Virus record (IMG/VR): IMGVR_UViG_3300031555_003626
Coordinates: 96,001 to 160,000 of that record
Strand: one strand, 5' to 3'
DNA: 64,000 nucleotides
Origin: a virus
Lineage: Duplodnaviria > Caudoviricetes
The position numbers were made by a program, and so were the translations under genes. Shown one piece after another: positions 1 to 64,000 of this stretch (its first letter is position 1; each line of letters opens with the position of its first letter). Below the pieces are notes generated by a model. The model did not search any database, was not told the origin of the DNA, and saw nothing but the letters and a program-made list of their open reading frames with translations.

Positions 1-16
1 AAATAATTTCGAAAAC

Positions 17-62
17 TTCGGTTGTTTTGTCAGTTTACAAATCGGCCTTTTTGTGATATAAT
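17..62 (+). promoter_or_regulatory. sigma-A-type early promoter (class Ia)
   Basis: TTTACA 34-39, 17-bp spacer, TGn-TATAAT 57-62; upstream TTCG..TTTGTCAG motif shared with four other promoters. Confidence 0.8.
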
Positions 63-107
63 AATATATGTAAGAAAAACACAATACATATTTCGGAGGA
101 AAAGAAT

Positions 108-404
108 ATGGAAAAACTTTATATTGTTTGTTGGGGCTCTGCTGGACAGGACGATGATGGAAACTCTAAGGCTTTTTGCGGAGTTCATGGAGTTTATACT
201 TCTAAGTCTGACGCTCTCAAAGGTCTTGTAGAGTGTAAGGATGTTTGCTATGACGAGGTTGTTCAGTCTGACGACCCTGAAGAGCTTGAGTACAACAAGT
301 CTCGTACCCGAGTATATGGCTCTGAAGCTGAAGAGTACTTCGAGATTGATTACGACTTCGCGGACATAACTAACGAACTTTATATCACTATTTCTGAACA
401 GTAA
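108..404 (+). CDS. hypothetical protein
   Basis: GGAGG RBS, downstream of promoter. Confidence 0.8.
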   Translation: MEKLYIVCWGSAGQDDDGNSKAFCGVHGVYTSKSDALKGLVECKDVCYDEVVQSDDPEELEYNKSRTRVYGSEAEEYFEIDYDFADITNELYITISEQ

Positions 405-421
405 TTTAGGAGGAATACATA

Positions 422-1150
422 ATGTTTTACCAGACCGGCATTGATATTACAAACGATAAGCAGATGTTCAATTTTCTTAAGGACCACTTCCGTTATGCAA
501 CTATGAACTCTTGGAACGGAGTTTATTCTATTGCAAACAACGTAAAGGTACATAGACTCAACCTCAGCGGAGACTGCTGGACTGCTCTTAGTCTTCTTGA
601 CAACGGAGAGTATGATACCCTTAACTGGATGATCAAAGATTGGGAGAGGGAGCATCCCGGTTATGTCGTCGGCTTCAACGGAAGAAGCGGCGGTTATCTT
701 GTTCTTTATAATGCAGATAACCGTGGTGATGTTCTTCCTTGCTCTATAACTGATAATGATGATTATTCTCAATATAAAGAATGGTGTCGTTATTACGGAT
801 ATACAGTAAAAGAAAATCGTTTTGAGCTTCAGATGTTCACTAAGCTTGTAAGAGACTTCGATAGACTCTGTGATGACCTTAGAGCTTATGTAGATGAGCT
901 TTCTCAACTTAAGTTCGAAGTTGTTGAGATGGAAAAGTCGGTAGAAGATTTCAATGATACTTATGCTGAGGACCTTGTATACCTCGGCTTCAGCGAACTT
1001 GAAATGACTGACGCAGGCGAAGTAGACGTTTCTGAAATTTACCAACTGCAAAGCCTTGCTGAAGCTTTTCAGAGACTTGCTGACAGAACAGATACAGGTT
1101 ATCGACTTGCCTGCGATGATGAAATGAAAGTAAAGCTTGAACGGATTTAA
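422..1150 (+). CDS. hypothetical protein
   Basis: 242-aa ORF, AGGAGG RBS. Confidence 0.85.
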   Translation: MFYQTGIDITNDKQMFNFLKDHFRYATMNSWNGVYSIANNVKVHRLNLSGDCWTALSLLDNGEYDTLNWMIKDWEREHPGYVVGFNGRSGGYLVLYNADNRGDVLPCSITDNDDYSQYKEWCRYYGYTVKENRFELQMFTKLVRDFDRLCDDLRAYVDELSQLKFEVVEMEKSVEDFNDTYAEDLVYLGFSELEMTDAGEVDVSEIYQLQSLAEAFQRLADRTDTGYRLACDDEMKVKLERI

Positions 1151-1207
1151 TTTACATATTAACTTAAACTACGACTAGATAAAAATTTGACAGGAGATAT
1201 ACTTGCT

Positions 1208-2065
1208 ATGCTACAAGAAACAAAAAGAGACCTGATAGATTATGCAAGAAAACTTAGCCAACCTTACGAGACTTATACTATCGACGAACTTGCCGACGCT
1301 TACTGCGATGCCTGTGATACTAACAATGAAACGCTTAAAGATATTTATATCTCGGCACTTATACTTCGTTTCTGGTACACTATTGATAAGATGTATAGAG
1401 CGAATACTGTAGCACCCTGCCTTGAGTACGAAGATTTCTTCTGGTGGCTCTACGAGGCAATCGAGTACGCTTGTAAGTACCGAGGCTGGAGAGATACAAC
1501 TAAGAAGCTTAATGCTCAACAGTGCATAAATAAGTGCATCGAGACCATAAAGCTTCAGAAGTATTATGACCTCAGACTTGATAAGAAGAAGGCAGTAAAC
1601 TTTTGTACGAGTTTGGATACGCCTATCTGCGGTGATTCTGATGATGAGGCAAAGACTCTCGGTGATATGCTTGAGGATGAAGATAGCTGCTATGATTCTA
1701 GCACTGACGATGCTATTACGCTCGTGCAGAGCTACATAAACCGTAATAAGATCATCGAAGCAATCCTGATTGACAACATAGCTTTTAATGATGTGCAAAA
1801 GCATTTTAAGAAAACTATAAAGACTACAAACGCTGACGGCGAGACTTACAGATATACCGAACACAGTTCTGAGTTCTGGCCCTATAAGCTGGTTCAGATA
1901 GTAAGTAAGCTTCCTGCTTCTTATAAGAAGTCTTTTAAGTCGCGTTACACTATCTCTGATGAAAAGCTTAATGCCGTTTTTGATGTAATAGATAAAGCTA
2001 ATAATCAGAAGCTTTATAAGTACCTGAAAAATTGTATTGCCGAGCTTAAGGTATCTTATGTATAA
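1208..2065 (+). CDS. phage RNA polymerase sigma factor (sigma-70-like)
   Basis: region-2-like EYEDFFWWLYEAIEYA; region-3.2-like SLDTPICGDSDDEAKTLGDMLED; ATG 1208 follows AGGAG. Confidence 0.7.
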   Translation: MLQETKRDLIDYARKLSQPYETYTIDELADAYCDACDTNNETLKDIYISALILRFWYTIDKMYRANTVAPCLEYEDFFWWLYEAIEYACKYRGWRDTTKKLNAQQCINKCIETIKLQKYYDLRLDKKKAVNFCTSLDTPICGDSDDEAKTLGDMLEDEDSCYDSSTDDAITLVQSYINRNKIIEAILIDNIAFNDVQKHFKKTIKTTNADGETYRYTEHSSEFWPYKLVQIVSKLPASYKKSFKSRYTISDEKLNAVFDVIDKANNQKLYKYLKNCIAELKVSYV

Positions 2066-2100
2066 AATTTTTAGGGGCTGGCCCATAACCGGTCCCTTCT

Positions 2101-2111
2101 TATTGTATAAT
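2101..2111 (+). promoter_or_regulatory. class II promoter motif (first of ~20 copies)
   Basis: TATTGTATAAT. Further copies at 15861, 17151, 18223, 20663, 24434, 29036, 32172, 35423, 38699, 43661, 45934, 48106, 48865, 51529, 53068, 54017, 58449, 61532, 63143, at or near gene boundaries. Confidence 0.7.
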
Positions 2112-2145
2112 ATATTTAGAAAATGAAATTCGGAGGATTTCAAAA

Positions 2146-2847
2146 TTGTATCTTGATCTATTTGACGAACTAAGATTAAATAAAAGACTTGTAAGACTTG
2201 CCGGCTTTGAGGTCGCAGCTTACTGGGCAGAACTTCAGAGTATTCTTAAACAGGTAGTAAAGAAGCAGACCATGGATGAGAAAGGCTTCTTCCCGCTCGA
2301 TAGAGACTATGTGGAGAGGGAGACCACTCTCTCGGTTGCTAAGCAGCTTAAGTGTGATGAAAAGCTTCTGAGTCTCGGAGTGCTTCTTAAGGAACCGGAA
2401 GACCCTAATAAGATTGCTATCGCAGTAAACGGAATGGTTGCGGTAATCACAGATGAGGATACTACGAAGCTTAAGAAGTCTGGTAGAAAGACAGCAGATG
2501 ATAGAGCTGCAAAGGTCGCCGGGATCAAAGCGACTATGAAGAAAGCTATCTTAGAAGATGACCTCGAACTTCGAGCAGCTTATGAACGCTGGATCGATGG
2601 AATGATCGACGCACAGAACTGTAAGTTTACTAAAGCGGTAGTGCAGGTATTCGAGAAGACTATTACCGGATATACTACAGATAAAGCTCTGCGACTTAAG
2701 ATTATCGAGATTGCTACTACTAACAGCTATAAGGATGCTACTTGGGCAATCAATAGAATCTACAACCCCGGAAAGTTTACTCAGACAGCTGCGACTAAAC
2801 TTCCTGAGCAAAAGATTTGCACCGGTGTTTCTAATGACGTATTTTAA
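2146..2847 (+). CDS. winged-helix DNA-binding protein, replication-initiator-like N-terminus
   Basis: GFFPLDRDYVERETTLSVAKQLKCDEKLLSLGVL resembles phage initiator wHTH; TTG start after GGAGG. Confidence 0.5.
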   Translation: MYLDLFDELRLNKRLVRLAGFEVAAYWAELQSILKQVVKKQTMDEKGFFPLDRDYVERETTLSVAKQLKCDEKLLSLGVLLKEPEDPNKIAIAVNGMVAVITDEDTTKLKKSGRKTADDRAAKVAGIKATMKKAILEDDLELRAAYERWIDGMIDAQNCKFTKAVVQVFEKTITGYTTDKALRLKIIEIATTNSYKDATWAINRIYNPGKFTQTAATKLPEQKICTGVSNDVF

Positions 2848-2860
2848 GGAGGACCTACTT

Positions 2861-3151
2861 ATGCCACCCAGAAAAAGAGAAGAATATATTTCGATAAAGC
2901 CTTGCCCTATTTGCGGAGAAGCACCTGAAAGAATTACCACAGACCTTAGACGACCTAATGGAGGTGGTTACCCCGGGCACTACCTTTATCGCTATGAGTG
3001 CCAGTGCTGTAAGCTACTTAAAGCAGAGGATACTGATGACATCTATCGCTCTAAAGAAGAAGCAATCAATAGAGCGAAGACCGACTGGAATACTAAGGTA
3101 GCTGAGGTTCAGGAGTACCTTTCTCGTCTTTACGTTCTGAAAACAATGTAA
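2861..3151 (+). CDS. Lar-like (restriction alleviation) zinc-ribbon protein
   Basis: KPCPICG...YECQCC...EEAINRAKTDWN. Confidence 0.55.
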   Translation: MPPRKREEYISIKPCPICGEAPERITTDLRRPNGGGYPGHYLYRYECQCCKLLKAEDTDDIYRSKEEAINRAKTDWNTKVAEVQEYLSRLYVLKTM

Positions 3152-3159
3152 TTTAATTA

Positions 3160-3213
3160 TTTACAATTTCGTAATAATTTCGTAACATCCTGTTAGTATT
3201 TATACGTTATAAT
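3160..3213 (+). promoter_or_regulatory. class Ib promoter: three 11-bp-period hexamers plus TATAAT
   Basis: TTTACA-N5-GTAATA-N5-GTAACA, then TATAAT 3208-3213; same geometry at 6069, 10242, 13559, 18110. Confidence 0.65.
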
Positions 3214-3245
3214 ATATACGTAAGAAACAAACGGAGGATTTAAAA

Positions 3246-4167
3246 ATGGATAACGAACTTACTAAAATTCAGATCGTGCAGGACTTTGAAGAACTTGCTG
3301 AGCAGTATGACGGTGCAGCGAGTAACGAAAGACTTTGGGCGAAGGGTTCGCCCGATGCTGAGACTGCTCAAATGCATGAAGAAAATGCGGAGCATGCGGC
3401 TAAGATGGCAGAGATGTATCGCAGGATGGCAAAGTATCCTGAAGCTATTCTTAAACTGTTTGAGGAGGACTAATTATGCCGACTATTACCGGAATTACTT
3501 CTCGTGATCTGCACCGCGAGCTTCTCTACGAAGGTTATACTTCGAAAGTAGAGTGCACGAACTTCTGGGACTCTCACGGTAAGAGAATAGAGTACGAACC
3601 TACTCAGCATAAGTTCGACTCTCTGAAGAAGTTCGAAATTTGGAAAGTTGTCGGCGAGACTCATTATTCCACTCTTGACTACGTACATCAGTGGGAATAC
3701 TGGAAACTCTACATCGACGGCGAGCAACTTGACGTTGGTGAGATTATGAGCTATAAGGTGCTCAAAACAAAAATTAAACTTGATGTCTGTGTTGGTGCAG
3801 GCTAATTAACAATTAACAAATAGTACGGAGGACACATTTACAAATGATAAGATCAGAATTTTACGGACTTACTTCTGGAGACTGGAAGTGCACACACGTT
3901 GGCGTAGCGTCTATTACCGGCGCGTATAAGAAAAAGAAAGTGAACGGAAGAAGGGTAAGAAACCTTACCCCCGGACACCGGAATTACTACTACATATTCG
4001 AAAGACTCACTTCTGACGCGAAGGCAATGAAGATGATCCGACTCAATGCCCAGCAGGTCAGAAGAGTACGCGACGGTTGGTTTACCGTAGAAGAACTTGC
4101 TGATAAGAAGGCAGCGAAGCGTTCTCAGATCTTTAAGGAGAAAGTAAGCTACTGCTTCTGCGACTAA
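3246..4167 (+). other. three small hypothetical CDSs
   Basis: 3246-3473, 3476-3805, 3844-4167, each with GGAGG RBS. Confidence 0.8.
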
Positions 4168-4168
4168 T

Positions 4169-4867
4169 ATGAAAAAAGAAGAATTTCAGAAAATCATGGA
4201 TGCGCTCGCGGATCGCATAAGACTCTGCGAGCTTCATCTCGGTGATATACACACCACAGATGATCTCAGCCAACTTTCTTTGGTGAGAGCTGCTGACCTT
4301 AAAAGCTTTTGTGCAGCAGAAGAAGAGATTATGACTAAGATAGTCATGGTTGATCTCTATCACATTATCGGCATGGGACATCTTCTTCCCCCACAGATGA
4401 TGCAGTTTACTTATGCTATTCAAGAGTACCAGCAGTATCGCCCAACTATCAAAGCGATTAACAAAGGACTTGATAGTATTTTCAATCTTCCTAAGATTCC
4501 GGTAGAAACTCAGTTTAAGCTGCTCGGTCTCGGGGACCTTATCCTGACTTCTGGGGTTGGCGATCCTGTAGTAGACGACGCTTCAGTCGCGGATTACGAT
4601 CAGACAAAGCGAAATGCTCTTCTTCCTTTCGATCTTATGGGTAGACATATTATCGTAGACCTGAAGCAGTTCGATTACTTCCTTTCTCTGATGACTACTC
4701 TCTTTAAGTCTAACCTTTCTGCTGATAATCTTAGGAATAAGATGATCACCGGTAAGGAGTACCTTGGCATTGAGTGGACTTCTTATACCGGCGAGCAGGC
4801 TCACGGACTGATTAAGTCAGCAGAGTCTTTCGCAAAAATTTCTTCCTATTATAATAAAAGAGGTTAA
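4169..4867 (+). CDS. hypothetical protein
   Basis: 232-aa ORF abutting upstream gene. Confidence 0.8.
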   Translation: MKKEEFQKIMDALADRIRLCELHLGDIHTTDDLSQLSLVRAADLKSFCAAEEEIMTKIVMVDLYHIIGMGHLLPPQMMQFTYAIQEYQQYRPTIKAINKGLDSIFNLPKIPVETQFKLLGLGDLILTSGVGDPVVDDASVADYDQTKRNALLPFDLMGRHIIVDLKQFDYFLSLMTTLFKSNLSADNLRNKMITGKEYLGIEWTSYTGEQAHGLIKSAESFAKISSYYNKRG

Positions 4868-4873
4868 CTGTGC

Positions 4874-4955
4874 AAAACCGACAGAATAATACGAAAAAAT
4901 TTTTTAAATTTCGTTTGTTTTGTCGGTTTACTTTTTGCCTAAAATATGTTATAAT
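4874..4955 (+). promoter_or_regulatory. long stem-loop overlapping class Ia promoter
   Basis: AAACCGACAG...TTGTCGGTTT inverted repeat; TTTACT 4927-4932, 17 bp, TATAAT 4950-4955. Confidence 0.75.
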
Positions 4956-4997
4956 ATATATGTAAGTAAATCAAACATACTTTGGAGGAAATTAAAA

Positions 4998-5379
4998 ATG
5001 AAAAACACTGTACACGTCGTTCTTAAGAATGGAGTTATCTGGGAAGCTTATGGAGATGGCGACGTAGACCTTGTAGTCTATGACCTCGATACTGATGATC
5101 CTGATATGAAGGCTGAGGTTGAGAGGGAGCTCTCGGTAGTAAGAGCAAAAGCAGATAATCACGAAATTGAAATATTCTAAGGAGGAAGTTATTATGATTA
5201 AGGTTGAAGGTTATAAAGCATTTCACGGCACTATGAAAATCGAACCTAAGAACGGACTCTCTGCTTTCTATGTCTGTGATGTGGACTGGCTCTACAAGCC
5301 TGACACTGATTGCTTGTACGGCAACGGACAGTCTTTCCCTGCTGAAATTTGTAAAGTAGAAGCTGAGTCTGTATATTAA
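4998..5379 (+). other. two small hypothetical CDSs
   Basis: 4998-5180 and 5194-5379, starts set by RBS. Confidence 0.75.
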
Positions 5380-5415
5380 GAAATATCAAATTATTTAAGT
5401 TGGAGGAAAAACAAA

Positions 5416-6066
5416 ATGACTAGAATTAATCTTGTAAAGTACGGTTTCATCAGATTCCCTGAGGAGGATTTCTCCGACGACGGCAACAGATTTACTTGCT
5501 ATCGTTTCTCTGATACTAATAGCCACATCTCGAAGCTCGTCGCAGACGGTCAGGCTTATCTTTCCGCTCATGTCTCTGGTCAGCTTCCTTATGAAGTTTA
5601 TTCTAAGCTTCCTAATTATCAGGCAGCTACTTGGAGCTATAACGGAATCTCTGTTGCCAGTCTGACTGATGAGATGCTTCAGGATTTCTTCCGAGCTTGT
5701 GTTCAGTACGAGAAAGAATATCAGGCAGCAGAAGCTTCTATCGAGTATCCTTCTGAGTGTGAGCTTCTTGCTAAGTGCATTAGAATTCAGAATAAGCTTA
5801 TTCTGGAAATGAGCGAGCTTGAAACCTTGATGGGTGATCATGCAGTTGAAGCAGCTACTAAGTTCTCTAAGTGGGAGTGGGAGCAACTTCAGAAGTATCT
5901 TACTTATATGCTTCAGGAGCTGAGCAAGTACAAGCCTGATGCCTTTATTCCCGATGTTCTCAGAACTGCCAGAAGTATTACTTTCCTCCAGAATAAAGAA
6001 GACACTGAGCCGACTTACTGGTATAAGTCTATTAAAGAAATGTTCCAGAAGTATTCGATTATTTAA
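5416..6066 (+). CDS. hypothetical protein
   Basis: 216-aa ORF with GGAGG RBS. Confidence 0.85.
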   Translation: MTRINLVKYGFIRFPEEDFSDDGNRFTCYRFSDTNSHISKLVADGQAYLSAHVSGQLPYEVYSKLPNYQAATWSYNGISVASLTDEMLQDFFRACVQYEKEYQAAEASIEYPSECELLAKCIRIQNKLILEMSELETLMGDHAVEAATKFSKWEWEQLQKYLTYMLQELSKYKPDAFIPDVLRTARSITFLQNKEDTEPTYWYKSIKEMFQKYSII

Positions 6067-6153
6067 CGTTTACAATCTGTTCATAATTTAATAATATCTG
6101 GTTCATATTTATGTGTTATAATATATGTGTAAGAAACACTGGAGGTTATTACT

Positions 6154-6366
6154 ATGAAAATTACAAAAGCTGACATCACTAATGCAATCGCTCTGACGCC
6201 TGCTTCTCTTGACAAAGCAAACATCAGAGCGATGAGAAGTGCTTTCCTTGGGTTCTATACGCCTAAGGATGCTAACTGGTCTTGGGAACTTCATGCTATC
6301 TCAGTTGATGGTGTTCCTATGGTAGTTGCTTCTCGTTTCGGTTATATCGTCGCAGAAGGTAAGTAA
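6154..6366 (+). CDS. hypothetical protein
   Basis: GGAGG RBS; promoter -10 at 6117-6122. Confidence 0.75.
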   Translation: MKITKADITNAIALTPASLDKANIRAMRSAFLGFYTPKDANWSWELHAISVDGVPMVVASRFGYIVAEGK

Positions 6367-6381
6367 GGAGGAATACCTAAG

Positions 6382-7677
6382 ATGAAAACACTTTTTCACT
6401 TCAAAGATTTTGTTAAGGAGATCAGCGCAAATAATTCAAGAAAGTTTAAGCAGGGAGTGCTTGAGAAGTATAAGGACGACTCTGTAGTACATAGATACCT
6501 TAAGATTGCCTTTGATCCTTATGCAGTCTACGGTATTTCGACTAAGAAACTTCATAAGTCGGTTCCGGCAACTTCCATTATAGGCATCCACTCCATCTTT
6601 GAGCTTTTCACCTACCTTACGCAGTACAATACCGGCACTGATCAGATAGTAGGTCTGTGTCAGGACTTCCTTGACGGCGTAGCGGCTTGCGACAGAGAGT
6701 CTGCAGACCTTCTTGAGAAGCTTATCTGCAAGGATCTCAGTATCGGGTGCGATGCTAAGTCAATTAACTCTGTAATTCCAGGACTTATTCCTACTTTCGA
6801 CGTACAGCTCGCTCAGAAGTACTTCGATAAGCCTGAGAAGCTTGAGGGTAAGTATTTTGCTCTCACTACGAAGATCGACGGCGGTCGTATTATCGCCATA
6901 AAGGAAAATGGTCAAGTTTCGTTTTTCACTCGAGCAGGTCAGTTGTATGAGGGCCTCGTAGATCTCGAGAGGGAAATGCAGGAGAACATGCCGGACGGAA
7001 CTGTCCTTGACGGAGAGATCACTATCTTCGAGGATCGTGGTATCCCTTCTAAGGAAGCTTACAAGAGAGCGATGAAGATCACGCGTTCTGATGGAGAGAA
7101 GCATGGACTCAAGATGAAGTGCTTCGATGCGATGTATATCGATGAGTGGAAGGCTCAAAAGTCTACTCACGACTACATCGAGAGAAGAGCTTTGCTTAAT
7201 ACACTTGTTGCTCGAAAAGCTTTGATTTACTTCGAAGTTCTTCCGGAGCTTTACAGAGGAACGGATACTACTAAGGTACTTGAATTCCTCGATGAAGCAA
7301 TCGCTAATCAGGAAGAGGGAGTCATGATCAACATCTGCGATGCTCCTTATGAGTTCGGCAGAACCTGGTCGCTTATGAAGGTAAAGAAGATGAATACTCT
7401 CGACCTCGAGATAGTCGGATACGAAGAGGGATCAGGAAGACTTGCCGGTACTCTCGGAGCTATTCACGTAAGATATAAGAACGGTAATATCGTTAAAGTC
7501 GGTTCCGGTTTCTCTGATGAACTTCGTGCACTCATCTGGCTTGAGCCTTCTGACTTCATTGGTAAGATAGTTGAGATTCAGTACTTTGAGGAAACTACTA
7601 ACGCAGATGGCGGCAAGAGTCTTCGCTTCCCGGTATTCAAAGACTTCAGAACTGATAAGCTTACCCCCGACTTCTAA
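6382..7677 (+). CDS. lig: ATP-dependent DNA ligase
   Basis: motif I KIDGGR, LDGEI, FDA, EGVMI, KVK; C-terminal OB fold with VGSGF and SLRFP. Confidence 0.95.
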   Translation: MKTLFHFKDFVKEISANNSRKFKQGVLEKYKDDSVVHRYLKIAFDPYAVYGISTKKLHKSVPATSIIGIHSIFELFTYLTQYNTGTDQIVGLCQDFLDGVAACDRESADLLEKLICKDLSIGCDAKSINSVIPGLIPTFDVQLAQKYFDKPEKLEGKYFALTTKIDGGRIIAIKENGQVSFFTRAGQLYEGLVDLEREMQENMPDGTVLDGEITIFEDRGIPSKEAYKRAMKITRSDGEKHGLKMKCFDAMYIDEWKAQKSTHDYIERRALLNTLVARKALIYFEVLPELYRGTDTTKVLEFLDEAIANQEEGVMINICDAPYEFGRTWSLMKVKKMNTLDLEIVGYEEGSGRLAGTLGAIHVRYKNGNIVKVGSGFSDELRALIWLEPSDFIGKIVEIQYFEETTNADGGKSLRFPVFKDFRTDKLTPDF

Positions 7678-7700
7678 TAAAAATTAACGGGTAAATTTAA

Positions 7701-7715
7701 TGCTAAATTATTTAG
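7701..7715 (+). promoter_or_regulatory. class III (late-like) promoter motif
   Basis: TGCTAAATTATTTAG inside inverted repeat 7689-7731; other copies at 23327, 27633, 49983. Confidence 0.65.
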
Positions 7716-7758
7716 GTATTAAGTTTACCCATTTTATAAAATTAAGGAGAACATACTT

Positions 7759-8331
7759 ATGTCAACTATAGAAAATTTTGCTGAGGTTTCTGTACAAGAG
7801 CAAAGAGCTTTTGCCGATGCGCTAATAAAAACAATTAACTCGGAACATATCTTTACTGATGAAGTAGACTTCGAGATTACTAAGGTAGAAGCAGATGAAA
7901 TGTCTGGCGACCTTGCTATCGAAGTTACTCACGCAGGTGATATTGAGGTTACGCGTGCAGCGTCTTGGACAGCTGCTGATGAGGACGATGCTTATTCGGC
8001 AGATGGCGATATAGAATACGCCAACAGCCTCACGACTGACGTTGAAGATGCTTTTAAAACTAAAGAAGCCACAATTGAGGGTTACACTGTTCAGCTTGAG
8101 CTTGATGATGCTGATGAAAATGATACTATTGATACTGAGATAGATGATATTAGCTATGAAGATAGCGGTATCGGAGATTACGAATATTTCGGTTATTATG
8201 GACACGACTCTCATCCTTATGTAGAAGTTGATGGTACTCTTACTGTTGCTTGTACTTGTTATATTACTTTCTATGTAACACCCAATAGTGAAGTATCTGA
8301 GAAACCTGCTGCTGAGTCTGATGAAATTTAA
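7759..8331 (+). CDS. very acidic hypothetical protein, putatively late-expressed
   Basis: 190 aa, D/E-rich, between class III motif and terminator. Confidence 0.8.
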   Translation: MSTIENFAEVSVQEQRAFADALIKTINSEHIFTDEVDFEITKVEADEMSGDLAIEVTHAGDIEVTRAASWTAADEDDAYSADGDIEYANSLTTDVEDAFKTKEATIEGYTVQLELDDADENDTIDTEIDDISYEDSGIGDYEYFGYYGHDSHPYVEVDGTLTVACTCYITFYVTPNSEVSEKPAAESDEI

Positions 8332-8350
8332 ATAAAATACAGTAATTTAA

Positions 8351-8376
8351 AGAGCCTTAATTTCAGGGCTCTTTTT
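8351..8376 (+). terminator. intrinsic terminator
   Basis: AGAGCCTT/AGGGCTCT stem plus T run. Confidence 0.8.
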
Positions 8377-8421
8377 ATTTTATACGGATTGCATAGGAAA
8401 ACTTATAAAAATTTTTTAAAT

Positions 8422-8467
8422 TTCGTTGGTTTTGTCAGTTTACTTTTGGACAATTTCATGTTATAAT
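8422..8467 (+). promoter_or_regulatory. class Ia promoter
   Basis: TTTACT 8439-8444, 17 bp, TATAAT 8462-8467. Confidence 0.8.
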
Positions 8468-8513
8468 ATATATGTAAGTTGATTGAACAAACTAATTTTT
8501 GGAGGAACTACAA

Positions 8514-9035
8514 ATGAGAATTACAACTACTATCCCTGCAACCGACAAGAGACTTAACATCCTTAGCTCTGTCATCGGACAGATGAGCGACGGCATCTGG
8601 GAAAACACCCGCTCTATGGAAAAGTACTGGAAGAGTCTGGACTACGGCACTGACGCGAACGGCTATATTTATCTTGAGGACACCCACTACGTATGTCCGG
8701 ACGTCGTTAGCTTCTTCGCTAATAAGATTAAGCAGATCATCAAGATCGAGATTGACGACGGCGGAAACAACGGACTGATATGGGACCGCAGTTGTAGTGT
8801 ATCTCCTTATTATATGCACGGCAATGTGACTGTCGGTGATTGCTATGAGCTTTATGAGCTTCTTAAGGGCAGAAACACCGGTAAATATCACTATGCTTCT
8901 TATAGACCTTACACTGTAACCCTTTCCTACGCCGGTGTTGACTTTGATTTCGCAGTGGAAGCCCTCAATGAGTACGGTGCAAAGGAAAAAGCAAAGCAGG
9001 AGCTTTTGAAGAAGCTCACTGCTTCCGTTCGTTAA
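8514..9035 (+). CDS. hypothetical protein
   Basis: ATG after GGAGG. Confidence 0.8.
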   Translation: MRITTTIPATDKRLNILSSVIGQMSDGIWENTRSMEKYWKSLDYGTDANGYIYLEDTHYVCPDVVSFFANKIKQIIKIEIDDGGNNGLIWDRSCSVSPYYMHGNVTVGDCYELYELLKGRNTGKYHYASYRPYTVTLSYAGVDFDFAVEALNEYGAKEKAKQELLKKLTASVR

Positions 9036-9046
9036 TAATTTTAGCC

Positions 9047-9135
9047 TGCTGGCGAAATAGACAGGATTTCGTTTATAAATTTCCGAAACTTTGTCTATTT
9101 CGTCAGTTTACAAATGGGCGAAAACATGTTATAAT
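9047..9135 (+). promoter_or_regulatory. long stem-loop overlapping class Ia promoter
   Basis: CTGGCGAAATAGACAG/TTGTCTATTTCGTCAG; TTTACA 9107-9112, 17 bp, TATAAT 9130-9135. Confidence 0.8.
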
Positions 9136-9200
9136 ATAAATGTAAGTCGGAGGAAACAGACTTACAAAAAAATACATATTATACGAAAGAGGAAATTGTT

Positions 9201-10563
9201 ATGAACCTTACTAAAGTTAAAGGTTGCTATTCGAAAGAGCTCAGAGAGAACTGCAATAATATTAAGCTTATGCTTAATGAGCCGAGCGTGTCTACTGAAG
9301 AAATGATCCGTATGGTCAAAGTAATGATTATGCCTGCTTTTATTGAGGCAGACGCAAAGAGACGTTTTACAGAAAACCTTGAAGCCTGCGAAACTAAAGA
9401 AGCAGTTGATAAGCTTTGCCACGACGCTGTTATCAATGGTATGTGGTATAGACCTAAGAGAAGAGTAGTGGCCTAAGGGCTACTACTCAATATTAAGGAG
9501 GAACTTAGTTATGATGCCGACAATGACGAGAGAAGAGTTTGAAGCTATGACACTTGATGAGCTTCTCGAGTGGGCTTATGAGAACGTAGACGACCTTACT
9601 ACAGAAGATGTGCTCATTGATTTTGCAAAGAGTAAGATCGATGACAGTAGCTTTAATGTTGCTATGCACATACTCGCGGCAATCTGGGAAAGTGAAGAAG
9701 CTTACAACGATTACTATCTCTATGATTATAGTGCAGGAACGACTGCGACACCACGGCCAGTAACCTGTAAAGAAGACCTTGAAGACTATATCGATTTTGA
9801 TGAGGAGGAAGAATAATATGACAGATAGTTCTTTTGGCTGGAACATAATTAAAAGACCCGAGTTCGCAGAAGTTCGTAAAACAACTTGCAGAGCTCTTGA
9901 GCTCGCAGACGAAGGTCTTATTGACTATAAGACTCTTGCAGAGTGCGCGCTCAAATGGATGAGCGAAGACGACGTAGCAGAAATGCTTAAAGCAAATGAG
10001 ATTTATGTGGAGGACACAGAAGATGAAGAAGACTGAAAGCTTTCCTTATATTCTTAACGCAGGTAAGAAGAAAGATGACCTGTATCCTATCTGTGCCTAT
10101 AAGACTAAAGAAGACGCTATGGTAGGCGCTGTGGCGCTTAAGTCTGAAAATGTCTATAAGTACTTTGAGGTAGTTTATATGCCGGAAGATAACGACGACA
10201 TCAATGATGTTGTGTGGAAGAATTTTAAATAATTTTACATATTCACAATTCGTTTACAAATATATAATATCTACGTAGTAATTATGGGGTATAATATATT
10301 TGTAAACGAAACTTGGAGGATTACGAAAGATGAAAGTATTTAATCATATCAATGACTGCTGGGCAGCAATTTCTGAGTGTAAGACTATCGACGAAGTCAA
10401 TGATCTTATTCAGACTTTTCCTAGATGTATGGGAGAGTGGTGGATTGACACAGAAGATAGCTCTTATGTAGTTACCAATCGCTACTATGACAGTCAGCTC
10501 GAAGATTGGTTTGAAGACTCTGAAGACCTTGAAATTGAAGTTGAGGAGGACGATGAGATATGA
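9201..10563 (+). other. small, mostly acidic hypothetical CDSs
   Basis: 9201-9476, 9511-9816, 9818-10036, 10023-10232, 10330-10563. Confidence 0.75.
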
Positions 10564-10707
10564 CTAAACGTTTCTTTAAGATGGTTGCTAGAAACGGATA
10601 CTGCAGCTATTTTGAGTATGTTCCTGAAAAAGGTTGTGAGTTTCCTGTACTCTCAGTATTTAATCCCGCAGATTATGAAATTTATGAAGTTACGGAGGAA
10701 GAATATA

Positions 10708-11178
10708 ATGAGCATCATTCAGTATAAGTACAACGTAGGAGACTACATAAGATTCAAAAGTAAGTTCACTAATCCTACTTGCGGACTTGCGTGGAGAGCA
10801 GGGACTGTTGCAAAGATTACAGGTATTGCTAAAGCTTATAACAACAAACCGCATTATTATGTAAATGATATGGAGGACGAAGTATTTCCTGAGTCTGTTT
10901 TTGCAGGACTCGCCACGGAGTCAGAATTTCGCGCACAGCTTGCTTTGGATACTGAGGCGGATACTTTACAGGGCCCCGAGACAAAATGCGATACAGAGAG
11001 TTCTGGAGAGTCTGAGTTTGAGGTTCTTCCTCTTGAGGAAGCAAAGTGGTACAGAATTTCTTTCTCTGCTAAGCTTACCCCTGATGACCTGAGAGCAATG
11101 AAGAAATGTTTCTTCGATGCTATGAACGAAAGTATGGAAATCTACGATCTCGCAAATCTTGAAATCGAGGAGGCTTAA
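10708..11178 (+). CDS. hypothetical protein; C-terminus shared with 13271-13519
   Basis: YRISFSAKLT...FFDAM...LEIEE versus YEIRFKAKGLT...LFDAI...FEIEE. Confidence 0.7.
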   Translation: MSIIQYKYNVGDYIRFKSKFTNPTCGLAWRAGTVAKITGIAKAYNNKPHYYVNDMEDEVFPESVFAGLATESEFRAQLALDTEADTLQGPETKCDTESSGESEFEVLPLEEAKWYRISFSAKLTPDDLRAMKKCFFDAMNESMEIYDLANLEIEEA

Positions 11179-11179
11179 G

Positions 11180-13519
11180 ATGATAGTACATAACGAATAC
11201 CTTGGATGGCAGATTGAGTGGGCTCAGAATATGCAGGACACTCTTTACGGACTTTCTCAGGACGAAGATCTTTGGGATAAGTTCAGAGAGTTTATTCAGG
11301 AGATGTATCCGAATGTAGACACTTTTCACACTGACTGCGTAACGTTTCAGTATGGTTTCTCTTCTCTTGAGGAAGCTCGTATCTTTGAGAAAGAGATGAA
11401 AAAGCGCATTACCCACTGGATTAACGCTTATACCTAAGGAGATCTGAGATGAGCTTTAAGTTTAAGAAAGGTACTCAGGTGCAGATTAAGTTCACCGATA
11501 TGTTCTCTTCTTTCTTCGGAGGCGGAGGTTTTGGTAACACTTCTTCTGCTATCGGCGGAAAGATTACAGACTTAAGAGAGCACAACGGAGTTGCTCAATA
11601 CAAAGTTTCCGGCTTCACTGGCTGGTGGAACGAAGAATGTCTTCAGGAGGCAAAAGCGTGAAAACTAAAGGAAATTGGGTAATTAAAACTTCTGCCGGCG
11701 GATACTGGTGTGGTAATTCCTACTTTGACCCGCAACTCAGAAAAGCTCAGGTCTATCACTGGAAAGAAAAAGCAGAAGAGCAGATCGAAGTAATCAAGAA
11801 GAAAAAGTACTTCGCCCCTGATATGGAATACGAGATTGTAGCAATTTCAGAACCTAAGGAATTTAAGGATACTGAAGCTGAGTGGCTTGTGGATTTTCCA
11901 GAGGACCTTGAAGCACATCCCTACTGTTCTAACTGTAAATATTCTGCTCTCAATAACTACCGCAGACTTCCTGTCAAATCTAAGTTCTGCCCACACTGTG
12001 GAAAGTATATGACTAATCATAATCAACCGGAGGATTAAAGAAATGATGACTGCAAAAGAAGCGAGAGCCGCAACTAACGACAGACTTGTTGTTATGGCTA
12101 AAGAATTTATTATTAACAATACAGGAATCCCAATTCAGGACGCGATCAATAACGGACATTTCCATACTACAGTAAGTTTCGAGGGAGTTCCCAGCCCGGA
12201 AAAGACTGGGGCTGAAGTAGTAAGACAGCTTAAGGAGCAGGGCTTCGAAGCAGAGCATGTCTACTACGACGGACCTAACGGTTACGATAACTACATTCTT
12301 ATTAAATGGGGAGATGACTAATGAAGAAGAAAGTAACGATGACCTGTATCCTGAAATCAGGAGTAAAGGTAGAAGATTCTATCAAGTTCAATAGCAAGGA
12401 TACTAGAGTATTCAAAGCTATCGAGTCGATGCGAAAGGACGTTGAGAACTATATGTCCAGTCATACTGCTGACAAAGGCCAACTTACTTTCGGCACAACT
12501 ACTATCTCAGTCTCTGAGATTGCGGCAATTACATTTAAGTGAGGTAAAAGTTATGGTAAGTTATTGGAAAACTCAGTGGTTCAGAGTAATCTTTGGTACG
12601 GTAAGTATTGTACTTTTTATCATCTTTCTTTTTCAGCCGGGAGCAGATGAAAGCACTCTTGAAGGGCTGAGAGAAAATCTTAATAACTGCTTTGCTGCTC
12701 TCTGTTGGTTTATTAACTCAATGATCTGGTTTGTTGCTTCTATCATTGAATATAACTGCGACAGGATTGAGCTGCTCGAGAAGAAGCAGGAGAGGGATGA
12801 CACAATGTACGAACTCGTGCAGGAACTTGTAGCCGCAAATAAGATCGACCGCGAGGTCATGAAGAAGTATGAAGAAAGACTTAAGAAGCTGGAGGACAGA
12901 TTAAGATGAATAGATACGTAGTTTTCGCAGGTGAAGTAAAAGGACAACTGAAACTTAAAATGCTTCTGCCGAAAGAAGAAGCTCTCGCTTATGCTAAGGA
13001 GCTTGAGTCAGTACATACCTACGTTGCTGTCTGCCACTTGGGTAATCAGGATATGGCGGATACTATCTATGCTAACTTCGAACTGGAGGGTTAAGATGGA
13101 ATATATCGGAACAGCTAGAAATGTAAGAGAACTACAGGAGCTTCTGAATAAGACCGATCCTTCTGCTACTATCACTATGGCAGCTGTACCGGAACCTTGG
13201 TGCTATATTGAAGTTTACTACGATAGAGAAATTAACGATGTAATAATTAAATAAGAGAGGTAAAACAAAAATGACAGATTTCGAAAAGCGTATTCCTGAA
13301 GATGAGACTATGATTGAGGAGTGGCCAGAACCCGATTACGAAGAAGACGATTATGAAGAAGAGGAAGAAGAACTTCTGGATTATGAAATAAGATTCAAAG
13401 CAAAAGGTCTTACCGCAGAAGAAGCTCGCACTCTGAGTCGTTATCTCTTTGATGCTATTGAGAAAGAACTTGAGATTCCATATTCTAAGCTTGAAGATTT
13501 CGAGATTGAAGAAGATTAA
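11180..13519 (+). other. operon of small hypothetical CDSs
   Basis: 11180-11437, 11449-11661, 11658-12038 (C-terminal zinc ribbon), 12043-12321, 12321-12542, 12553-12909 (2 TM), 12906-13094, 13096-13254, 13271-13519. Confidence 0.75.
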
Positions 13520-13527
13520 AAACAAAT

Positions 13528-13557
13528 GCCGACCATTCTTTTTAATGGTCGGTTTTT
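13528..13557 (+). terminator. intrinsic terminator
   Basis: CCGACCATT/AATGGTCGG plus T5. Confidence 0.85.
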
Positions 13558-14910
13558 ATTTACAATTTGTTCACAAAAATAACTAATTTTAGAAATATTT
13601 GTATGATATAATATAAATATAAATAAAGTTAAGGAGATTAAATAAAAGATGCCAGACCTTAAAGACTTTAAAGAATGCCCGATAGGTGAATACGTAAGAA
13701 TAATAACATTAAAAGATAAACCCTTGGAAGCTCTTACTGACCAGGAACTTTGGGTACTCTATACTAAAGCTCTTGATGATTCTACTTCTGACGTTGCTAA
13801 AAAGCTTGGGCTTCAGAGTAGAGCTGCTGAGAGAGCTACCGAGTATGAGGGTGAGCTTGTTAATAGAGGGATTTTTAAAACATCTCAGGTATCTATTTTT
13901 GAAGGAGACAACTAATATGATTATCTTTTCGGACATTACTTGTAGAGCAAACACCACTACATTCGTTTCGAGAGGTCTCGTGAGCGGATCACCTGTCTGC
14001 TACGCTGACCTTATCGACTGGACTATCTTTCAGGACTTTCTTAAGGAATGCAAACCTGAGTCTAAGCTTACTATAGAAGTAAAGACCTACGGCTATGGAG
14101 AAGACGACGGATACGGTAAGTTCGATACAACCCCGGAAGAAGTCGCTTACATGCTTATGAGAGTACAGAGAAACGAGAGGTTCTGCGAAACCCGCTGTGA
14201 GAAACTCAGGCAGCATAAGATAGACATTGACCTGAGCGCATTTAGAAAAGCAGACCGCGTTCTTTCTCACATTGTATATAACGACTAAGTAATTAAATAA
14301 ATCTCGTGTGCTTTTCCTGTATCTATTCGTGGTGAAATATGTTATAATATAGTTATAAAAGTAAAACTAAGGAGGATACAGAAAATGACATTTGAAGAAA
14401 AAGTTGCTATGTGGTCTGAGAAGAAGAGATTTATTGAAGCCCTTGACCAGGTATTCCAGATGAAGCCTGCCGGCTCTTTGATTGAGAAGATAGAGTATGA
14501 AGTCTATCAGAAAGAAATCGGCGATACAATGAGATTCAAGGAGTGGTTAATCCTTCACTTCGAGGGTGGAGCAATGCTGGCTACTCAGTCAACAGGGTGC
14601 AGTAATATAGCTAACCTTAGAACTATCGCTTCTTATCTTGATGGTGGATACTACGAGGAAGTGAGAATTTATAGAGCACAGGTAGAACTCGGTTGGGAAC
14701 CTGTGGAGCTAGAGAGCTGATGAACGGCGAAGTGAGATTTCATACTCTGCGGTGGATCCGGGTTAATTCCGGGTCTATCTCAGGGTGTGAAGTAGAAGAG
14801 TTTATTGATACCACCAGAAACTATTTTAAAACTGTTTGGGCTGATGGTTATACCGAAATCACGAAGCTTCATACAATATGCACAGGACAGGCAATAAAAG
14901 AACCGAAAAC

Positions 14911-14956
14911 TTCGTCTAATTTGTCAGTTTACAAATCACCGAAAATATGTTATAAT
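14911..14956 (+). promoter_or_regulatory. class Ia promoter
   Basis: TTTACA 14928-14933, 17 bp, TATAAT 14951-14956. Confidence 0.8.
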
Positions 14957-16086
14957 ATAAGTGTAAGAAAAACAAAGGAGACCGCCCTATGAACAATACT
15001 GAAAAGTATCCTATTAAAGAAGAGTGGGAAGCTTACTATAATGTATTAGAAGCAATCCGCAAAAGCGGTATTACTAATATGTTCGGTGCTTCACCTTATC
15101 TGAAAGAGTTCTGCCCTGAGCTTTCCAGAAAAGAAGCAGATGAAATACTCTGCAACTGGATTCATAATTACAAAGCTTTAAACGAAAAGTATCACTGGCA
15201 ATAAATTTACAAAAGTTAAAAAGGAGTTACATAATACAAATGACTAACAAGACTACTATTAAAAATCTCGCTGAATGGATCGAGCAGCTTAAGGAACTCG
15301 CTAAAGGAGATAGCGACATTCTCATCTCATGGTTTAAGGGAACAAAGGATTCACCTTTCTCTATTATCGGCGGCTGGATGGAAGGCTTCTCAGAAAGCTG
15401 GGATGATCTTCTTTGTGTAAGTAAGACTAATCCAAAGTATGCGATGTGTGTTAAGATCGCCATGAACGAAGGACCTTACGCTTACACCGACTTTGAGATG
15501 ATGAACATGCCCTTCGACGAGGAAGGAAACGTAGATGATACCTGTGTCGCTCTCGAGTGGGAAGACGATGCGGAAGAGCTTGCTACTTGGCTTCTCGGCG
15601 AATGGGAAAGAATTACTAAAGAACATTCGGAGGATTAACATGAACTACTACGTACTTAAGAACCCGGATACAGGACTCTACTTCAGAGGTAAAGGAGTTA
15701 ATCGCTGGGGACCTTACTTTAATCAGGCTTCTATTTACAGAGTCAAAGGAACTGCAGAAAGTTCTTGTCGAGAGATTAATGAGCGTAAGAGACCCGGAGA
15801 AAGAGCAGTAGTTGTTCCGATCCAAATAATCGAGCTCGACGGTGAAACTAATTAATACAGTATCGTATAATAAAATAGAAAATACAAAAGGAGAATAACT
15901 TATGGGAGCAACTAAAACTTTTAAGGTAGTCTATTATGATAATAATGTAAAGTCCGGTGATAAGCGTAGATCGATGATTGTAGAAGCCTACGATAGAAAT
16001 GACGCTATCTACCGATTTCAGCAAGACTTTGGCAACAGTGTAGTTGTAAGAGATTGTACAGAGCTGCGCTAAGCTACTCGTTAATA

Positions 16087-16118
16087 ATAAGGGAGCTTCG
16101 GTTCCCTTATTTTTTTTT
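16087..16118 (+). terminator. intrinsic terminator
   Basis: GGGAGC-TTCG-GTTCCC plus T run. Confidence 0.9.
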
Positions 16119-17070
16119 ATATTTTTTTAAAAGTTCGTAATTTTGTAGCACATTTTGTTTTATTATATGGTATAATGTGGTAAAGAAGGAGGTGCTTTAA
16201 ATGTTACTTATTAAATTTAAGTACAGAGACCAGTATTCAAAAGACGGTAAGTGGTCTGAGCAACAGTGTATCTGTAGCTCGCTAGAAGAGTGTAAGAAGT
16301 TCTACGGTCTCGACATTGATCCAGACTGCGAGTACGAAATCATTTCTATTGAAGAAATCGAGTAGCTCATTAAAGAGGAGGAAGCACCTATGAAGAAGCT
16401 TAGCGAAACTAATTTTATTTCATGTAATAACAACTGCACTCTTTACCAGACACCACTCACGAGTGTTAGCTCAGATAAGATGATCCTGCAGTATGTATGC
16501 TCGGAGCAGGCGGGAAGAATAGTGTTTCATCGAAAGTTAAGATTGTATCGTAATGAAAGTGGCGGCTTCTATGTCATCGCACGTAATAATAGATGCTACG
16601 TGACTGACTTGATGCATAAATGGTTTTACAAATAATTCCAAGGAGGAAAATTAACATGAGCCAGAAAGAAATTGCAATTCAATGTTTAAAGAAGCTAGAC
16701 ATCTACAGACCGTACATAAAGAAATTCGAGAGGGAAGATATACCGATGTTCTTCGAAAGATTCGCGGGGTATTATCTGTTTAATGACCTGGTACTACAGG
16801 ATAAGGTAAAGAAAGTGCAGGAAGCTAATGATGTCTTAGTCTATGCTATTACTCATGAGTGGTTAGAGTTCGGGGAGTGCTGGTCCATGTTATGCGTAAC
16901 TAAGAATACTCAGAGTGTTGATGAGTGTATCATGGATACCTTGCACCCGGATACTTTCTACGTTAACTCTTACGTTTGGAACTTAGACAATGAGCACTTC
17001 TCAGAGTTCGGCGACGTAGTGATAAATACTTCCGGCGGACGTATCAGACGATTGGGTTAATAATTTAAAA

Positions 17071-17106
17071 GAGCACCTGTGGTTATCTCATGGGTGCTTT
17101 TTCTTT
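17071..17106 (+). terminator. intrinsic terminator
   Basis: GAGCACCTGTG/CATGGGTGCTT plus T run. Confidence 0.8.
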
Positions 17107-17426
17107 ACCTATAAAAATATTTATTTAGCCGGCTACATTTATTTGGTTAATACTGTATAATATAATGGTAGAAAAAGACATCCTCGAGAGGGAGCTATAT
17201 AAAATATAAAAGGAAGGAAGAATGATTATGGAAAAGAAAATGTATACTTATAAGGTACGAGTAAATGGCTCTGAGCCCTTGCATAAGACTATTGTAGTGC
17301 ATGCAGATTCCGATAAGGTAGCTGAAGGTCTGGCACTTGCAAAGATTACTAGAGAGTGGTCTTCTATGTATTCTCCCGGTAAGGATACTATTCAGCTTGA
17401 GCTGGTAAGTATGGTTTAAACATAAT

Positions 17427-17488
17427 TGTGAACAAATTGTAAACAATCACCAAAAGGGGTTTACAAATGAATCAAAACATGTTATAAT
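17427..17488 (+). promoter_or_regulatory. sigma-A promoter with upstream TGTGAA-N5-TGTAAA box
   Basis: TTTACA 17460-17465, 17 bp, TATAAT 17483-17488; same layout at 24480-24541. Confidence 0.75.
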
Positions 17489-18072
17489 ATAATTATAAAA
17501 CAAATACATAATTAATAAGGAGATATTAAAATGGCAATTAAAAAGGTTAGAAAGTATGTTGTGGTTACAGACGATGGTCCTGGTTATGAAAATGAGTTCT
17601 TGACTTACTCCTCCCGCCACAGCTATTATACCACTACCCCGAACTTCGAAAGTCTGACTAGGTTTGATACTTATGATACAGTTGAGGAAGCAGAGGATAG
17701 ATGTAATGATGCTGACTCTGGTACCTTAGGCGGTTGGCCTTATCCTTTTAGGATTATGGAAATCACAGGTGTCTATACAGGTGAGGGTGCTCCTGAAATG
17801 AAACTTGTTAAGACCATTAACGAATAAGTGAAAGGAGAAACCTAATATGTTTTATTACACAGTAGAATCCAGCCACTGGCCGATGAACCTTGAGTTCAAA
17901 TCTAAGATAGAGATGAAGGAAGGACAGTGCTTCAGAATCCTTTCTCACGACGGCTTCCGTCAGTATCCTACTAGATTCAAGGTACTCACTGTATCCGAGA
18001 ATCCTAGCTACTCTGGAAATATTGTTGAGATTCTGGATGCTGACCTCAATGTCGAAAGCTTCTAATGAATAA

Positions 18073-18108
18073 AAAGAACTGTATCGATAGACGGTATGGT
18101 TCTTTTTT
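18073..18108 (+). terminator. intrinsic terminator
   Basis: AGAACTGTATCG/CGGTATGGTTCT plus T run. Confidence 0.75.
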
Positions 18109-18261
18109 ATTTACAATTTATTAACGGTTTATTAGCACATTTTGTCGGATTTTGTGATATAATATATAATGTAAGGAGCACTGGTAAAAACTGATAACAA
18201 AAAGTAAAAATTATAAATTACATATTGTATAATATAATGTAAGATAATTTGGAGGTTACAC

Positions 18262-20652
18262 ATGATAAAGTCTGTATTTGAGATTAATGACTATAGAGAG
18301 GCAAGTAAGTTTCTGCAGGAAAAATATGATGCTCTCGGATACACAAGAGAAGACTATTTTAGAATCACTGAAGACGGCGAGCTTCGTATTTCTGATAAGA
18401 CTGGAAAGCCTACGAAGAATAACAAGGTTGGTCATGGAGCTGACGGTCTTCAGTATCATCACATCTGTGAAGATATAGTTCCTTCTCTTTCTAATCCTGA
18501 TATTGCAGTCACTGCTTCTGCAGAGTATCAGAAAGCAGAGAACATGTGCTATGGTAATCTTCTCGAGCATGCTTGGGAACATCTTCTGATTGCAGAGCAG
18601 AATGTTGATGTAGCAGACAATGATCAAGAAGACCTTACTGGTCCTGGTGGAGTACAGTGGATGCTTCTTGCTATTAACTCTATCATGTGTAATGCTGATA
18701 CTTCTTGGTACAGCAGCAAGAACGAAGATGGTAAGGGTTGTAACTACAACTATAATAATGTAATCACTGATAACCGAGATGCTTGGTTGAAGGTAGTAAA
18801 TCGTTTCTGCACTTCTGCATTTATCAGACAGCGACTCGACAAGACACCTGAAGAACTTCTTGAGATGATTTGTATTCTTCCTAAGAAAGACGGTGCTGAA
18901 GGCGGTCGTCTTGCAGTATACGAAGAGCTTAAGTCCGCAGCTTTGAATACAAAGCTCTTCGATTATAATGTCGGTGCTTTCGCAGATCTCATTACTTACT
19001 TCAGAACTAATCAGTCTGCTTTGGTTTATATCTGTACAGGCGGAGGAAAGACTACTACAGCTCTTGAGTATCTTAGACTCGTGGGTGGTAAAGCTCTGGT
19101 TCTCGGTCCTGGCGATACTATCAAAACGGGTTGGGAAGATGCTCGTAACTGGACAGACCTTGGAGCAAATGCAGATATTCTTAATTACCAGACTTTTATG
19201 AATGACTACAGACTCAGAGACCTTTCGCAGTACAGTGTAATCATCTGTGACGAAGCTCATCATCTTGATGCAGAGAGATGGGGAGAGGGAGTTGTTCATG
19301 CTCTGAAAGAAACTAATATTAAGATCATCGGTCTTACTGCTACTCCTACTTCAAAACAGTTTGACGGAACCGACTCTATCTTCGGCGGTCGAATTTGCTA
19401 CGGTTTGAATCTGGCAGATGGAATTCAGAATGGAAATATTCACCCCTTCGGTTACATCCAGTCTATCTACAGAATGGAAGATGTTAAAGATGACTTTGCT
19501 AAACACGGTGCGGCAGGAATGCTTCTGTGGGAGAGACTTAATCTTCAGGCAAACGAGAATCCGATCGAGAACATTCTTAGAAAGCATATGCCGAATAACC
19601 GTCGTAAGATTATTGTCTTTGTAAGTAACAAAGACGAGATACCTTTTGCTGAAGCTATCATGAAGAAGTATGATCCGAAGTTTGCTTCTTCTGACTACAT
19701 GCGAACCCTGACCTGCAAACTTGCAGACGATGTAAAGGCAGATACTAAAAGATGGTTCGATGATAAAGCCCCTAACGAGAATAGTGACGAGAGGGATTAC
19801 AGTAAAGATACTCATAGTAAGTGTTTGATTACTGTAGCTATGGTAAATGAGGGTGCTCACTACAATGGAATCAATACTCTCATCATGTTCCGTAAAACAA
19901 ATTCTACTCGTCTGTATCTTCAGCAGCTCGGCAGAATAGTTGTTAAGTCTGATAGACCTAATCCCGAAGGTATTGTTTTCGACTTTACCAACAATGCAGA
20001 GAACCTTATCTATAACAGTGACTACAGTACTTACGAAGGTGCAAAGCCTTCGAAGGAACACAGCGAGACCATCAAGAGAATTAAGAAGGCACTTTCTGGT
20101 AAGGAAGTAATCTATCAGGATTATACTGAAGACTGTGTTGCTACTCTTCATGCTCTGAACGAAGCTCGTGACAAAGACAGACAGGCACAGAGAATCTATC
20201 AGATCTTTGAGGATACTGCTACTGAGCTTACTGCTGATGTTCCTAATCTCGAAGACTGGTTCAGTGTCGATCTCTGGGCAGACCTTAAGACTTCCAAGAA
20301 AGCTAACAAGAGTGAAAGACCTACTAAAGCAGGAAGAGCTATGAGTGCTGCAGCGAAGAAGACTATTGATGACATTACTTCCGCGATCGGTACTGAGAAG
20401 TCTACAAAGAAAACTGCCGAGGCAACTATGGTAGAAAGACTTGCCCATGCTTTCCGACTCGGTCTGAGAAGAGCTTTCCAGTGTGAGAGCATTTCATTTG
20501 CAGACGATACTGCTTGTACTTTTAGTATTACAGATAGAGTCTGCTTCGATACGATTTGGGCAGAACTCGGATTTAAGGATATAGTCCTGGTTGAGACTAT
20601 GATTAATAAGTTTGGAAACACTCAGACTTTTCTTCTTGCGACCAGCCTTTAA
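18262..20652 (+). CDS. HNH-like nuclease fused to SF2 (DEAH, restriction-type) helicase
   Basis: CTGGGKT, DEAHH, GLTATP, NEG, LQQLGR; N-terminal QYHHICED...NMCYGNLLEHAWEH. Confidence 0.85.
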   Translation: MIKSVFEINDYREASKFLQEKYDALGYTREDYFRITEDGELRISDKTGKPTKNNKVGHGADGLQYHHICEDIVPSLSNPDIAVTASAEYQKAENMCYGNLLEHAWEHLLIAEQNVDVADNDQEDLTGPGGVQWMLLAINSIMCNADTSWYSSKNEDGKGCNYNYNNVITDNRDAWLKVVNRFCTSAFIRQRLDKTPEELLEMICILPKKDGAEGGRLAVYEELKSAALNTKLFDYNVGAFADLITYFRTNQSALVYICTGGGKTTTALEYLRLVGGKALVLGPGDTIKTGWEDARNWTDLGANADILNYQTFMNDYRLRDLSQYSVIICDEAHHLDAERWGEGVVHALKETNIKIIGLTATPTSKQFDGTDSIFGGRICYGLNLADGIQNGNIHPFGYIQSIYRMEDVKDDFAKHGAAGMLLWERLNLQANENPIENILRKHMPNNRRKIIVFVSNKDEIPFAEAIMKKYDPKFASSDYMRTLTCKLADDVKADTKRWFDDKAPNENSDERDYSKDTHSKCLITVAMVNEGAHYNGINTLIMFRKTNSTRLYLQQLGRIVVKSDRPNPEGIVFDFTNNAENLIYNSDYSTYEGAKPSKEHSETIKRIKKALSGKEVIYQDYTEDCVATLHALNEARDKDRQAQRIYQIFEDTATELTADVPNLEDWFSVDLWADLKTSKKANKSERPTKAGRAMSAAAKKTIDDITSAIGTEKSTKKTAEATMVERLAHAFRLGLRRAFQCESISFADDTACTFSITDRVCFDTIWAELGFKDIVLVETMINKFGNTQTFLLATSL

Positions 20653-20693
20653 CAACTGTTCATATCGTATTATATATTAAGGAGGATGAAAAG

Positions 20694-21911
20694 ATGTTGA
20701 CTATTAAGAGCAGATTTACTAATTTCTATAACAGACAGGGTTCCGAGGTAAGTGCTGCAGATCTCGATATTCTTAAGCAGCTCATCAGCCCTGACCTGAT
20801 TAACTTCAGAGGTAACATTTCTTACGGCTTTTCTGAAAGTATTGCTAAAGCAATCGTAGCCAGGATTGCTGTACCTAAGACCGCGAAGATTTGTCTGCAG
20901 AATGATACTTCTTTTCATCTTTACCTTGAGCTTCTTAAAGCCGATTTCGATCCTGCGAACATCTATATCGCCGTGGGTAAGTGGCATGTATCCGGAAAGA
21001 CGGTAGTTCCTAGTAAGACTGATTCTACTTATGCTATTCTCAAAAGACATGCTGCCGCAAGCTTTAACGAAGAAATTAATATCATTGAACTAAAGGAAAT
21101 ATTTAATATGAAGTTTGACCTTATTATTGCCAATCCGCCTTATGGAAAGATTGGTGCTATGATTACAGATAAGATTCGTTCTGATGTTTCTTATGCTCAG
21201 TACATTAACCTGCTTCCTGCAAATGATTACAAGAGAGTAAGTAACCTTCATCAGTATGTAAGAAATATGGAGCCCATCCAGAATGGATTTGCAGATGCTG
21301 CAGTTACCACTCACCTTTGTGAAGTTGTTAAAGATGCTAATGAGATGACTGTGGAAGAATTTGAGATCTCCCAGTATATTGACCAGCAGCTTGACCGGTA
21401 TTTTAAAACTTTGCTGGCTAAACGACACTACGCGATTGATAGCGCTTTGTACAAACCGTCTTTCAAAGCTTTTGAAGATGTCGGTGTTTGTAAGTCTATA
21501 TATATCGGTAAACGTGATGCAGCTCATGGACACTTACCTTATGACAAAAATAGTCTTATTACAAGATATAATACTAATAGTATTACAGGCGAAGATGTAA
21601 TCGAGCAGTCTGCAAAGAGCGAGCAGCAGTTTGGTAGAGTTGGTGACTTTTATCTAGTATGCTTTGCTTCTGAAATCGAAAAAACTAATTGTGCAAACTT
21701 CTTATACTCTGCAAATGGTTTTAGATTTATTTCTAAGGTCTTTGTAGCGCTCAATATTGACAGTAGCATCCCAGTTAACAAGTGGTTCCCGAAAGTAGAC
21801 TGGACTCGCGCTTGGACCGTAGAAGAAATCCTTGCTGACTATGGTTACACTGAAACTGAGATAGCTGACGTTATGGCTGATCTTGAAAACTTTAAGGATA
21901 TGGAGAGATAA
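20694..21911 (+). CDS. adenine methyltransferase/specificity subunit (Eco57I-like), motif I degenerate
   Basis: FDLIIANPPY; C-terminal FPKVDWTRAWTVEEILADYGYTETEI; no clear FxGxG motif. Confidence 0.7.
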   Translation: MLTIKSRFTNFYNRQGSEVSAADLDILKQLISPDLINFRGNISYGFSESIAKAIVARIAVPKTAKICLQNDTSFHLYLELLKADFDPANIYIAVGKWHVSGKTVVPSKTDSTYAILKRHAAASFNEEINIIELKEIFNMKFDLIIANPPYGKIGAMITDKIRSDVSYAQYINLLPANDYKRVSNLHQYVRNMEPIQNGFADAAVTTHLCEVVKDANEMTVEEFEISQYIDQQLDRYFKTLLAKRHYAIDSALYKPSFKAFEDVGVCKSIYIGKRDAAHGHLPYDKNSLITRYNTNSITGEDVIEQSAKSEQQFGRVGDFYLVCFASEIEKTNCANFLYSANGFRFISKVFVALNIDSSIPVNKWFPKVDWTRAWTVEEILADYGYTETEIADVMADLENFKDMER

Positions 21912-21912
21912 T

Positions 21913-22251
21913 ATGAAAGTAAAGTTTAATACAGAAGTAGTTTGTTTAAATGTAAATTTAGCTATTGCTATTGGTACAAACAGTCGTCCAACCCCACCGA
22001 TAAAAGATGGAGAGCTTACATATTTTGAAGGAGCAGATCCATATGTGTTGTCGAAAGAACTATTTGTAAAAGGTTTAAAAAATCAAGTATTGGAAATTTC
22101 TTCCTATACCTACAATCCTATAGAGCATAATCTAAAGTTTACTTTACACCATAAATTTATACAGAATCAAATTTGTACAGATGAAATCGATATAACTACT
22201 TATGAAGTAGAAAATATATTTGAGCATGATTTTGAAATTATTGAGGTTTAA
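21913..22251 (+). CDS. hypothetical AT-rich gene between the MTase genes
   Basis: ATG 21913 after GGAGAG. Confidence 0.6.
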   Translation: MKVKFNTEVVCLNVNLAIAIGTNSRPTPPIKDGELTYFEGADPYVLSKELFVKGLKNQVLEISSYTYNPIEHNLKFTLHHKFIQNQICTDEIDITTYEVENIFEHDFEIIEV

Positions 22252-22253
22252 GA

Positions 22254-22712
22254 ATGATTCTATCAAAAGAAGTAAGGCAGAAGATAACTGCAGAGTTTGA
22301 AAGCTTTAAAAAAGAAATGTATGCAGGAAGAACTCAGGAAGAAAGAGATAAGCTTGGACAGTTCTTTACCCCAGCAGCCCTGAGTATCCAGATGATAGAA
22401 AGATTCGAAGTCGATTCTTTAGCAGGTCAGAAGATACTTGATCCTACTGCGGGTTCAGGAAACTTGCTGGCAGCATGTTTAATTGCTGGGGCAGACTCTA
22501 ATAAAGTATTCGGTAATGAGCTAGACAAAACTATGCTGAATGCTTGCCGAAGAAGATTAAACAAGATCTGTAGAGAACTTGGGAAACCTGAGATTCCTTA
22601 TCATCACTTGCATCAAGGAGATGCTACCGATCCAAGATGTCTTACTGTATTTAGTTCGGCTTATGATTGGAAGAAGCCTGAGCCCGGTGATTTATTTAGT
22701 TCATTTTTCTAA
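22254..22712 (+). CDS. N6-MTase SAM-binding half
   Basis: LGQFFTP, ILDPTAGSGNLL, FGNELD, QGDA; ends without NPPY. Confidence 0.8.
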   Translation: MILSKEVRQKITAEFESFKKEMYAGRTQEERDKLGQFFTPAALSIQMIERFEVDSLAGQKILDPTAGSGNLLAACLIAGADSNKVFGNELDKTMLNACRRRLNKICRELGKPEIPYHHLHQGDATDPRCLTVFSSAYDWKKPEPGDLFSSFF

Positions 22713-22725
22713 GGAGATAAAGTAG

Positions 22726-23283
22726 ATGCTTAAACTTATATATGATCTTAAAGTAGGATACAGAGAGTGTTATCTTACTGTACTTAATGAAGAGTTCGAT
22801 GTGTCCGCGGTATTCCAGCAGGAGCGTGACTCCCTAGTAGAAGAAGGTTTTCTTGTCGATGAACCTGATGAAGTAGAACTCTACACTCAGTATAAAGATA
22901 GTATCCCGGAGCTTCTTGAATTCTTAGAAGATAGTGGTGATCTTGACGGAGAACGTGAAGCAAGTATTCTACACTACACTAAGACTTTCTTTAGTTCAGT
23001 AGCAGAGCCCGGAACATGCTGCGGTATCTGGGAACCTAGTAACTGGAGACTGGTATATGACCCAGATACAAGGTCTTCTATCCGGTATCTTAATGCCCTG
23101 TCTGCGAAAGAAGTATGTGATCTTCTTAAGCTTACTAAGCAGCAGCTTCACTACTACGTAAAGACAGGACAGATTAAGAAGGAGTTTAATCCTGAGAAAT
23201 CAAAGCAGTTTAAATATAATAGAACAGATGTCTATGTTCTTCAGAAGAAGCTTGAGAAGAAATACGACAGATACAATAGGTAA
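22726..23283 (+). CDS. protein with C-terminal MerR/excisionase-like HTH
   Basis: LSAKEVCDLLKLTKQQLHYYVKTGQI. Confidence 0.65.
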   Translation: MLKLIYDLKVGYRECYLTVLNEEFDVSAVFQQERDSLVEEGFLVDEPDEVELYTQYKDSIPELLEFLEDSGDLDGEREASILHYTKTFFSSVAEPGTCCGIWEPSNWRLVYDPDTRSSIRYLNALSAKEVCDLLKLTKQQLHYYVKTGQIKKEFNPEKSKQFKYNRTDVYVLQKKLEKKYDRYNR

Positions 23284-23290
23284 CACTTGC

Positions 23291-23341
23291 AAACCCGGTC
23301 GATTAACGTTGGCCGGGTTTTTAATTTGCTAAATTATGTAG
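23291..23341 (+). promoter_or_regulatory. terminator followed by class III promoter motif
   Basis: AACCCGGTCGA/TTGGCCGGGTT stem; TGCTAAATTATGTAG 23327-23341. Confidence 0.7.
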
Positions 23342-23370
23342 TTAAATAAATTATTCGAGAGGTTTATAAC

Positions 23371-24432
23371 ATGAATGAATTTACTAGATCTAGACTCGTA
23401 GATCTTTTCTGGGAGGGTCTTACGAACTGGGATTGGGAATCTTGGCAGTCAGCTGGAGCAGAAGACAAAGAGACTATAGTAACTGATGCTATAATAGAAC
23501 TTGGAATCGATATAGACATTAATGATGCTTATGATCTTTTCTGGGAATGGGCAGATGGACTTGATGAGAACGCTTTCGGATCTGAGTACTCGGAAAGTCT
23601 ACAGGAAGAAACAATACTAGAAAGCTCCTTAACTGCAGAAGAAAAGGTTGATGCTTGGCATAATGGTACTAGAAGAGAAAACTATAAAGCAGCAGGTGAA
23701 GCTAAGCTAAATACTTACTTAGAGATCGCGAAGAGTAAGGGTTATGATGAGATAGTTGAGATCATAGAGGGAGAACTTAGTAGGCGAGGGATCACAGCGA
23801 CAGCTTCAGCGCCAGTAAGTTCTACTACTTCTACAACTCCAGTAGCAGACACTGCACCTGATCTAACTACCTCTGTTTCTGATACTACAGAAGAACCGGT
23901 ATCATCAGAGGCTCCGGTAGAAGACACGACACCGGCGGTTACTTTAAGTGATAAAGATTTAGATGCTCTCTTAGGTATGGCAATACAGAGGTTTGGTACT
24001 GGTGTACTTTCTGCTTATTCTGTATGGAAGAGTGCTGGCGGTTTTATTGGAAGCTATTCTCTAACTTGGAGAAACAATAATGGTAATCCTATTAAGTCGG
24101 ATAGAGCAATAGATAAAGTAATGGATCTAGCGTATGATCATAATAAGCTTATTGTATTAGTAGATTACTTCCGCGGTGGCTCACATAACATAGATAGATA
24201 CTACTCTATAGATGTACCTTCTTCTACTACTTACATAGTTGACCGCGGTACGATTTATAAGCAAGCCCGCGAAGCTTATTCTTACTATGACTCTGAGCTT
24301 AACTGGAACTTCTACACACTAATAAAGAACAAAGTTAATCAGAAGAAAGTAAAGATATTCCTTTTAGAGAAGGTTCCGGCGCTTACTCCTGAACAAGCTG
24401 AAGAAATTACGACTAAGTTTTTTGAAAGATAA
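23371..24432 (+). CDS. hypothetical protein, acidic N-terminus and S/T/P-rich linker, putatively late
   Basis: 353 aa, behind class III motif. Confidence 0.8.
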   Translation: MNEFTRSRLVDLFWEGLTNWDWESWQSAGAEDKETIVTDAIIELGIDIDINDAYDLFWEWADGLDENAFGSEYSESLQEETILESSLTAEEKVDAWHNGTRRENYKAAGEAKLNTYLEIAKSKGYDEIVEIIEGELSRRGITATASAPVSSTTSTTPVADTAPDLTTSVSDTTEEPVSSEAPVEDTTPAVTLSDKDLDALLGMAIQRFGTGVLSAYSVWKSAGGFIGSYSLTWRNNNGNPIKSDRAIDKVMDLAYDHNKLIVLVDYFRGGSHNIDRYYSIDVPSSTTYIVDRGTIYKQAREAYSYYDSELNWNFYTLIKNKVNQKKVKIFLLEKVPALTPEQAEEITTKFFER

Positions 24433-24444
24433 ATACTGTATTAT

Positions 24445-24474
24445 AAGGTAATCTATTAACGTAGGTTACCTTTT
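24445..24474 (+). terminator. intrinsic terminator
   Basis: AAGGTAATCTA/TAGGTTACCTT. Confidence 0.75.
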
Positions 24475-24578
24475 CTATTTGTGAATAAATTGTTAACAAT
24501 TAAGAAAAAGGGTTTACAAAATAAACTTTTTGTGGTATAATATAAATGTAAAAAGAAATACATAAGGAGTACCTTCAG

Positions 24579-27312
24579 ATGGAAAATTTTAATGGTATCG
24601 CTCGAACAGTAGGGGAGCTTAAGGAAATGCTTAGCCAACTTCCTGATGATGCCTCGCTTGAGTTAAAGCATATCTTCGTAGATACTTATGTGGAAGTAAG
24701 TTATGCTCACGAAACCAATACAGTAACCCTGAGATAAGGAGAGAGAGAGCTATGATTAAGATTATTAAAGAAAGAACATTGGAAACTATTCCTGAATATC
24801 ATATCGAGTATACTTATAAGGATGACCCCGAAGCCGGCTTCTGGTTTCCTGCTACTCCTTCTGGAGAACCTGACTTCGAGAACATGGGACCTGAGATGAG
24901 AGCTAACTACGATCGTTGTCAGTCAGATGATAGACTCAATGAACCGGAGTTTAAGGTCTATAAGCATACTTACTCGAACCCTGCAGTAGGAAAGTGTATC
25001 TGTGGTAGAGAGGTTGTTCTTGATACTGGATACGAAGGTGCAGTAAGCTGTGAGTGTGGAAAGTGGTATAACCTCTTCGGTCAGGAACTTAGAGACCCTA
25101 AGTATTGGGAGGAAGATGATGAATAATGATTGGGTATACGAAGCTATCGCTCGTCAGAAGAAATATAATGCTGGTTACGAAGACGGCTATAGAGCAGGTA
25201 AGTGGGTAGCTGCTGCGCTAATCTTTGAAGATATAGATAAGCTACATCTTCATGTATCTAACGAGTATGAAGCGAGAGCTTATGAAGAACTTAAAAAGAA
25301 ATACGGAGTAGAGTAATTATGGATAAAACTCTTAATCAGAGAATATATGAAACCCCTGCAGATGTTAAGAAAGCTATTCATGACTTTGGATATGAAGAAG
25401 GAAAGAAGGCTGCAGCAGAACAAATATTAGCAGACATCTGCAGAATAGGTGGATGTTCCAGAGGAGTGATCTTAAACCCCTGGGACATTACAGAACTTAA
25501 AGAGAAGTATGGAGTAAAGTAATGAAGATTAAATTTAAGACTTTCGAGTCATATGAAAATACAATCGAACGATCCAAGAGTTGTTCTGCCACAGAGTATC
25601 TTAATGAGTGGCTAGAAGAAAACCCTAACGTAGAAATCATTAACTGGGATACCTGTGCTACTAACTCAGACGGAGTTTATATTACTATTCAGTACTATGA
25701 AAGCTGAGGTTTGTTATGGATACTAAGCAGATGTTAAAAGACGGCTTTGTAAAGAAGCAAGTAGTTATCTTAATAGATAAAGATACATACTCTGGTAAGG
25801 AACACTTCGTAGTAGTTGATACCCCAGAGCATGCGAAAGAATATAAGACTTGGGAAACTATGCGACTTGCTACTATGTATGTAAAGGAGAACTAAAGATG
25901 AAACCTTTTGAATTTATGTACGGAGATACTTGGTACAAGTATGAGGACGGATACATCTACAGACAGAACATCTATGGAAACTACGAACAGATGATTCCAG
26001 TAGTAAGGGAACTTAATCAGACTCTAGATAACTTCTCGCTGCCGGATAAGCAGAATATCATGTGTGCTATAGTTCATGGTCATACCTATGGTAAACTCGC
26101 TGGGGCTGCTAATAAAATAAAAGAAATCAAGAGAGTACTTGATATAGATTAAGGAGGAAGATATGTTTGATAGAAACGTAACTATGTCTTTCGAGATCGA
26201 TAAAAGAACTCTGACTCATATCAAAGATATATCTCACTATAATCATAACTATTATCACATTGAGCTCAGCAGCTATGGAGATTATATTCTGTCTGAGAAG
26301 TGTGATATCATCTATGAGGAATGTACTGATGATGATTCCGGTGCTTACTATTCTCTCGGCTGGTTTGAGGGCTCTAAGTTCATAGCAGCTTGGACTTGGT
26401 ATGAGAACGAATGTCTGGATCTGGATATTGAAATTGAGAACTTTAGAAAGGTAGATTAAATATGATCTATAATGAAGAATATATAACAACAGCCTGTAGA
26501 GTAGAGGAGCTTATTGCTGTATTGACTTCTAAGGTGCCGCCACTTGCTACAGTAGATGTTGCGGCCTATGAACATAAGGCAGATGTAGAAGTCTGGTACG
26601 ATAAGGATACTAATACGGTTATATTAAAGTAAGAGGAGTATACCTGATGAAGAACTGCGTAATCATACACGTAATAGAAACTGACTTCCAAGGTCGTAGA
26701 GTCCAGCTTGGAGCTTCACTCAGTAAGGAAGCTGCAGAAAGAAAGTGTGAAGAGCTTAAGGCTAGTAATAGATATCAGCACTTTGAAGTTAGTGAGTATG
26801 CTATTACCGAGGAGTATGAATACTTCGATTGGATTTAAGGAGATCTATCATGAGCTACTGGACTAATAAACTTACAGAGCAAGACTCCCTGATCGGCCGA
26901 CCCTGTTGGTATCAAAAGCCTTACAACACGGATATAGTATTCGGACTCATTAAGGAAGTACAGGTTAGACAGAACTCTAAGGGTAAAGAAGCTATAGCTA
27001 CTCTTGACAATGGTACTACAGCAGTACTACATACCTATGGTTGCCCGGACTTTATCGGTAGAGCAGTATGGGGTTTCTTAACCAGAACAGAGTGTGAAGA
27101 ATACTGGGATATGTAAAAGGAGAATATATATGATTACACCTACTACTGAACTTCTTAAGGAAGCTATCGAAGATGCTGATGAACTAATAGAGTATGTACT
27201 ATCTTCTTCCGGGGATCCTAATCTACCTATGTGGTTAGAGGATCTAAAGCGAAAGATTCATACTGCTTACCGTAGACTTACCAGTCCTGTAAAGCAACAG
27301 GAGGAACGATGA
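24579..27312 (+). other. operon of small hypothetical CDSs
   Basis: 24579-24737, 24752-25126 (CxCG...CxCG), 25119-25316 and 25319-25522 (tandem paralogs ending ELKxKYGV), 25522-25707, 25898-26152, 26163-26459, 26462-26632, 26647-26838, 26850-27116, 27130-27312. Confidence 0.75.
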
Positions 27313-27587
27313 ACTACTATCATGGAACATCTATACCTGGGTTGAAAGTAATTCTGCCGCCTATTGAAACCAGAGTACTTAGAGAAGACTTTAGAAAGAA
27401 GTTCATGGACTGCGTATTCGTTACTCCCTCTCGACTGTCGGCTGCTAATTATGCCAAGAAGTGTGCTGACAAGTTTGGTGGTCAACCTATAGTATATGAA
27501 GTCAGACCAGTTAATCCTACAGAAATAAATAGATCCCAGTATGTCTGTGACAGGGCCTTTGTACTAGACAGCCATGAATTAAAATAA
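27309..27587 (+). CDS. small ADP-ribosyltransferase-fold protein (Arr-like)
   Basis: YYHGTS, VFVTP, AANYA, VYEVRP. Confidence 0.6.
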   Translation: MNYYHGTSIPGLKVILPPIETRVLREDFRKKFMDCVFVTPSRLSAANYAKKCADKFGGQPIVYEVRPVNPTEINRSQYVCDRAFVLDSHELK

Positions 27588-27596
27588 AGTTTAAAG

Positions 27597-27647
27597 AGCT
27601 AACTCTTATTTCCAGGGTTGGCTATTTTTTATTGCTAAATTATCTAG
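27597..27647 (+). promoter_or_regulatory. terminator followed by class III promoter motif
   Basis: AGCTAACTCT/AGGGTTGGCT plus T run; TGCTAAATTATCTAG 27633-27647. Confidence 0.7.
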
Positions 27648-27673
27648 ACACAAAACTATGAGAGGTATTACAT

Positions 27674-28414
27674 ATGAACGATATTTTTGAACAATGCGCA
27701 ATAGATGGAGAGCTTACTCCAGAATTGATTAAGTGTAAGCAAGAGCTTGATCAGAGTATGGAAGCAGAGCTTAGCAAGATAGAAGCAGATAAAGGCAATA
27801 AGTGGTTGCCCAAAGAAAAGCATTATGCAGAAATAAGACAGAAGTATGAGGATGCTTGGGAGCAGACACTTACTGATGCTGGTTATGTAGTAAGACCTGT
27901 CTTTGAGTCTATTGAGAAGCCTACCTTCGAGGACTGGTATGAAGAACTTAATAGAATAAATGAATGGGTAGCTGTAAAAGGAAATAAAGTAAGTGCTGGC
28001 TATAGTACTTCGACTGCATCTACTACATCCTCCGCCACTACTAAGAGCAGTACAAAGAAAAGACCCAAAGTAAAAACAATGTTTGGTGTTGTAGAAAGCT
28101 GGGAAGATGAATTTGTTAAGTTAGATAGTCATTTAAGAACAGTGAATCCTTTGCCTGCTCAGGACCATGATAGAAAAATTACTCCTACTTTGCTAAGGAC
28201 TTATTGGGTCGATAAGCAGGGCCTGGAGCGTAGACTGGAAGTAACTACAACAGAAATGAGAAACTTTAAATCCTATGAAAAATGGGATTATGTTCTTTCT
28301 GTAGAGGATAATGGCGAGAAGATTATTTCAAGGGGTTACATAAAAGATTATGAAGCACTACTTGATATTCTTCTTAAGACCGGCGATATTACAGATAAAT
28401 CAAAGTGTATATAA
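27674..28414 (+). CDS. hypothetical protein, putatively late
   Basis: 246 aa with S/T-rich linker. Confidence 0.8.
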   Translation: MNDIFEQCAIDGELTPELIKCKQELDQSMEAELSKIEADKGNKWLPKEKHYAEIRQKYEDAWEQTLTDAGYVVRPVFESIEKPTFEDWYEELNRINEWVAVKGNKVSAGYSTSTASTTSSATTKSSTKKRPKVKTMFGVVESWEDEFVKLDSHLRTVNPLPAQDHDRKITPTLLRTYWVDKQGLERRLEVTTTEMRNFKSYEKWDYVLSVEDNGEKIISRGYIKDYEALLDILLKTGDITDKSKCI

Positions 28415-28437
28415 TTTTTAATAAGGAGTATATAAAT

Positions 28438-28962
28438 ATGAAGTTACATGAAGAGTTTAAACTATACGAAGACATGTGGGAAGACGAAGTTCCTGCTACT
28501 GAAGATTCTGTAGCTGAGGTAGCTGCTGAGGAAGCTTCAGAACCTGTCACAAGAACCTTCGGTAGAAAGGCTTATGACCTTACTAACAGGGATGAGCTAT
28601 ATGCTTGGGTCAAAGCTAATACCGACTTCCAGGCAAATAGGCGTCCAGTTAGGTATAGAAATGCAGATGGTACTATTACTTCAGATTGGATTAGACTTCG
28701 TTCTCGTATAGCAAAAAATTTACTTGCGTCGCTTGAAGCTGAGGGTATAACTAATCCCACAGTTCTAGATAACCTACAAAGAATCGCTACTGGTAATTTT
28801 AGTAAGTTTACAAAAGTATTTGCTAAAGACGAGTTAAATACGCTCTTCTCAGAATTTACGAGTAAGTTGTCTGCGCGTTTTGATGCTAAAGAAATGCGAA
28901 TAGTTAATAGAGACCTAGATGCTCTTAAACAGAAGCTGCTTGATATGAAGACCACAATCTAA
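28438..28962 (+). CDS. hypothetical protein, putatively late
   Basis: starts MKLHEEFKLYEDMWE after AAGGAG. Confidence 0.8.
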   Translation: MKLHEEFKLYEDMWEDEVPATEDSVAEVAAEEASEPVTRTFGRKAYDLTNRDELYAWVKANTDFQANRRPVRYRNADGTITSDWIRLRSRIAKNLLASLEAEGITNPTVLDNLQRIATGNFSKFTKVFAKDELNTLFSEFTSKLSARFDAKEMRIVNRDLDALKQKLLDMKTTI

Positions 28963-28971
28963 TAAAGACTA

Positions 28972-29005
28972 TAAGATTCTTAGTTTAACTACTGGGAATC
29001 TTTTT
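28972..29005 (+). terminator. intrinsic terminator
   Basis: AAGATTCTTAGT/ACTGGGAATCTT plus T run. Confidence 0.8.
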
Positions 29006-29075
29006 CTTTTTATTTGATTAAATTTCCTTAGAAAAGATCGTATTATATATTATAGAAATTTACGGAGGATATATT

Positions 29076-30342
29076 ATGAAGTATACTTTTCTTGCTGTAT
29101 ATACTGAGTTGACTAATAGTGATGATACCTTGCGACTTGCTCAGGACCTTGTACTCGAAGAGTGGAGAGCACACCTTGAACATAAGAAAGTTCCCTTTAT
29201 TCCTGAGGCGAAAGTAAGTTTTAAGACTTATAACTTCCTGAAGTACCCTTATCAGGAGCTTCTGAGGAACTGGGTATGGAAGCATTTTACTAATAGCTTC
29301 GGAGACCTTTGTTTCTTCGGTAATGTCTATAGTGATGTAGATGAACTTATTGCAGACCTCGATGTAGAGAAGAAGCTTATAGAACTTACTGTGGAAGTAG
29401 AAGAATGACAAGAAAGAAAGCAGTAGAGATTTCTCTATTATTAAATAGAATAGAATGTTATGAAGCTCTTATAGATGAACTTAAGAGTTTACGTACAACA
29501 GAAGAAATAGTACAGACTTCTGGAATTAATATAGAAGATGAATTGGTTGCTGTCGTGCAGCCTAAGATTGATGCACTACTTAAAGAACTGGAGGAGATGT
29601 AATGAAGAAAGAAATTTTAGAGAGAGCAAAAGAACTTGAAGATCAGATAGGCGACTACCAGTTAATCTCTTATATAATGTCTTATCCTTATCAGCGATAT
29701 AAGCTCTTTAAAAAGAAACCCTGTATCCAGCATGAAGGTAGTACTTCTACCGGTATTGTTATAACTGACCGGGAGCTTGCAAAGCTTATTGAGACCTACT
29801 GTAGAGAAAAGGTTAAGACCTTAAAGCAAGAGCTGGAGGAGCTTTGATATGACGCTAGAGCAGAAGATACAGAGAGCTGATAAGGTACTTGCTTACTATC
29901 CTGGCCCCTATGAAACTAAGTGGGCTATCATGGAATACTGGGGCCAGAAAGGAAAGCCTCTTAAGGTAGCGAGTTATTATATATACGGAGAAGAGCTTAA
30001 GACTGGAGATCCCTTGTATTGCTGGCACTGGCAACCTTCCTTTAATTCTACTATTATAGAAGATGGTTTTAATACAGAGGAAGAAGCTAAAACAAGAATG
30101 AAAGAATTGAGAGCAGAAAGGAAGCAGAAATGTTAGTTACTGTAATAATACTTACTTGGCTTCTGATTAATACCTTAGCCACCTTGATTATCATTTGTAT
30201 CGATGAAGGCACTCCAGTAAGAGCAAGTGACTGGGTTGGTGTTGGCCTAAGCTGTGTTCTTAGTCCTCTGACTATACTATTTATTATCCAGCCTATTACT
30301 ACTTGGATTACTAGACTTAAAAGAAAGAGGAGAAAGAAATAA
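29076..30342 (+). other. small hypothetical CDSs
   Basis: 29076-29408, 29405-29602, 29602-29847, 29849-30136, 30130-30342 (2 TM). Confidence 0.75.
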
Positions 30343-31157
30343 TGAAACCAATAATTAAATGGACGGGAGGCAAAACCCAGCTACTTCAAAAGATTAAAGA
30401 ACTTATGCCTTCTTCATATAATAAATACTTTGAGCCTTTCTTAGGAGGCGGAGCAGTACTACTTGATCTATGTCCAGAAGAAGCAGTAGTTAATGATATT
30501 AATCCTGAGCTTATTAATATGTATCTTCAGGTTAGAGATAATGTAGAAGAAGTTATTGAAGATTTGTCTATACTGGATTCTTGGTACGAAAACAGTGATG
30601 ACCCAAAAGGCTATTATTACCGTGTCAGAGATAATTATAATTCAAATCTAGGTAATGATATTCCTATACAGGCAGCGAGATTTATCTACTTGAATAAGCA
30701 CTGTTTCAACGGTCTTTATAGAGTTAATAGTAAGGGAGAGTTTAACGTTCCTTTTAATGGCAAACTTACTGGACAATCGTTTCACGCGGAACACCTTAGA
30801 GAGGTATCGAAGCAGATTCAGAATGTAAGGTTTCTTTGCGGTGACTTTGAACAATCTGATAAAAGTATAGCCCCGAAAGATTTTATTTTTATTGACAGCC
30901 CTTACGCTCCCTTAACCCCTACTTCTTTTGTCGATTATACTAAAGAAGGTTTTGCCTACGAGGATCATGTAAGGCTTTCTGACTTCTACAAGGAGCTTTC
31001 TGACTACGGAGTTTACTGTATGCTCACTAACCATGATACTGAGCTCATCAGAGATCTATATAGAGGCTTTAACTTTACTGAAGTAGACGTTCGCCGGAGT
31101 ATTAATAGAAATGGTGATAATAGAAAAGGCAAAGAAGTTATTATAACTAACTTTTAA
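30342..31157 (+). CDS. dam: Dam-family (D12 class) DNA adenine methyltransferase
   Basis: KWTGGKTQLL, EPFLGGGAV, NDIN, FNGLYRVN..GEFNVPF, DSPY. Confidence 0.93.
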   Translation: MKPIIKWTGGKTQLLQKIKELMPSSYNKYFEPFLGGGAVLLDLCPEEAVVNDINPELINMYLQVRDNVEEVIEDLSILDSWYENSDDPKGYYYRVRDNYNSNLGNDIPIQAARFIYLNKHCFNGLYRVNSKGEFNVPFNGKLTGQSFHAEHLREVSKQIQNVRFLCGDFEQSDKSIAPKDFIFIDSPYAPLTPTSFVDYTKEGFAYEDHVRLSDFYKELSDYGVYCMLTNHDTELIRDLYRGFNFTEVDVRRSINRNGDNRKGKEVIITNF

Positions 31158-31167
31158 GGAGTAGTAT

Positions 31168-31569
31168 ATGAGAGTTACTATAAAATATGCGTATCCGGAA
31201 AAAGGTACTCGGAATGGCAGAATCTACTCTCAAGAGGTTCTTGAGAAAGCTTTTAATGAGCCTGCTTTTAAAGAGCTTTGCTTAGCTAAAACCTTGCCTA
31301 TAAAGGATGAGGCTGACGAACTTATCGGGGTGGGAACTGCCCGCCTTGAAGATGGTAGAGTAGTTACTATAGATGCTGAAGTATTTTCGCCAGCACACAT
31401 TAAAGCAATAAAAGTCGCAGAACGTAATTTTGGATTTACTTTAGCTGGGTATGGAAATGTAGTTCATAATAATGGAGTTAATGTTGTTACTGACTTTACT
31501 ATTGAATCCGCCCTGCTTTGTGAACATTCAGCTGTAGACTGTTCTATGGAACTATATCAGGAAGATTAA
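31168..31569 (+). CDS. degenerate T4 gp21-like prohead protease homolog
   Basis: RNGRIYSQEVL resembles the gp21 NGRxYP motif; catalytic His and Ser motifs not seen. Confidence 0.4.
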   Translation: MRVTIKYAYPEKGTRNGRIYSQEVLEKAFNEPAFKELCLAKTLPIKDEADELIGVGTARLEDGRVVTIDAEVFSPAHIKAIKVAERNFGFTLAGYGNVVHNNGVNVVTDFTIESALLCEHSAVDCSMELYQED

Positions 31570-31600
31570 ATTAATAATATTACTAAGGAGATAGTTAAAT

Positions 31601-34600
31601 ATGGGTTGGTTTGATGCATCAGCTACTTATAGAAGTGGCAAGACACCAAAGTATAAGGTAGGAGATAAGGTATATAAACTACTTGTTATTCTGCCAGAGT
31701 TTAATAAAAGAAAGCTACAGAAGTTTTGTGTTCCTTGTGAGGTTACAGGAGTATCCACAAAGAAGAGCGGATTTATCTTTAAGGAATTTACTTATATTGT
31801 TAAGATGGCAAAGACAGGTGAAGTAGTAGAAAACGTTTATGAGTCAGAGCTTTATACTGAATATCAGAATGTGCCGGAAACTAAGAATCCGGATATTACT
31901 TTTAAAGAAGCAGTAGAAGAAGCACTAGAACAAATGACAGAGGATTCATTATAAGGAGGTATAGTATGACCAGAGGCGAAGAAGCTATTATTAAAGGATT
32001 TTTGATGGGTGCTTATAAAGCAGTCCAAGATGCCCAAGACGCTGAGAAACTTGCTCGTGCTGAAAGTGCTTATGATATTATCAGGAGACTTGCTACGCAG
32101 CTTAAAGTAGAAAATCCTTGTGAAAAGTAAATTATAAATCTTAAGAGATAGCTTAATTTTAAGCTATCTCTTATTGTATTATATTATAAAGAAGATTTAT
32201 TGGAGGATACTTTAAATGAACATGTATGAAGAACTTAAAGCCTGGGCAGATAAGTGGGGAGTTAAGTATACCGAGTATCCTGCAAATGAGAAATGGGTAT
32301 TTAATATGCTCTATTTTGATAGTATGGATTATCAAGAACCTGCTTTTGAATATGACCCTAAAACTGGCGAATACAGATGGCGTGGAGGAGATTGATTAGT
32401 GAAAGCTAACGTTTGGAGAATTACTGGATACCGAGGTAGAAATGACTACGATGGCCCGGCAGATGATAATACTAAGTTAGATATTATATTTGATAGCCGG
32501 CTCAAGAAAGAAGATGTTGAGGATATATTGTTTTACTACTGGGGTAAGAAATATCGCAGTGTTGCTATTAAAGCAGAGTTGCTTGAGGAGATAGAGTATG
32601 GAAAAGTACTATAGAGTAAATGACGTTAATGAGATACTTAATAAGCTCGCCAAAGAGCCTGCTTATCAGCATGACGGAGAAGATTTTTATGCTGGAGTTT
32701 ATACTGTCGAGGACGTGCTTGCAGACCTAGAGGAAATAGAAGCAGATATAGATGAGCTTAAGAAAGAAGTCGCTGACCTGAATAACCGTCGTCACTTGAT
32801 CTGGGCTATCGGAGTAGACTATGACGGATGTAATACAGTAGAGAGTTTAAAGGAACTTATTGATGAACTTGTTTCTTATACTCAGCTGCCGCGGGAGCAG
32901 GTTCCTGATATTACTTCCAGAACTGGTAAGTGGATCAGAGTGGATAATCATCGTTGGAAGTGCACAGCATGTGGCAAGGAAACAGATCTTCCGCATTATG
33001 ACGGAGCTTACTATTGTTTTAATTGTGGTGCAAAGATGAAGGAGGAGAATAGCTAATGAAAGTATATGTAGTTATGGAAGAGGTTACGATCGCCGGGCAA
33101 GAGTGTGAAAGAGTGATGGGAGTTTTTTCTTCTAATGAAAAGGCTAGCAGGGCTGCTAAAGAATACGAGCAGTGCGTTAATGATTCTTGTTGGGCTTATA
33201 AATATTACTGGATTGAGCGTGAGGTAGATAAAGTATGGGAGGAATAACTGTTATTAATACTGAGCCTTATAAGTTTCAGCCAGTTCCGGAAGTAGGAAAG
33301 GAATATCATATCTTTGACGACGGTAAGTTGAGTATGAGCAGACATTATACTGCAACAATACAGAAGCTTATTTACCCAGAGGAAGCTTACGAGATTACTG
33401 ATTTGTATAAAGCTTGGGAAGAGCAAGTAAGAGAGTGTTATTGGTTATTTGCTCAGGACACTGATTATTTTATTATGGCAAAATCTAATTTTGATTCAGA
33501 ACCTTTGTACTTTGTAAGAACAGTAGACGGTGGTTGGTTCTCGATAGATTATCCTAATGTTTGGATGGGAGCCCGACTTGATATAGACGGAAGCTTATAT
33601 AATAAGATGATGAAAGATTATGCTTAAGGAGAATAACCAATGAGAAAGTATGATTACGACCAGTTGATTAAAGAAGGTTATAAAATTGAAAATGCCGTTA
33701 TTAAAGATGTAGATTTGAGTATGGCAGACCACGGATGCCTTACTCTTGCTATGACTCTCGACGGTGGCGGATGGAGCGTTGTTTATGGTGGCTATTGTCT
33801 CGGCAAAGGTTATCTTGGAGCCGATGATGATTTCTTTAGTGGTAGTGCTGCGGGTATGGAATACTTGACAAGAATCATGGATATCGTTGGTGTAGAAAGA
33901 TTTCAGAACCTAAAGGGCAAGTATGTTCGTGTTGCTACCAAAGGCTGGGGAGGCTCTGTTAAGATTATTGGTAACATTATTAAAGACCAGTGGTTTGACG
34001 CAGAAACCTTTTTCTCTGATAAAAAGGAGCATTGATGTTGAAGAATAAAATACCTTTTGAAGAGCTTCCTGTAGAAGAACAGTTCAAAAAAGTATTCGGG
34101 AACTACGAAAGAACTATTCAGGAAAGAGTTCTTTACGATGTACTGACTGAATTCTATTTTGCTGACTGGACCAGGAAGTGTGACTATGAGAAAATGACTT
34201 CAGAAGAAGTTGTTGAGGCAGCTATGACTGTTTGTAAGAAACTAGAAGAGAAATATAATTATTCTTTAGATGATGACTTCTTTAGCAGAGGCGTATCTAA
34301 TGATATAGATTGGTGAGGACAAAATAATGGATGATATTATTATGCCAGATGGCGATTATACTATTAGAATTCCTAAGAGAGTGGCAACAATAAAACTCTG
34401 TGGTGGCGCTATGACATTTTATATAGATGACACTATGCAGTGGCAGAGGCCAACAGACGAGCAAATATATAACCTTAAAAATTTGTTTTGCATTGAGGTT
34501 ATTCCGGAGGACGATAATGAAATTTAAAGATATTGAGACAACACCGGAAGAAGTTGCGCAATTTCTTAAAGATGTTGGTTTTGAAGGTTTTGATCCCAAC

Positions 34601-34813
34601 GAGATTGAGGTTAGTGATTGTCCAACTCTAGAAGATCAAATGAAAGCCATTGAGGAGAGATTTGTAATGCTAGACGATCTTTATGAAATTGCTATTGAGC
34701 TTGATTCACGTGAAACATCTAATAATTGCGTAGTAGACCGTCTTCAGTCTTTTGGTTGGGACGAGCTCTGCGATAAAGGCATAGAGATACTAGAAAAACT
34801 TAAGAAGATATAA
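31601..34813 (+). other. small hypothetical CDSs
   Basis: 31601-31954, 32399-32614, 32598-33056 (zinc ribbon), 33056-33247, 33235-33627, 33640-34035, 34032-34316, 34327-34527, 34517-34813. Confidence 0.75.
32142..32173. repeat. perfect 15-bp inverted repeat (probable terminator) abutting a class II motif
   Basis: TAAGAGATAGCTTAA-TT-TTAAGCTATCTCTTA. Confidence 0.8.
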
Positions 34814-34826
34814 AGGAAGGTAATTT

Positions 34827-35369
34827 ATGAATAAACCTATTGTTGTTAATTTGACCGGAGCACCGGGAGCTGGTAAGAGCACTGGTGCAGCAAAAATTTT
34901 TAGTGAGCTTAAGCTACTTGGTATTAACTGTGAGCTTGTCGGCGAGTTTGCAAAGGATAAGACTTGGGAGCATAATATTACTGCCCTAAATTGTCAGGAG
35001 TATATCTTTGGTAAGCAGTCCTACAGACTTGCTAGATGTAGAAATGAAGTAGATGTTATTGTTACAGACAGTCCGCTTCCGCTTACTATTATTTATACTA
35101 AAGATGAAAAGATTAAAGAACCACTTACTGCGTTGGCTATGGCTGTATATAATTCTTATGATAATATTAACTTCTTTATAAATAGAGTTAAGCCTTATAA
35201 TCCTAAGGGTCGTAATCAGACGGCCGAAGAAAGTGATGCTCTGAGCACAGAAATTAAGGAACTGTATCAGAGATTAAATATTCCGTATACTGAAATCACT
35301 GGCGATGAGGAAGGCTATCAGAAAGCTATTGCTAAAGTAGTGACTAAACTTAATACTATAAATAATTAA
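34827..35369 (+). CDS. P-loop nucleotide kinase (AAA_28/NadR-like)
   Basis: GAPGAGKST, VTDSP, YNPKGRNQ. Confidence 0.8.
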   Translation: MNKPIVVNLTGAPGAGKSTGAAKIFSELKLLGINCELVGEFAKDKTWEHNITALNCQEYIFGKQSYRLARCRNEVDVIVTDSPLPLTIIYTKDEKIKEPLTALAMAVYNSYDNINFFINRVKPYNPKGRNQTAEESDALSTEIKELYQRLNIPYTEITGDEEGYQKAIAKVVTKLNTINN

Positions 35370-35378
35370 AAATAAATT

Positions 35379-35412
35379 AACAGCTATTTCTTTTACAGAA
35401 GTAGCTGTTTTT
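35379..35412 (+). terminator. intrinsic terminator
   Basis: ACAGCTATTTCT/AGAAGTAGCTGT plus T run. Confidence 0.8.
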
Positions 35413-35466
35413 CTATATCTGATATTGTATTATATAATAAGAAAACTTATTTTGAGGTGCTAAGAT

Positions 35467-35832
35467 ATGTCAAAGCTTAAGATTAAAACTCATACTACTT
35501 ATACTTATGAAACTACTGACGGCAGAGAATTCGAAGACCAGTCTGAGGCTCAGGAGTGGCAGGACCATTTAGAAAATATTACTGGCACCGTAATGCTTGA
35601 TCATAATTTTTGTAATACTACCAGAGTAGACGAAGCTATGTATGTACATGTTAAAACTGAGGCTCAGCTCAAAGCTTTTGAAGCTATCAATTCTTATGAA
35701 GGCATGTGTGCGAAGATTGATGCTCTCGGCTACTGGTACTATGATGAGCGCACAGATAATTATGTAAGCGTAAATAAGGAAATGTATAGGCTTCAGAGCA
35801 TTATTGAAACTCTTGATGTTCTTGGAAAGTGA
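35467..35832 (+). CDS. hypothetical protein, paralog of the C-terminal part of 58489-59127
   Basis: YETTDGREFE versus YRTSDGEVFE. Confidence 0.75.
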   Translation: MSKLKIKTHTTYTYETTDGREFEDQSEAQEWQDHLENITGTVMLDHNFCNTTRVDEAMYVHVKTEAQLKAFEAINSYEGMCAKIDALGYWYYDERTDNYVSVNKEMYRLQSIIETLDVLGK

Positions 35833-35839
35833 GGATACG

Positions 35840-36994
35840 ATGTTTAATACTGAACTTGGCTTGTTTTGCTATATGCACGATAACTGGGAAGAGCTTTTGA
35901 CTCAAGAGCCTTATTATCTTAAGATAAAGGAAGACGGCCCTTATGTAATTTTTAACTATGACCAGCTCAGATCAGATTTTTCTAATCATATTGTTCAGGA
36001 AGCTAGAGGCATTATCTTTAAAAGAGATGATTGGACTCATCCTGTTTGTTGGCCGTTTATGAAGTTTTTTAATGCAGGAGAGCCAAACGCAGCAGAGATT
36101 GATTGGTCTACCGCTTTCGTATCTGAGAAGGTCGACGGCTCTCTAATTAAGGTATGGTGGGATGGTTCTTGGAAGATCTCTACTAATGGAACTATTGATG
36201 CTTATAAGGCAGAGATTGGTGACGCTAGAATGCCTGACTTCGGAACTTACTTTACTGAAACTATTCATACATACTATACTACCTGCAGTAGTTTTCTTTG
36301 TGAGCTTGACTCGGACCTTACCTATATGTTTGAGTTGGTAGGCCCTTATAACAGAGTAGTTATTCCTTACGAAGAGCCTGATATCTATTTCCTTGGAGCT
36401 CGTAATAAGTATACCGGAGAAGAGCTTAACTGTTCTCCTTTGGCTGCTGGTGCTCTTGGTATGGGAAGATTTAAGTTGCCTAAGCAGTACCCTTTTAATA
36501 CTTTGGAGCATTGTATTAAGGTTACTGAGAATTTCCCTTGGGACGCAGAAGGCGTTGTAGCCTGTGATGCTAATTTTAACCGTGTTAAGATAAAGTCGCC
36601 TGCTTATGTTATGGCGCACTTCGCCCGGAATAATAATGTGATCAATAGAAAGCATCTTATCAACGTAATCCTTACTAATGAGGTAGAAGAGTTTCTTTGT
36701 TATGCCGCCGACTACAAGGAAGAGCTCGAGAAGGTACAGAATCTTATGAAGGCTTACTATAAGGTAGGCGATCAGATTGCTAAGTCCTGTCAGCGACTCT
36801 ATGATATTCCTAAAAAGACTTATGCTTACTGGGTACAGACTCTTCCTAAGATTTATCAGGACCTTGCTTTCAGAAATTATAATAACATTATGTCTACTAA
36901 GGATTATACCGCCGGCTGGAATGAGAATAAGTGGGACCAGTATCTTGATGAGTTTGAAAAGCTTAAGGAGGTTTTGTTTGATGGCAAAAATTGA
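35840..36994 (+). CDS. RNA ligase, T4 Rnl1 family
   Basis: EARGIIF, PFMKFFN, EKVDGS, FEL, EGVV, RVKIKS. Confidence 0.9.
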   Translation: MFNTELGLFCYMHDNWEELLTQEPYYLKIKEDGPYVIFNYDQLRSDFSNHIVQEARGIIFKRDDWTHPVCWPFMKFFNAGEPNAAEIDWSTAFVSEKVDGSLIKVWWDGSWKISTNGTIDAYKAEIGDARMPDFGTYFTETIHTYYTTCSSFLCELDSDLTYMFELVGPYNRVVIPYEEPDIYFLGARNKYTGEELNCSPLAAGALGMGRFKLPKQYPFNTLEHCIKVTENFPWDAEGVVACDANFNRVKIKSPAYVMAHFARNNNVINRKHLINVILTNEVEEFLCYAADYKEELEKVQNLMKAYYKVGDQIAKSCQRLYDIPKKTYAYWVQTLPKIYQDLAFRNYNNIMSTKDYTAGWNENKWDQYLDEFEKLKEVLFDGKN

Positions 36995-37232
36995 ATATTA
37001 TAAAGAAAGTAAGGAAACGGTAGACCTGCCTAATTGTTTCTGCGGTGAAGAGCCTGAGCTTATAGAGGATTATGATGACGTTGGCGACTACAGATACCAT
37101 CACGTTAGAATACAGTGTCCTTATTGCGGAGCCCATACAGACAGTCGAGGCTGGAATACTTTTAATCCTTATCATGTAGCTGTTGAGAAAGCTATTGAAG
37201 ATTGGATTAAGATGATTAGGAGAGAAAAGTAA
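36981..37232 (+). CDS. Lar-like zinc-ribbon protein
   Basis: CFCGEEP...IQCPYCG...AIEDW. Confidence 0.5.
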   Translation: MAKIEYYKESKETVDLPNCFCGEEPELIEDYDDVGDYRYHHVRIQCPYCGAHTDSRGWNTFNPYHVAVEKAIEDWIKMIRREK

Positions 37233-39095
37233 TGACTGGTGTAGAAATTTTAAATGAAATTCAAGTAGTAACAGAATCCAGTTTTGGTTGGACTGCTTTC
37301 TGGATTACATTTAGCATAATCTTTGGTATTTTTATAATTATTGGTATAATTCTATCAATAACTGAAGGCCCCGATTTAATAGGCTGGATAGCTCTAGTAG
37401 GTTTCGGAATATTTATAAGTCTACTTTTTGGATTTCTATTTGGAGTATATTGTGAAACGCCTGCTAAATATGAAACACATTATCAAGTTATTATAGATGA
37501 CTCAGTATCAATGAATGATTTTCTAAATAAATATGAAATTATTAATACTGAAGGAAAAATTCTTACTGTAAGGGAGCGAGATTAAATGAGAGGATCTATT
37601 GGAGTACACGCTGCACATTGTTGTAAGTGGCATGGTTGTAAGTACGGCGACCCGGATTGTCCTGTAGCTAACGGAGAAGTTGAACAGGAATATCTTTGTG
37701 AGGATTGCAGTACTGTTTTAGAGGAAGAAGAGTACTATAAGAGAATGGCTCGTGAGATAGACGATATTAAAGAATGGTGGGAGGTGAAAAAGAAAAATGG
37801 CAAATAAGAGATTTACTATTGATTGTGAGATGCCTGAAAGATGGGTAAATGATTTCTGTTCTTTCTTGAGACAACTTGAACGTAATGGTAATATAGGTCA
37901 TTCTTCGCTTATTGGTTTTTATGCTGATGGCGATGGAGACTTTAGACCTAAGTTCAGTATTAATGTAGATTATACAGAGACCGAGGGTAGAGAGACTTCT
38001 TGGTTTCCTGAAGTAATGTTTGATGCGGGGTAAACTTATGAGTAAAAATTATATGTATGTTTCACCAAATCCAGTAGAAAATTTGTTTCATAACATCCTT
38101 TATCACGCCGAAAATTTTGAGATGAGAACAGGTTATAAGCCGACTATCTTTATCACACCGGATTTGTTTAATTCTTTGGCAGTTAATTATAAATATGATC
38201 TAAGATTTACTGTCGCAAAAGATGAGCCCGATACTTTTTGCGGTTATCCTATTGAACAAATAAGAAGTAATAAGAGCAGTGTTTCTATTGGGTATAAAAT
38301 TTTAGATGAAGAGCCAGCTGAAAGGGAAAGATAAGTGGATAAGTATATAAAAGCTAATGAACTAGTCGATAGAGTTATCGAGAGCATGAATTATAATCCG
38401 CATAATAATCCTCTGCAGAGTCAGAATCACATAGCTGAACACAGACATTTCATACATATGATTGATTCTATAAAGGCAGAAGATGTTATTCTTGCGAGGT
38501 ACGGAACTTGGAGTCCTGAACCAGATGAAGAAATGCCAGACCCTATGTTTAAGCACGTAGTCTGTTCAGCGTGTAAAGGAAAAGCAAATACTACATATAA
38601 GTTTTGTCCTTGTTGTGGGGCAAAGATGAATTAAAAAATAAATGTGAATGATTTATTAACAAATTATTCACATTTTTTATTTATACGGTCGATCCTAATA
38701 TTGTATTATATAATAATGAAATTTATTTTGGAGGACTTTATGAGCGAGCGCAAAAGATATAAGAAGACCTGCCCGTTTTGTGGAGCAGAATGTGAGAACT
38801 TTGAGGGCTCAAACTTATTCTGTAATTGCAATGCCAAATACTACTACTTTGATAAGGTCTGGCTTGATAGAAATACCGGTAAAGAAGTATGGGATAAGGA
38901 GACCGAGAAATGAAATGGAATGTAAGTGTAAGCATAATGCTTACTATGGATTATGATGACATTGAGGCCGACACTGAAGAGGAAGCTAAGGATATTGCTA
39001 AAGAAAAAGCCGATGAGGATCTTTGGTTTGACAATGCTACCTTTGACGGCTTTACCAGTTGCATTGCCTGGTCGGACGAGGAGGCAGATGAATGA
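37232..39095 (+). other. small hypothetical CDSs
   Basis: 37232-37585 (2 TM), 37586-37807, 37797-38033, 38038-38334, 38335-38634 (zinc ribbon), 38740-38913, 38910-39095. Confidence 0.75.
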
Positions 39096-39245
39096 GCTGT
39101 AAGTGGTGTAAGTTTTGTAAATATGGATATCCTCACTTTGAAAAAGGAAAATGTGTAGTTTACTGTAATTTATCAGTTCTTAGCTACCCGGTGCAGAAAG
39201 ACCCGTTTGATACCTGTAAAGACTTTGAAAGTGAGGAAGAGAATA

Positions 39246-39521
39246 ATGAAGATACTGAACTTACTTAAGAAACGAGCTAATTTTTCTATGATAAAAAAGT
39301 GCCCTTTTTGCGGCGGCATACCTAAGTTATCACGATGTGGTGACCAAAGAGACCTTTGGTATGTTCGATGTACGGAATGCTGTGAAACACCTATTGACTG
39401 GGGTGAAGCAAAAGTAAACCCTGATAGTGCTGTAAAGATTTATAATAAAAGAGCAGAATACGCTGAGCACCTTATAAGAATATATAATCGAGTTAAGGAG
39501 AAGAAAAATGAAATACAGTAA
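39246..39521 (+). CDS. Lar-like zinc-ribbon protein
   Basis: KKCPFCGG...YVRCTEC...AVKIYNKRA. Confidence 0.6.
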   Translation: MKILNLLKKRANFSMIKKCPFCGGIPKLSRCGDQRDLWYVRCTECCETPIDWGEAKVNPDSAVKIYNKRAEYAEHLIRIYNRVKEKKNEIQ

Positions 39522-42500
39522 AGATGATATTATTGAGGCACTTAGGTGCTGCAGTCTTAACGGACGTAATTCCTGTGAAACTTGTCCGCTTAAAGAGGAG
39601 TGCGAAGAAAGCCCGCTCGAAAGTGTTATTGCTAAATATACTCTTGATGTAGTTAACGACATCGTACATAAAAATAAAAAGCTTACTGAAGAGCGAGATA
39701 CTTTTAAAGAAGCTTTTTATAATTATCAGAACTGGATAAACAGTATTGGTGCTTATGAGTCTGAGGGTTATGAAAGGTCCGCTGCTAAAGCTGCTGCCGA
39801 AATGGATATGTGGCGATGTGTCGCTGCTGAGAAGCAGACCTTACAGGACCAAAATAAAAGACTAATAGCCGACACTGAAGAGCTCTATAAAGAAATGGTT
39901 GAACGAATAGCAGAGGAGCGTAAAATTGAGAGAAAGCTTACTCTAAGACGCGTACATGCAAATTTATTAAGATATACTGAAAGTGTTGGTGAGTGCACTA
40001 CAGATAACCCGTTGGCAGAAACTTACTCAGTAGTCAGAGAAGAAGATATAGACCAAGTAATAAATGAAATGCTGGAGGACTGCGATGGCAAGAAAGGTGC
40101 TTAAGAATACGCCTAAGACAAAGAAATATTTAGACAGTCTGCCTAAGGTCTACGGGCTTTTTCTCTGGGCTAAGTGGGGCATGCTTGAGCTACCTTGGTC
40201 TGGCAAATATACTAAAGGTGATATTGCAGTTCCTTTAGTTTATCATTACTACGACGCCAATGGAATGTGCGATGAATATCATTTAGTGCCAATTAATAGT
40301 TGCTCAAGTGGCGCTTTCTGGGATTGGTATGAGTTTAAAAATAATGCTGAAGAAGTACAGGAAATACTTAACGAAGCCTTAAGCAGAGGAGAAATTGGTT
40401 ATAGTGAAGGAGAAGATATTTAATGAGATGGCCTTATAAATCTAAAACAGTATACGATCGAATTAAAAGACGATTTGCTCTTTTTCCAGTTGCAATAAAG
40501 GATACTTGGGTCTGGCTTGAACACTACTACAGCTTTTCTTGGGAAGATTATGGTGGTCCTAACATAGTACGTTTCTATACCTATGAGTCGGCAAAGGAGT
40601 GGGTGAGATCTTGGGAGGAAGATGGTGAATAATTTTGAAAACTTAAAAAAGATGTCTTTAGAGGACTTTGCGGCTTGGCTTGACGAGAATGGTATGTTTG
40701 ATAACTCGTCTTGGACAAACTGGTTCGCTAAGAAGTATTGTGATAATTGTGAGTCTATTGAATGCCGTTATGTAGAGGCAAAAGAAAAGCTCGGTATTAC
40801 ACCTTTTTATGATGATACTATCGAATGTGCCTATTGTGAGTTAGCCGACGAGTCTGGCATAAAGAGATGCAGATTTTTCCCGGATTTGGATGATATACCA
40901 AACAATAGAGAAGTTATTAAAATGTGGCTTGAGGAGGAGGCAGAATAAATGAGTTATTATAGTGAAACTTTTGAGCGACCGGAGATCGGAGAAACTATTT
41001 ATTTCATCGGCTATGGTATTGTAGAAGCTCTTAAGATTGTAAAGATTACTACAGAAGAAACCGAAGAGCAATTTATTGGATACGTGGATGCTTGCAGATC
41101 TGATGGTACTACTGAGAGTATCGGTTTTAATGTTTTCGGCGAGCTTGCTTTTGTATACAAAGAAGAGGCTGAAGTGGCTTTGAGCCAGGTGGAGGTAGAA
41201 TGAAAAGAAAACAATACTTATATGCCATTTCTTATTGGTGTACGGACAAAGAGGGACGAAGTGGTCAGAGCTGTAGTTTAATTACCCGCCCTACTAAAAT
41301 TAACACTGTAAATAGCTTCTATGATATGTCTGACTATCTTAGAGAACGTAATCAATTTAAGACTATTGCAATTTGTAATATTATGCTGCTTGGTAAGGTG
41401 AAAGTATGAAGATTGACGATTATGTTTCAGGTACAGCTTTTATAAGATTGTATAGAAGTCATTTTAAGTATGAGGAAGACTTTGAAAATATTTTAAGATT
41501 TCTTAAGATGTCTGAGAGGAATACTTTTATTGACCTGCCTGTTTATGAGAATGAAGTAAAAGGATCTTTTAGAGATTTTCCCGGAACTCGTCATGCTAAG
41601 TGGTCTAGGTATTCTTCTACAATGATGGAATGTAGCGCTTGTAAGAAGCATGTTCCGTATCACAGATATTACTATTATTGTCCGCAGTGCGGTTCAAAGA
41701 TGGAGTTTGCCGATGAAAACATGTAAAGACTGCAAATATTTTATGGGCATGGGAGACTGGAACCTTTGTTGCTCAAATCCGCCCGCGAGAGCAAAAGATA
41801 GCTGGTGTGGCTTCTTGTGCTATGAAGATACGGAAGCTTGTGAAAACTTTAAGGAAAAAGGTCAAGCAGAAAAGTTTACTGAACAGGTACTGGTAGGGAA
41901 GCTTCCGTCTATCGATGAAGTTAAAGATTTTGGAATTCAATATGTGGAGCGAGGATAAATAATGACTGAAAATTTTTCACCTGAATTAATAAATGAATGT
42001 GCTAAGGACCTTTGCTTTTATGGTGATAAATGCGAATGCAGATGCACGGAAAGAAATTGTGAAACATCGTGGCTGGCTGAGAATCTTCTTAGAGCTGGTT
42101 GGGTAAAACCGCCGGCTTATATCGGAATGAAGGTTTGGGTGCCGCATGTCTGGATGTTTAAAGAGGTTATGACCGACCTTAGAGAAGGCCACGTTTCCGG
42201 CTTACAGCAGAAGGCAGATAAGTCTTGGAAAATTAGAGTGACTCGGAACGGCTCTGTGGCTGACTATACGGTCGAGGAATTTAACAAATACTGTTTCTTT
42301 AATAAAGAGGATGCTGAGAATTATATTGAAGAAAAAGTAAAGGAGTACGCTAATGGCAATTAATGACGGATTTGAAAAGCTTGTAAAGCTTCCTGAGGTT
42401 TGTAATGGTACTGACTATGAACTTAGCGAGCTTGCCGCGATTGCTTGGGAAAAGGTAAGTGAGGAGTCTGCTCTCGGAGTTAGTGCTATCACTTATATTG

Positions 42501-44063
42501 ACCCTGATGACACTATCGTCAAGAAGGTCTGGCACGACGGCATGACCGAATATTATTATACTTAAGGAGGTTTATATGACTTTTAAAGAACGAATGACTG
42601 AGAAAGCAAATAAGTATGATACTAATGATAAAATAAAAGAACATATCGATAATATAAAAAATAAGATCGAGACGTTTTATCACAAAAGAAGCCTTACAGT
42701 AACTTTAATTGATGCTCATACGACTGTGGCTATCGGCGGAGGTAATTCGAATCGTTATGACCTGTTTGTTCCGGGTTGGATTAAGCCTCTGGAATATCAG
42801 CAGCTGTTTGTAGATGCCTTTAATGAGATTGGCTTTACAGATAAGGACATGGAGTTTGTCTTTGTGCCGGGTAAATCGTTCGATGAATATAATATTATTT
42901 TAAAGTGGTGAAGATATGACTAATAAAAAAAGACTTACTCAGTTAATTTGTGAAAGCTATCAGACAGACGAGTGTATAGCTCATTGTAATTATGGTCCGT
43001 GCTGTACTTGCGAGCGTATTACCAATTATTTAGAGGCGAACGGTTGTATAGTATCGCCTTGGAAAATTGGCGATACCGTCTACTATATTACAAAGGACTA
43101 CAAAATCGATACAGATACCGTAATTAGACTTACTATTACTTCAACAGGGATTAATCCTATATTAAAGCGTCACAATCGAGGTTTTTGGAAACATTATAAA
43201 GGACGTTGGTTTAAGACTTTGTTTGAAGCAGAAGATTACTTGGAAGAATTAAAGGAGTGGATAGAAGGCTAATGAGACTCGTTGATGCGGACATGCTTTT
43301 AAAACATAAACAATCTTATGAACTTCCAGACCCTAACGGTGGAGATTATCATATAGATGCAATTAATGCCTACTATGTTATTAATGCACCTACAGTAGAA
43401 ACAGCTGTAGTTCCACCTGTAGACGTGGGCGATAAAGTTTGGTATATCCATGGTGGCTATTATAATTCAGCTCGTCAGGAACCCCGCGAGATAGAGGTTA
43501 CCGAGATTAATAAAAAGAAGAGTGGTAAAACTATTGACTGGGCGTTTGTTGCTAATAGTACGAGATATAAGTTTTCCAGTATTGGTAAGACAGTATTTCT
43601 CACAAAAGAAGATTGTTTGGCAGCGATTAATAACAAAAAAGCTAAAAATTACAAACAGCATATCGTATAATAAAATATAAACAAAATTTTACTAAGGAGA
43701 AAACAAATGAATATTTTTGGACTTACTATTACTACTAAGAAAAAGCAGCTTGCACGTATCGCAAAGCACGATGAGGAGGTTCAGGAGCTTAAGAATATGA
43801 TTATTGAGCTTAATGAAGAGCTTTATGATATGGTAGATGCTTTCCCTTTTTATATGGGTCAGGTCGTTTACGACGTAGCTCTTAAGAACGCGCAGGGTAG
43901 ATATACTAAGACTAAGCCTTCTCGTGAGCACTGCACCATCACTGAAGTAGAGGTAAACGAGAAGAACTACTTCGGCCTTAAGAAGCGTCTTGAGAACAAT
44001 GACGTCTTTTATGAGCATGAGGAAGCAGTAGAGTATCTTGATTCGGTTTGCAAAAATGTATAA
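39508..44063 (+). other. operon of small hypothetical CDSs
   Basis: 39508-40104, 40085-40423, 40423-40632, 40622-40948, 40949-41203, 41200-41409, 41406-41726, 41713-41958, 41962-42363, 42353-42565, 42576-42911, 42916-43272, 43272-43670, 43707-44063; several share P.xGdxV(Y/W)...F.t.EeA. Confidence 0.75.
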
Positions 44064-45111
44064 GCTTTTAGATAATATAATGCTCGTCTGCAGAGATGAA
44101 TGTCACCGTAAAAGTACAGATGCTCTGCAGGCGTATCTTGTAGACCCTTCTAATAAGAGTCAGCTTAAGTCAGCGAGAACTTGGGCTACTTGGACTGAGT
44201 ACGGCAATTATGTTAAAACTGAATCAGGTAAGTGGGAGTATGAGTGGACTGAGAAACATGAGCCGCTTGAATATACTTTCGGCAATCAGCATTTTAGACT
44301 AGAGCTTCTTGATTGTGCTGGCGGAAGCTCTCAGGGTGGCAAACTCAGTTTCTGGAATTGCATTGTATCAAAAGATGACCAGAGATTTAAGATTGGTATT
44401 AATTCTGAGATGCTTCTTGAACTTTTGAAGAATGCGACTTTTGTTAAGGGAGTTTGTCAGGACGACCTGCTTTTCGTGACTGATAACGGAAGAGTCGGTA
44501 TGTGTGCCGAGGGCTCTCAGGTTCATAGAGACGCTATTAAAGATATGGAAATTAAGGCAGAGTCCAAAAAGAATGCTGTTTCTAAGTTTTCTTTTGGAGA
44601 CATTATTACAACGCCGACATTAAGAGAAGTATATCTTGGTACAGTTACTCAGTATTATACTTTTGACCCAGGCAATAATGATCAGTATAATTATTCACAT
44701 ATGCATTATCGTGATTGTACAATTACTAAGTTAGCTAAGCCTATTACTTGTCATGTCTTTGATAGTATCTATGGAGCAAAAACTAAGGTATCAGACTTTC
44801 TTAATGATTACGGAACTTCCCGCTGGTATTCATATCCTGATTTTAAGAAAACCTGTCCTAAGCGAGCTATTGATGGGAAGCTTGAGTTAGATTGCTCAGA
44901 GGAGTATTTTAAAGAAGAGCTAATAAAGAAAATTTATGATTATTCAGCTTTCGAAAAGTATGTTAATACATCATATTTGCGACCAGATGATAGAGTACTA
45001 TATTACTTCTTAGACAAAGAGACGTTTGGCTTTGGTTTTGAGCCTTTCGAAATTCCTGAGGACATTATGGCTAAGATTAAGGCAGCCGGTATTAGATATA
45101 TAGAAGAATAA
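44056..45111 (+). CDS. hypothetical protein
   Basis: ~350-aa ORF. Confidence 0.85.
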   Translation: MYKLLDNIMLVCRDECHRKSTDALQAYLVDPSNKSQLKSARTWATWTEYGNYVKTESGKWEYEWTEKHEPLEYTFGNQHFRLELLDCAGGSSQGGKLSFWNCIVSKDDQRFKIGINSEMLLELLKNATFVKGVCQDDLLFVTDNGRVGMCAEGSQVHRDAIKDMEIKAESKKNAVSKFSFGDIITTPTLREVYLGTVTQYYTFDPGNNDQYNYSHMHYRDCTITKLAKPITCHVFDSIYGAKTKVSDFLNDYGTSRWYSYPDFKKTCPKRAIDGKLELDCSEEYFKEELIKKIYDYSAFEKYVNTSYLRPDDRVLYYFLDKETFGFGFEPFEIPEDIMAKIKAAGIRYIEE

Positions 45112-45255
45112 ATAATATAAAGGAGATTTAATTATGAACATTAATGAACTTAAGATTGTAAATCGTATTGAACTTCTCAAGTCACGTAAGGCCGAGAATG
45201 GAAGAATCATTAAGAAGCAAGAAAGAAAACTTGCAAAAGTTAGAGGCGAGAGATA

Positions 45256-45906
45256 ATGATTAGTACACAACGTTTACGTAAAATACTTGGGTGGCTTGGA
45301 GCCTTACTTCCTTTAATAGTACTTTGTTTAGCCCTTATTTTTGGTTATGGCTTCCCGGATTCAATTTCGGCTACTTATTACCTTGACCCTTGTATTACAC
45401 CGTTTATGATTATCCTTGGCGCTGCTGGCATACTGTTAATTAGCTATATGGGTTATGATAGACAGGATGATATTATTTGTACTATTGCAGGTAGCCTTGC
45501 TCTTGGTATTTGTTTATTTCCATGCGCTCTAAATGGTTTAGTCTTGAGATGGCCTGAATTAGCAGAATTAACTCGAGTAGGTACTTTTCAGATTATTCCA
45601 GCTGTTAGTGGTATTATACATAATATTTGTGCTATCGGCTTCTTTGCGTTGCTTGCGTATAATTCGATATTTTTATTTACAAAAACCAGCGGTAATATGA
45701 CTGAGAATAAGAAGAAAAGAAATATTATTTTCTGTATATGCGGAATTGGAATGATTGCTTCCTTTCTTGCTATTATACCGATAAGTATTTTTGAAATTTG
45801 GGGTGGCGTTTGGATAGTTGAGGCTATTGCTCTCGCTTTCTTTGGTGTTTCTTGGCTCACTAAAGCAGGTTGTTATCCCTGGTTGTTTGCCGATAAGAAA
45901 AATTAA
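45256..45906 (+). CDS. multi-pass membrane protein (DUF998-like)
   Basis: ~6 hydrophobic helices, SISATYY, H-x-x-x-A motif. Confidence 0.65.
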   Translation: MISTQRLRKILGWLGALLPLIVLCLALIFGYGFPDSISATYYLDPCITPFMIILGAAGILLISYMGYDRQDDIICTIAGSLALGICLFPCALNGLVLRWPELAELTRVGTFQIIPAVSGIIHNICAIGFFALLAYNSIFLFTKTSGNMTENKKKRNIIFCICGIGMIASFLAIIPISIFEIWGGVWIVEAIALAFFGVSWLTKAGCYPWLFADKKN

Positions 45907-45983
45907 ATAAAATAATAAAATAGCTTCCACTGGTATCGTATAATATATCAGTGGAATTTTTATTTATACAAAGGAGAAAAGCT

Positions 45984-46379
45984 ATGGCACTTGATATTGA
46001 TGAGATCAGAGTTAATTATAATAAGGGAGTATATACTTATAAAGCAGATATTCCTAAAAAAGTAAAGCCTGATCATGTATTTGATGAGGAACTCTCTGTT
46101 AAGCGCAATCGTGAGCTCGCACAGGAACATAACGACAATGTTGACAGGCTGTGGCGAGATAAGAATAGAATTCAGAGAGAACTCGATGAACGACTTACTT
46201 ACGATGTAGTTGTTTATATGATGTCATATTATGATCTCACTGAGCGACAGGCAAAAATTGTTGAGAATTTTGTTTATCAGCACTATCATTCTTCTATGAG
46301 TGACTATTTCGGCTATATTGATACTTTTGCTGATTTTGCTTTTATGCTTGTTGAACCAAAGGAGGAAACAAATGACTGA
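45984..46379 (+). CDS. hypothetical protein
   Basis: AAGGAG RBS, class II motif upstream. Confidence 0.8.
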   Translation: MALDIDEIRVNYNKGVYTYKADIPKKVKPDHVFDEELSVKRNRELAQEHNDNVDRLWRDKNRIQRELDERLTYDVVVYMMSYYDLTERQAKIVENFVYQHYHSSMSDYFGYIDTFADFAFMLVEPKEETND

Positions 46380-47397
46380 CTTTAAAGAGATCCTTAAAAC
46401 ACCTGAGTATGAGTTTTTAAAGACAAATCCTCATCTCGGCAAGAATATTATTCTTCTTGGTCTTGGTGGTTCGCACGCTTATGGAACTAACGTAGAAGGC
46501 TCTGATGTTGATATTAGAGGTGTTGCGCTTAATTCTAAGGCTGAAATTCTTGGCGCAGCTAACTTTGAGCAAGTAGTTAACGAAGCTACAGATACTACTG
46601 TTTATTCAATTAGAAAGATTGTTAGTTTGCTTTCTTCTTGTAATCCTAATACTATTGAGCTGTTAGGTTTGAAGCCCGAGCATTATCTTTATTTATCGTC
46701 GGGCGGTCAGGAGCTACTTGATAATAAGAAACTTTTCCTTTCAAAGAGAGCTAAGTATTCTTTCGGTGGTTATGCTTTCGCACAGCTGAGAAGACTTGAT
46801 AATAAGGCAGCGCGGACAATCGCGCAGGCAGAAAGAGAGCAGCATATTCTTAATAGTATCACGACAGCTACCTATACTTGGCCTGAGAAATATGGCTGCT
46901 TTAAAGACGGTGAAGGAATAAAGCTTTATCTTGATAACTCTGCACAGGATGATATGGATAAAGAAATTTATATGGATATTAACTTGACTCACTATCCACT
47001 TCGAGACTATAAGGCAATGTGGTCAGATATGAAGAATATCGTTTCTGACTATGATAAAATTGGACACCGAAATCAGAATGCTATCGAGCGAGGAAAGCTT
47101 GGAAAACACATGATGCATCTCGTAAGACTTTACTTGATGTGCATTGATATTCTTGAGAAAGAAGAAATTAACACTTACCGTGAGAAAGACATTCCTTTTC
47201 TTATGGATATTCGTAACGGTAAATTCCTAGATGCAGAGTCGCAGCCACTCCCCGAATTCTATGAAATGGTAAGTGACTATGAGAAGCGTCTTGATTATGC
47301 TGCTGAAAATACGAGTCTGCCCGAGAAGCCGGACTATAATGCAATTAATGAATTTCTTATGAGTGTTAACGAAAGAGTTGTTAAAGATTTAATTTAA
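46372..47397 (+). CDS. Pol-beta-superfamily nucleotidyltransferase (RlaP-like)
   Basis: GGSHAYG...SDVDIRG, NPNTIELL, KHMMHLVRL. Confidence 0.85.
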   Translation: MTDFKEILKTPEYEFLKTNPHLGKNIILLGLGGSHAYGTNVEGSDVDIRGVALNSKAEILGAANFEQVVNEATDTTVYSIRKIVSLLSSCNPNTIELLGLKPEHYLYLSSGGQELLDNKKLFLSKRAKYSFGGYAFAQLRRLDNKAARTIAQAEREQHILNSITTATYTWPEKYGCFKDGEGIKLYLDNSAQDDMDKEIYMDINLTHYPLRDYKAMWSDMKNIVSDYDKIGHRNQNAIERGKLGKHMMHLVRLYLMCIDILEKEEINTYREKDIPFLMDIRNGKFLDAESQPLPEFYEMVSDYEKRLDYAAENTSLPEKPDYNAINEFLMSVNERVVKDLI

Positions 47398-47411
47398 AGG
47401 AGAAAAATAAA

Positions 47412-48041
47412 ATGATTGAATACAATAAGATTGATACTCTTTACAAGAGAGATATGGAAGGAACTAAGAAGCTTCTCGAGGGTGAGTTTAGAAATCCTAC
47501 AGTAGAGTTTCTTAAGGATAATATTTGGACTTTTACCGAGAAGATTGACGGAACCAATATATCCGTTTGTTGGGATGGACATACTATTACATTTAACGGC
47601 AGAACAGAAAGAGCTGAGATTCCTACACATCTTCTTAACTACCTTATGGCTACTTTTAAGACAAATGAGGCTGAACAGATTTTTGAGGAGAAGTTTGGTG
47701 AGACGCCGGTAATTCTTTTTGGTGAGGGCTATGGTCCTAAGATTCAGAACGGTGGAAACTACAGAGCTGACGTAAGCTTTATTATGTTTGACGTTCTTAT
47801 TGCAGGCAACTACCAGCCTAGAGAATCCGTAGAAGATATCGCAAAGGCATTTGGTATTGATATCGTGCCTATTATCTTCGAGGGAACTATTCAGGAAGGC
47901 GTAAACTTTGTAAAGGGTCATCCTGATTCTACTATGGGTACCGCAAAAATGGAGGGTCTCGTTGGTCGTCCTAAGATAGAGATGCGCGACCGTTGTGGTA
48001 AGCGAGTTATTGTTAAGATTAAGTGGGAAGACTTTAAGTAA
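47412..48041 (+). CDS. RNA ligase, Rnl2-like adenylyltransferase domain
   Basis: EKIDGTN, FGEGYG, FDV, EGLV, VKIK. Confidence 0.85.
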   Translation: MIEYNKIDTLYKRDMEGTKKLLEGEFRNPTVEFLKDNIWTFTEKIDGTNISVCWDGHTITFNGRTERAEIPTHLLNYLMATFKTNEAEQIFEEKFGETPVILFGEGYGPKIQNGGNYRADVSFIMFDVLIAGNYQPRESVEDIAKAFGIDIVPIIFEGTIQEGVNFVKGHPDSTMGTAKMEGLVGRPKIEMRDRCGKRVIVKIKWEDFK

Positions 48042-48055
48042 AATTGTACATAATT

Positions 48056-48090
48056 GAGCGCGGTATATATTGCTGCGCTCTTTTCTTTTT
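48056..48090 (+). terminator. intrinsic terminator
   Basis: GAGCGCGGTA/TGCTGCGCTC plus T run. Confidence 0.85.
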
Positions 48091-48147
48091 AATTTTACTT
48101 ATCAATATTGTATAATATTATTTACACTTAAAATACGGAGGTAGTTA

Positions 48148-48852
48148 ATGTTAAAACGACATATTAATTTATTTATTAAATTATTTTTAATTATGGTATT
48201 GATTTTACTCTTTTGGTTTATTTTAAGCCAAGGTGAAGCAGAGTCAGTTGACACTTATGTAGAGAAACCGATTAAGACTGAGATAACTTTAATAGAACCT
48301 ACTTCTACGCCAAAGCCTACCCCTACACCAAAACCGACTCCCGTGCTCACACCCACTCCGAAGCCTACTGAGTTGGAGAATAACTACTTAGATAAAATTA
48401 AACAGTGGGAAGAAGAGCATTATTATGCAACAAAAGTCTGGGAGTTTCTCAGACAAGAGGGTTTTAGTCAAGAAATTACCTGTGCGATTATTGGTAATAT
48501 GATGATTGAGACTTCAGGCGGCTCTTTAGATCTTAAACCAAATATTTATAGCTCAGATGGAGAGTACTATGGCCTATGTCAGTGGGCTAAAGAATTTTAT
48601 CCTGAAGCACATGGGCTTTCTTTTGAACAACAATTAGACTTTTTACTTGAGACTATTGTTTGGGAAATTAATACTTTTGGTAAAGACTATAGAGCAGGAT
48701 TTAGCTATGAGGATTTCTTAGCTATGAGAGATCCTGCTGAAGCTGCACTTGCTTTTGCTAAATCTTATGAAAGATGTAGGCCAGCTAGCTATGAGCTGCG
48801 TCAAGAAGCCGCGTTAAAAGCATATGAATACTTTAATTTAGAGCGTCCTTAA
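48148..48852 (+). CDS. membrane-anchored phage tail-lysozyme-family muralytic enzyme
   Basis: N-terminal TM, PT-rich linker, IIGNMMIETSG, YGLCQW, FAKSYER. Confidence 0.75.
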   Translation: MLKRHINLFIKLFLIMVLILLFWFILSQGEAESVDTYVEKPIKTEITLIEPTSTPKPTPTPKPTPVLTPTPKPTELENNYLDKIKQWEEEHYYATKVWEFLRQEGFSQEITCAIIGNMMIETSGGSLDLKPNIYSSDGEYYGLCQWAKEFYPEAHGLSFEQQLDFLLETIVWEINTFGKDYRAGFSYEDFLAMRDPAEAALAFAKSYERCRPASYELRQEAALKAYEYFNLERP

Positions 48853-48907
48853 ATTGGGCGCTTTTATCGTATAATATTATATATAAATTTATTTGGAGGA
48901 TTATATT

Positions 48908-49255
48908 TTGATACATACTTCTTATTTTTCATCTCGTAAATATAAGCCTGAAGATGGGGTATCAGTAGCAAGATATTGCAAATTTTGGCGTGGCTCTACT
49001 TTTGAGGCCCTAGTACCAATTGAAGGGCTTCTATGGTGGTGGAAGCATCTTTCATTTGAAGAGCAAAACGAATCTCAACAATACTATGAGTATCTTTATC
49101 GAGAGCAGACCTTGAGTAAGTTAAATCCAGCAGAAGTTGCAATGATTCTTGAAGGCAAAACACTTTTGTGTTATGAGAAATCAGAAGATTTTTGTCATAG
49201 ACATATTATAGCTAAGTGGCTTAGAGAAGCCGGTTTTGAATGTGAGGAGCTCTAA
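48908..49255 (+). CDS. DUF488-like protein
   Basis: IHTSYFS, LLCYEK..DFCHRH. Confidence 0.65.
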   Translation: MIHTSYFSSRKYKPEDGVSVARYCKFWRGSTFEALVPIEGLLWWWKHLSFEEQNESQQYYEYLYREQTLSKLNPAEVAMILEGKTLLCYEKSEDFCHRHIIAKWLREAGFECEEL

Positions 49256-49653
49256 TGAAACGGAAAGCAATACCTAAGAAAGTACGCGAGGCAGTTTATA
49301 ATAAATATGATGGACACTGCGCTTACTGCGGAAAAGAGCTTGGCCCAAAAGACTGGCAGTTAGATCATCTTATTCCTGTTCAGCGAGAACGCTTTAAGCG
49401 ATACTCTGAGGAAGAAATTGAGTGCTTTGAAAACTATGTTCCAGCTTGCCGGCGCTGTAATCACTATAAACGAGCGCATTCTTTAGAAGTATTTAGAAGG
49501 TATATTGAAGAGATTCCGGCAAAGCTTTATAGAGATAATTACATATATAAAGTTGGGCTAGACTACGGCTTAGTTGAGGCTCACGAACGTAAGATTAAGT
49601 TTTATTTTGAGGAGTATGAAGAACGTGAAAAACAAAAAGAAAATATCACTTAA
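49255..49653 (+). CDS. HNH endonuclease
   Basis: CAYCG, DHLIP, NYVPACRRCNHYK. Confidence 0.9.
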   Translation: MKRKAIPKKVREAVYNKYDGHCAYCGKELGPKDWQLDHLIPVQRERFKRYSEEEIECFENYVPACRRCNHYKRAHSLEVFRRYIEEIPAKLYRDNYIYKVGLDYGLVEAHERKIKFYFEEYEEREKQKENIT

Positions 49654-49982
49654 AGAGTGGACTTACATAGGAAAGCTTAACCATGCAGCAAAGTGGTGTA
49701 GACCCTTATGTTCCTATACCTTAATTAAGCAGGATGAGAAAACTTTTATACGTGAACAAAAAATAAATTTATTTGCTTATCTTCTTATTTTTATTCCGAT
49801 ACACTTATTGCAAGCATTCGTCTGTATGTGGGACGGAGGTTTAAGAGAGTTCATAATTCTTAAACGTGGCCTTGGCAAAGATTTTTTAAATAAAGGAACT
49901 GCTTCTTTTGAGCGTGCAGAGCAGGTTTGGACTAAAGAAAAGGTAAATATTATCAAAGATTAAAAATTGTTTGTAAAATAAC

Positions 49983-49997
49983 TGCTAAATTATTTAG
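49983..49997 (+). promoter_or_regulatory. class III promoter motif
   Basis: TGCTAAATTATTTAG. Confidence 0.65.
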
Positions 49998-50028
49998 TAA
50001 AAACTCTTATTGAAAGGAGTTGCTAAGT

Positions 50029-50646
50029 ATGAATATGTTTCGTATTTTTATGGAACTTGATGAAGCTTATAATGACCGACAATTTCATATAGATGAGCTC
50101 AAAAAGGCCGGTAAAAATTATAACTTTAGTAAATATACTGATGCTCAACTTTACCGTATGTGGCAAAGACTTCAGCAGCCAAGAGTAGCAGTCAAAGAGC
50201 CTAAACATGATCTTGACCTTGATTTTGAGCCTGAGCAAGAGCATGATTGTTGTAATTTCTGTGGTATGAGACTAACTGATTTTGGTCAGTGTCCGGTATG
50301 CGACCTTGGGGAAGAAGACATTAATGAAGGCATCTTTGATAAGCCAACTATGAGTAGTTGGGTTTCTATGTCTAGTAAGCCCACTAATACTGTGCCTAAT
50401 AGTGTACAGTCTACCGCGGCAACGCAAACAGCTAATAATAACATACCAACAAATGGTAAATATGTAGTAAGAATTGTATCTCAAGGCGGTCGCCTAAGAG
50501 CTCTTGCTACAGATGGTACAAATCCTGCTGCTTGGGTAGCTTTTCCGAATGACTTAAGACAATATGAAGGTCAGATGTATGAAGTTGATCAGCTTATTTG
50601 GAATGGTAAGAATTATAGAGTTGCTGGAAATATAGTAGAAATATAA
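50029..50646 (+). CDS. hypothetical protein with zinc ribbon, putatively late
   Basis: FMELDEAY N-terminus; CNFCG...CPVC. Confidence 0.8.
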   Translation: MNMFRIFMELDEAYNDRQFHIDELKKAGKNYNFSKYTDAQLYRMWQRLQQPRVAVKEPKHDLDLDFEPEQEHDCCNFCGMRLTDFGQCPVCDLGEEDINEGIFDKPTMSSWVSMSSKPTNTVPNSVQSTAATQTANNNIPTNGKYVVRIVSQGGRLRALATDGTNPAAWVAFPNDLRQYEGQMYEVDQLIWNGKNYRVAGNIVEI

Positions 50647-50698
50647 ATAATAATTAAAATAATAAAATAAATTTAAAATTACTAAGGAGATTTATAAA

Positions 50699-51472
50699 AT
50701 GTATAATTTTATTAGTACGTTTGAAGAGCTTGATAAACTTTATGAAGAGCTCGAGATTACTGAAAACTTTGACAATGACAACGGTGTCACTGCTTGGAGT
50801 AAGAATGTAATTGACTTATACACACAGGCTGCAGAGCAGCTAGGTCTATCTGATTACACAATGACGATGACTAGAGACGATAACGGCAAAGACATTGCAG
50901 TTATCACTGCGACAAAGAATGGTAAGAAGCTTTTTGCTGAAGAGCCTTCTATCGATGAGACTCACAACGTTAAGAACATAGAGGATGCCAAAGAGGTAAT
51001 TAAGTTCCTTTTCCCCGACCTTACTGAGTCTTGTAAGGAAGCACTCACTGAGGCCGCTGAAGATGAAGTTGTAGAGGAAGAGATTCCTGTTGATGAGGAA
51101 CCCGTGGAGGAGCCTGCTGCAGGGGATGAGCCCAGACAGCTTATCTGTGAGTGCGATAAGTGTGGTGCTCTTGTAATTAAGGCTGAGTCTGATATTATTG
51201 TTGATGAAGAGTCTAACCTTGTTAATGTTGAAGATGAGTGTCAGTTCTGTGAAGAAGCAAATGGTTACAAGATTATAGGCGTGATGATGCCTTACGAGGT
51301 AGCTGAAGAAGCACCTGTTGAAGAAACTCTAGCAGAAGATGAATTCGTTGAAGAGTCGATTAAGACAGAGTCTAAGGATGACGAGCTTGAGGAGATTTTT
51401 GACATTAAGCCTTCCGTAAATCTTAGCTTAGATGGTGGACAGGGCAATGACGTTTCTGTATTGGGTCACTAA
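50699..51472 (+). CDS. very acidic protein with zinc ribbon, putatively late
   Basis: FEELDKLYEE; CDKCG...CQFC; many L/I-x-E sites. Confidence 0.8.
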   Translation: MYNFISTFEELDKLYEELEITENFDNDNGVTAWSKNVIDLYTQAAEQLGLSDYTMTMTRDDNGKDIAVITATKNGKKLFAEEPSIDETHNVKNIEDAKEVIKFLFPDLTESCKEALTEAAEDEVVEEEIPVDEEPVEEPAAGDEPRQLICECDKCGALVIKAESDIIVDEESNLVNVEDECQFCEEANGYKIIGVMMPYEVAEEAPVEETLAEDEFVEESIKTESKDDELEEIFDIKPSVNLSLDGGQGNDVSVLGH

Positions 51473-51570
51473 TATTAATTTTAAAAATAAAGGTTAGTAT
51501 AAAAGCTAGCCTTTATTTTTATACTTTTTATTGTATAATATATTATAACTATATAAAAAGGAGAATTATT

Positions 51571-52131
51571 TTGGCTACATCTGTTCCAGAAATCAAAGCA
51601 GCCTATGAGCATACTAAGGCTGGAACATTTTTATTTAACTTGTGTGCCGCGTGGACTAAGTTTCTCGTGAAACACCGTCGGCTTTATTATCTTCTTGCGT
51701 GTACTTGGGGTCTACTTTGGACTTTGGCCGGTCTTGTTGTCTCAGGCGTGCTTGCGGTAGTAAAGCTTTTTGCAAAAGATAAGATTAAAATTACTTTTAA
51801 GCCTTATCATTGGATTTATAGTATCTCAGTCGGACATAACTTCTGGGGTGGACTTGAATTCGGACTTTGCTTCCTTCGTGATCAAAAGTCTCGTGGAAAT
51901 CTTAACGCACATGAATTCGGACATTCTTTCCAGAACTGCTTGTTTGGTCCGCTGTTCCCCCTTCTTGTAGCGATTCCTTCTATGACTTGGTATCATTCCA
52001 GGAAGAAGAATAAGGAGAAGGCAAAGAAACCTTACGATTCTATGTGGTTCGAGGACGCAGCAACTCAATGTGGCTTGTACGCAGTTAGAATTTTAAATGC
52101 TAAAGAACTTGTTAAGATAACGGAGGTTTAA
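51571..52131 (+). CDS. membrane-associated HExxH metallopeptidase-like protein
   Basis: TM helix, AHEFGHSFQ, WFE. Confidence 0.6.
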   Translation: MATSVPEIKAAYEHTKAGTFLFNLCAAWTKFLVKHRRLYYLLACTWGLLWTLAGLVVSGVLAVVKLFAKDKIKITFKPYHWIYSISVGHNFWGGLEFGLCFLRDQKSRGNLNAHEFGHSFQNCLFGPLFPLLVAIPSMTWYHSRKKNKEKAKKPYDSMWFEDAATQCGLYAVRILNAKELVKITEV

Positions 52132-52133
52132 AA

Positions 52134-52355
52134 ATGAAAAATTGGACCGCTTGTATTATAGCCTCAATAGTTTGTAGATTTCTTGGCCTTGTAGCTATTC
52201 TTGCTTTTGTATATTTTATGGTAGTACTTACTGGAAGTCTTCACTGTTTGTGGCTTCTATTCTTGATACTCATATTAGATTGTATACCTACATATGAATT
52301 TAAACGCGAAATTCCTAAAAATGAAAATAATAAGGAGATAAATAATGGCAATTAA
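52134..52355 (+). CDS. small membrane protein
   Basis: two hydrophobic segments. Confidence 0.7.
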   Translation: MKNWTACIIASIVCRFLGLVAILAFVYFMVVLTGSLHCLWLLFLILILDCIPTYEFKREIPKNENNKEINNGN

Positions 52356-52977
52356 AATTACTAAACCTGGACAGACCATTTTTCATGGTTTTTGTGACCG
52401 CTGCGGTTGTGAATTTACCTATGAACTTATAGACCTTAAGCTCAGCGCTGTTGGAAACAAGGTAAGTTGTCCTACTTGCGGAAAAGACTATCTACATCCC
52501 ACTATGGTACAGAATCCGACACTTCAGACAGGCATTGGTTATCAGTGGCCCTCAGACAGTACTGATCCTTGTGCTGGCTGTGTTTGGAGAAGCAATTTAG
52601 AACAGGGTGGCGTTTACATTGGAGATACTCCTTGTACCTGGTGTAATAAGAATCAGTTTAATAAGATTACTTGTGTTCAACCAAGTATTGAAGATTATAG
52701 AACACCTTGTGTAAATCAGTTAGATACTCATTTAACCACTTCTGCTTCAAGTGAACTTAGTGGCACAAAGTATACTACTGCTTATAATAGTTCTGACAAT
52801 GTAGTAAATGGCGAAGTTATGAATACTATCTTAGATTGTTGTCGTAATAACGCTAAGATTCATAAGGAATCTGCTTGTGAATGTAATAGCGACCGTTGTG
52901 GCGATACAGAAGGCTGTAATTCTTGCTCTGGCGAGCATAACTGCGGTAGTAAGAAAAACTGCAAAGGCAAACATTAA
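52345..52977 (+). CDS. cysteine-rich zinc-binding protein
   Basis: CDRCGC, CPTCG, CxxC pairs, Cys-rich tail. Confidence 0.7.
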   Translation: MAIKITKPGQTIFHGFCDRCGCEFTYELIDLKLSAVGNKVSCPTCGKDYLHPTMVQNPTLQTGIGYQWPSDSTDPCAGCVWRSNLEQGGVYIGDTPCTWCNKNQFNKITCVQPSIEDYRTPCVNQLDTHLTTSASSELSGTKYTTAYNSSDNVVNGEVMNTILDCCRNNAKIHKESACECNSDRCGDTEGCNSCSGEHNCGSKKNCKGKH

Positions 52978-53007
52978 AGCTCAATATAAGCGAAATTTAG
53001 GCTATCT

Positions 53008-53038
53008 GAGAAGGCATTGAAATATATGCCTTCTTTTT
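53008..53038 (+). terminator. intrinsic terminator
   Basis: GAGAAGGCAT/ATGCCTTCTT plus T run. Confidence 0.8.
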
Positions 53039-53110
53039 ATTAAAAATATTGAAATCGGCAATATTTGTATTGTATAATATAATATAACAATTATGGAGGA
53101 AGAATGTATT

Positions 53111-53344
53111 ATGTATGATTCTATGGTTCGCGACGTTCTAAGAGAGTGGAAAGACGATGCTAAAGTAACACATCTTATGCTCTACAGTCTAAGAAAGAAT
53201 GTGCTTACTGTTTATACTGACCGTCCTGGCCCGCTTATTGGCTGTCGAGGTGAGAGAATTGCTCGCTATCAGGAAAAGCTTAAGGCGCTTCCGATTTATC
53301 ACATTGAAGAAGTAAGACTTGAAGAAACTCATGGAATTTTTTAA
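53111..53344 (+). CDS. stand-alone type II KH-domain protein (ribosomal S3-like)
   Basis: VYTDRPGPLIGCRGERI. Confidence 0.65.
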   Translation: MYDSMVRDVLREWKDDAKVTHLMLYSLRKNVLTVYTDRPGPLIGCRGERIARYQEKLKALPIYHIEEVRLEETHGIF

Positions 53345-53356
53345 GGAGAATTAATT

Positions 53357-53671
53357 ATGAAATCAACCGGAATTGTAAGAAGAATTGATGACCTTGGAAG
53401 AGTAGTTATTCCTAAGGAAGTAAGACGTACTATGCGGCTTAAAGAAAATGATCCTCTTGAGCTTTTTATGGAAGGAGAATACGTTTGTTTTAGAAAGTAT
53501 TCCACTGAACCAGAGCTTAAGGGTGCAATTGAAGGCCTGCATGAAGTTATCTATGACGAAAATAGCCCTGTAGCAGACCTTCCCGCCGAGCAAGTAGCTT
53601 CTATTAAAGCCCTGCTTCACGTTCTTGAGCGAGACCTTAAGGAATATATCTTTGATAAGGAGCCCAACTAA
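53357..53671 (+). CDS. AbrB/SpoVT-family DNA-binding protein
   Basis: MKSTGIVRRIDDLGRVVIPKEVRRT. Confidence 0.9.
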   Translation: MKSTGIVRRIDDLGRVVIPKEVRRTMRLKENDPLELFMEGEYVCFRKYSTEPELKGAIEGLHEVIYDENSPVADLPAEQVASIKALLHVLERDLKEYIFDKEPN

Positions 53672-54617
53672 TGATTAAGGTGGATAAAGATATGCTTGAC
53701 GCTGCGGAAGCTGCACTTGAAAAGGCTAAGAACGAGCTCAGATACGCTATTCATCTTGAAGAGTGTGGTAAAAATGCCGGTATCAGAAAGATGAATGCTA
53801 ATAAGGCTGACTGGCTTAAGTGGGTTGTTTATCTCGCGGAGCTCGGACTTGAGGCTGAAAAAATGTTTGCTGAGCAAGATAAAAAACAAAAAGAAGAAGC
53901 TGTAGATGAGCCCACGAAAGCATATGAACTTAAGTCTAATTTTCAGCGAGTAATAGATCTTTTCCAGGCAATTAATTCAGTAAAATTGTAAAATATTGCA
54001 AAAATATAACTTCCTATATTGTATTATAATATAGGAAGTTTTTACTATTTATGGAGGATTTTATCATGGTTACTATGGAGATGTATTTTGACAAAGAGAC
54101 TTTTGAGCCTGGAAAGAATTATTTTTCTATTGAAAAGGTAAAATGTAGTAGACCGCGAACTGAGCCCGAAACACACCTTCGTGAACAATCCTACAAGTGG
54201 AGTTGTATTGGATTTCACTGCATCGGCTGGGGCTGTCTGGTTGGCTTAGTCTTTATGATTACTTTCAGTGTTCTTGCCGCTTGTTTTAGTAACTGGCTTT
54301 ATGCTGGAACAGCTACCGGTGCTATTCTTTTTGTGGGTGGCATTATTTTTGCTAATGCTGTCTGCTGGCCCATGGAACAGGAGTATTCAGAAGAGCTTAT
54401 GGACTATCGACGAGAACATGAAGAAGAGCTTTGGGCAGAGGCTACTAAAGAACTGAAAGCATATAACGAAGAACAGCAGCGTATTGCTGAAGCTTGGAGA
54501 GCAGAGCATCCTTTTGAGGAGCATATCAGAACTTGTATTAAGGATCCTAATAGCTCTGTGGCTATTGCTATAGCAGCAAAATATTATGCAGAAAATTATT
54601 TAAATAAGGAGAACTAA
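53671..54617 (+). other. two hypothetical CDSs
   Basis: 53671-53991 and 54066-54617 (2 TM). Confidence 0.75.
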
Positions 54618-54624
54618 TTAAGTT

Positions 54625-55323
54625 GTGGATTTAACTAAATACATAGGACATAAATACGGTCATTGGACTGTTATTGACGTTGGAAAGCCAAAAAAGTATA
54701 AATCCTGTTCTCGCAGCACTTTAGTTTGTCAATGTCTTTGCGGAAATATTAGGGTTCTTGATAAATCTGCTCTGATAAACGGACGGAGTAGAAGTTGTTA
54801 TTGTATGGGTGTTATTTTAAAGGAAGGTGAACAGTATAATGAGTGGACCGTAGTCGGTAAATCGGAAACTACGAATAAACATAATGATCAATTTTATGCT
54901 TGTAGGTGTTCTTGTGGTATTATTAGAGCTGTTCGTATGGCTGATTTACTTAATGGCGCATCTAAAAATTGCGGACATAGCAGAACGACGCTATCTCTTG
55001 GCGCTAGTGCAGTAAAAAATATTTTAGATCTTAATAAAATTGACTATTATATGGAATATATTTTTGAGGATTTACCTCGCAGAAAATTTGACTTTGCCAT
55101 TCATAATAATGGGATTATTACCCGTTTAGTTGAGTTCGATGGAGAGCAACATGCGACTAATAGCAAGTCTAGCTGGCATACCGAGGCCTTGATGATGCGT
55201 GATTTCGAAAAAAACCAGTATGCTATTCGTAATAAAATACCATTAGTACGGATACCGTTTTGGAAAGATAAAACCATAGAGTATGAGGATATTTTTGGAG
55301 AAGAATTTTTAGTAAGGGAGTGA
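54625..55323 (+). CDS. free-standing homing endonuclease-like protein (Cys repeats plus PD-(D/E)xK/Vsr-like domain)
   Basis: two WTV...CxCxCG...SC repeats; FDFAI...EFDGEQH...RD..KN...LVRIP. Confidence 0.75.
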   Translation: MDLTKYIGHKYGHWTVIDVGKPKKYKSCSRSTLVCQCLCGNIRVLDKSALINGRSRSCYCMGVILKEGEQYNEWTVVGKSETTNKHNDQFYACRCSCGIIRAVRMADLLNGASKNCGHSRTTLSLGASAVKNILDLNKIDYYMEYIFEDLPRRKFDFAIHNNGIITRLVEFDGEQHATNSKSSWHTEALMMRDFEKNQYAIRNKIPLVRIPFWKDKTIEYEDIFGEEFLVRE

Positions 55324-55329
55324 TAACTT

Positions 55330-55647
55330 ATCAAGTTATGGATTGATGACGTAAGGTCTGCTCCGCCTGGAGATTATCTTTGGTTTAAGGATATAAATGA
55401 GGCTTTACGATTTATTAGAGCAAATGTTGCGGAGATCGATTTAATTGACTTTGATCATGATGCTGGTGATTTCCGTAGAGGCGGCAAAGAAGATTATATT
55501 GTTATATTGAAAGAGCTGGAACGTCTTCATCGTCGTGGGATAGTTAATTGCAGTCATATTAATTTTAGATTACATTCTGCAAATCCAGTCGGCGTACAAA
55601 ATATGAGAGCTATTATTGAAGCTAATGGTTGGAAGGAGATTCGCTGA
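55330..55647 (+). CDS. cyclic-phosphate-processing receiver-domain protein (ATC start)
   Basis: KLWIDDVR, DFDHDAG, HSANPVG; absent from ORF track; in-frame TAA at 55324. Confidence 0.7.
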   Translation: MKLWIDDVRSAPPGDYLWFKDINEALRFIRANVAEIDLIDFDHDAGDFRRGGKEDYIVILKELERLHRRGIVNCSHINFRLHSANPVGVQNMRAIIEANGWKEIR

Positions 55648-56303
55648 TGTATAAAATTATGGATACAGAAAAGCTTTTTATTCCTGTAAAGTCAGGCTTT
55701 CCTACTGCTGCCAAAGCTTATGACTGGGCTAAAAAACACTTAGGCAAAGATTCCTGTCATCCTTGGGGAATGGGTAAGGTCGGTAAGCTCTATAGATACT
55801 TTATACAGTCATATTAAGGAGATAAGATAATGAAAACAGCTAGGCCACCCTTTGTTTGGAATGTGCTTCTACATGATTGGAATGCTCATGATGTGAGAGT
55901 ATATAACGTTTTGTCGACCAGAAGAGAAGATTACATAAAGAAGCTTAAGAAAAAGTGTACTACTAAGGAAGAGTTTGTTGAGCTGCTTGATAGAGACCTA
56001 ATGCACCAATTTTGGTCGCGTTCTGAGTACGAAATGATTCTGTATATTGAAAATGACCGAGTTTATCTTGAGCCTTGGTGTGGTGATTTTAAAGACGGTA
56101 GAATTGATATTACTGACGGTGATACTCTTAATTGGCCGGTCTTCGCTAGGGAGATGCTTAAGCAGGCTTGGACAGATAAAGAGACTGGTCGTAAGTATGT
56201 AAAATTTGATGTGTATGATCAGCTTAAGTTTAAATTTGATGAACTAATAGATTTTGTTTGGAATTATAGACATAAATATCAGAGAATAAAGAAGGAGATT
56301 TAA
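55647..56303 (+). other. two hypothetical CDSs
   Basis: 55647-55817, 55830-56303. Confidence 0.75.
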
Positions 56304-56304
56304 A

Positions 56305-56532
56305 ATGAGAGTAAAAATTCAGCTTGATACTATTACCGATATTGGTAATTTTGTAGTTGCAGTTTCCCACGCAACCAGTAAAAATGATAAGGTATATGTA
56401 ACTGACGGTGATCGTTGTTGCATTAATGCAAAGTCTTTCCTTGGCCTTGTTGCTGCTAGAGACTTTGACGAGCTTTGGTGTGAGTCTGACAAGGACATCT
56501 ATTCCAGTATTAAAACATTTACTATTGATTAA
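56305..56532 (+). CDS. HPr-like protein
   Basis: INAKSFLGL (Ser46 motif); no His15 motif. Confidence 0.65.
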   Translation: MRVKIQLDTITDIGNFVVAVSHATSKNDKVYVTDGDRCCINAKSFLGLVAARDFDELWCESDKDIYSSIKTFTID

Positions 56533-56594
56533 CGTTTATATTTATAAACAAAACTGAGCTTTTCGTTTAAAATAATAAACATTAGGAGATAATT

Positions 56595-57465
56595 ATGAAA
56601 GAACTTTTGGAACTTGTTGCAGAAAATCCTGATTTGCCGATTGTTGCAATGGTTGATGGTGAAATTGTAGAAGACCCCAGTATGATGTGGTTAGGCTCGA
56701 TTACTCGTGTGCTAATTTCTGAGGTTGGTCTTATTGGCGAGCGTTATTATGATGATCGAGAGGATTTTAAAGAGGCTTACTACAGTAAGCATGATGAAGA
56801 ATTAGATCAGCGATTTAATTATAAGCCTTGCATTGGTACTTGGGGTGTATTTACTGACGAAGTTATTAAAGCAAATAATGAAGCTGGAGAGATGCTTGAA
56901 GCTTTTCTTGATGCTAAAGCAGATGAGTACATGAGAAAGGCTATTGTTATTTATGTTCGAGAACCTGATAGTAAGATTTTTAAGGAGGCAGACTGATGGA
57001 ATTTACTTATGGAGAGCTTAAGCAGGGCTTGCTTTGCTGTACAGTTTATAGAGATTGTACTGATTGCCCTTTGTATACAAATGATGACCTTGGGCCTAAG
57101 CAGGATTGCACTTATCATCTTATGTCTGCAGCTATGAATTGTATTAACGTTATGGAAAAAGATCTCGCCGATGCAAATAAAAGAGCAGAAAAGTGGGAAG
57201 AGGCCGCTACTAAGCATGAGCAGGATATTATTAAGCTCTATGAGAGCCTTGATAGACGAGGTAAGGTATAATGACAGATTTACGAGGAGCTTTACTTGCA
57301 GCAGCAGAAGAAGCCGATAAAATGCAGAAAGAGACTAACTGCAGGCTGAACAATATTGAATCATATATTCAGTATATTGAAGGCGAGAACGAAAGATTAA
57401 AAAAGAAACTTAAGGATGCTGCAGAAGTTATAAAACAGTTTGTAGATATTTTATCAGAAGATTAA
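56595..57465 (+). other. small hypothetical CDSs
   Basis: 56595-56996, 56996-57271, 57271-57465. Confidence 0.75.
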
Positions 57466-57482
57466 AAATAGGAGTTATTAAG

Positions 57483-57869
57483 ATGAGTATTTGGTTTATA
57501 TTTACAGCTATGATATTTTTACATATTATAGATGACTACGTGCTTCAGGCGCCTTGTCTGTGTGACCTTAAGCAAAAGAGCTTTTGGGAAAAGAATGCCC
57601 CACAGACTATGTATAAGAATGATTATATTATTGCTTTAATTATGCATGCCTTTTCTTGGTCATTTATGATTATGCTTCCTATTGCAGTGGCAAAAGGTTT
57701 TAATATAGATATTAATTTCTTTTTAATGCTTATTATTAACACAGCTTTTCATGCAGGTGTTGATGATTTAAAGGCAAATAAATACTGTATTAATCTTTGG
57801 ACTGATCAGCTTGCACACATTGGACAGATTATAGTCACTTTGACTTTATACATTTTGGAGGTATTTTAA
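57483..57869 (+). CDS. DUF3307-like membrane protein
   Basis: HIIDDYVLQ, H..VD, DQLAH. Confidence 0.75.
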   Translation: MSIWFIFTAMIFLHIIDDYVLQAPCLCDLKQKSFWEKNAPQTMYKNDYIIALIMHAFSWSFMIMLPIAVAKGFNIDINFFLMLIINTAFHAGVDDLKANKYCINLWTDQLAHIGQIIVTLTLYILEVF

Positions 57870-59453
57870 TGCTACAGCGAATTGATATTAAGCTAGAAGA
57901 CTATTGGTTTGGCTACAATGAATATTACGTTTTTTATGACGATGAGCACATGACTCAGGAGCAGGCTGAAAAGGCTCTTGAATTTATTGATTGGGGCAGT
58001 TGGGAACCGGAACTTACACCTTATTATCTCATTGTTCCCGCAGTAAAGAAACCGCTTTTAAACAGTATTAAAGAATATTTTGAAAGCGGTCGTCATGAGG
58101 AGGTAGAAGATGACCCCGAAGATTGAACCACAAAAAATTGAAAAGTGTGCTGCTTGCGGTACAAAACATACGGAAGGCTTTGTAGTATGCTCAGGTTTTG
58201 GTGCGTTTTCTGATGCAATTTGTTTGAGTTGTATTTCAGAAGGTAGAGAAGTTTATTCACACATAGTAAATGATATCGCTTTTGCAGGGCCATGGCCAGA
58301 TGGCATAAATGAAGACTATCAAGCAGAAGTAAGACGACAGCTTAGGCTTCATAACAAGACAGAAGAAGAATTTATTGAAGATGTTGCAGCTGTCCACGAT
58401 TTTTTAGATCAGGCATTTTAAAAGAATGTCTGATTTTTCTTTACCTTATATTGTATTATATAATAGTAAAAATTAAGGAGTACATAAAATGAATAATCGT
58501 ATTTATTGTCCTGTAGCGAATGGTTGGGCTGAAAGAGTAAGCAAGTCTAAGAAAATCCATGTTTGTAGGCAGTGTAAGCATTCAATCGATAAGGGTTCTT
58601 CTTACGTAAGTTTGCATGTAAACCTTGGCGGCCCTAGCTGGGTATCTGAATCTATGTGTGATGATTGCTATGCTATTGCTTTTGAGAAGGCTTTTAGTTT
58701 TACCCCGCCTGTAAAAGCTCTTCCTGACGGTATTGAAGCGGTTTATAGAACTTCCGACGGAGAAGTCTTTGAAACAGTTAGTGAGGCTGAAAAGCATATG
58801 GCTGATGCAGCAAAGTATTGCCTTATGTATAACGATAGGGGTGAGCGCACTTATGAAGTAGACAATGCTATGGTACTTAAGATTCTTAACGGCGCGGGAA
58901 TGACTTATTTTGTAAATGCTTGTAAAAAGTGCATGAAAGAAAATCCCAGCTTTGGTGATGTTTCTGGTGGACTTATTAAAGACTATGAGGAATGTCAAAA
59001 GGACCTTGACCTGTATGAGCGTCTTAAGCCCGTATATCTTTGGAATGATGATAGGTATATGTTAATTGACCTTGATCAGTACAGAGCGCTTCTTGGCTAT
59101 ATAGTTGATACTTACGGAGTAAAGTGATGACAAAAGAAATAAAAGAATACTTGGAAAGAGAGTCTTACGACCACGCCACTCTTGCTGACTGGTATATTTC
59201 TTCGGTCGGTAATGAGGCACCGGTCTGGACGGAAGAGCATATAGACGAGCTTTTGAATGACTTCTATGTTATTCCGCGAGAGATTTACTTAGAGCCAGTG
59301 AATTATTTATCTGCGAAGCTTTCAGACAAAGAAATTGCGGAATGTCATAGGTTTATGGACGAAATTTCTAAGCTAAGCTTAATCAATCTTGGAATCCCGA
59401 GAAAGCTAATTGACGAACTTTATTTTCCTAAGGAAGAAGGTGATGCTGAATGA
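57869..59453 (+). other. hypothetical CDSs
   Basis: 57869-58126, 58110-58421, 58489-59127, 59124-59453. Confidence 0.75.
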
Positions 59454-59994
59454 AGTCGAGAGTTATTTTTCTTGACTATGATTAGATGGGGTTGTCAATA
59501 CTCCCATGTGGAATGAGAAAGGCACCAGCTGTAGATACAACTGGCCGAGCGACGGAAAAGTAAATAACTTCCAGGCCGTTCAGTGGGTTTCAGAGGCCTG
59601 CAAGAAGTTTCATTATGATATCGTAGTTACTTCTACTTGGCGCCGTCATGATAACTACAAGGAATGCCTTATTAATGGTGGTCTTAGAGAAGGTATTGAA
59701 ATTCTTGGTAAAACGGAGCACCTCGAGGTTCCTGAGGGATGGTCTCGTGGTCATGAGATCCAGAAGTATCTTGATGAACATCCCGAAATTAATTACTTTA
59801 TGATTCTTGACGACGAAAATGTTCCTATTAATGAAGTACAGAGAGAGCATTTTATTCAGGCTGTAGATGCTCATGGAGGCTTCAATGAGGCAGATTTCTT
59901 TACTTTTGAAAAGAAATACATGAAAGACCTTGGTCACGGCGGATCTTTCTGGGACCGTAAACATAAAGATTATAGGAAGGAAATTATAGAATGA
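59450..59994 (+). pseudogene. HAD phosphatase (Swiss-Army-Knife RNA-repair type) disrupted by a 5-nt insertion
   Basis: MKSRVIFLDYD-stop; removing TAGAT 59483-59487 restores FLDYDGVVN in frame with VTSTWR, RGHEI, ILDD. Confidence 0.75.
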
Positions 59995-61541
59995 GAACGA
60001 TAGATACTCTATTGACAGATTTTAATGATATTTGTACCTTGTATAGATACCTTTACATGTCTGAAGATCATTTTATTGACGTTGAAACACCGGCTACTAC
60101 TTTGAGAATTACTATGACCGAGCAGCTTAATTTTAAATGTCAAAATCTTAACTTTCCTGACCTTCCGCCAATGGGATATAATGATATGATGACTCTTAAC
60201 CAGTCATTGGGAATTATTGACCAGCTTAAGCATAAGCCCGGTATTATGAATTTCCGTGAGGGTGCTTCTCGCTGGGACGAAATTTTTGATATTACTAACG
60301 CTAATTTGGCTCTAAATAGAGATCATAAGAAGAGGTATGCTACTGTATGATTACAAAAGAACAGGCGATTGATATTATAGCTAAGTTTGATTTTTTCTAC
60401 GGCCAGCGGGCAGGAAGAGAGCTTTGGTTCGATAAGTCGAGAGAAGTACAGGATGCGGATGTAAAAAATTTCAGCGATGATTGTGTAAGACTGCTTGAGT
60501 ATATTATGAAGACGGAGGCGCCTAATGTATAATCCTTTTGATCATTGGAAAGAACTAAAGTGTACAAAGTGTATACATGCAGAGCTTTGTATGCAAAATA
60601 GAGGCGGAGCCGACCTTGATATTGCTGCTGATAACTGCAGACATTTTAAAGATGCTTCTACTATTATTGAGCTACCTAAGAAATTTTGGCTTGTTTTCAA
60701 TGTTCCAGGTTTTTATAATATTACAGAGTATGATGTAGAACGAATCAGCATTGCCAACGGAGTAATTGATAAAATGTGGGGCTCAAACAAAACTTCGAAA
60801 GAAGTAGTATATAAAGAGCATTTTGGTAGCCTAGTTTTCTTTTCAGAGGAGGCTGCTAAGCTTGGTTTAGAAAAACTTATTGAGGAGTATCGTAATGAAG
60901 AAGCTTAATATTAAAAATTTGACTATTAATCTTGCAGATAATGTGCAAAGGGAAGACTGGGAAAATGCTGTTTATCACGCCTTTGAATCAGTATCTTCTG
61001 ACGCAGAATTTATTAACTTGGTTAAAGTCAAGTTGCCAAATGTTCCAATGGATAAAGCTCATTTTATTTTTCGACAACTAAAAGAAGCCTTCACTGAGCA
61101 GGGATTGACTAATTGTGTATTTGTGCCTATTCACCCACAGGGCATTCGTGATATTTCAATAGAAAGAATTGAATTAGATAATAAAGAGGAATGTAAAGTT
61201 ATAACCCAAGACATTTTTACTGATACTCCAGCCATGACTAAAACTACTGTTTCTGGAGGTTGGTAATGAAACATAAATGTTATATTTATAATAAAGGTTT
61301 TGAAGCAATGAAGAATAATGTCTGTGACACTTCTTGCGGCCTTTGTCCTGCACCAATGAATGCTCAGGAAGCTCTAGATATACTTACTAGTTATCTTCTG
61401 GGCGATGATTGGTATATTGCCATATCAGTAAATACTGAGCAGTGTAATGCGATTATTACAGAGCAAATTTTAGATAAATTTTCTAAAAAGTGGAAAAAAG
61501 ATTGGAACCACTTTGAAAAATACGATCAAGATACTGTATAA
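59991..61541 (+). other. small hypothetical CDSs
   Basis: 59991-60350, 60347-60532, 60525-60908, 60895-61266, 61266-61541. Confidence 0.75.
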
Positions 61542-61545
61542 TATA

Positions 61546-62395
61546 ATATCAGGTGCCACGAAGCCCGGGAAACGGATAGCATATAGTTGAAAAAAGTACC
61601 TTGACGTTAATGGGAGCTAAAGCAGCTGTGGTTATGGAGTTAGATGAACAGCCTGATATGTTTAGAGGTGCCCGTTCGCAGACGTGTGTAGCAGCTGACC
61701 GCGAATTAGCTTAGCTACTTTGTAATGGAATTTGAGAAACAGCCTCTAATAGCTGAGTCGAATGACGTTGGGATGTTCCCCGTTCACCTTCGCTTGGGTG
61801 CTCAGCAACAAGCAATTTATGAATTATCCGGACCTCCGGCGGTTATGCGGCAGAAGCTGCCACCGCACTGGGCAATAGGCCCTGGCTTGATATACCCGAG
61901 CTTCCGGAAGGGGTTATTAAAGCAAGTACGCCAATAGCAGAGAGCGATTCGAGTAAAAATCGATGTGGTGTAGGTAAGAGTCCTACCTTGCTGTAAATTT
62001 AATAGTAGGTGCTACGAAGAGCCCTTAAGCCGTTAGCCGTAAAGCAGTGGAGTATACGTTTACTGTGAAATTGCTTTTACGTGAATCGGGGTGCTTAACA
62101 GGCCAGTAATTCGTTTGTTAATCGTGTGGTTACTGTGGCGGGGTTGTGCCGAGAGCTGTAGTAAACGGAGTTAGAAGAACGGCCTACAAAATATTTTAAA
62201 TGTCTGAAAAGTTATAAGCTTCTTATCGATTGCAGTCCTAAAGACTTAATAAAGAAGTAGGCGTGCTTAATGGAGTTAACTAAAATCGTCGCACTCTTGC
62301 CGAGTAATTAACGGTGCTAGGTGGGTAGCTGAAATGTCCACAAACGCAATCCAGACAATAATGCAAAACGCTGACTAAGACGTTAGTTCAGCGCT
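61546..62395 (+). ncRNA. large structured noncoding RNA (~850 nt), family unassigned
   Basis: class II motif 61532-61542 upstream, terminator-like hairpin downstream, no RBS-led ORF, higher GC, many nested helices. Confidence 0.75.
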
Positions 62396-62425
62396 AGGGG
62401 CGCTGAGATAAAGGCGCCCTTTCTT
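62396..62425 (+). terminator. terminator-like hairpin
   Basis: GGGCGC-N10-GCGCCC then TTTCTT. Confidence 0.55.
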
Positions 62426-62429
62426 ATAT

Positions 62430-62573
62430 CCACAATTGGCGGAACAGGCAACACAAATGTAAGTCCTGACTGTAGGCAGCCGGTGTAAGTCCTACTGGTG
62501 TAGACGCACCGCGGAGTAGCGGCGATACACTGACGAGTGTATCATCTGGGTTCGAATCCCGGGTTGTGGACCA
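62430..62573 (+). tRNA. atypical class II (Leu-like) tRNA-like RNA
   Basis: acceptor CCACAAT/GTTGTGG, A73, encoded CCA; T arm CTGGG-TTCGAAT-CCCGG; 7-bp variable arm; ~50-nt D-loop insert; 6-nt anticodon loop. Confidence 0.75.
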
Positions 62574-62597
62574 TATTTTATTTATAGGAGATTTGTT

Positions 62598-63152
62598 ATG
62601 GTTATCGGAATTGATTTTGATGGCGTAATGAACCGTATGTTAGAGACTTGGCTAGAGTGGCTTAATATGCGACACGGCTTAACAGTAAAGTTTAAAGACG
62701 TAAAAAATTGGGAACTTGAAAAATGTTATCCGACACTTACAAAAGATGAACTGTATGCTCCATTACACTTCACAGATTTTTGGTCTGAAGTAAAGATTCA
62801 GGAAAATGCACCCGAGGTAATTGAAAGACTTATTCAAGAGGGCCATCAAGTTTATGTAATTACAAGTACTCACTACGATATAATTTCAGCTAAGTTTAAG
62901 AATTGTCTTCTTAAGCATTTTCCTTTTATAAAGAAAGAAAATATAATTATTACATATAATAAATCGCTTATCAGATGTGACCTTTTACTTGACGACGCAG
63001 AGCATAATTTAATAAATTTTAAAGGTATTAAAGTAGTTTTTGATGCACCTTATAATAAAAATACTTCCGTAGCAGATTTTAGAGTATGTTCTTGGGAAGA
63101 CTTTTATGAACTAATTTCTGAGCTAAAAACTGCTATTACTAATATTGTATAA
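62598..63152 (+). CDS. 5'(3')-deoxyribonucleotidase (NT5C, HAD family)
   Basis: GIDFDGVM, ITS, K, LLDD, FDAPYN. Confidence 0.88.
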   Translation: MVIGIDFDGVMNRMLETWLEWLNMRHGLTVKFKDVKNWELEKCYPTLTKDELYAPLHFTDFWSEVKIQENAPEVIERLIQEGHQVYVITSTHYDIISAKFKNCLLKHFPFIKKENIIITYNKSLIRCDLLLDDAEHNLINFKGIKVVFDAPYNKNTSVADFRVCSWEDFYELISELKTAITNIV

Positions 63153-63187
63153 TATATTAAATAAAATAAAGGAGTTATGACTAAAGT

Positions 63188-63631
63188 ATGAGAACTAAGA
63201 AGTACTGGCAGAATCTTAGTGAACAACACTATAAAAGCCTGCAAGAATCGCGTAATCTAAATGACCTTAAAGATCAGGCTCTTAAATTTTTGCTTGAGAG
63301 TCCGGAGACCTATAGGGTTAAACTTACAGGGGATGTTCAAGCTATCTATACTGCCCCATACTCAAAGCAGATTACAAAATTTGAGTACGTAGACGGCAAA
63401 GGTAAGTATCATAGACACTTTAGACCTATAGCTATTGACAAGCTAGAAATTATCAGTACAAATGCCGATACAGCTGTCATGAGATTTGAAACTCTTACAG
63501 ATAAATATACTTATTGGATTCTAAACAAAGCTGACGAGACCATTGCAGAAATTCCTGAGGATTACTTCTGTACTAATCATAGAGGCAATTTTAAAACTTG
63601 TGAAATCAAAGGAGGAGAAGATAATGGGTAA
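63188..63631 (+). CDS. hypothetical protein
   Basis: AAGGAG RBS, class II motif at 63143. Confidence 0.75.
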   Translation: MRTKKYWQNLSEQHYKSLQESRNLNDLKDQALKFLLESPETYRVKLTGDVQAIYTAPYSKQITKFEYVDGKGKYHRHFRPIAIDKLEIISTNADTAVMRFETLTDKYTYWILNKADETIAEIPEDYFCTNHRGNFKTCEIKGGEDNG

Positions 63632-64000
63632 TAATAAAAAAGATTCACTTGGCGACCGTATGAAAGCTAATTATGAAAATAGATCTAAGACTTTCTTGAC
63701 TCGTCGCACACCTTGTATTATTCGTCTTGACGGAAAAGCTTTTCATAGCTTCACAAGGAATTTCCAAAAGCCATATGATGAGGTTTTTCATAAGGCAATG
63801 AACTCTACCTTGCAGTATCTTTGTAAAAATATTCAAGGGTGTAAGTTTGGATACACACAGAGCGACGAAATTTCGCTTCTGTTGACCGATTACGATACTC
63901 TGACTACTGATGCTTTCTTTGATTACAACGTGCAAAAGGTATGCTCTATTGCAGCTTCTATGGCTACCTTGCAGTTCAATAAAGCTTTCAGAACATATGT
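63624..64000 (+). CDS. thg1: tRNA-His guanylyltransferase / Thg1-like protein (runs off the window end)
   Basis: hand translation: LGDRMK.YE...IIRLDGKAFHSFT...KPYD...GYTQSDEISL. Confidence 0.92.
   Translation, partial: MGNNKKDSLGDRMKANYENRSKTFLTRRTPCIIRLDGKAFHSFTRNFQKPYDEVFHKAMNSTLQYLCKNIQGCKFGYTQSDEISLLLTDYDTLTTDAFFDYNVQKVCSIAASMATLQFNKAFRTY

What the first reader, a model, noticed from the sequence alone, without database searches (positions are those of the whole stretch)
61546..62425. ~850-nt ornate noncoding RNA with its own promoter in a phage
Seen: the only ~1-kb gap in an otherwise wall-to-wall coding region, GC-richer than its flanks, bounded by a class II promoter motif and a terminal hairpin. 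Helices tile almost all of it: ATATCAGG/CCTGATAT (61546/61652), TTAGAGG/CCTCTAA (61662/61743), GCTGAG/CTCAGC (61752/61801), a junction of GCGGT/ACCGC, GGCAG/CTGCC, GGGC/GCCC and GCTTG/CGAGC, ATAGCAG/TTGCTGT enclosing a T-loop-like GTAGG-TAAGAGT-CCTAC, GTAGG/CCTAC (62005/62183), TGTCTG/CAGACA (62201/62352), and a CGCTGA/TCAGCG hairpin. Many G-U pairs suggest selection at RNA level. Known: GOLLD and ROOL are large phage-associated RNAs often near tRNAs. Inference: this is a divergent member of one of those classes or a new class; I cannot assign it by eye.
Basis: partly seen in the sequence, partly recalled or inferred. Interest (0 to 1): 0.88.

Follow-up and report, generated by a model that had tools for sequence, protein, structure and literature searches.

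The report
Phage non-coding locus of repeated RNA modules
The 1-kb gene-free stretch of this 233-kb phage is real structured non-coding DNA. It is best read not as one giant RNA but as a string of smaller folded units, three of which belong to a widespread RNA family with no Rfam match that normally sits among phage tRNA genes.

Summary
The gap 61542-62597 is non-coding and richer in G+C than its flanks. A near-consensus sigma-70 promoter opens it and a terminator-like hairpin closes it. No Rfam 15 family matches, so it is not GOLLD, ROOL, a riboswitch, an intron or a known ribozyme.

It holds three copies (M1, M2, M3) of one module:
- a covarying closing stem P1 that ends in GGU/GCC;
- a covarying stem P2;
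- a variable interior of 25-190 nt;
- a nearly invariant 18-20-nt strand, UAAAUGGAGUUNGANGAACA.

I found 144 distinct copies in uncultivated phage and metagenome contigs. Covariation of P1 and P2 beat all 500 shuffles, both in the seed set and in 112 copies not used for the model.

Modules always lie on the tRNA strand (532 tRNAs to 0). They often end 2-9 nt before a tRNA or directly follow a promoter. Some sit at the tip of P6 in tRNA group I introns.

The locus ends in a tRNA-like element that is not a normal tRNA.

Function is unknown. My best guess is a stable RNA domain, cut out by tRNA-processing enzymes, whose invariant strand binds a conserved partner. Two earlier readers of this stretch also noted the threefold repeat.

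The parts
61513..61542 (+). Sigma-70-type promoter: TTGAAA, 18-nt spacer, TATAAT. The predicted start at about 61548-61550 falls in the 5' strand of M1's closing stem.
   Evidence: 11 of 12 matches. The same -10 region is conserved in L014. The start site is inferred, not measured.
61546..61659 (+). Module M1. P1 is 61546-61554 with 61651-61659. P2 is GCCAC 61555-61559 with GTGGT 61628-61632. The invariant joining strand is 61633-61650.
   Evidence: Model R1 scores 78 bits, E 2e-20. The L014 orthologue keeps the ends while its interior has diverged.
61662..61749 (+). Module M2, a divergent copy. P1 is TTAGAGGT/GCCTCTAA, the joining strand reads GGAAUUUGAGAAACA, and P2 is weak.
   Evidence: R1 scores 25 bits, E 5e-6. 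Its 5' part resembles the metagenome copy in L314. It is absent from L014.
61752..61806 (+). Hairpin X1: GCTGAG...CTCAGC enclosing GGGAUGUUCCCC.
   Evidence: It is nearly identical in L014. The GGGAUGUUCCCC hairpin recurs in other phage contigs that carry the module (L002, L004, L012, L045, L089, L128). There is no covariation to test.
61807..62004 (+). Variable linker with locally stable hairpins, for example GGCAG-AAG-CTGCC and GTAGG-TAAGAGT-CCTAC.
   Evidence: Most of it is replaced by other sequence in L014. No Rfam match.
62005..62187 (+). Module M3. P1 is GTAGGT/GGCCTAC, P2 is GCTAC/GTAGT, and the 142-nt interior is branched.
   Evidence: R1 scores 65 bits, E 5.5e-17. In a three-sequence alignment with L004 and L014, 14 predicted interior pairs keep pairing through changes on both sides.
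62188..62368 (+). Variable linker.
   Evidence: Not alignable with L014.
62369..62393 (+). Hairpin CGCTGACTAA-GACG-TTAGTTCAGCG.
   Evidence: Conserved in L014 with G-U-compatible changes, but at a different distance from the terminator.
62396..62431 (+). Terminator-like hairpin (9 bp, 6 of them G-C) followed by a T-rich tail.
   Evidence: It is nearly identical in L014, with one loop base changed.
62430..62573 (+). tRNA-like element. It has a 7-bp acceptor-like stem (CCACAAT/GTTGTGG), a T arm (CTGGG-TTCGAAT-CCCGG) and a 3' ACCA. Between them lie about 105 nt that hold two AGGCA...GUAAGUCCU hairpins and a GATACAC...GTGTATC hairpin.
   Evidence: Read from the sequence. ARAGORN finds no tRNA with default settings; relaxed settings give only a poor model with a 47-nt 'intron'. 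Rfam gives no tRNA or tmRNA match at E up to 10. It is conserved in L014, with two compensatory changes in the second hairpin.

Best explanation
Shown: the gap is a non-coding unit bounded by a promoter motif and a terminator-like hairpin. It is built from RNA domains that fold on their own. Three of them are copies of one module family that is almost confined to uncultivated phages and belongs to the non-translated parts of phage genomes: tRNA arrays, loops of tRNA introns and intergenic leaders.

Each module is a rod closed by stem P1, so its 5' and 3' ends are tied together. P1 carries stem P2 and a freely variable interior. Between P2 and P1 lies an almost invariant unpaired strand, UAAAUGGAGUUNGANGAACA, whose UUNGA has the sequence pattern of a T-loop.

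Inferred mechanism: the module is released from the primary transcript as a compact RNA that resists exonucleases. Where tRNAs flank it, RNase P and the tRNA 3'-end enzymes would do the cutting. In this locus the 5' end would be the transcription start, and the 3' side would be set by the terminator or by RNase P cutting at the tRNA-like element. The invariant strand, together with the GGUGC junction, would then be the working surface that binds a conserved host or phage partner, most plausibly a protein or RNA that recognises tRNA. The interior would be only a scaffold. This phage makes three such units from one promoter.
For: Identity and structure:
- Three copies lie in the gap and nowhere else in the 233-kb genome.
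- I found 144 distinct copies in IMG/VR and metagenome contigs.
- In the 53-sequence seed alignment, 84% of P1/P2 cells pair against 63% in shuffles, with 196 double changes against 78 and 0 of 500 shuffles reaching the observed value. Slid controls pair at 23-50%.
- The result repeats in 112 copies not used to build the model: 87.7% against 65%, and 345 double changes against 130. Rare compensatory changes even occur in the GGU/GCC pairs.
- The six strongest mutual-information pairs are pairs of these two stems.

Context:
- 101 of 133 loci carry tRNAs, all 532 on the module's strand.
- 25 modules end within 25 nt before a tRNA start, typically 3-9 nt, and 9 start within 25 nt after a tRNA. 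There is no preference for a tRNA type.
- A sigma-70 promoter lies just upstream in 10 of 62 modules, against 5% of control positions.
- Modules sit at the tip of P6 of a tRNA group I intron: L003 matches Intron_gpI at E 1.7e-10 with a 114-nt insert. Ten modules show this upstream context.
- Interior length ranges from 25 to about 190 nt while the joining strand stays fixed.
Against: - There are no expression data.
- No binding partner has been identified, and genes next to tRNA-free copies share no family.
- 16 of 64 well-flanked modules have no tRNA within 1.5 kb, so excision by tRNA enzymes cannot be general.
- Here the phage's real tRNA array lies about 30 kb away.
- The T-loop reading rests on a sequence pattern only. 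The two variable bases of the strand covary with nothing.
Confidence: 0.4

Rival explanations
1. It acts in cis as a leader or insulator for untranslated operons. Transcribed first, the module would modify RNA polymerase (like put of phage HK022) or block Rho. Alternatively it would shield the 5' end from RNases or keep neighbouring tRNAs from misfolding. In this reading it works only on its own transcript.
For: M1 starts at the predicted transcription start. Promoters are enriched directly upstream of modules. Among well-flanked copies, 13 sit at the 5' edge of a tRNA array against 4 at the 3' edge. Modules always point the same way as the tRNAs. Long untranslated arrays are natural targets for Rho (established knowledge).
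Against: Most copies are internal to arrays (31 of 64) or inside intron loops. Three copies within 650 nt are hard to justify for a signal that acts once. The tight 3-9-nt spacing before tRNAs is not needed for antitermination. There is no sequence likeness to put, nut or boxA.
Confidence: 0.2
2. It is one large ornate RNA in the manner of GOLLD or ROOL. The whole unit of about 875 nt would fold, and perhaps multimerise, as a single functional particle, with the modules as its sub-domains.
For: A single promoter motif and a single terminator-like hairpin bound the unit. The overall order of elements is kept in L014. GOLLD and ROOL also lie in phage tRNA arrays and can hold tRNAs (PMC12990946).
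Against: No GOLLD or ROOL match, even at E up to 10. The whole-length fold is no better than shuffles. M2 is absent and two linkers are replaced in the nearest relative. In 123 of 133 loci the module stands alone. No long-range helix joins the parts.
Confidence: 0.13
3. It is a selfish insertion element that spreads at the DNA or RNA level. It would survive only where insertions are tolerated: tRNA spacers, intron loops and intergenic DNA. In that case it has no function for the phage.
For: Its locations are those that tolerate inserts, namely the P6 and P9 loops that usually hold homing-endonuclease genes. M2 is present in this phage and absent from its close relative. Some genomes carry several copies.
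Against: The closing-stem sequences differ and covary with G-U pairs instead of being conserved inverted repeats. I noticed no target-site duplications, though I did not test for them systematically. No transposase or endonuclease is associated. The near-invariance of the 18-20-nt strand across 144 copies points to selection on the RNA.
Confidence: 0.1
4. It is a new self-cleaving ribozyme that processes tRNA-array transcripts.
For: An invariant unpaired core with variable peripheral stems is typical of small ribozymes. Ribozymes and RAGATH motifs live in the same arrays: RAGATH-16 and RAGATH-36 occur in L013, and theta ribozymes lie next to phage tRNAs (PMC10879173, listed).
Against: No match to any ribozyme model in Rfam. 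By hand, the order of strands does not fit a hammerhead, an HDV-like ribozyme or a pistol ribozyme. Cleavage inside P6 would destroy the host intron. RNase P already makes the tRNA 5' end a few nucleotides downstream.
Confidence: 0.07
5. It is a ligand-binding aptamer without an expression platform, for example an abundant RNA sponge for a nucleotide signal.
For: The pocket-like invariant strand, the several copies and the high-expression context would suit a sponge. In this phage the locus directly follows a Tad8-type Thoeris inhibitor gene.
Against: No riboswitch model matches. The Tad8 neighbour is seen only in this phage and L014, while the family's usual context is tRNA arrays. No natural RNA sponge of this kind is known.
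Confidence: 0.05

Closest known systems
GOLLD and ROOL RNAs (Rfam RF01998, RF03087)
   Same: They are orphan structured RNAs of phages and prophages, found inside or next to tRNA arrays, sometimes with a tRNA embedded, and of unknown function (PMC12990946).
   Different: No covariance-model match. The conserved unit here is 60-190 nt with two proven stems, not a 550-830-nt fold with many junctions. It repeats within one locus and also sits in intron loops.
RAGATH motifs and small ribozymes of phage tRNA arrays (theta/HDV-like, hammerhead)
   Same: They are small structured RNAs interspersed with phage tRNAs, and RAGATH-16 and RAGATH-36 occur in one of the contigs that carry the module.
   Different: No model matches the module. 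Its architecture is two stacked stems joined on one side by a 20-nt invariant strand. Self-cleavage has not been tested.
RNAs excised through flanking tRNAs or tRNA-like elements (MALAT1/mascRNA; stable RNAs C and D of the phage T4 tRNA cluster)
   Same: A non-tRNA RNA is co-transcribed with tRNAs or a tRNA-like element, so that tRNA-processing enzymes could define its ends. Here a tRNA-like element follows the unit, and elsewhere modules abut tRNAs.
   Different: This comparison comes from my own knowledge, not from a test. No sequence relation was found, and processing is not shown here.
T-loop platforms that dock on tRNA elbows (T-box Stem I, RNase P S-domain, L1 stalk)
   Same: The invariant strand contains UUNGA, with only the third base free. 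Many interiors carry seven-base hairpin loops of the UUUGAAU type, like a tRNA T-loop.
   Different: This is a sequence pattern only. No three-dimensional evidence exists, there is no specifier or other T-box feature, and the smallest copies lack the interior hairpin.

Membership tests
GOLLD (RF01998) / ROOL (RF03087) | A match to the family covariance model | tested here: not met
   cmscan of the window at gathering score gave 0 hits. For 61400-62700 at E up to 10 there was only one chance-level hit, to a group II intron fragment model.
GOLLD (RF01998) / ROOL (RF03087) | One conserved fold of 550-830 nt with many junctions | tested here: not met
   Conservation is confined to modules of 60-190 nt. 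The linkers and M2 are not conserved in L014. The whole-length z-score is -0.93.
GOLLD (RF01998) / ROOL (RF03087) | Location in phage or prophage tRNA arrays | tested here: met
   This holds for the module family: 101 of 133 loci carry tRNAs. In this phage the locus lies about 30 kb from the tRNA array and has only a tRNA-like element.
   No such hit at E up to 10.
Group I intron (RF00028) | P3-P9 core | tested here: not met
   No hit in the window. In L003 the intron model matches around the module, which is an insert at the tip of P6. The module is therefore a passenger of such introns, not an intron itself.
Small self-cleaving ribozymes (hammerhead, HDV-like, twister, twister-sister, pistol, hatchet, hairpin) | A match to the family model; the order of core strands | tested here: not met
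   No hit at E up to 10 on the module alone. By hand, the strand order does not fit hammerhead, HDV-like or pistol. Catalysis itself cannot be tested with these tools.
tRNA (for the element at 62430-62573) | A cloverleaf with D arm and anticodon arm | tested here: not met
   ARAGORN finds none with default settings, and relaxed settings give a poor model with a 47-nt intron. The Rfam tRNA and tmRNA models give no hit.
tRNA-like structure | An acceptor-like stem stacked on a T arm with a UUCGAAU loop, plus a 3' NCCA | tested here: met
   CCACAAT/GTTGTGG, CTGGG-TTCGAAT-CCCGG and ACCA are present and conserved in L014.
Bacterial Y RNA (YrlA) with Ro60 | A Ro60 (TROVE) gene in the genome and a Ro-binding stem | tested here: not met
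   No TROVE match in the 233-kb genome. No Rfam Y RNA hit.
T-loop motif | A five-base U-U-N-R-A pattern with the first and fifth bases invariant and the third free | tested here: inconclusive
   The sequence pattern is met in all 53 seed copies and in 141 of 144. The defining geometry cannot be tested with these tools.

The most novel reading that the evidence does not exclude
The module is a new class of functional phage RNA. Its invariant T-loop-like junction would form a platform that binds tRNA elbows or a host protein that recognises tRNA. That would make it an RNA made in bulk from tRNA operons to manipulate host tRNA biology, for example as a decoy for defence nucleases that cut tRNAs.
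Probability: 0.12. Interest if true: 0.9.

Novelty: new variant of a known kind. Interest (0 to 1): 0.68.

Why it matters
Phage tRNA arrays are already known to hold enigmatic structured RNAs: GOLLD, ROOL, RAGATH motifs and theta ribozymes. This locus reveals a further family with strong evidence behind it:
- 144 distinct copies;
- two helices backed by covariation in two separate sequence sets;
- an 18-20-nt strand that hardly changes.

The family has no Rfam model and no match in cultured-phage records. It occurs between tRNAs, at the tips of tRNA group I intron stems and as a promoter-proximal leader. That range of sites makes it a compact, portable RNA domain.

The smallest copies have a 59-61-nt core (about 75 nt with the rest of the closing stem). 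They are therefore easy targets for probing, cleavage assays, pull-downs and structure work. Finding the partner would show what large phages do with their non-coding RNA output beyond supplying tRNAs.

Tried and rejected
- Rfam at gathering score and at E up to 10, on the window, the gap, M1 alone and the tRNA-like element: nothing above chance.
- BLAST of the whole gap and of the 34-36-nt conserved strand against 50,697 GenBank phage records: chance hits only. The one candidate, LR756501, was rejected by the model.
- The pattern scan of bacterial genomes gave almost only G+C-rich chance matches in coding sequence. One real copy turned up in an Oscillospiraceae MAG contig. None was found in 150 other genomes of that order.
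- Hammerhead (type II), HDV-like and pistol arrangements were compared by hand and do not fit the strand order or the covarying P2.
- Likeness of UAGAUGAA to RNase P J18/2, to the L11-binding rRNA and to c-di-GMP-II comes from memory only and has no model support, so I dropped it.
- An alternative pairing of the GG of GGAG with the 3' CC was rejected, because rare compensatory changes support GGU/GCC as part of P1.
- I searched for covariation between the two free bases of the joining strand and any other column and found none.
- I looked for a shared neighbouring protein at copies without tRNAs and found none.
- The search for related loci with the NT5C gene returned only an identical contig.
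- Literature searches found no description of this motif. They cover open-access text only.

Full report
**What is at the coordinates**

The window is bases 96001-160000 of a 233-kb IMG/VR phage record that CheckV rates as complete. Between the stop of a 93-aa gene at 61541 and the start of a 184-aa gene at 62598 there is no credible ORF.
- The 93-aa gene matches Pfam Tad8, a Thoeris inhibitor (E 3e-22). The 184-aa gene matches NT5C, a 5' nucleotidase (E 2e-32).
- The only + strand frame of 50 aa or more inside the gap (61725-61937) has no Pfam or PHROG match, and its region is broken by indels in the nearest relative.
- This is the largest ORF-free stretch of the window.
- Its G+C is 0.41-0.48, against 0.32-0.36 on both sides.
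- A near-consensus sigma-70 promoter (TTGAAA, 18 nt, TATAAT) lies at 61513-61542. A 9-bp terminator-like hairpin with a T-rich tail lies at 62396-62421.
- The + strand folds to -263.7 kcal/mol and the - strand to -218.7. Even so, the + strand fold is not better than shuffled sequence (z = -0.93).

The thermodynamic 'tiling' of helices is not evidence by itself.

**No known family**

- Rfam 15 gives no hit in the whole window at gathering score.
- With permissive filters at E up to 10 there is only chance-level noise, whether I search the gap, M1 alone or the tRNA-like element.
- ARAGORN finds no tRNA in the window.

**The repeat**

A repeat search showed three copies of a 24-nt block, GTTATGGAGTTAGATGAACAGCCT. 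Each block lies at the 3' end of a unit with this layout: closing stem 5' strand, GGUGC, variable interior, GURGU, (U)AAAUGGAGUUNGANGAACA, GCC, closing stem 3' strand. The copies are:
- M1 at 61546-61659;
- M2 at 61662-61749, which is divergent;
- M3 at 62005-62187.

**The module is a widespread family**

Exact-pattern scans for the 3' block found it in many IMG/VR contigs and in at least 120 metagenome contigs. After filtering for the 5' GGUG and a closing stem, I had 144 distinct copies with cores of 44-258 nt, median 107.

Covariation in the seed set, a 53-sequence alignment (A3):
- Ten P1 pairs, five P2 pairs and three further pairs beyond a bulge give 84% paired cells, against 63% after shuffling.
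- There are 196 cells with changes on both sides, against 78 after shuffling. None of 500 shuffles reached the observed values.
- Controls with one strand slid by 1-3 columns pair at only 23-50%.

Covariation in a separate set:
- A covariance model built from A3 (R1) recovered 115 copies from metagenome loci that were not used to build it.
- On their 112 distinct sequences the same stems give 87.7% against 65%, and 345 double changes against 130.
- Rare compensatory changes appear in the otherwise invariant GGU/GCC pairs (G-C to A-U twice, U-G to C-G once). This shows that those bases belong to P1.
- That alignment is fitted to the model, so it leans towards the model's structure. The sequences are also related to one another. 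Both facts inflate such numbers somewhat.
- The six strongest mutual-information pairs are P1 and P2 pairs. The next signal is G-C/A-U/A-A covariation just beyond a one-base bulge above P2. The two free bases of the joining strand covary with nothing.

What the module looks like:
- The strand between P2 and P1 is 18-20 nt long and almost invariant.
- Its UUNGA has the sequence signature of a T-loop. Many interiors also carry seven-base hairpin loops of the UUUGAAU type. This is a pattern, not a demonstrated fold.
- The smallest true copies have a 59-61-nt core (about 75 nt with the rest of the closing stem). They keep only P1, a 4-bp P2, one small hairpin and the joining strand.

**Where modules live**

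- In 133 loci, 101 contain tRNAs, and all 532 tRNAs lie on the module's strand.
- 108 of 144 modules have a tRNA within 2 kb.
- 25 modules end within 25 nt before a tRNA start, usually 3-9 nt beyond my 7-nt flank. Nine begin within 25 nt after a tRNA. In L274 and L276 a module is sandwiched between two tRNAs. No tRNA type is preferred.
- A sigma-70 promoter lies directly upstream of 10 of 62 modules, against 5% of control positions. Four of these have 11 or 12 of 12 matches.
- Among 64 modules with 1.5 kb of sequence on both sides, 31 are inside arrays, 13 at the 5' edge, 4 at the 3' edge and 16 have no tRNA nearby.
- In L003 a tRNA gene is interrupted by a group I intron (Intron_gpI, 46 bits, E 1.7e-10). 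The tip of its P6 carries a 114-nt insert that is a module, and a second module sits in its 3' part. Ten modules share this upstream P4-P6 context.
- Rfam finds tRNAs, RAGATH-16, RAGATH-36 and HEARO in these loci, but nothing over the module itself.
- Genes next to tRNA-free copies share no family.

**Distribution**

- The phage's own genome holds only the three copies in this locus. Its 13 tRNA genes lie about 30 kb further on.
- No real match exists in 50,697 GenBank phage records.
- Among bacterial genomes I found one copy, on a 23-kb contig of an Oscillospiraceae MAG. None was found in 150 other genomes of that order.
- The family is thus essentially one of uncultivated phages.
- From my own memory of accession prefixes, many of the metagenome records look like rumen or gut samples. 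I could not check this.

**The rest of the locus**

L014 is a syntenic relative with the same gene order: Tad8-like gene, promoter, non-coding unit, NT5C. The alignment shows the following.
- Conserved: the promoter; the ends of M1 (its interior has diverged); hairpin X1 at 61752-61806; M3; a GACG-loop hairpin; the terminator-like hairpin; the tRNA-like element.
- Not conserved: M2 is absent, and the segments 61831-61990 and 62195-62365 are replaced by other sequence.
- M3's large interior shows 14 compensatory pairs among just three homologues.
- The tRNA-like element (62430-62573) has an acceptor-like stem, a canonical T arm and ACCA. It has no D arm or anticodon arm. In their place are two AGGCA...GUAAGUCCU hairpins, one of which has two compensatory changes in L014.

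**Interpretation**

The evidence supports a modular non-coding unit rather than a single 850-nt fold. The module's ends are tied together by P1, its interior is free to vary, and its invariant strand is the obvious working surface. It sits wherever untranslated, highly transcribed RNA tolerates an insert, often at cutting distance from a tRNA.

My preferred mechanism (confidence about 0.4) is a stable small RNA domain released by tRNA-processing enzymes. In this locus its ends would be set by the transcription start and by the terminator or the tRNA-like element. It would bind a conserved, probably tRNA-related, partner.

The rivals, in order of my confidence:
- a cis-acting leader for antitermination or protection (0.2);
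- one large ornate RNA (0.13);
- a selfish insertion element (0.1);
- a new ribozyme (0.07);
- an aptamer or sponge (0.05).

None of these can be settled without expression or biochemical data.

**Comparison and novelty**

By context the module works like the other orphan RNAs of phage tRNA arrays. It is not a member of any of them by the model tests above. Open-access literature searches found no description of it. It may nevertheless be hidden among the thousands of unnamed candidates in large screens such as PMC10690425, which I could not search by sequence. Two earlier first-stage notes on this same stretch also saw the threefold repeat. The cobalamin likeness suggested in one of them is not supported.

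Noticed in passing
window 62430-62573: A tRNA-like element lies just after the terminator-like hairpin. It has a 7-bp acceptor-like stem, a perfect T arm and ACCA, but about 105 nt of other hairpins replace the D and anticodon arms. Neither ARAGORN nor Rfam calls it. It is conserved in L014.
   Followed up: partly
window 61260-61541: The gene directly upstream of the RNA locus matches Pfam Tad8, a type II Thoeris inhibitor (E 3e-22). The same neighbour is present in L014.
   Followed up: no
window 35804-36994, 46300-47397, 59506-59994, 6382-7677: A set of RNA and DNA repair genes: a T4 Rnl1-like RNA ligase, an RlaP nucleotidyltransferase of the RNA repair pathway, a HAD domain of 'Swiss Army Knife' RNA repair proteins, and an ATP-dependent DNA ligase.
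   Followed up: no
window 61770-61781; L002, L004, L012, L045, L089, L128: A short hairpin motif, GGGAUGUUCCCC, recurs in several unrelated phage contigs that also carry the module. It may be a second small conserved element of these arrays.
   Followed up: partly
window 62458-62467, 62484-62493, 61973-61983; interiors of modules in L003, L087, L124: The motif GUAAGUCC (or GUAAGAGUCC) recurs on the 3' side of hairpin loops, running into the stem. It gave a chance-level hit to a group II intron fragment model.
   Followed up: no
L003 1758-2351: A class II tRNA gene (Leu-like) is split by a group I intron of about 500 nt that carries two modules, one at the tip of P6 and one in the P9 region. 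The intron scores just under Rfam's gathering cut-off because of the inserts.
   Followed up: partly
L013 89-161 and 3831-3994; L009 14555-14769: RAGATH-16, RAGATH-36 and HEARO RNAs lie in phage contigs that carry the module.
   Followed up: no
loci that carry the module: ARAGORN tRNAs with a CUA anticodon ('Pyl') in these contigs. Some of these phages may therefore use amber suppression.
   Followed up: no
window 55324-55628: The second-largest internal stretch without a + strand ORF (305 nt). It has no Rfam hit and was not examined further.
   Followed up: no
L014 12140-12090 (minus strand): In the relative, the linker after M3 holds AAGGAG followed by a 16-codon ORF that is absent from the window. 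It is probably fortuitous.
   Followed up: no

What the first reader, a model, noticed from the sequence alone, without database searches (positions are those of the whole stretch)
62430..62573. tRNA-like RNA with ~50-nt D-loop insertion and non-canonical anticodon loop
Seen: intact acceptor stem, A73, encoded CCA, canonical T arm, 7-bp variable arm GATACAC/GTGTATC, and the Leu-type D-arm halves TGGCGGAA...TAGACGC. Between the halves lies an insert with a TGTAAGTCCT direct repeat (62458, 62484) and hairpins CAGG/CCTG and CCGGT/ACTGG. The anticodon arm is 4 bp around a 6-nt loop GGAGTA with no U33. Known: bacterial LeuRS relies on A73 and overall shape rather than the anticodon. Inference: stems are preserved while decoding features are lost. 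That fits a chargeable but non-decoding RNA, such as a decoy for tRNA-targeting defences, a processing signal, or a tRNA with a novel removable intron, better than simple decay.
Basis: partly seen in the sequence, partly recalled or inferred. Interest (0 to 1): 0.72.

Follow-up and report, generated by a model that had tools for sequence, protein, structure and literature searches.

The report
Non-decoding tRNA mimic in gut phages
A small group of large gut phages keeps an RNA that folds like a leucine tRNA but carries one or two extra hairpins in its D-loop and has no usable anticodon, so it is a conserved tRNA look-alike kept for something other than reading codons; what it does is still unknown.

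Summary
Window 62430-62573 (+) folds as a class-II, Leu-type cloverleaf with encoded CCA. It carries a ~50-nt D-loop insert and a 4-bp "anticodon" stem with a 6-nt loop.

It is neither decay nor an assembly artefact. I found 9 distinct variants in related 220-233-kb gut or faecal phages and metagenome contigs. In these, 99% of the proposed pairs hold and 10 pairs show compensatory changes.

- **The insert:** it is one or two copies of a conserved hairpin (AGG-CAR...GUAAGU-CCU). It was built partly from the old tRNA-Leu D-loop sequence TAGGCAG.
- **Anticodon loop and discriminator:** the loop is the least conserved loop, and one variant has 7 nt. The discriminator is A only in this window and G in the other eight. 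Conserved Leu charging is therefore doubtful.
- **Context:** the RNA always lies about 880 nt downstream of a strong promoter-like site, behind a long non-coding region. It sits 8 nt after a covarying hairpin and 24 nt before an NT5C-Thg1-HD-phosphoesterase gene row.

Best reading: a non-decoding tRNA mimic cut out by host tRNA-processing enzymes. It probably serves as a binding decoy or handle, as a processing mark, or as both. Expression, processing and function are untested.

It is a new variant of a known kind. Another reader of this scan flagged the same stretch.

The parts
62430..62573 (+). tRNA-like RNA, 144 nt, class-II (Leu-derived) cloverleaf with encoded CCA
   Evidence: Sequence. 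Deletion scan. CM R1 scores 175 bits here and 105-174 bits in 8 homologues. Covariation.
62430..62436 (+). Acceptor stem, 5' strand. It pairs with 62563-62569. C1-G72 is invariant.
   Evidence: 7 of 7 pairs are kept in 9 variants and 2 pairs change on both sides.
62439..62441 (+). D-stem 5' strand GCG, pairing with CGC at 62505-62507. TGGCGGAA is identical to the D-arm start of the phage's own tRNA-Leu(UAA).
   Evidence: Invariant in 9 variants. Comparison with the phage's own tRNAs.
62445..62468 (+). D-loop hairpin 1 (CAGG ... UGUAAGU CCUG). Present in 8 of 9 variants and absent from the L002 type.
   Evidence: Alignments A2 and A3.
62472..62495 (+). D-loop hairpin 2 (GTAGG CAG...GUAAGU CCTAC), present in all variants. 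Its 5' strand reuses the old tRNA-Leu D-loop TAGGCAG.
   Evidence: The two outer pairs covary: GT/AC, AA/TT, AT/AT. RNAalifold extends the stem by up to 3 pairs. Origin from the D-loop.
62509..62522 (+). Anticodon-arm remnant: 4-bp stem CCGC/GCGG and the 6-nt loop GGAGTA
   Evidence: 3 of 4 pairs change on both sides. The loop is GGAGTA, GGAGAA or GGAATA in 8 variants and the 7-nt ATGTTTA in L155.
62524..62543 (+). Long variable arm, 7 bp with loop TGACGA. Two unpaired bases follow before the T stem, which is the Leu-type spacing.
   Evidence: Spacing compared with the phage's own Leu, Ser and Tyr tRNAs.
62546..62562 (+). T arm with a canonical TTCGAAT loop
62570..62573 (+). Discriminator (A here, G in the 8 other variants) and encoded CCA
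62396..62421 (+). Covarying hairpin with a weak U-tract, 8 nt upstream of the tRNA-like 5' end. Base -1 is U in every variant whose upstream flank was read: window, L122, L126 and the L002 type.
   Evidence: Terminator-like call. GGGGCGC/GCGCCC changes to GGGGTGC/GCACCCC in L126.
61513..61542 (+). Promoter-like site TTGAAA-18-TATAAT, the only good one upstream. It would start the ~870-nt non-coding RNA that runs into the tRNA-like RNA.
   Evidence: 11 of 12 matches. A similar site lies at the equivalent distance in L126.
61549..62395 (+). Long non-coding, GC-richer region with repeated AGGTGC...GAACRGCCT modules, probably co-transcribed with the tRNA-like RNA
   Evidence: The only ORF of 40 aa or more is a 70-aa frame at 61725-61937 with no Pfam match. 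GC is 44-50% against about 35% nearby. Repeats. Patchy conservation.
62598..63152 (+). NT5C-type 5'(3')-deoxyribonucleotidase gene, starting 24 nt after the CCA
   Evidence: Pfam PF06941, E 1.7e-32.
63624..64000 (+). Thg1-like (tRNA-His guanylyltransferase family) gene. It runs past the window end and is followed by HD and metallophosphatase genes.
   Evidence: Pfam PF04446. PHROG 4717.

Best explanation
This is a conserved, non-decoding tRNA mimic derived from a phage tRNA-Leu gene.

**Shown:**
- It keeps every helix of a class-II tRNA.
- It keeps bases that match, by my own numbering, those that build the L-shape: U8, A14, A15/U48, G53, the T-loop and C61.
- It keeps a 12-bp acceptor/T stack, U at -1 and an encoded CCA.
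- One or two copies of a conserved hairpin sit in the variable part of the D-loop.
- The anticodon arm is reduced to a short stem with a 6-nt loop.

**Inferred:**
- It is transcribed as the tail of an ~870-nt non-coding RNA, from the promoter-like site at 61513-61542.
- It is released by host RNase P at its 5' end and by ordinary 3' trimming.
- That release also fixes the 3' end of the upstream RNA and the 5' end of the NT5C-Thg1 message.
- The freed 144-nt RNA then acts through its upper half, meaning the elbow, D-loop hairpins, long variable arm and CCA end. It would work as a competitive binder (decoy or handle) for a factor that recognises class-II tRNA bodies.
- It does not act on the ribosome.
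For: - **Fold and covariation:** 9 distinct variants, 99% of pair cells paired, 10 pairs with changes on both sides, 0 of 500 shuffles as high, and slid controls at 30-46%. RNAalifold gives an independent consensus.
- **Layout:** removing the D-loop insert gives the best tRNA score.
- **Origin:** the D-arm matches the phage's own tRNA-Leu(UAA), TGGCGGAATAGGCAGACGC. The Leu-type 2-nt spacer follows the variable arm. The next-best CM hits are tRNA-Leu genes.
- **Conservation pattern:** the hairpin motif and the variable-arm loop are nearly invariant, while the 'anticodon' loop varies in sequence and length. The RNA is the best-conserved block of the whole intergenic region.
- **Transcription context:** there is no promoter-like site next to it. 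One strong site lies ~880 nt upstream, and one lies at the same place in L126. The L002 type has no terminator there and carries a second mini tRNA-like element instead.
- **Processing features:** U(-1) in the four variant types whose upstream flank was read, and CCA in all nine.
- **Neighbourhood:** a Tad8-like anti-defence gene, an RNA-repair HAD_SAK_2 domain, Thg1, HD and a phosphoesterase.
- **Precedent:** some defences recognise or cut the long variable arm of class-II tRNAs, and phage tRNAs can act as a decoy or supplement (PMC13096335, PMC11541572).
Against: - There is no expression or end-mapping evidence for the RNA itself.
- The hairpin 8 nt upstream could be a real terminator. The tRNA-like RNA would then need read-through or an unseen promoter.
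- No binding partner is identified, and the hairpin motif occurs nowhere else in the genome.
- One variant (L155) has a 7-nt loop with U33. Some lineages might therefore still decode.
- All homologues come from one narrow phage clade, so the covariation rests on few independent events.
Confidence: 0.5

Rival explanations
1. Pure processing mark, working like mascRNA at the end of MALAT1. The tRNA shape exists only so that RNase P and 3' trimming cut the long precursor. This gives the upstream non-coding RNA a defined, hairpin-protected 3' end and frees the NT5C-Thg1 message. The released tRNA-like piece has no job of its own.
For: - It lies exactly between an ~870-nt non-coding region and the first gene, with no promoter of its own.
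- A covarying hairpin lies just upstream.
- In the L002 type a second minimal acceptor/T-arm element sits at the same junction.
- First-reader notes on the same genome report several other RNAs with tRNA-type ends. I did not check these.
Against: - A cutting signal needs only the acceptor/T minihelix and the elbow.
- Here the anticodon-arm stem, the 7-bp variable arm and the loop sequences of the D-loop hairpins are also kept.
- The hairpin unit is present twice in 8 of 9 variants.
Confidence: 0.27
2. Cis-acting leader or dedicated substrate of the downstream Thg1/HD/phosphoesterase RNA-repair genes. Examples would be an RNA whose 5' end is rebuilt by the Thg1-like enzyme, or one that controls the operon.
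For: - It is 24 nt from the NT5C start, and Thg1 lies two genes on, in all relatives that carry it.
- U(-1) can pair with A73 or G73. This gives an 8-bp stem like that of tRNA-His (idea from note e1-5657782).
Against: - A more distant phage with a 47%-identical Thg1 has no such RNA.
- The RNA has no His-type anticodon or C73.
- U-1 is also simply the base RNase P prefers (established knowledge).
Confidence: 0.1
3. A real decoding tRNA. Either the D-loop insert is spliced out, or the anticodon lies elsewhere, as in ARAGORN's intron mode, which calls tRNA-Arg(CCT) with a 47-nt anticodon-loop intron.
For: - ARAGORN -i reports Arg(CCT) i(39,47).
- With the insert removed, the L155 variant is called Asn(GTT) with score 119.2.
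- The phage does carry split tRNAs elsewhere.
Against: - The Arg model scores lowest (101.8) and has mismatched D and anticodon stems.
- It uses hairpin 1, which the L002 type lacks.
- In 8 of 9 variants no deletion restores a 7-nt loop with U33.
- The insert has no CCA-ended tRNA shape, and Rfam finds no group I intron core.
- The Asn(GTT) call in L155 sits on a Leu-type body, which does not fit an Asn tRNA.
Confidence: 0.05
4. A decaying tRNA-Leu pseudogene, or an assembly artefact.
For: The D-loop is disrupted, the anticodon loop is short, and standard tools fail on it.
Against: - Compensatory changes occur in five of the seven helices.
- The insert motif is conserved.
- The same architecture appears in independent assemblies and in DNA runs of several studies.
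Confidence: 0.03

Closest known systems
Bacterial or phage class-II tRNA-Leu (closest relative: this phage's own tRNA-Leu(UAA) at genome 189586-189740)
   Same: - Same D-arm sequence, with TGGCGGAA, AGGCAG and ACGC shared.
- Same 3-bp D-stem, A15/U48 and long variable arm followed by 2 unpaired bases.
- Canonical T arm and encoded CCA.
   Different: - One or two extra hairpins in the D-loop.
- A 4-bp stem with a 6-nt loop in place of the anticodon arm.
- A variable arm lengthened to 7 bp.
- C1-G72, and G73 in most variants.
- Not found by ARAGORN in default mode or by Rfam.
mascRNA / MALAT1 and MEN-beta tRNA-like 3' elements of mammals (from my own knowledge)
   Same: - A tRNA-shaped RNA at the end of a long non-coding RNA.
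- A degenerate anticodon arm.
- A proposed RNase P cut that matures the upstream RNA.
   Different: - Here the CCA is encoded and the body is class II with D-loop hairpins.
- A coding operon follows directly.
- The host is a bacterium, and no cleavage has been shown.
tRNA-shaped inserts in the anticodon of three tRNAs of this same phage, and the 'enigmatic' tRNA introns of Lak megaphages (PMC6784885)
   Same: - Same genome and the same general theme of tRNA-derived non-decoding modules.
- They rely on acceptor/T-arm shape and CCA.
   Different: - Those are small CCA-ended minihelices nested inside the anticodon loop of otherwise normal tRNAs.
- Here the outer molecule is the non-decoder, and the insert is a plain hairpin in the D-loop with no acceptor stem or CCA.
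Phage tRNAs that counter tRNA-targeting defences, such as T5/T6 tRNA-Tyr against retron-Eco7/Septu, which cut the variable arm (PMC13096335, PMC10264068)
   Same: - A phage-encoded class-II tRNA body with an altered loop or arm.
- It lies beside anti-defence and RNA-repair genes.
   Different: - Those tRNAs still decode and replace the lost host tRNA.
- This RNA cannot decode in most variants, so it could only act as a sponge. No defence has been linked to it.
tRNA-like domain of bacterial Y RNAs (YrlA) and the T4 stable RNAs 'species 1/2' (from my own knowledge, not checked here)
   Same: Non-decoding RNAs with tRNA-like parts, encoded near tRNA genes or in phages.
   Different: - YrlA has a closed, permuted acceptor and a Ro-binding stem.
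- No sequence or model match was found here.

Membership tests
Canonical decoding tRNA (Rfam RF00005, ARAGORN model) | 7-bp acceptor stem, 5-bp T stem with a T-loop, discriminator and CCA | tested here: met
Canonical decoding tRNA (Rfam RF00005, ARAGORN model) | 5-bp anticodon stem with a 7-nt loop, U33 and a readable anticodon | tested here: not met
   4-bp stem and a 6-nt loop without U33 in 8 of 9 variants. Only L155 has a 7-nt loop.
Canonical decoding tRNA (Rfam RF00005, ARAGORN model) | D-loop of normal size, and detection by standard finders | tested here: not met
   The D-loop holds a 25-50-nt insert. ARAGORN in default mode finds 0 genes, and Rfam has no hit even at E 10.
Bacterial tRNA-Leu (LeuRS substrate) | Discriminator A73 | tested here: not met
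   A in the window only, G in 8 other variants.
Bacterial tRNA-Leu (LeuRS substrate) | Leu-type D-arm and variable-arm geometry | tested here: met
   Match to the phage's own tRNA-Leu genes, and a 2-nt spacer before the T stem.
Bacterial tRNA-Leu (LeuRS substrate) | Aminoacylation by LeuRS | not testable with these tools
   Needs a charging assay.
Intron-containing tRNA (group I, bulge-helix-bulge, or this phage's CCA-ended nested inserts) | Removing the insert restores a normal tRNA, and the insert carries the marks of its class | tested here: not met
   - The deletion scan never restores an anticodon loop.
- No Rfam intron hit of any weight.
- The insert has no acceptor stem or CCA.
RNase P-dependent tRNA-like processing element (mascRNA type) | tRNA-like fold directly downstream of a long non-coding RNA, with no promoter of its own | tested here: met
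   Consensus scans only.
RNase P-dependent tRNA-like processing element (mascRNA type) | Cleavage by RNase P at the 5' end in vivo or in vitro | not testable with these tools
   Only contigs were available from the RNA libraries, and none covers the RNA.
tmRNA | Tag reading frame, G3-U70 and pseudoknots | tested here: not met
   ARAGORN run with its tmRNA mode on whole genome: none (the intron switch is ignored in that mode). Position 3-70 is A-U.

The most novel reading that the evidence does not exclude
The RNA is a dedicated, non-decoding class-II tRNA decoy. It is released by RNase P and presents a tRNA elbow, a lengthened variable arm, a CCA end and extra D-loop hairpins. These soak up a host factor that attacks or senses class-II tRNAs, for example a nuclease that cuts the variable arm or a toxin that modifies the acceptor end. 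It would work together with the neighbouring Thg1/HD/phosphoesterase repair genes. That would make it an RNA-only anti-defence element shaped like a tRNA.
Probability: 0.22. Interest if true: 0.8.

Novelty: new variant of a known kind. Interest (0 to 1): 0.6.

Why it matters
Phage tRNAs are now seen as weapons in a conflict over the host's tRNA pool, but the known examples still decode. A conserved phage RNA that keeps the whole tRNA body, drops the anticodon and adds structured hairpins in the D-loop would show that the tRNA shape itself is useful. The shape could serve as a cutting mark, a sponge or a handle.

It also shows that standard tRNA finders miss such genes. This phage carries several other tRNA-derived RNAs. 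Together they make a good system for asking how phages reuse host tRNA-processing enzymes.

Tried and rejected
- **Public phage records (INPHARED):** blastn with the 1.3-kb region found no match.
- **Rfam:** no family at gathering scores. At E up to 10 on the window and up to 1 on L002 there were only noise hits. One was a 13.7-bit match of GGUGUAAGUCC to a group II intron piece, which I treat as chance.
- **Pattern scans:**
  - The first loose pattern gave about 118 mostly chance matches.
  - One scan was wasted on a spacer that was one base too short.
  - The corrected pattern found only the contigs already known.
  - In prokaryote genomes the pattern gave 18 matches. None scored with the covariance model, so they are chance.
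- **ARAGORN's tRNA-Arg(CCT) intron model:** rejected. It has poor stems and depends on a hairpin that the L002 type lacks.
- **Distant relative:** a phage with a 47%-identical Thg1 has no homologue. It has only a tRNA-Leu(UAA) with an unrelated insert.
- **Sequencing runs:** only Logan contigs were on hand.
  - The two RNA-library runs gave contigs on conserved modules of the upstream non-coding region, from relatives, and none on the tRNA-like RNA.
  - This says nothing about expression or ends.
- **Phage-encoded partners:** searches for a CCA enzyme, a class Ia synthetase and a class IIa synthetase core found none.
- **Hairpin motif elsewhere in the genome:** none.
- **Motif classes considered by eye:** I looked at the hairpin as a K-turn, a UAA/GAN motif, a T-loop, and a likeness to RNase P RNA regions. 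Nothing was firm enough to claim.
- **SerRS or MenT-type recognition:** weakened by the Leu-type 2-nt spacer after the variable arm (PMC11541572).

Full report
**Where it lies.** The window is bases 96001-160000 of a 233,329-bp virus record that CheckV rates complete. DNA matching the region occurs in animal faeces and bovine gut metagenomes from several studies.

**Checking the observation.**
It has a 7-bp acceptor stem, A73, an encoded CCA and a canonical T arm.
- It also has a 7-bp variable arm and the D-arm halves TGGCGGAA and TAGACGC. The direct repeat TGTAAGTCCT sits at 62458 and 62484.
- The anticodon position holds a 4-bp stem with the 6-nt loop GGAGTA.
- ARAGORN in default mode finds no tRNA in the window. 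Rfam finds nothing, even at E 10.
- I deleted every possible single segment and rescored with ARAGORN. The best score (114.6) comes from removing 50-52 nt from the D-loop. That is comparable with most of the phage's normal tRNAs, which score 101.8-122.8. The model still has only a two-letter 'anticodon'.
- ARAGORN's intron mode offers tRNA-Arg(CCT) with a 47-nt anticodon-loop intron. That model scores 101.8, has mismatched stems, and uses a hairpin that one lineage lacks. I reject it.

**Homologues.**
- Synteny searches with the downstream NT5C and Thg1 proteins found homologues in IMG/VR contigs of 220-221 kb and in fragments. Motif scans then added five metagenome contigs.
- A covariance model built from four sequences scores 105-175 bits on nine distinct variants.
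- Across these variants, 99% of pair cells form standard pairs and 10 pairs change on both sides.
- No shuffle out of 500 reaches the observed values, and slid controls fall to 30-46%.
- RNAalifold predicts the same fold without being given it.
- The same architecture appears in independent assemblies. DNA contigs from separate studies cover the insert. It is not an assembly artefact.
- No homologue exists in about 186,000 prokaryote species genomes or in public phage records.

**Anatomy of the insert.**
- The insert is one copy (L002 type, 119 nt in all) or two copies (the eight others, 144-147 nt) of one hairpin.
- Its stem ends in AGG/CCU. Its loop starts with CAR and ends with GUAAGU. The loop middle is free to vary.
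- The two outer pairs of the second hairpin covary: GU/AC, AA/UU and AU/AU.
- The phage's own tRNA-Leu(UAA) has the D-arm TGGCGGAATAGGCAGACGC. The 5' strand of the hairpin (TAGGCAG) is therefore the old D-loop. New sequence was added behind it and pairs back onto it, and the unit was then duplicated.
- The next-best hits of the model in this and related phages are tRNA-Leu genes.
- The two unpaired bases between the variable arm and the T stem are also Leu-type. The phage's Ser tRNA has one and its Tyr tRNA has three.

**What is and is not conserved.**
- Invariant or nearly so: U8, A14, the D-stem, the hairpin motif, A26, the variable-arm loop (8 of 9), U48, the T-loop, C1-G72 and CCA. U at -1 holds in the four variant types whose upstream flank was read.
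- The 'anticodon' stem covaries: CCGC/GCGG, GGUC/GAUC and CCAC/GUGG.
- Its loop does not hold. It reads GGAGUA, GGAGAA or GGAAUA, and in one metagenome variant (L155) the 7-nt AUGUUUA.
- The discriminator is A only in this window and G elsewhere. A73 is the main Leu identity element in bacteria (established knowledge). The family as a whole is therefore unlikely to be a LeuRS substrate.
- The Leu-type arm geometry also argues against a simple switch to Ser (PMC11541572 shows how this spacing sets arm orientation).
- The phage encodes no class Ia or class IIa synthetase core and no CCA-adding enzyme.

**Surroundings.**
- From 61549 to 62395 the only frame of 40 aa or more is a 70-aa one with no family match. 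GC content there is 44-50%, against about 35% nearby.
- A promoter-like site with 11 of 12 matches ends at 61542. A similar site lies at the equivalent distance in L126. No such site lies next to the tRNA-like RNA.
- Eight bases upstream of the RNA is a hairpin that covaries between variants and is followed by a weak U-run.
- In the L002 type that position instead holds a small acceptor/T-arm element without CCA.
- The tRNA-like RNA is the best-conserved block of the whole intergenic region.
- Twenty-four bases after the CCA begins an NT5C nucleotidase gene. It is followed by an unknown gene, a Thg1-like gene, an HD hydrolase and a metallophosphatase.
- Upstream lie a Tad8-like anti-Thoeris gene and a protein with the HAD domain of 'Swiss Army Knife' RNA-repair proteins.

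**How it most likely works.**
- Shown: this is a maintained L-shaped tRNA body with no decoding end.
- Inferred: it is transcribed with the upstream non-coding RNA. RNase P would cut it at its 5' end, since U-1, the 12-bp acceptor/T stack and the CCA all fit a good substrate. Its 3' end would be trimmed in the A/U-rich spacer.
- Selection reaches well beyond the minimal RNase P substrate. It covers the hairpin loops, the long variable arm and the remnant anticodon stem. I therefore think the free RNA has a role of its own.
- That role probably runs through its upper half, by binding a factor that recognises class-II tRNA bodies. It could also serve as a plain processing mark.
- Defences are known that cut or use the long variable arm of class-II tRNAs, and phage tRNAs can blunt them (PMC13096335, PMC11541572). 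No such link is shown here.

**Comparison and novelty.**
- The RNA works like known tRNA mimics, such as mascRNA-type processing elements and phage counter-defence tRNAs.
- It fails the tests for a decoding tRNA, for a Leu-chargeable tRNA as a family, for any intron-bearing tRNA class, and for tmRNA.
- Structured hairpins in the D-loop, on an otherwise intact class-II body without an anticodon, are not described in anything I could find.
- Other first-reader and follow-up notes of this scan report tRNA-shaped inserts, permuted tRNAs and tRNA-capped RNAs in the same genome. I confirmed the three nested inserts myself. The same 144-nt stretch was also flagged by a reader of an overlapping window.

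Noticed in passing
genome 189586-189740, 190811-190947, 191447-191645 (outside the window): Three well-formed tRNAs carry 63-123-nt inserts in the anticodon loop. By eye each insert appears to have a 7-bp acceptor stem (ARAGORN shows only the tRNA fold and prints the insert), then a T arm, a discriminator and CCA. If cut exactly at those ends, two of them would read a different anticodon from the one ARAGORN assigns (UUG instead of UUC, UUU instead of UUG).
   Followed up: partly
window 61549-62395: An ~850-nt non-coding region starts right after a strong promoter-like site. It contains three modules that begin AGGTGC and end GG.(3-6 nt).GA.(1-2 nt).AACRGCCT, with variable interiors. It has no Rfam match. 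Contigs of two metatranscriptome libraries hold the conserved module ends from related phages.
   Followed up: partly
L002 3783-3851: In the L002-type phages the hairpin before the tRNA-like RNA is replaced by a ~69-nt mini tRNA-like element. It has the acceptor GGGTCAT/ATGACCC and a T arm with loop TTCAAAT, and no CCA.
   Followed up: no
window 61260-61541: A 93-aa protein matches Pfam Tad8 (type II Thoeris inhibitor) at E 2.9e-22, directly before the non-coding RNA promoter.
   Followed up: no
window 59506-59994: A 162-aa protein matches the HAD domain of 'Swiss Army Knife' RNA-repair proteins (PF18143, E 2.8e-16). Together with Thg1, HD and the metallophosphatase downstream, the area looks like an RNA-repair neighbourhood.
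   Followed up: no
genome 193678-193763 (outside the window): The phage tRNA-Tyr(GTA) has C1-G72 with A73. From memory, that pair is typical of archaeal and eukaryotic Tyr tRNAs, yet here it sits on a class-II (long variable arm) body.
   Followed up: no
L144 1501-1641: A 190-kb phage with a 47%-identical Thg1 has a tRNA-Leu(UAA) with a ~50-60-nt insert at the 5' edge of the anticodon loop. It has C1-G72 and no encoded CCA. The insert is unrelated to the D-loop insert studied here.
   Followed up: no
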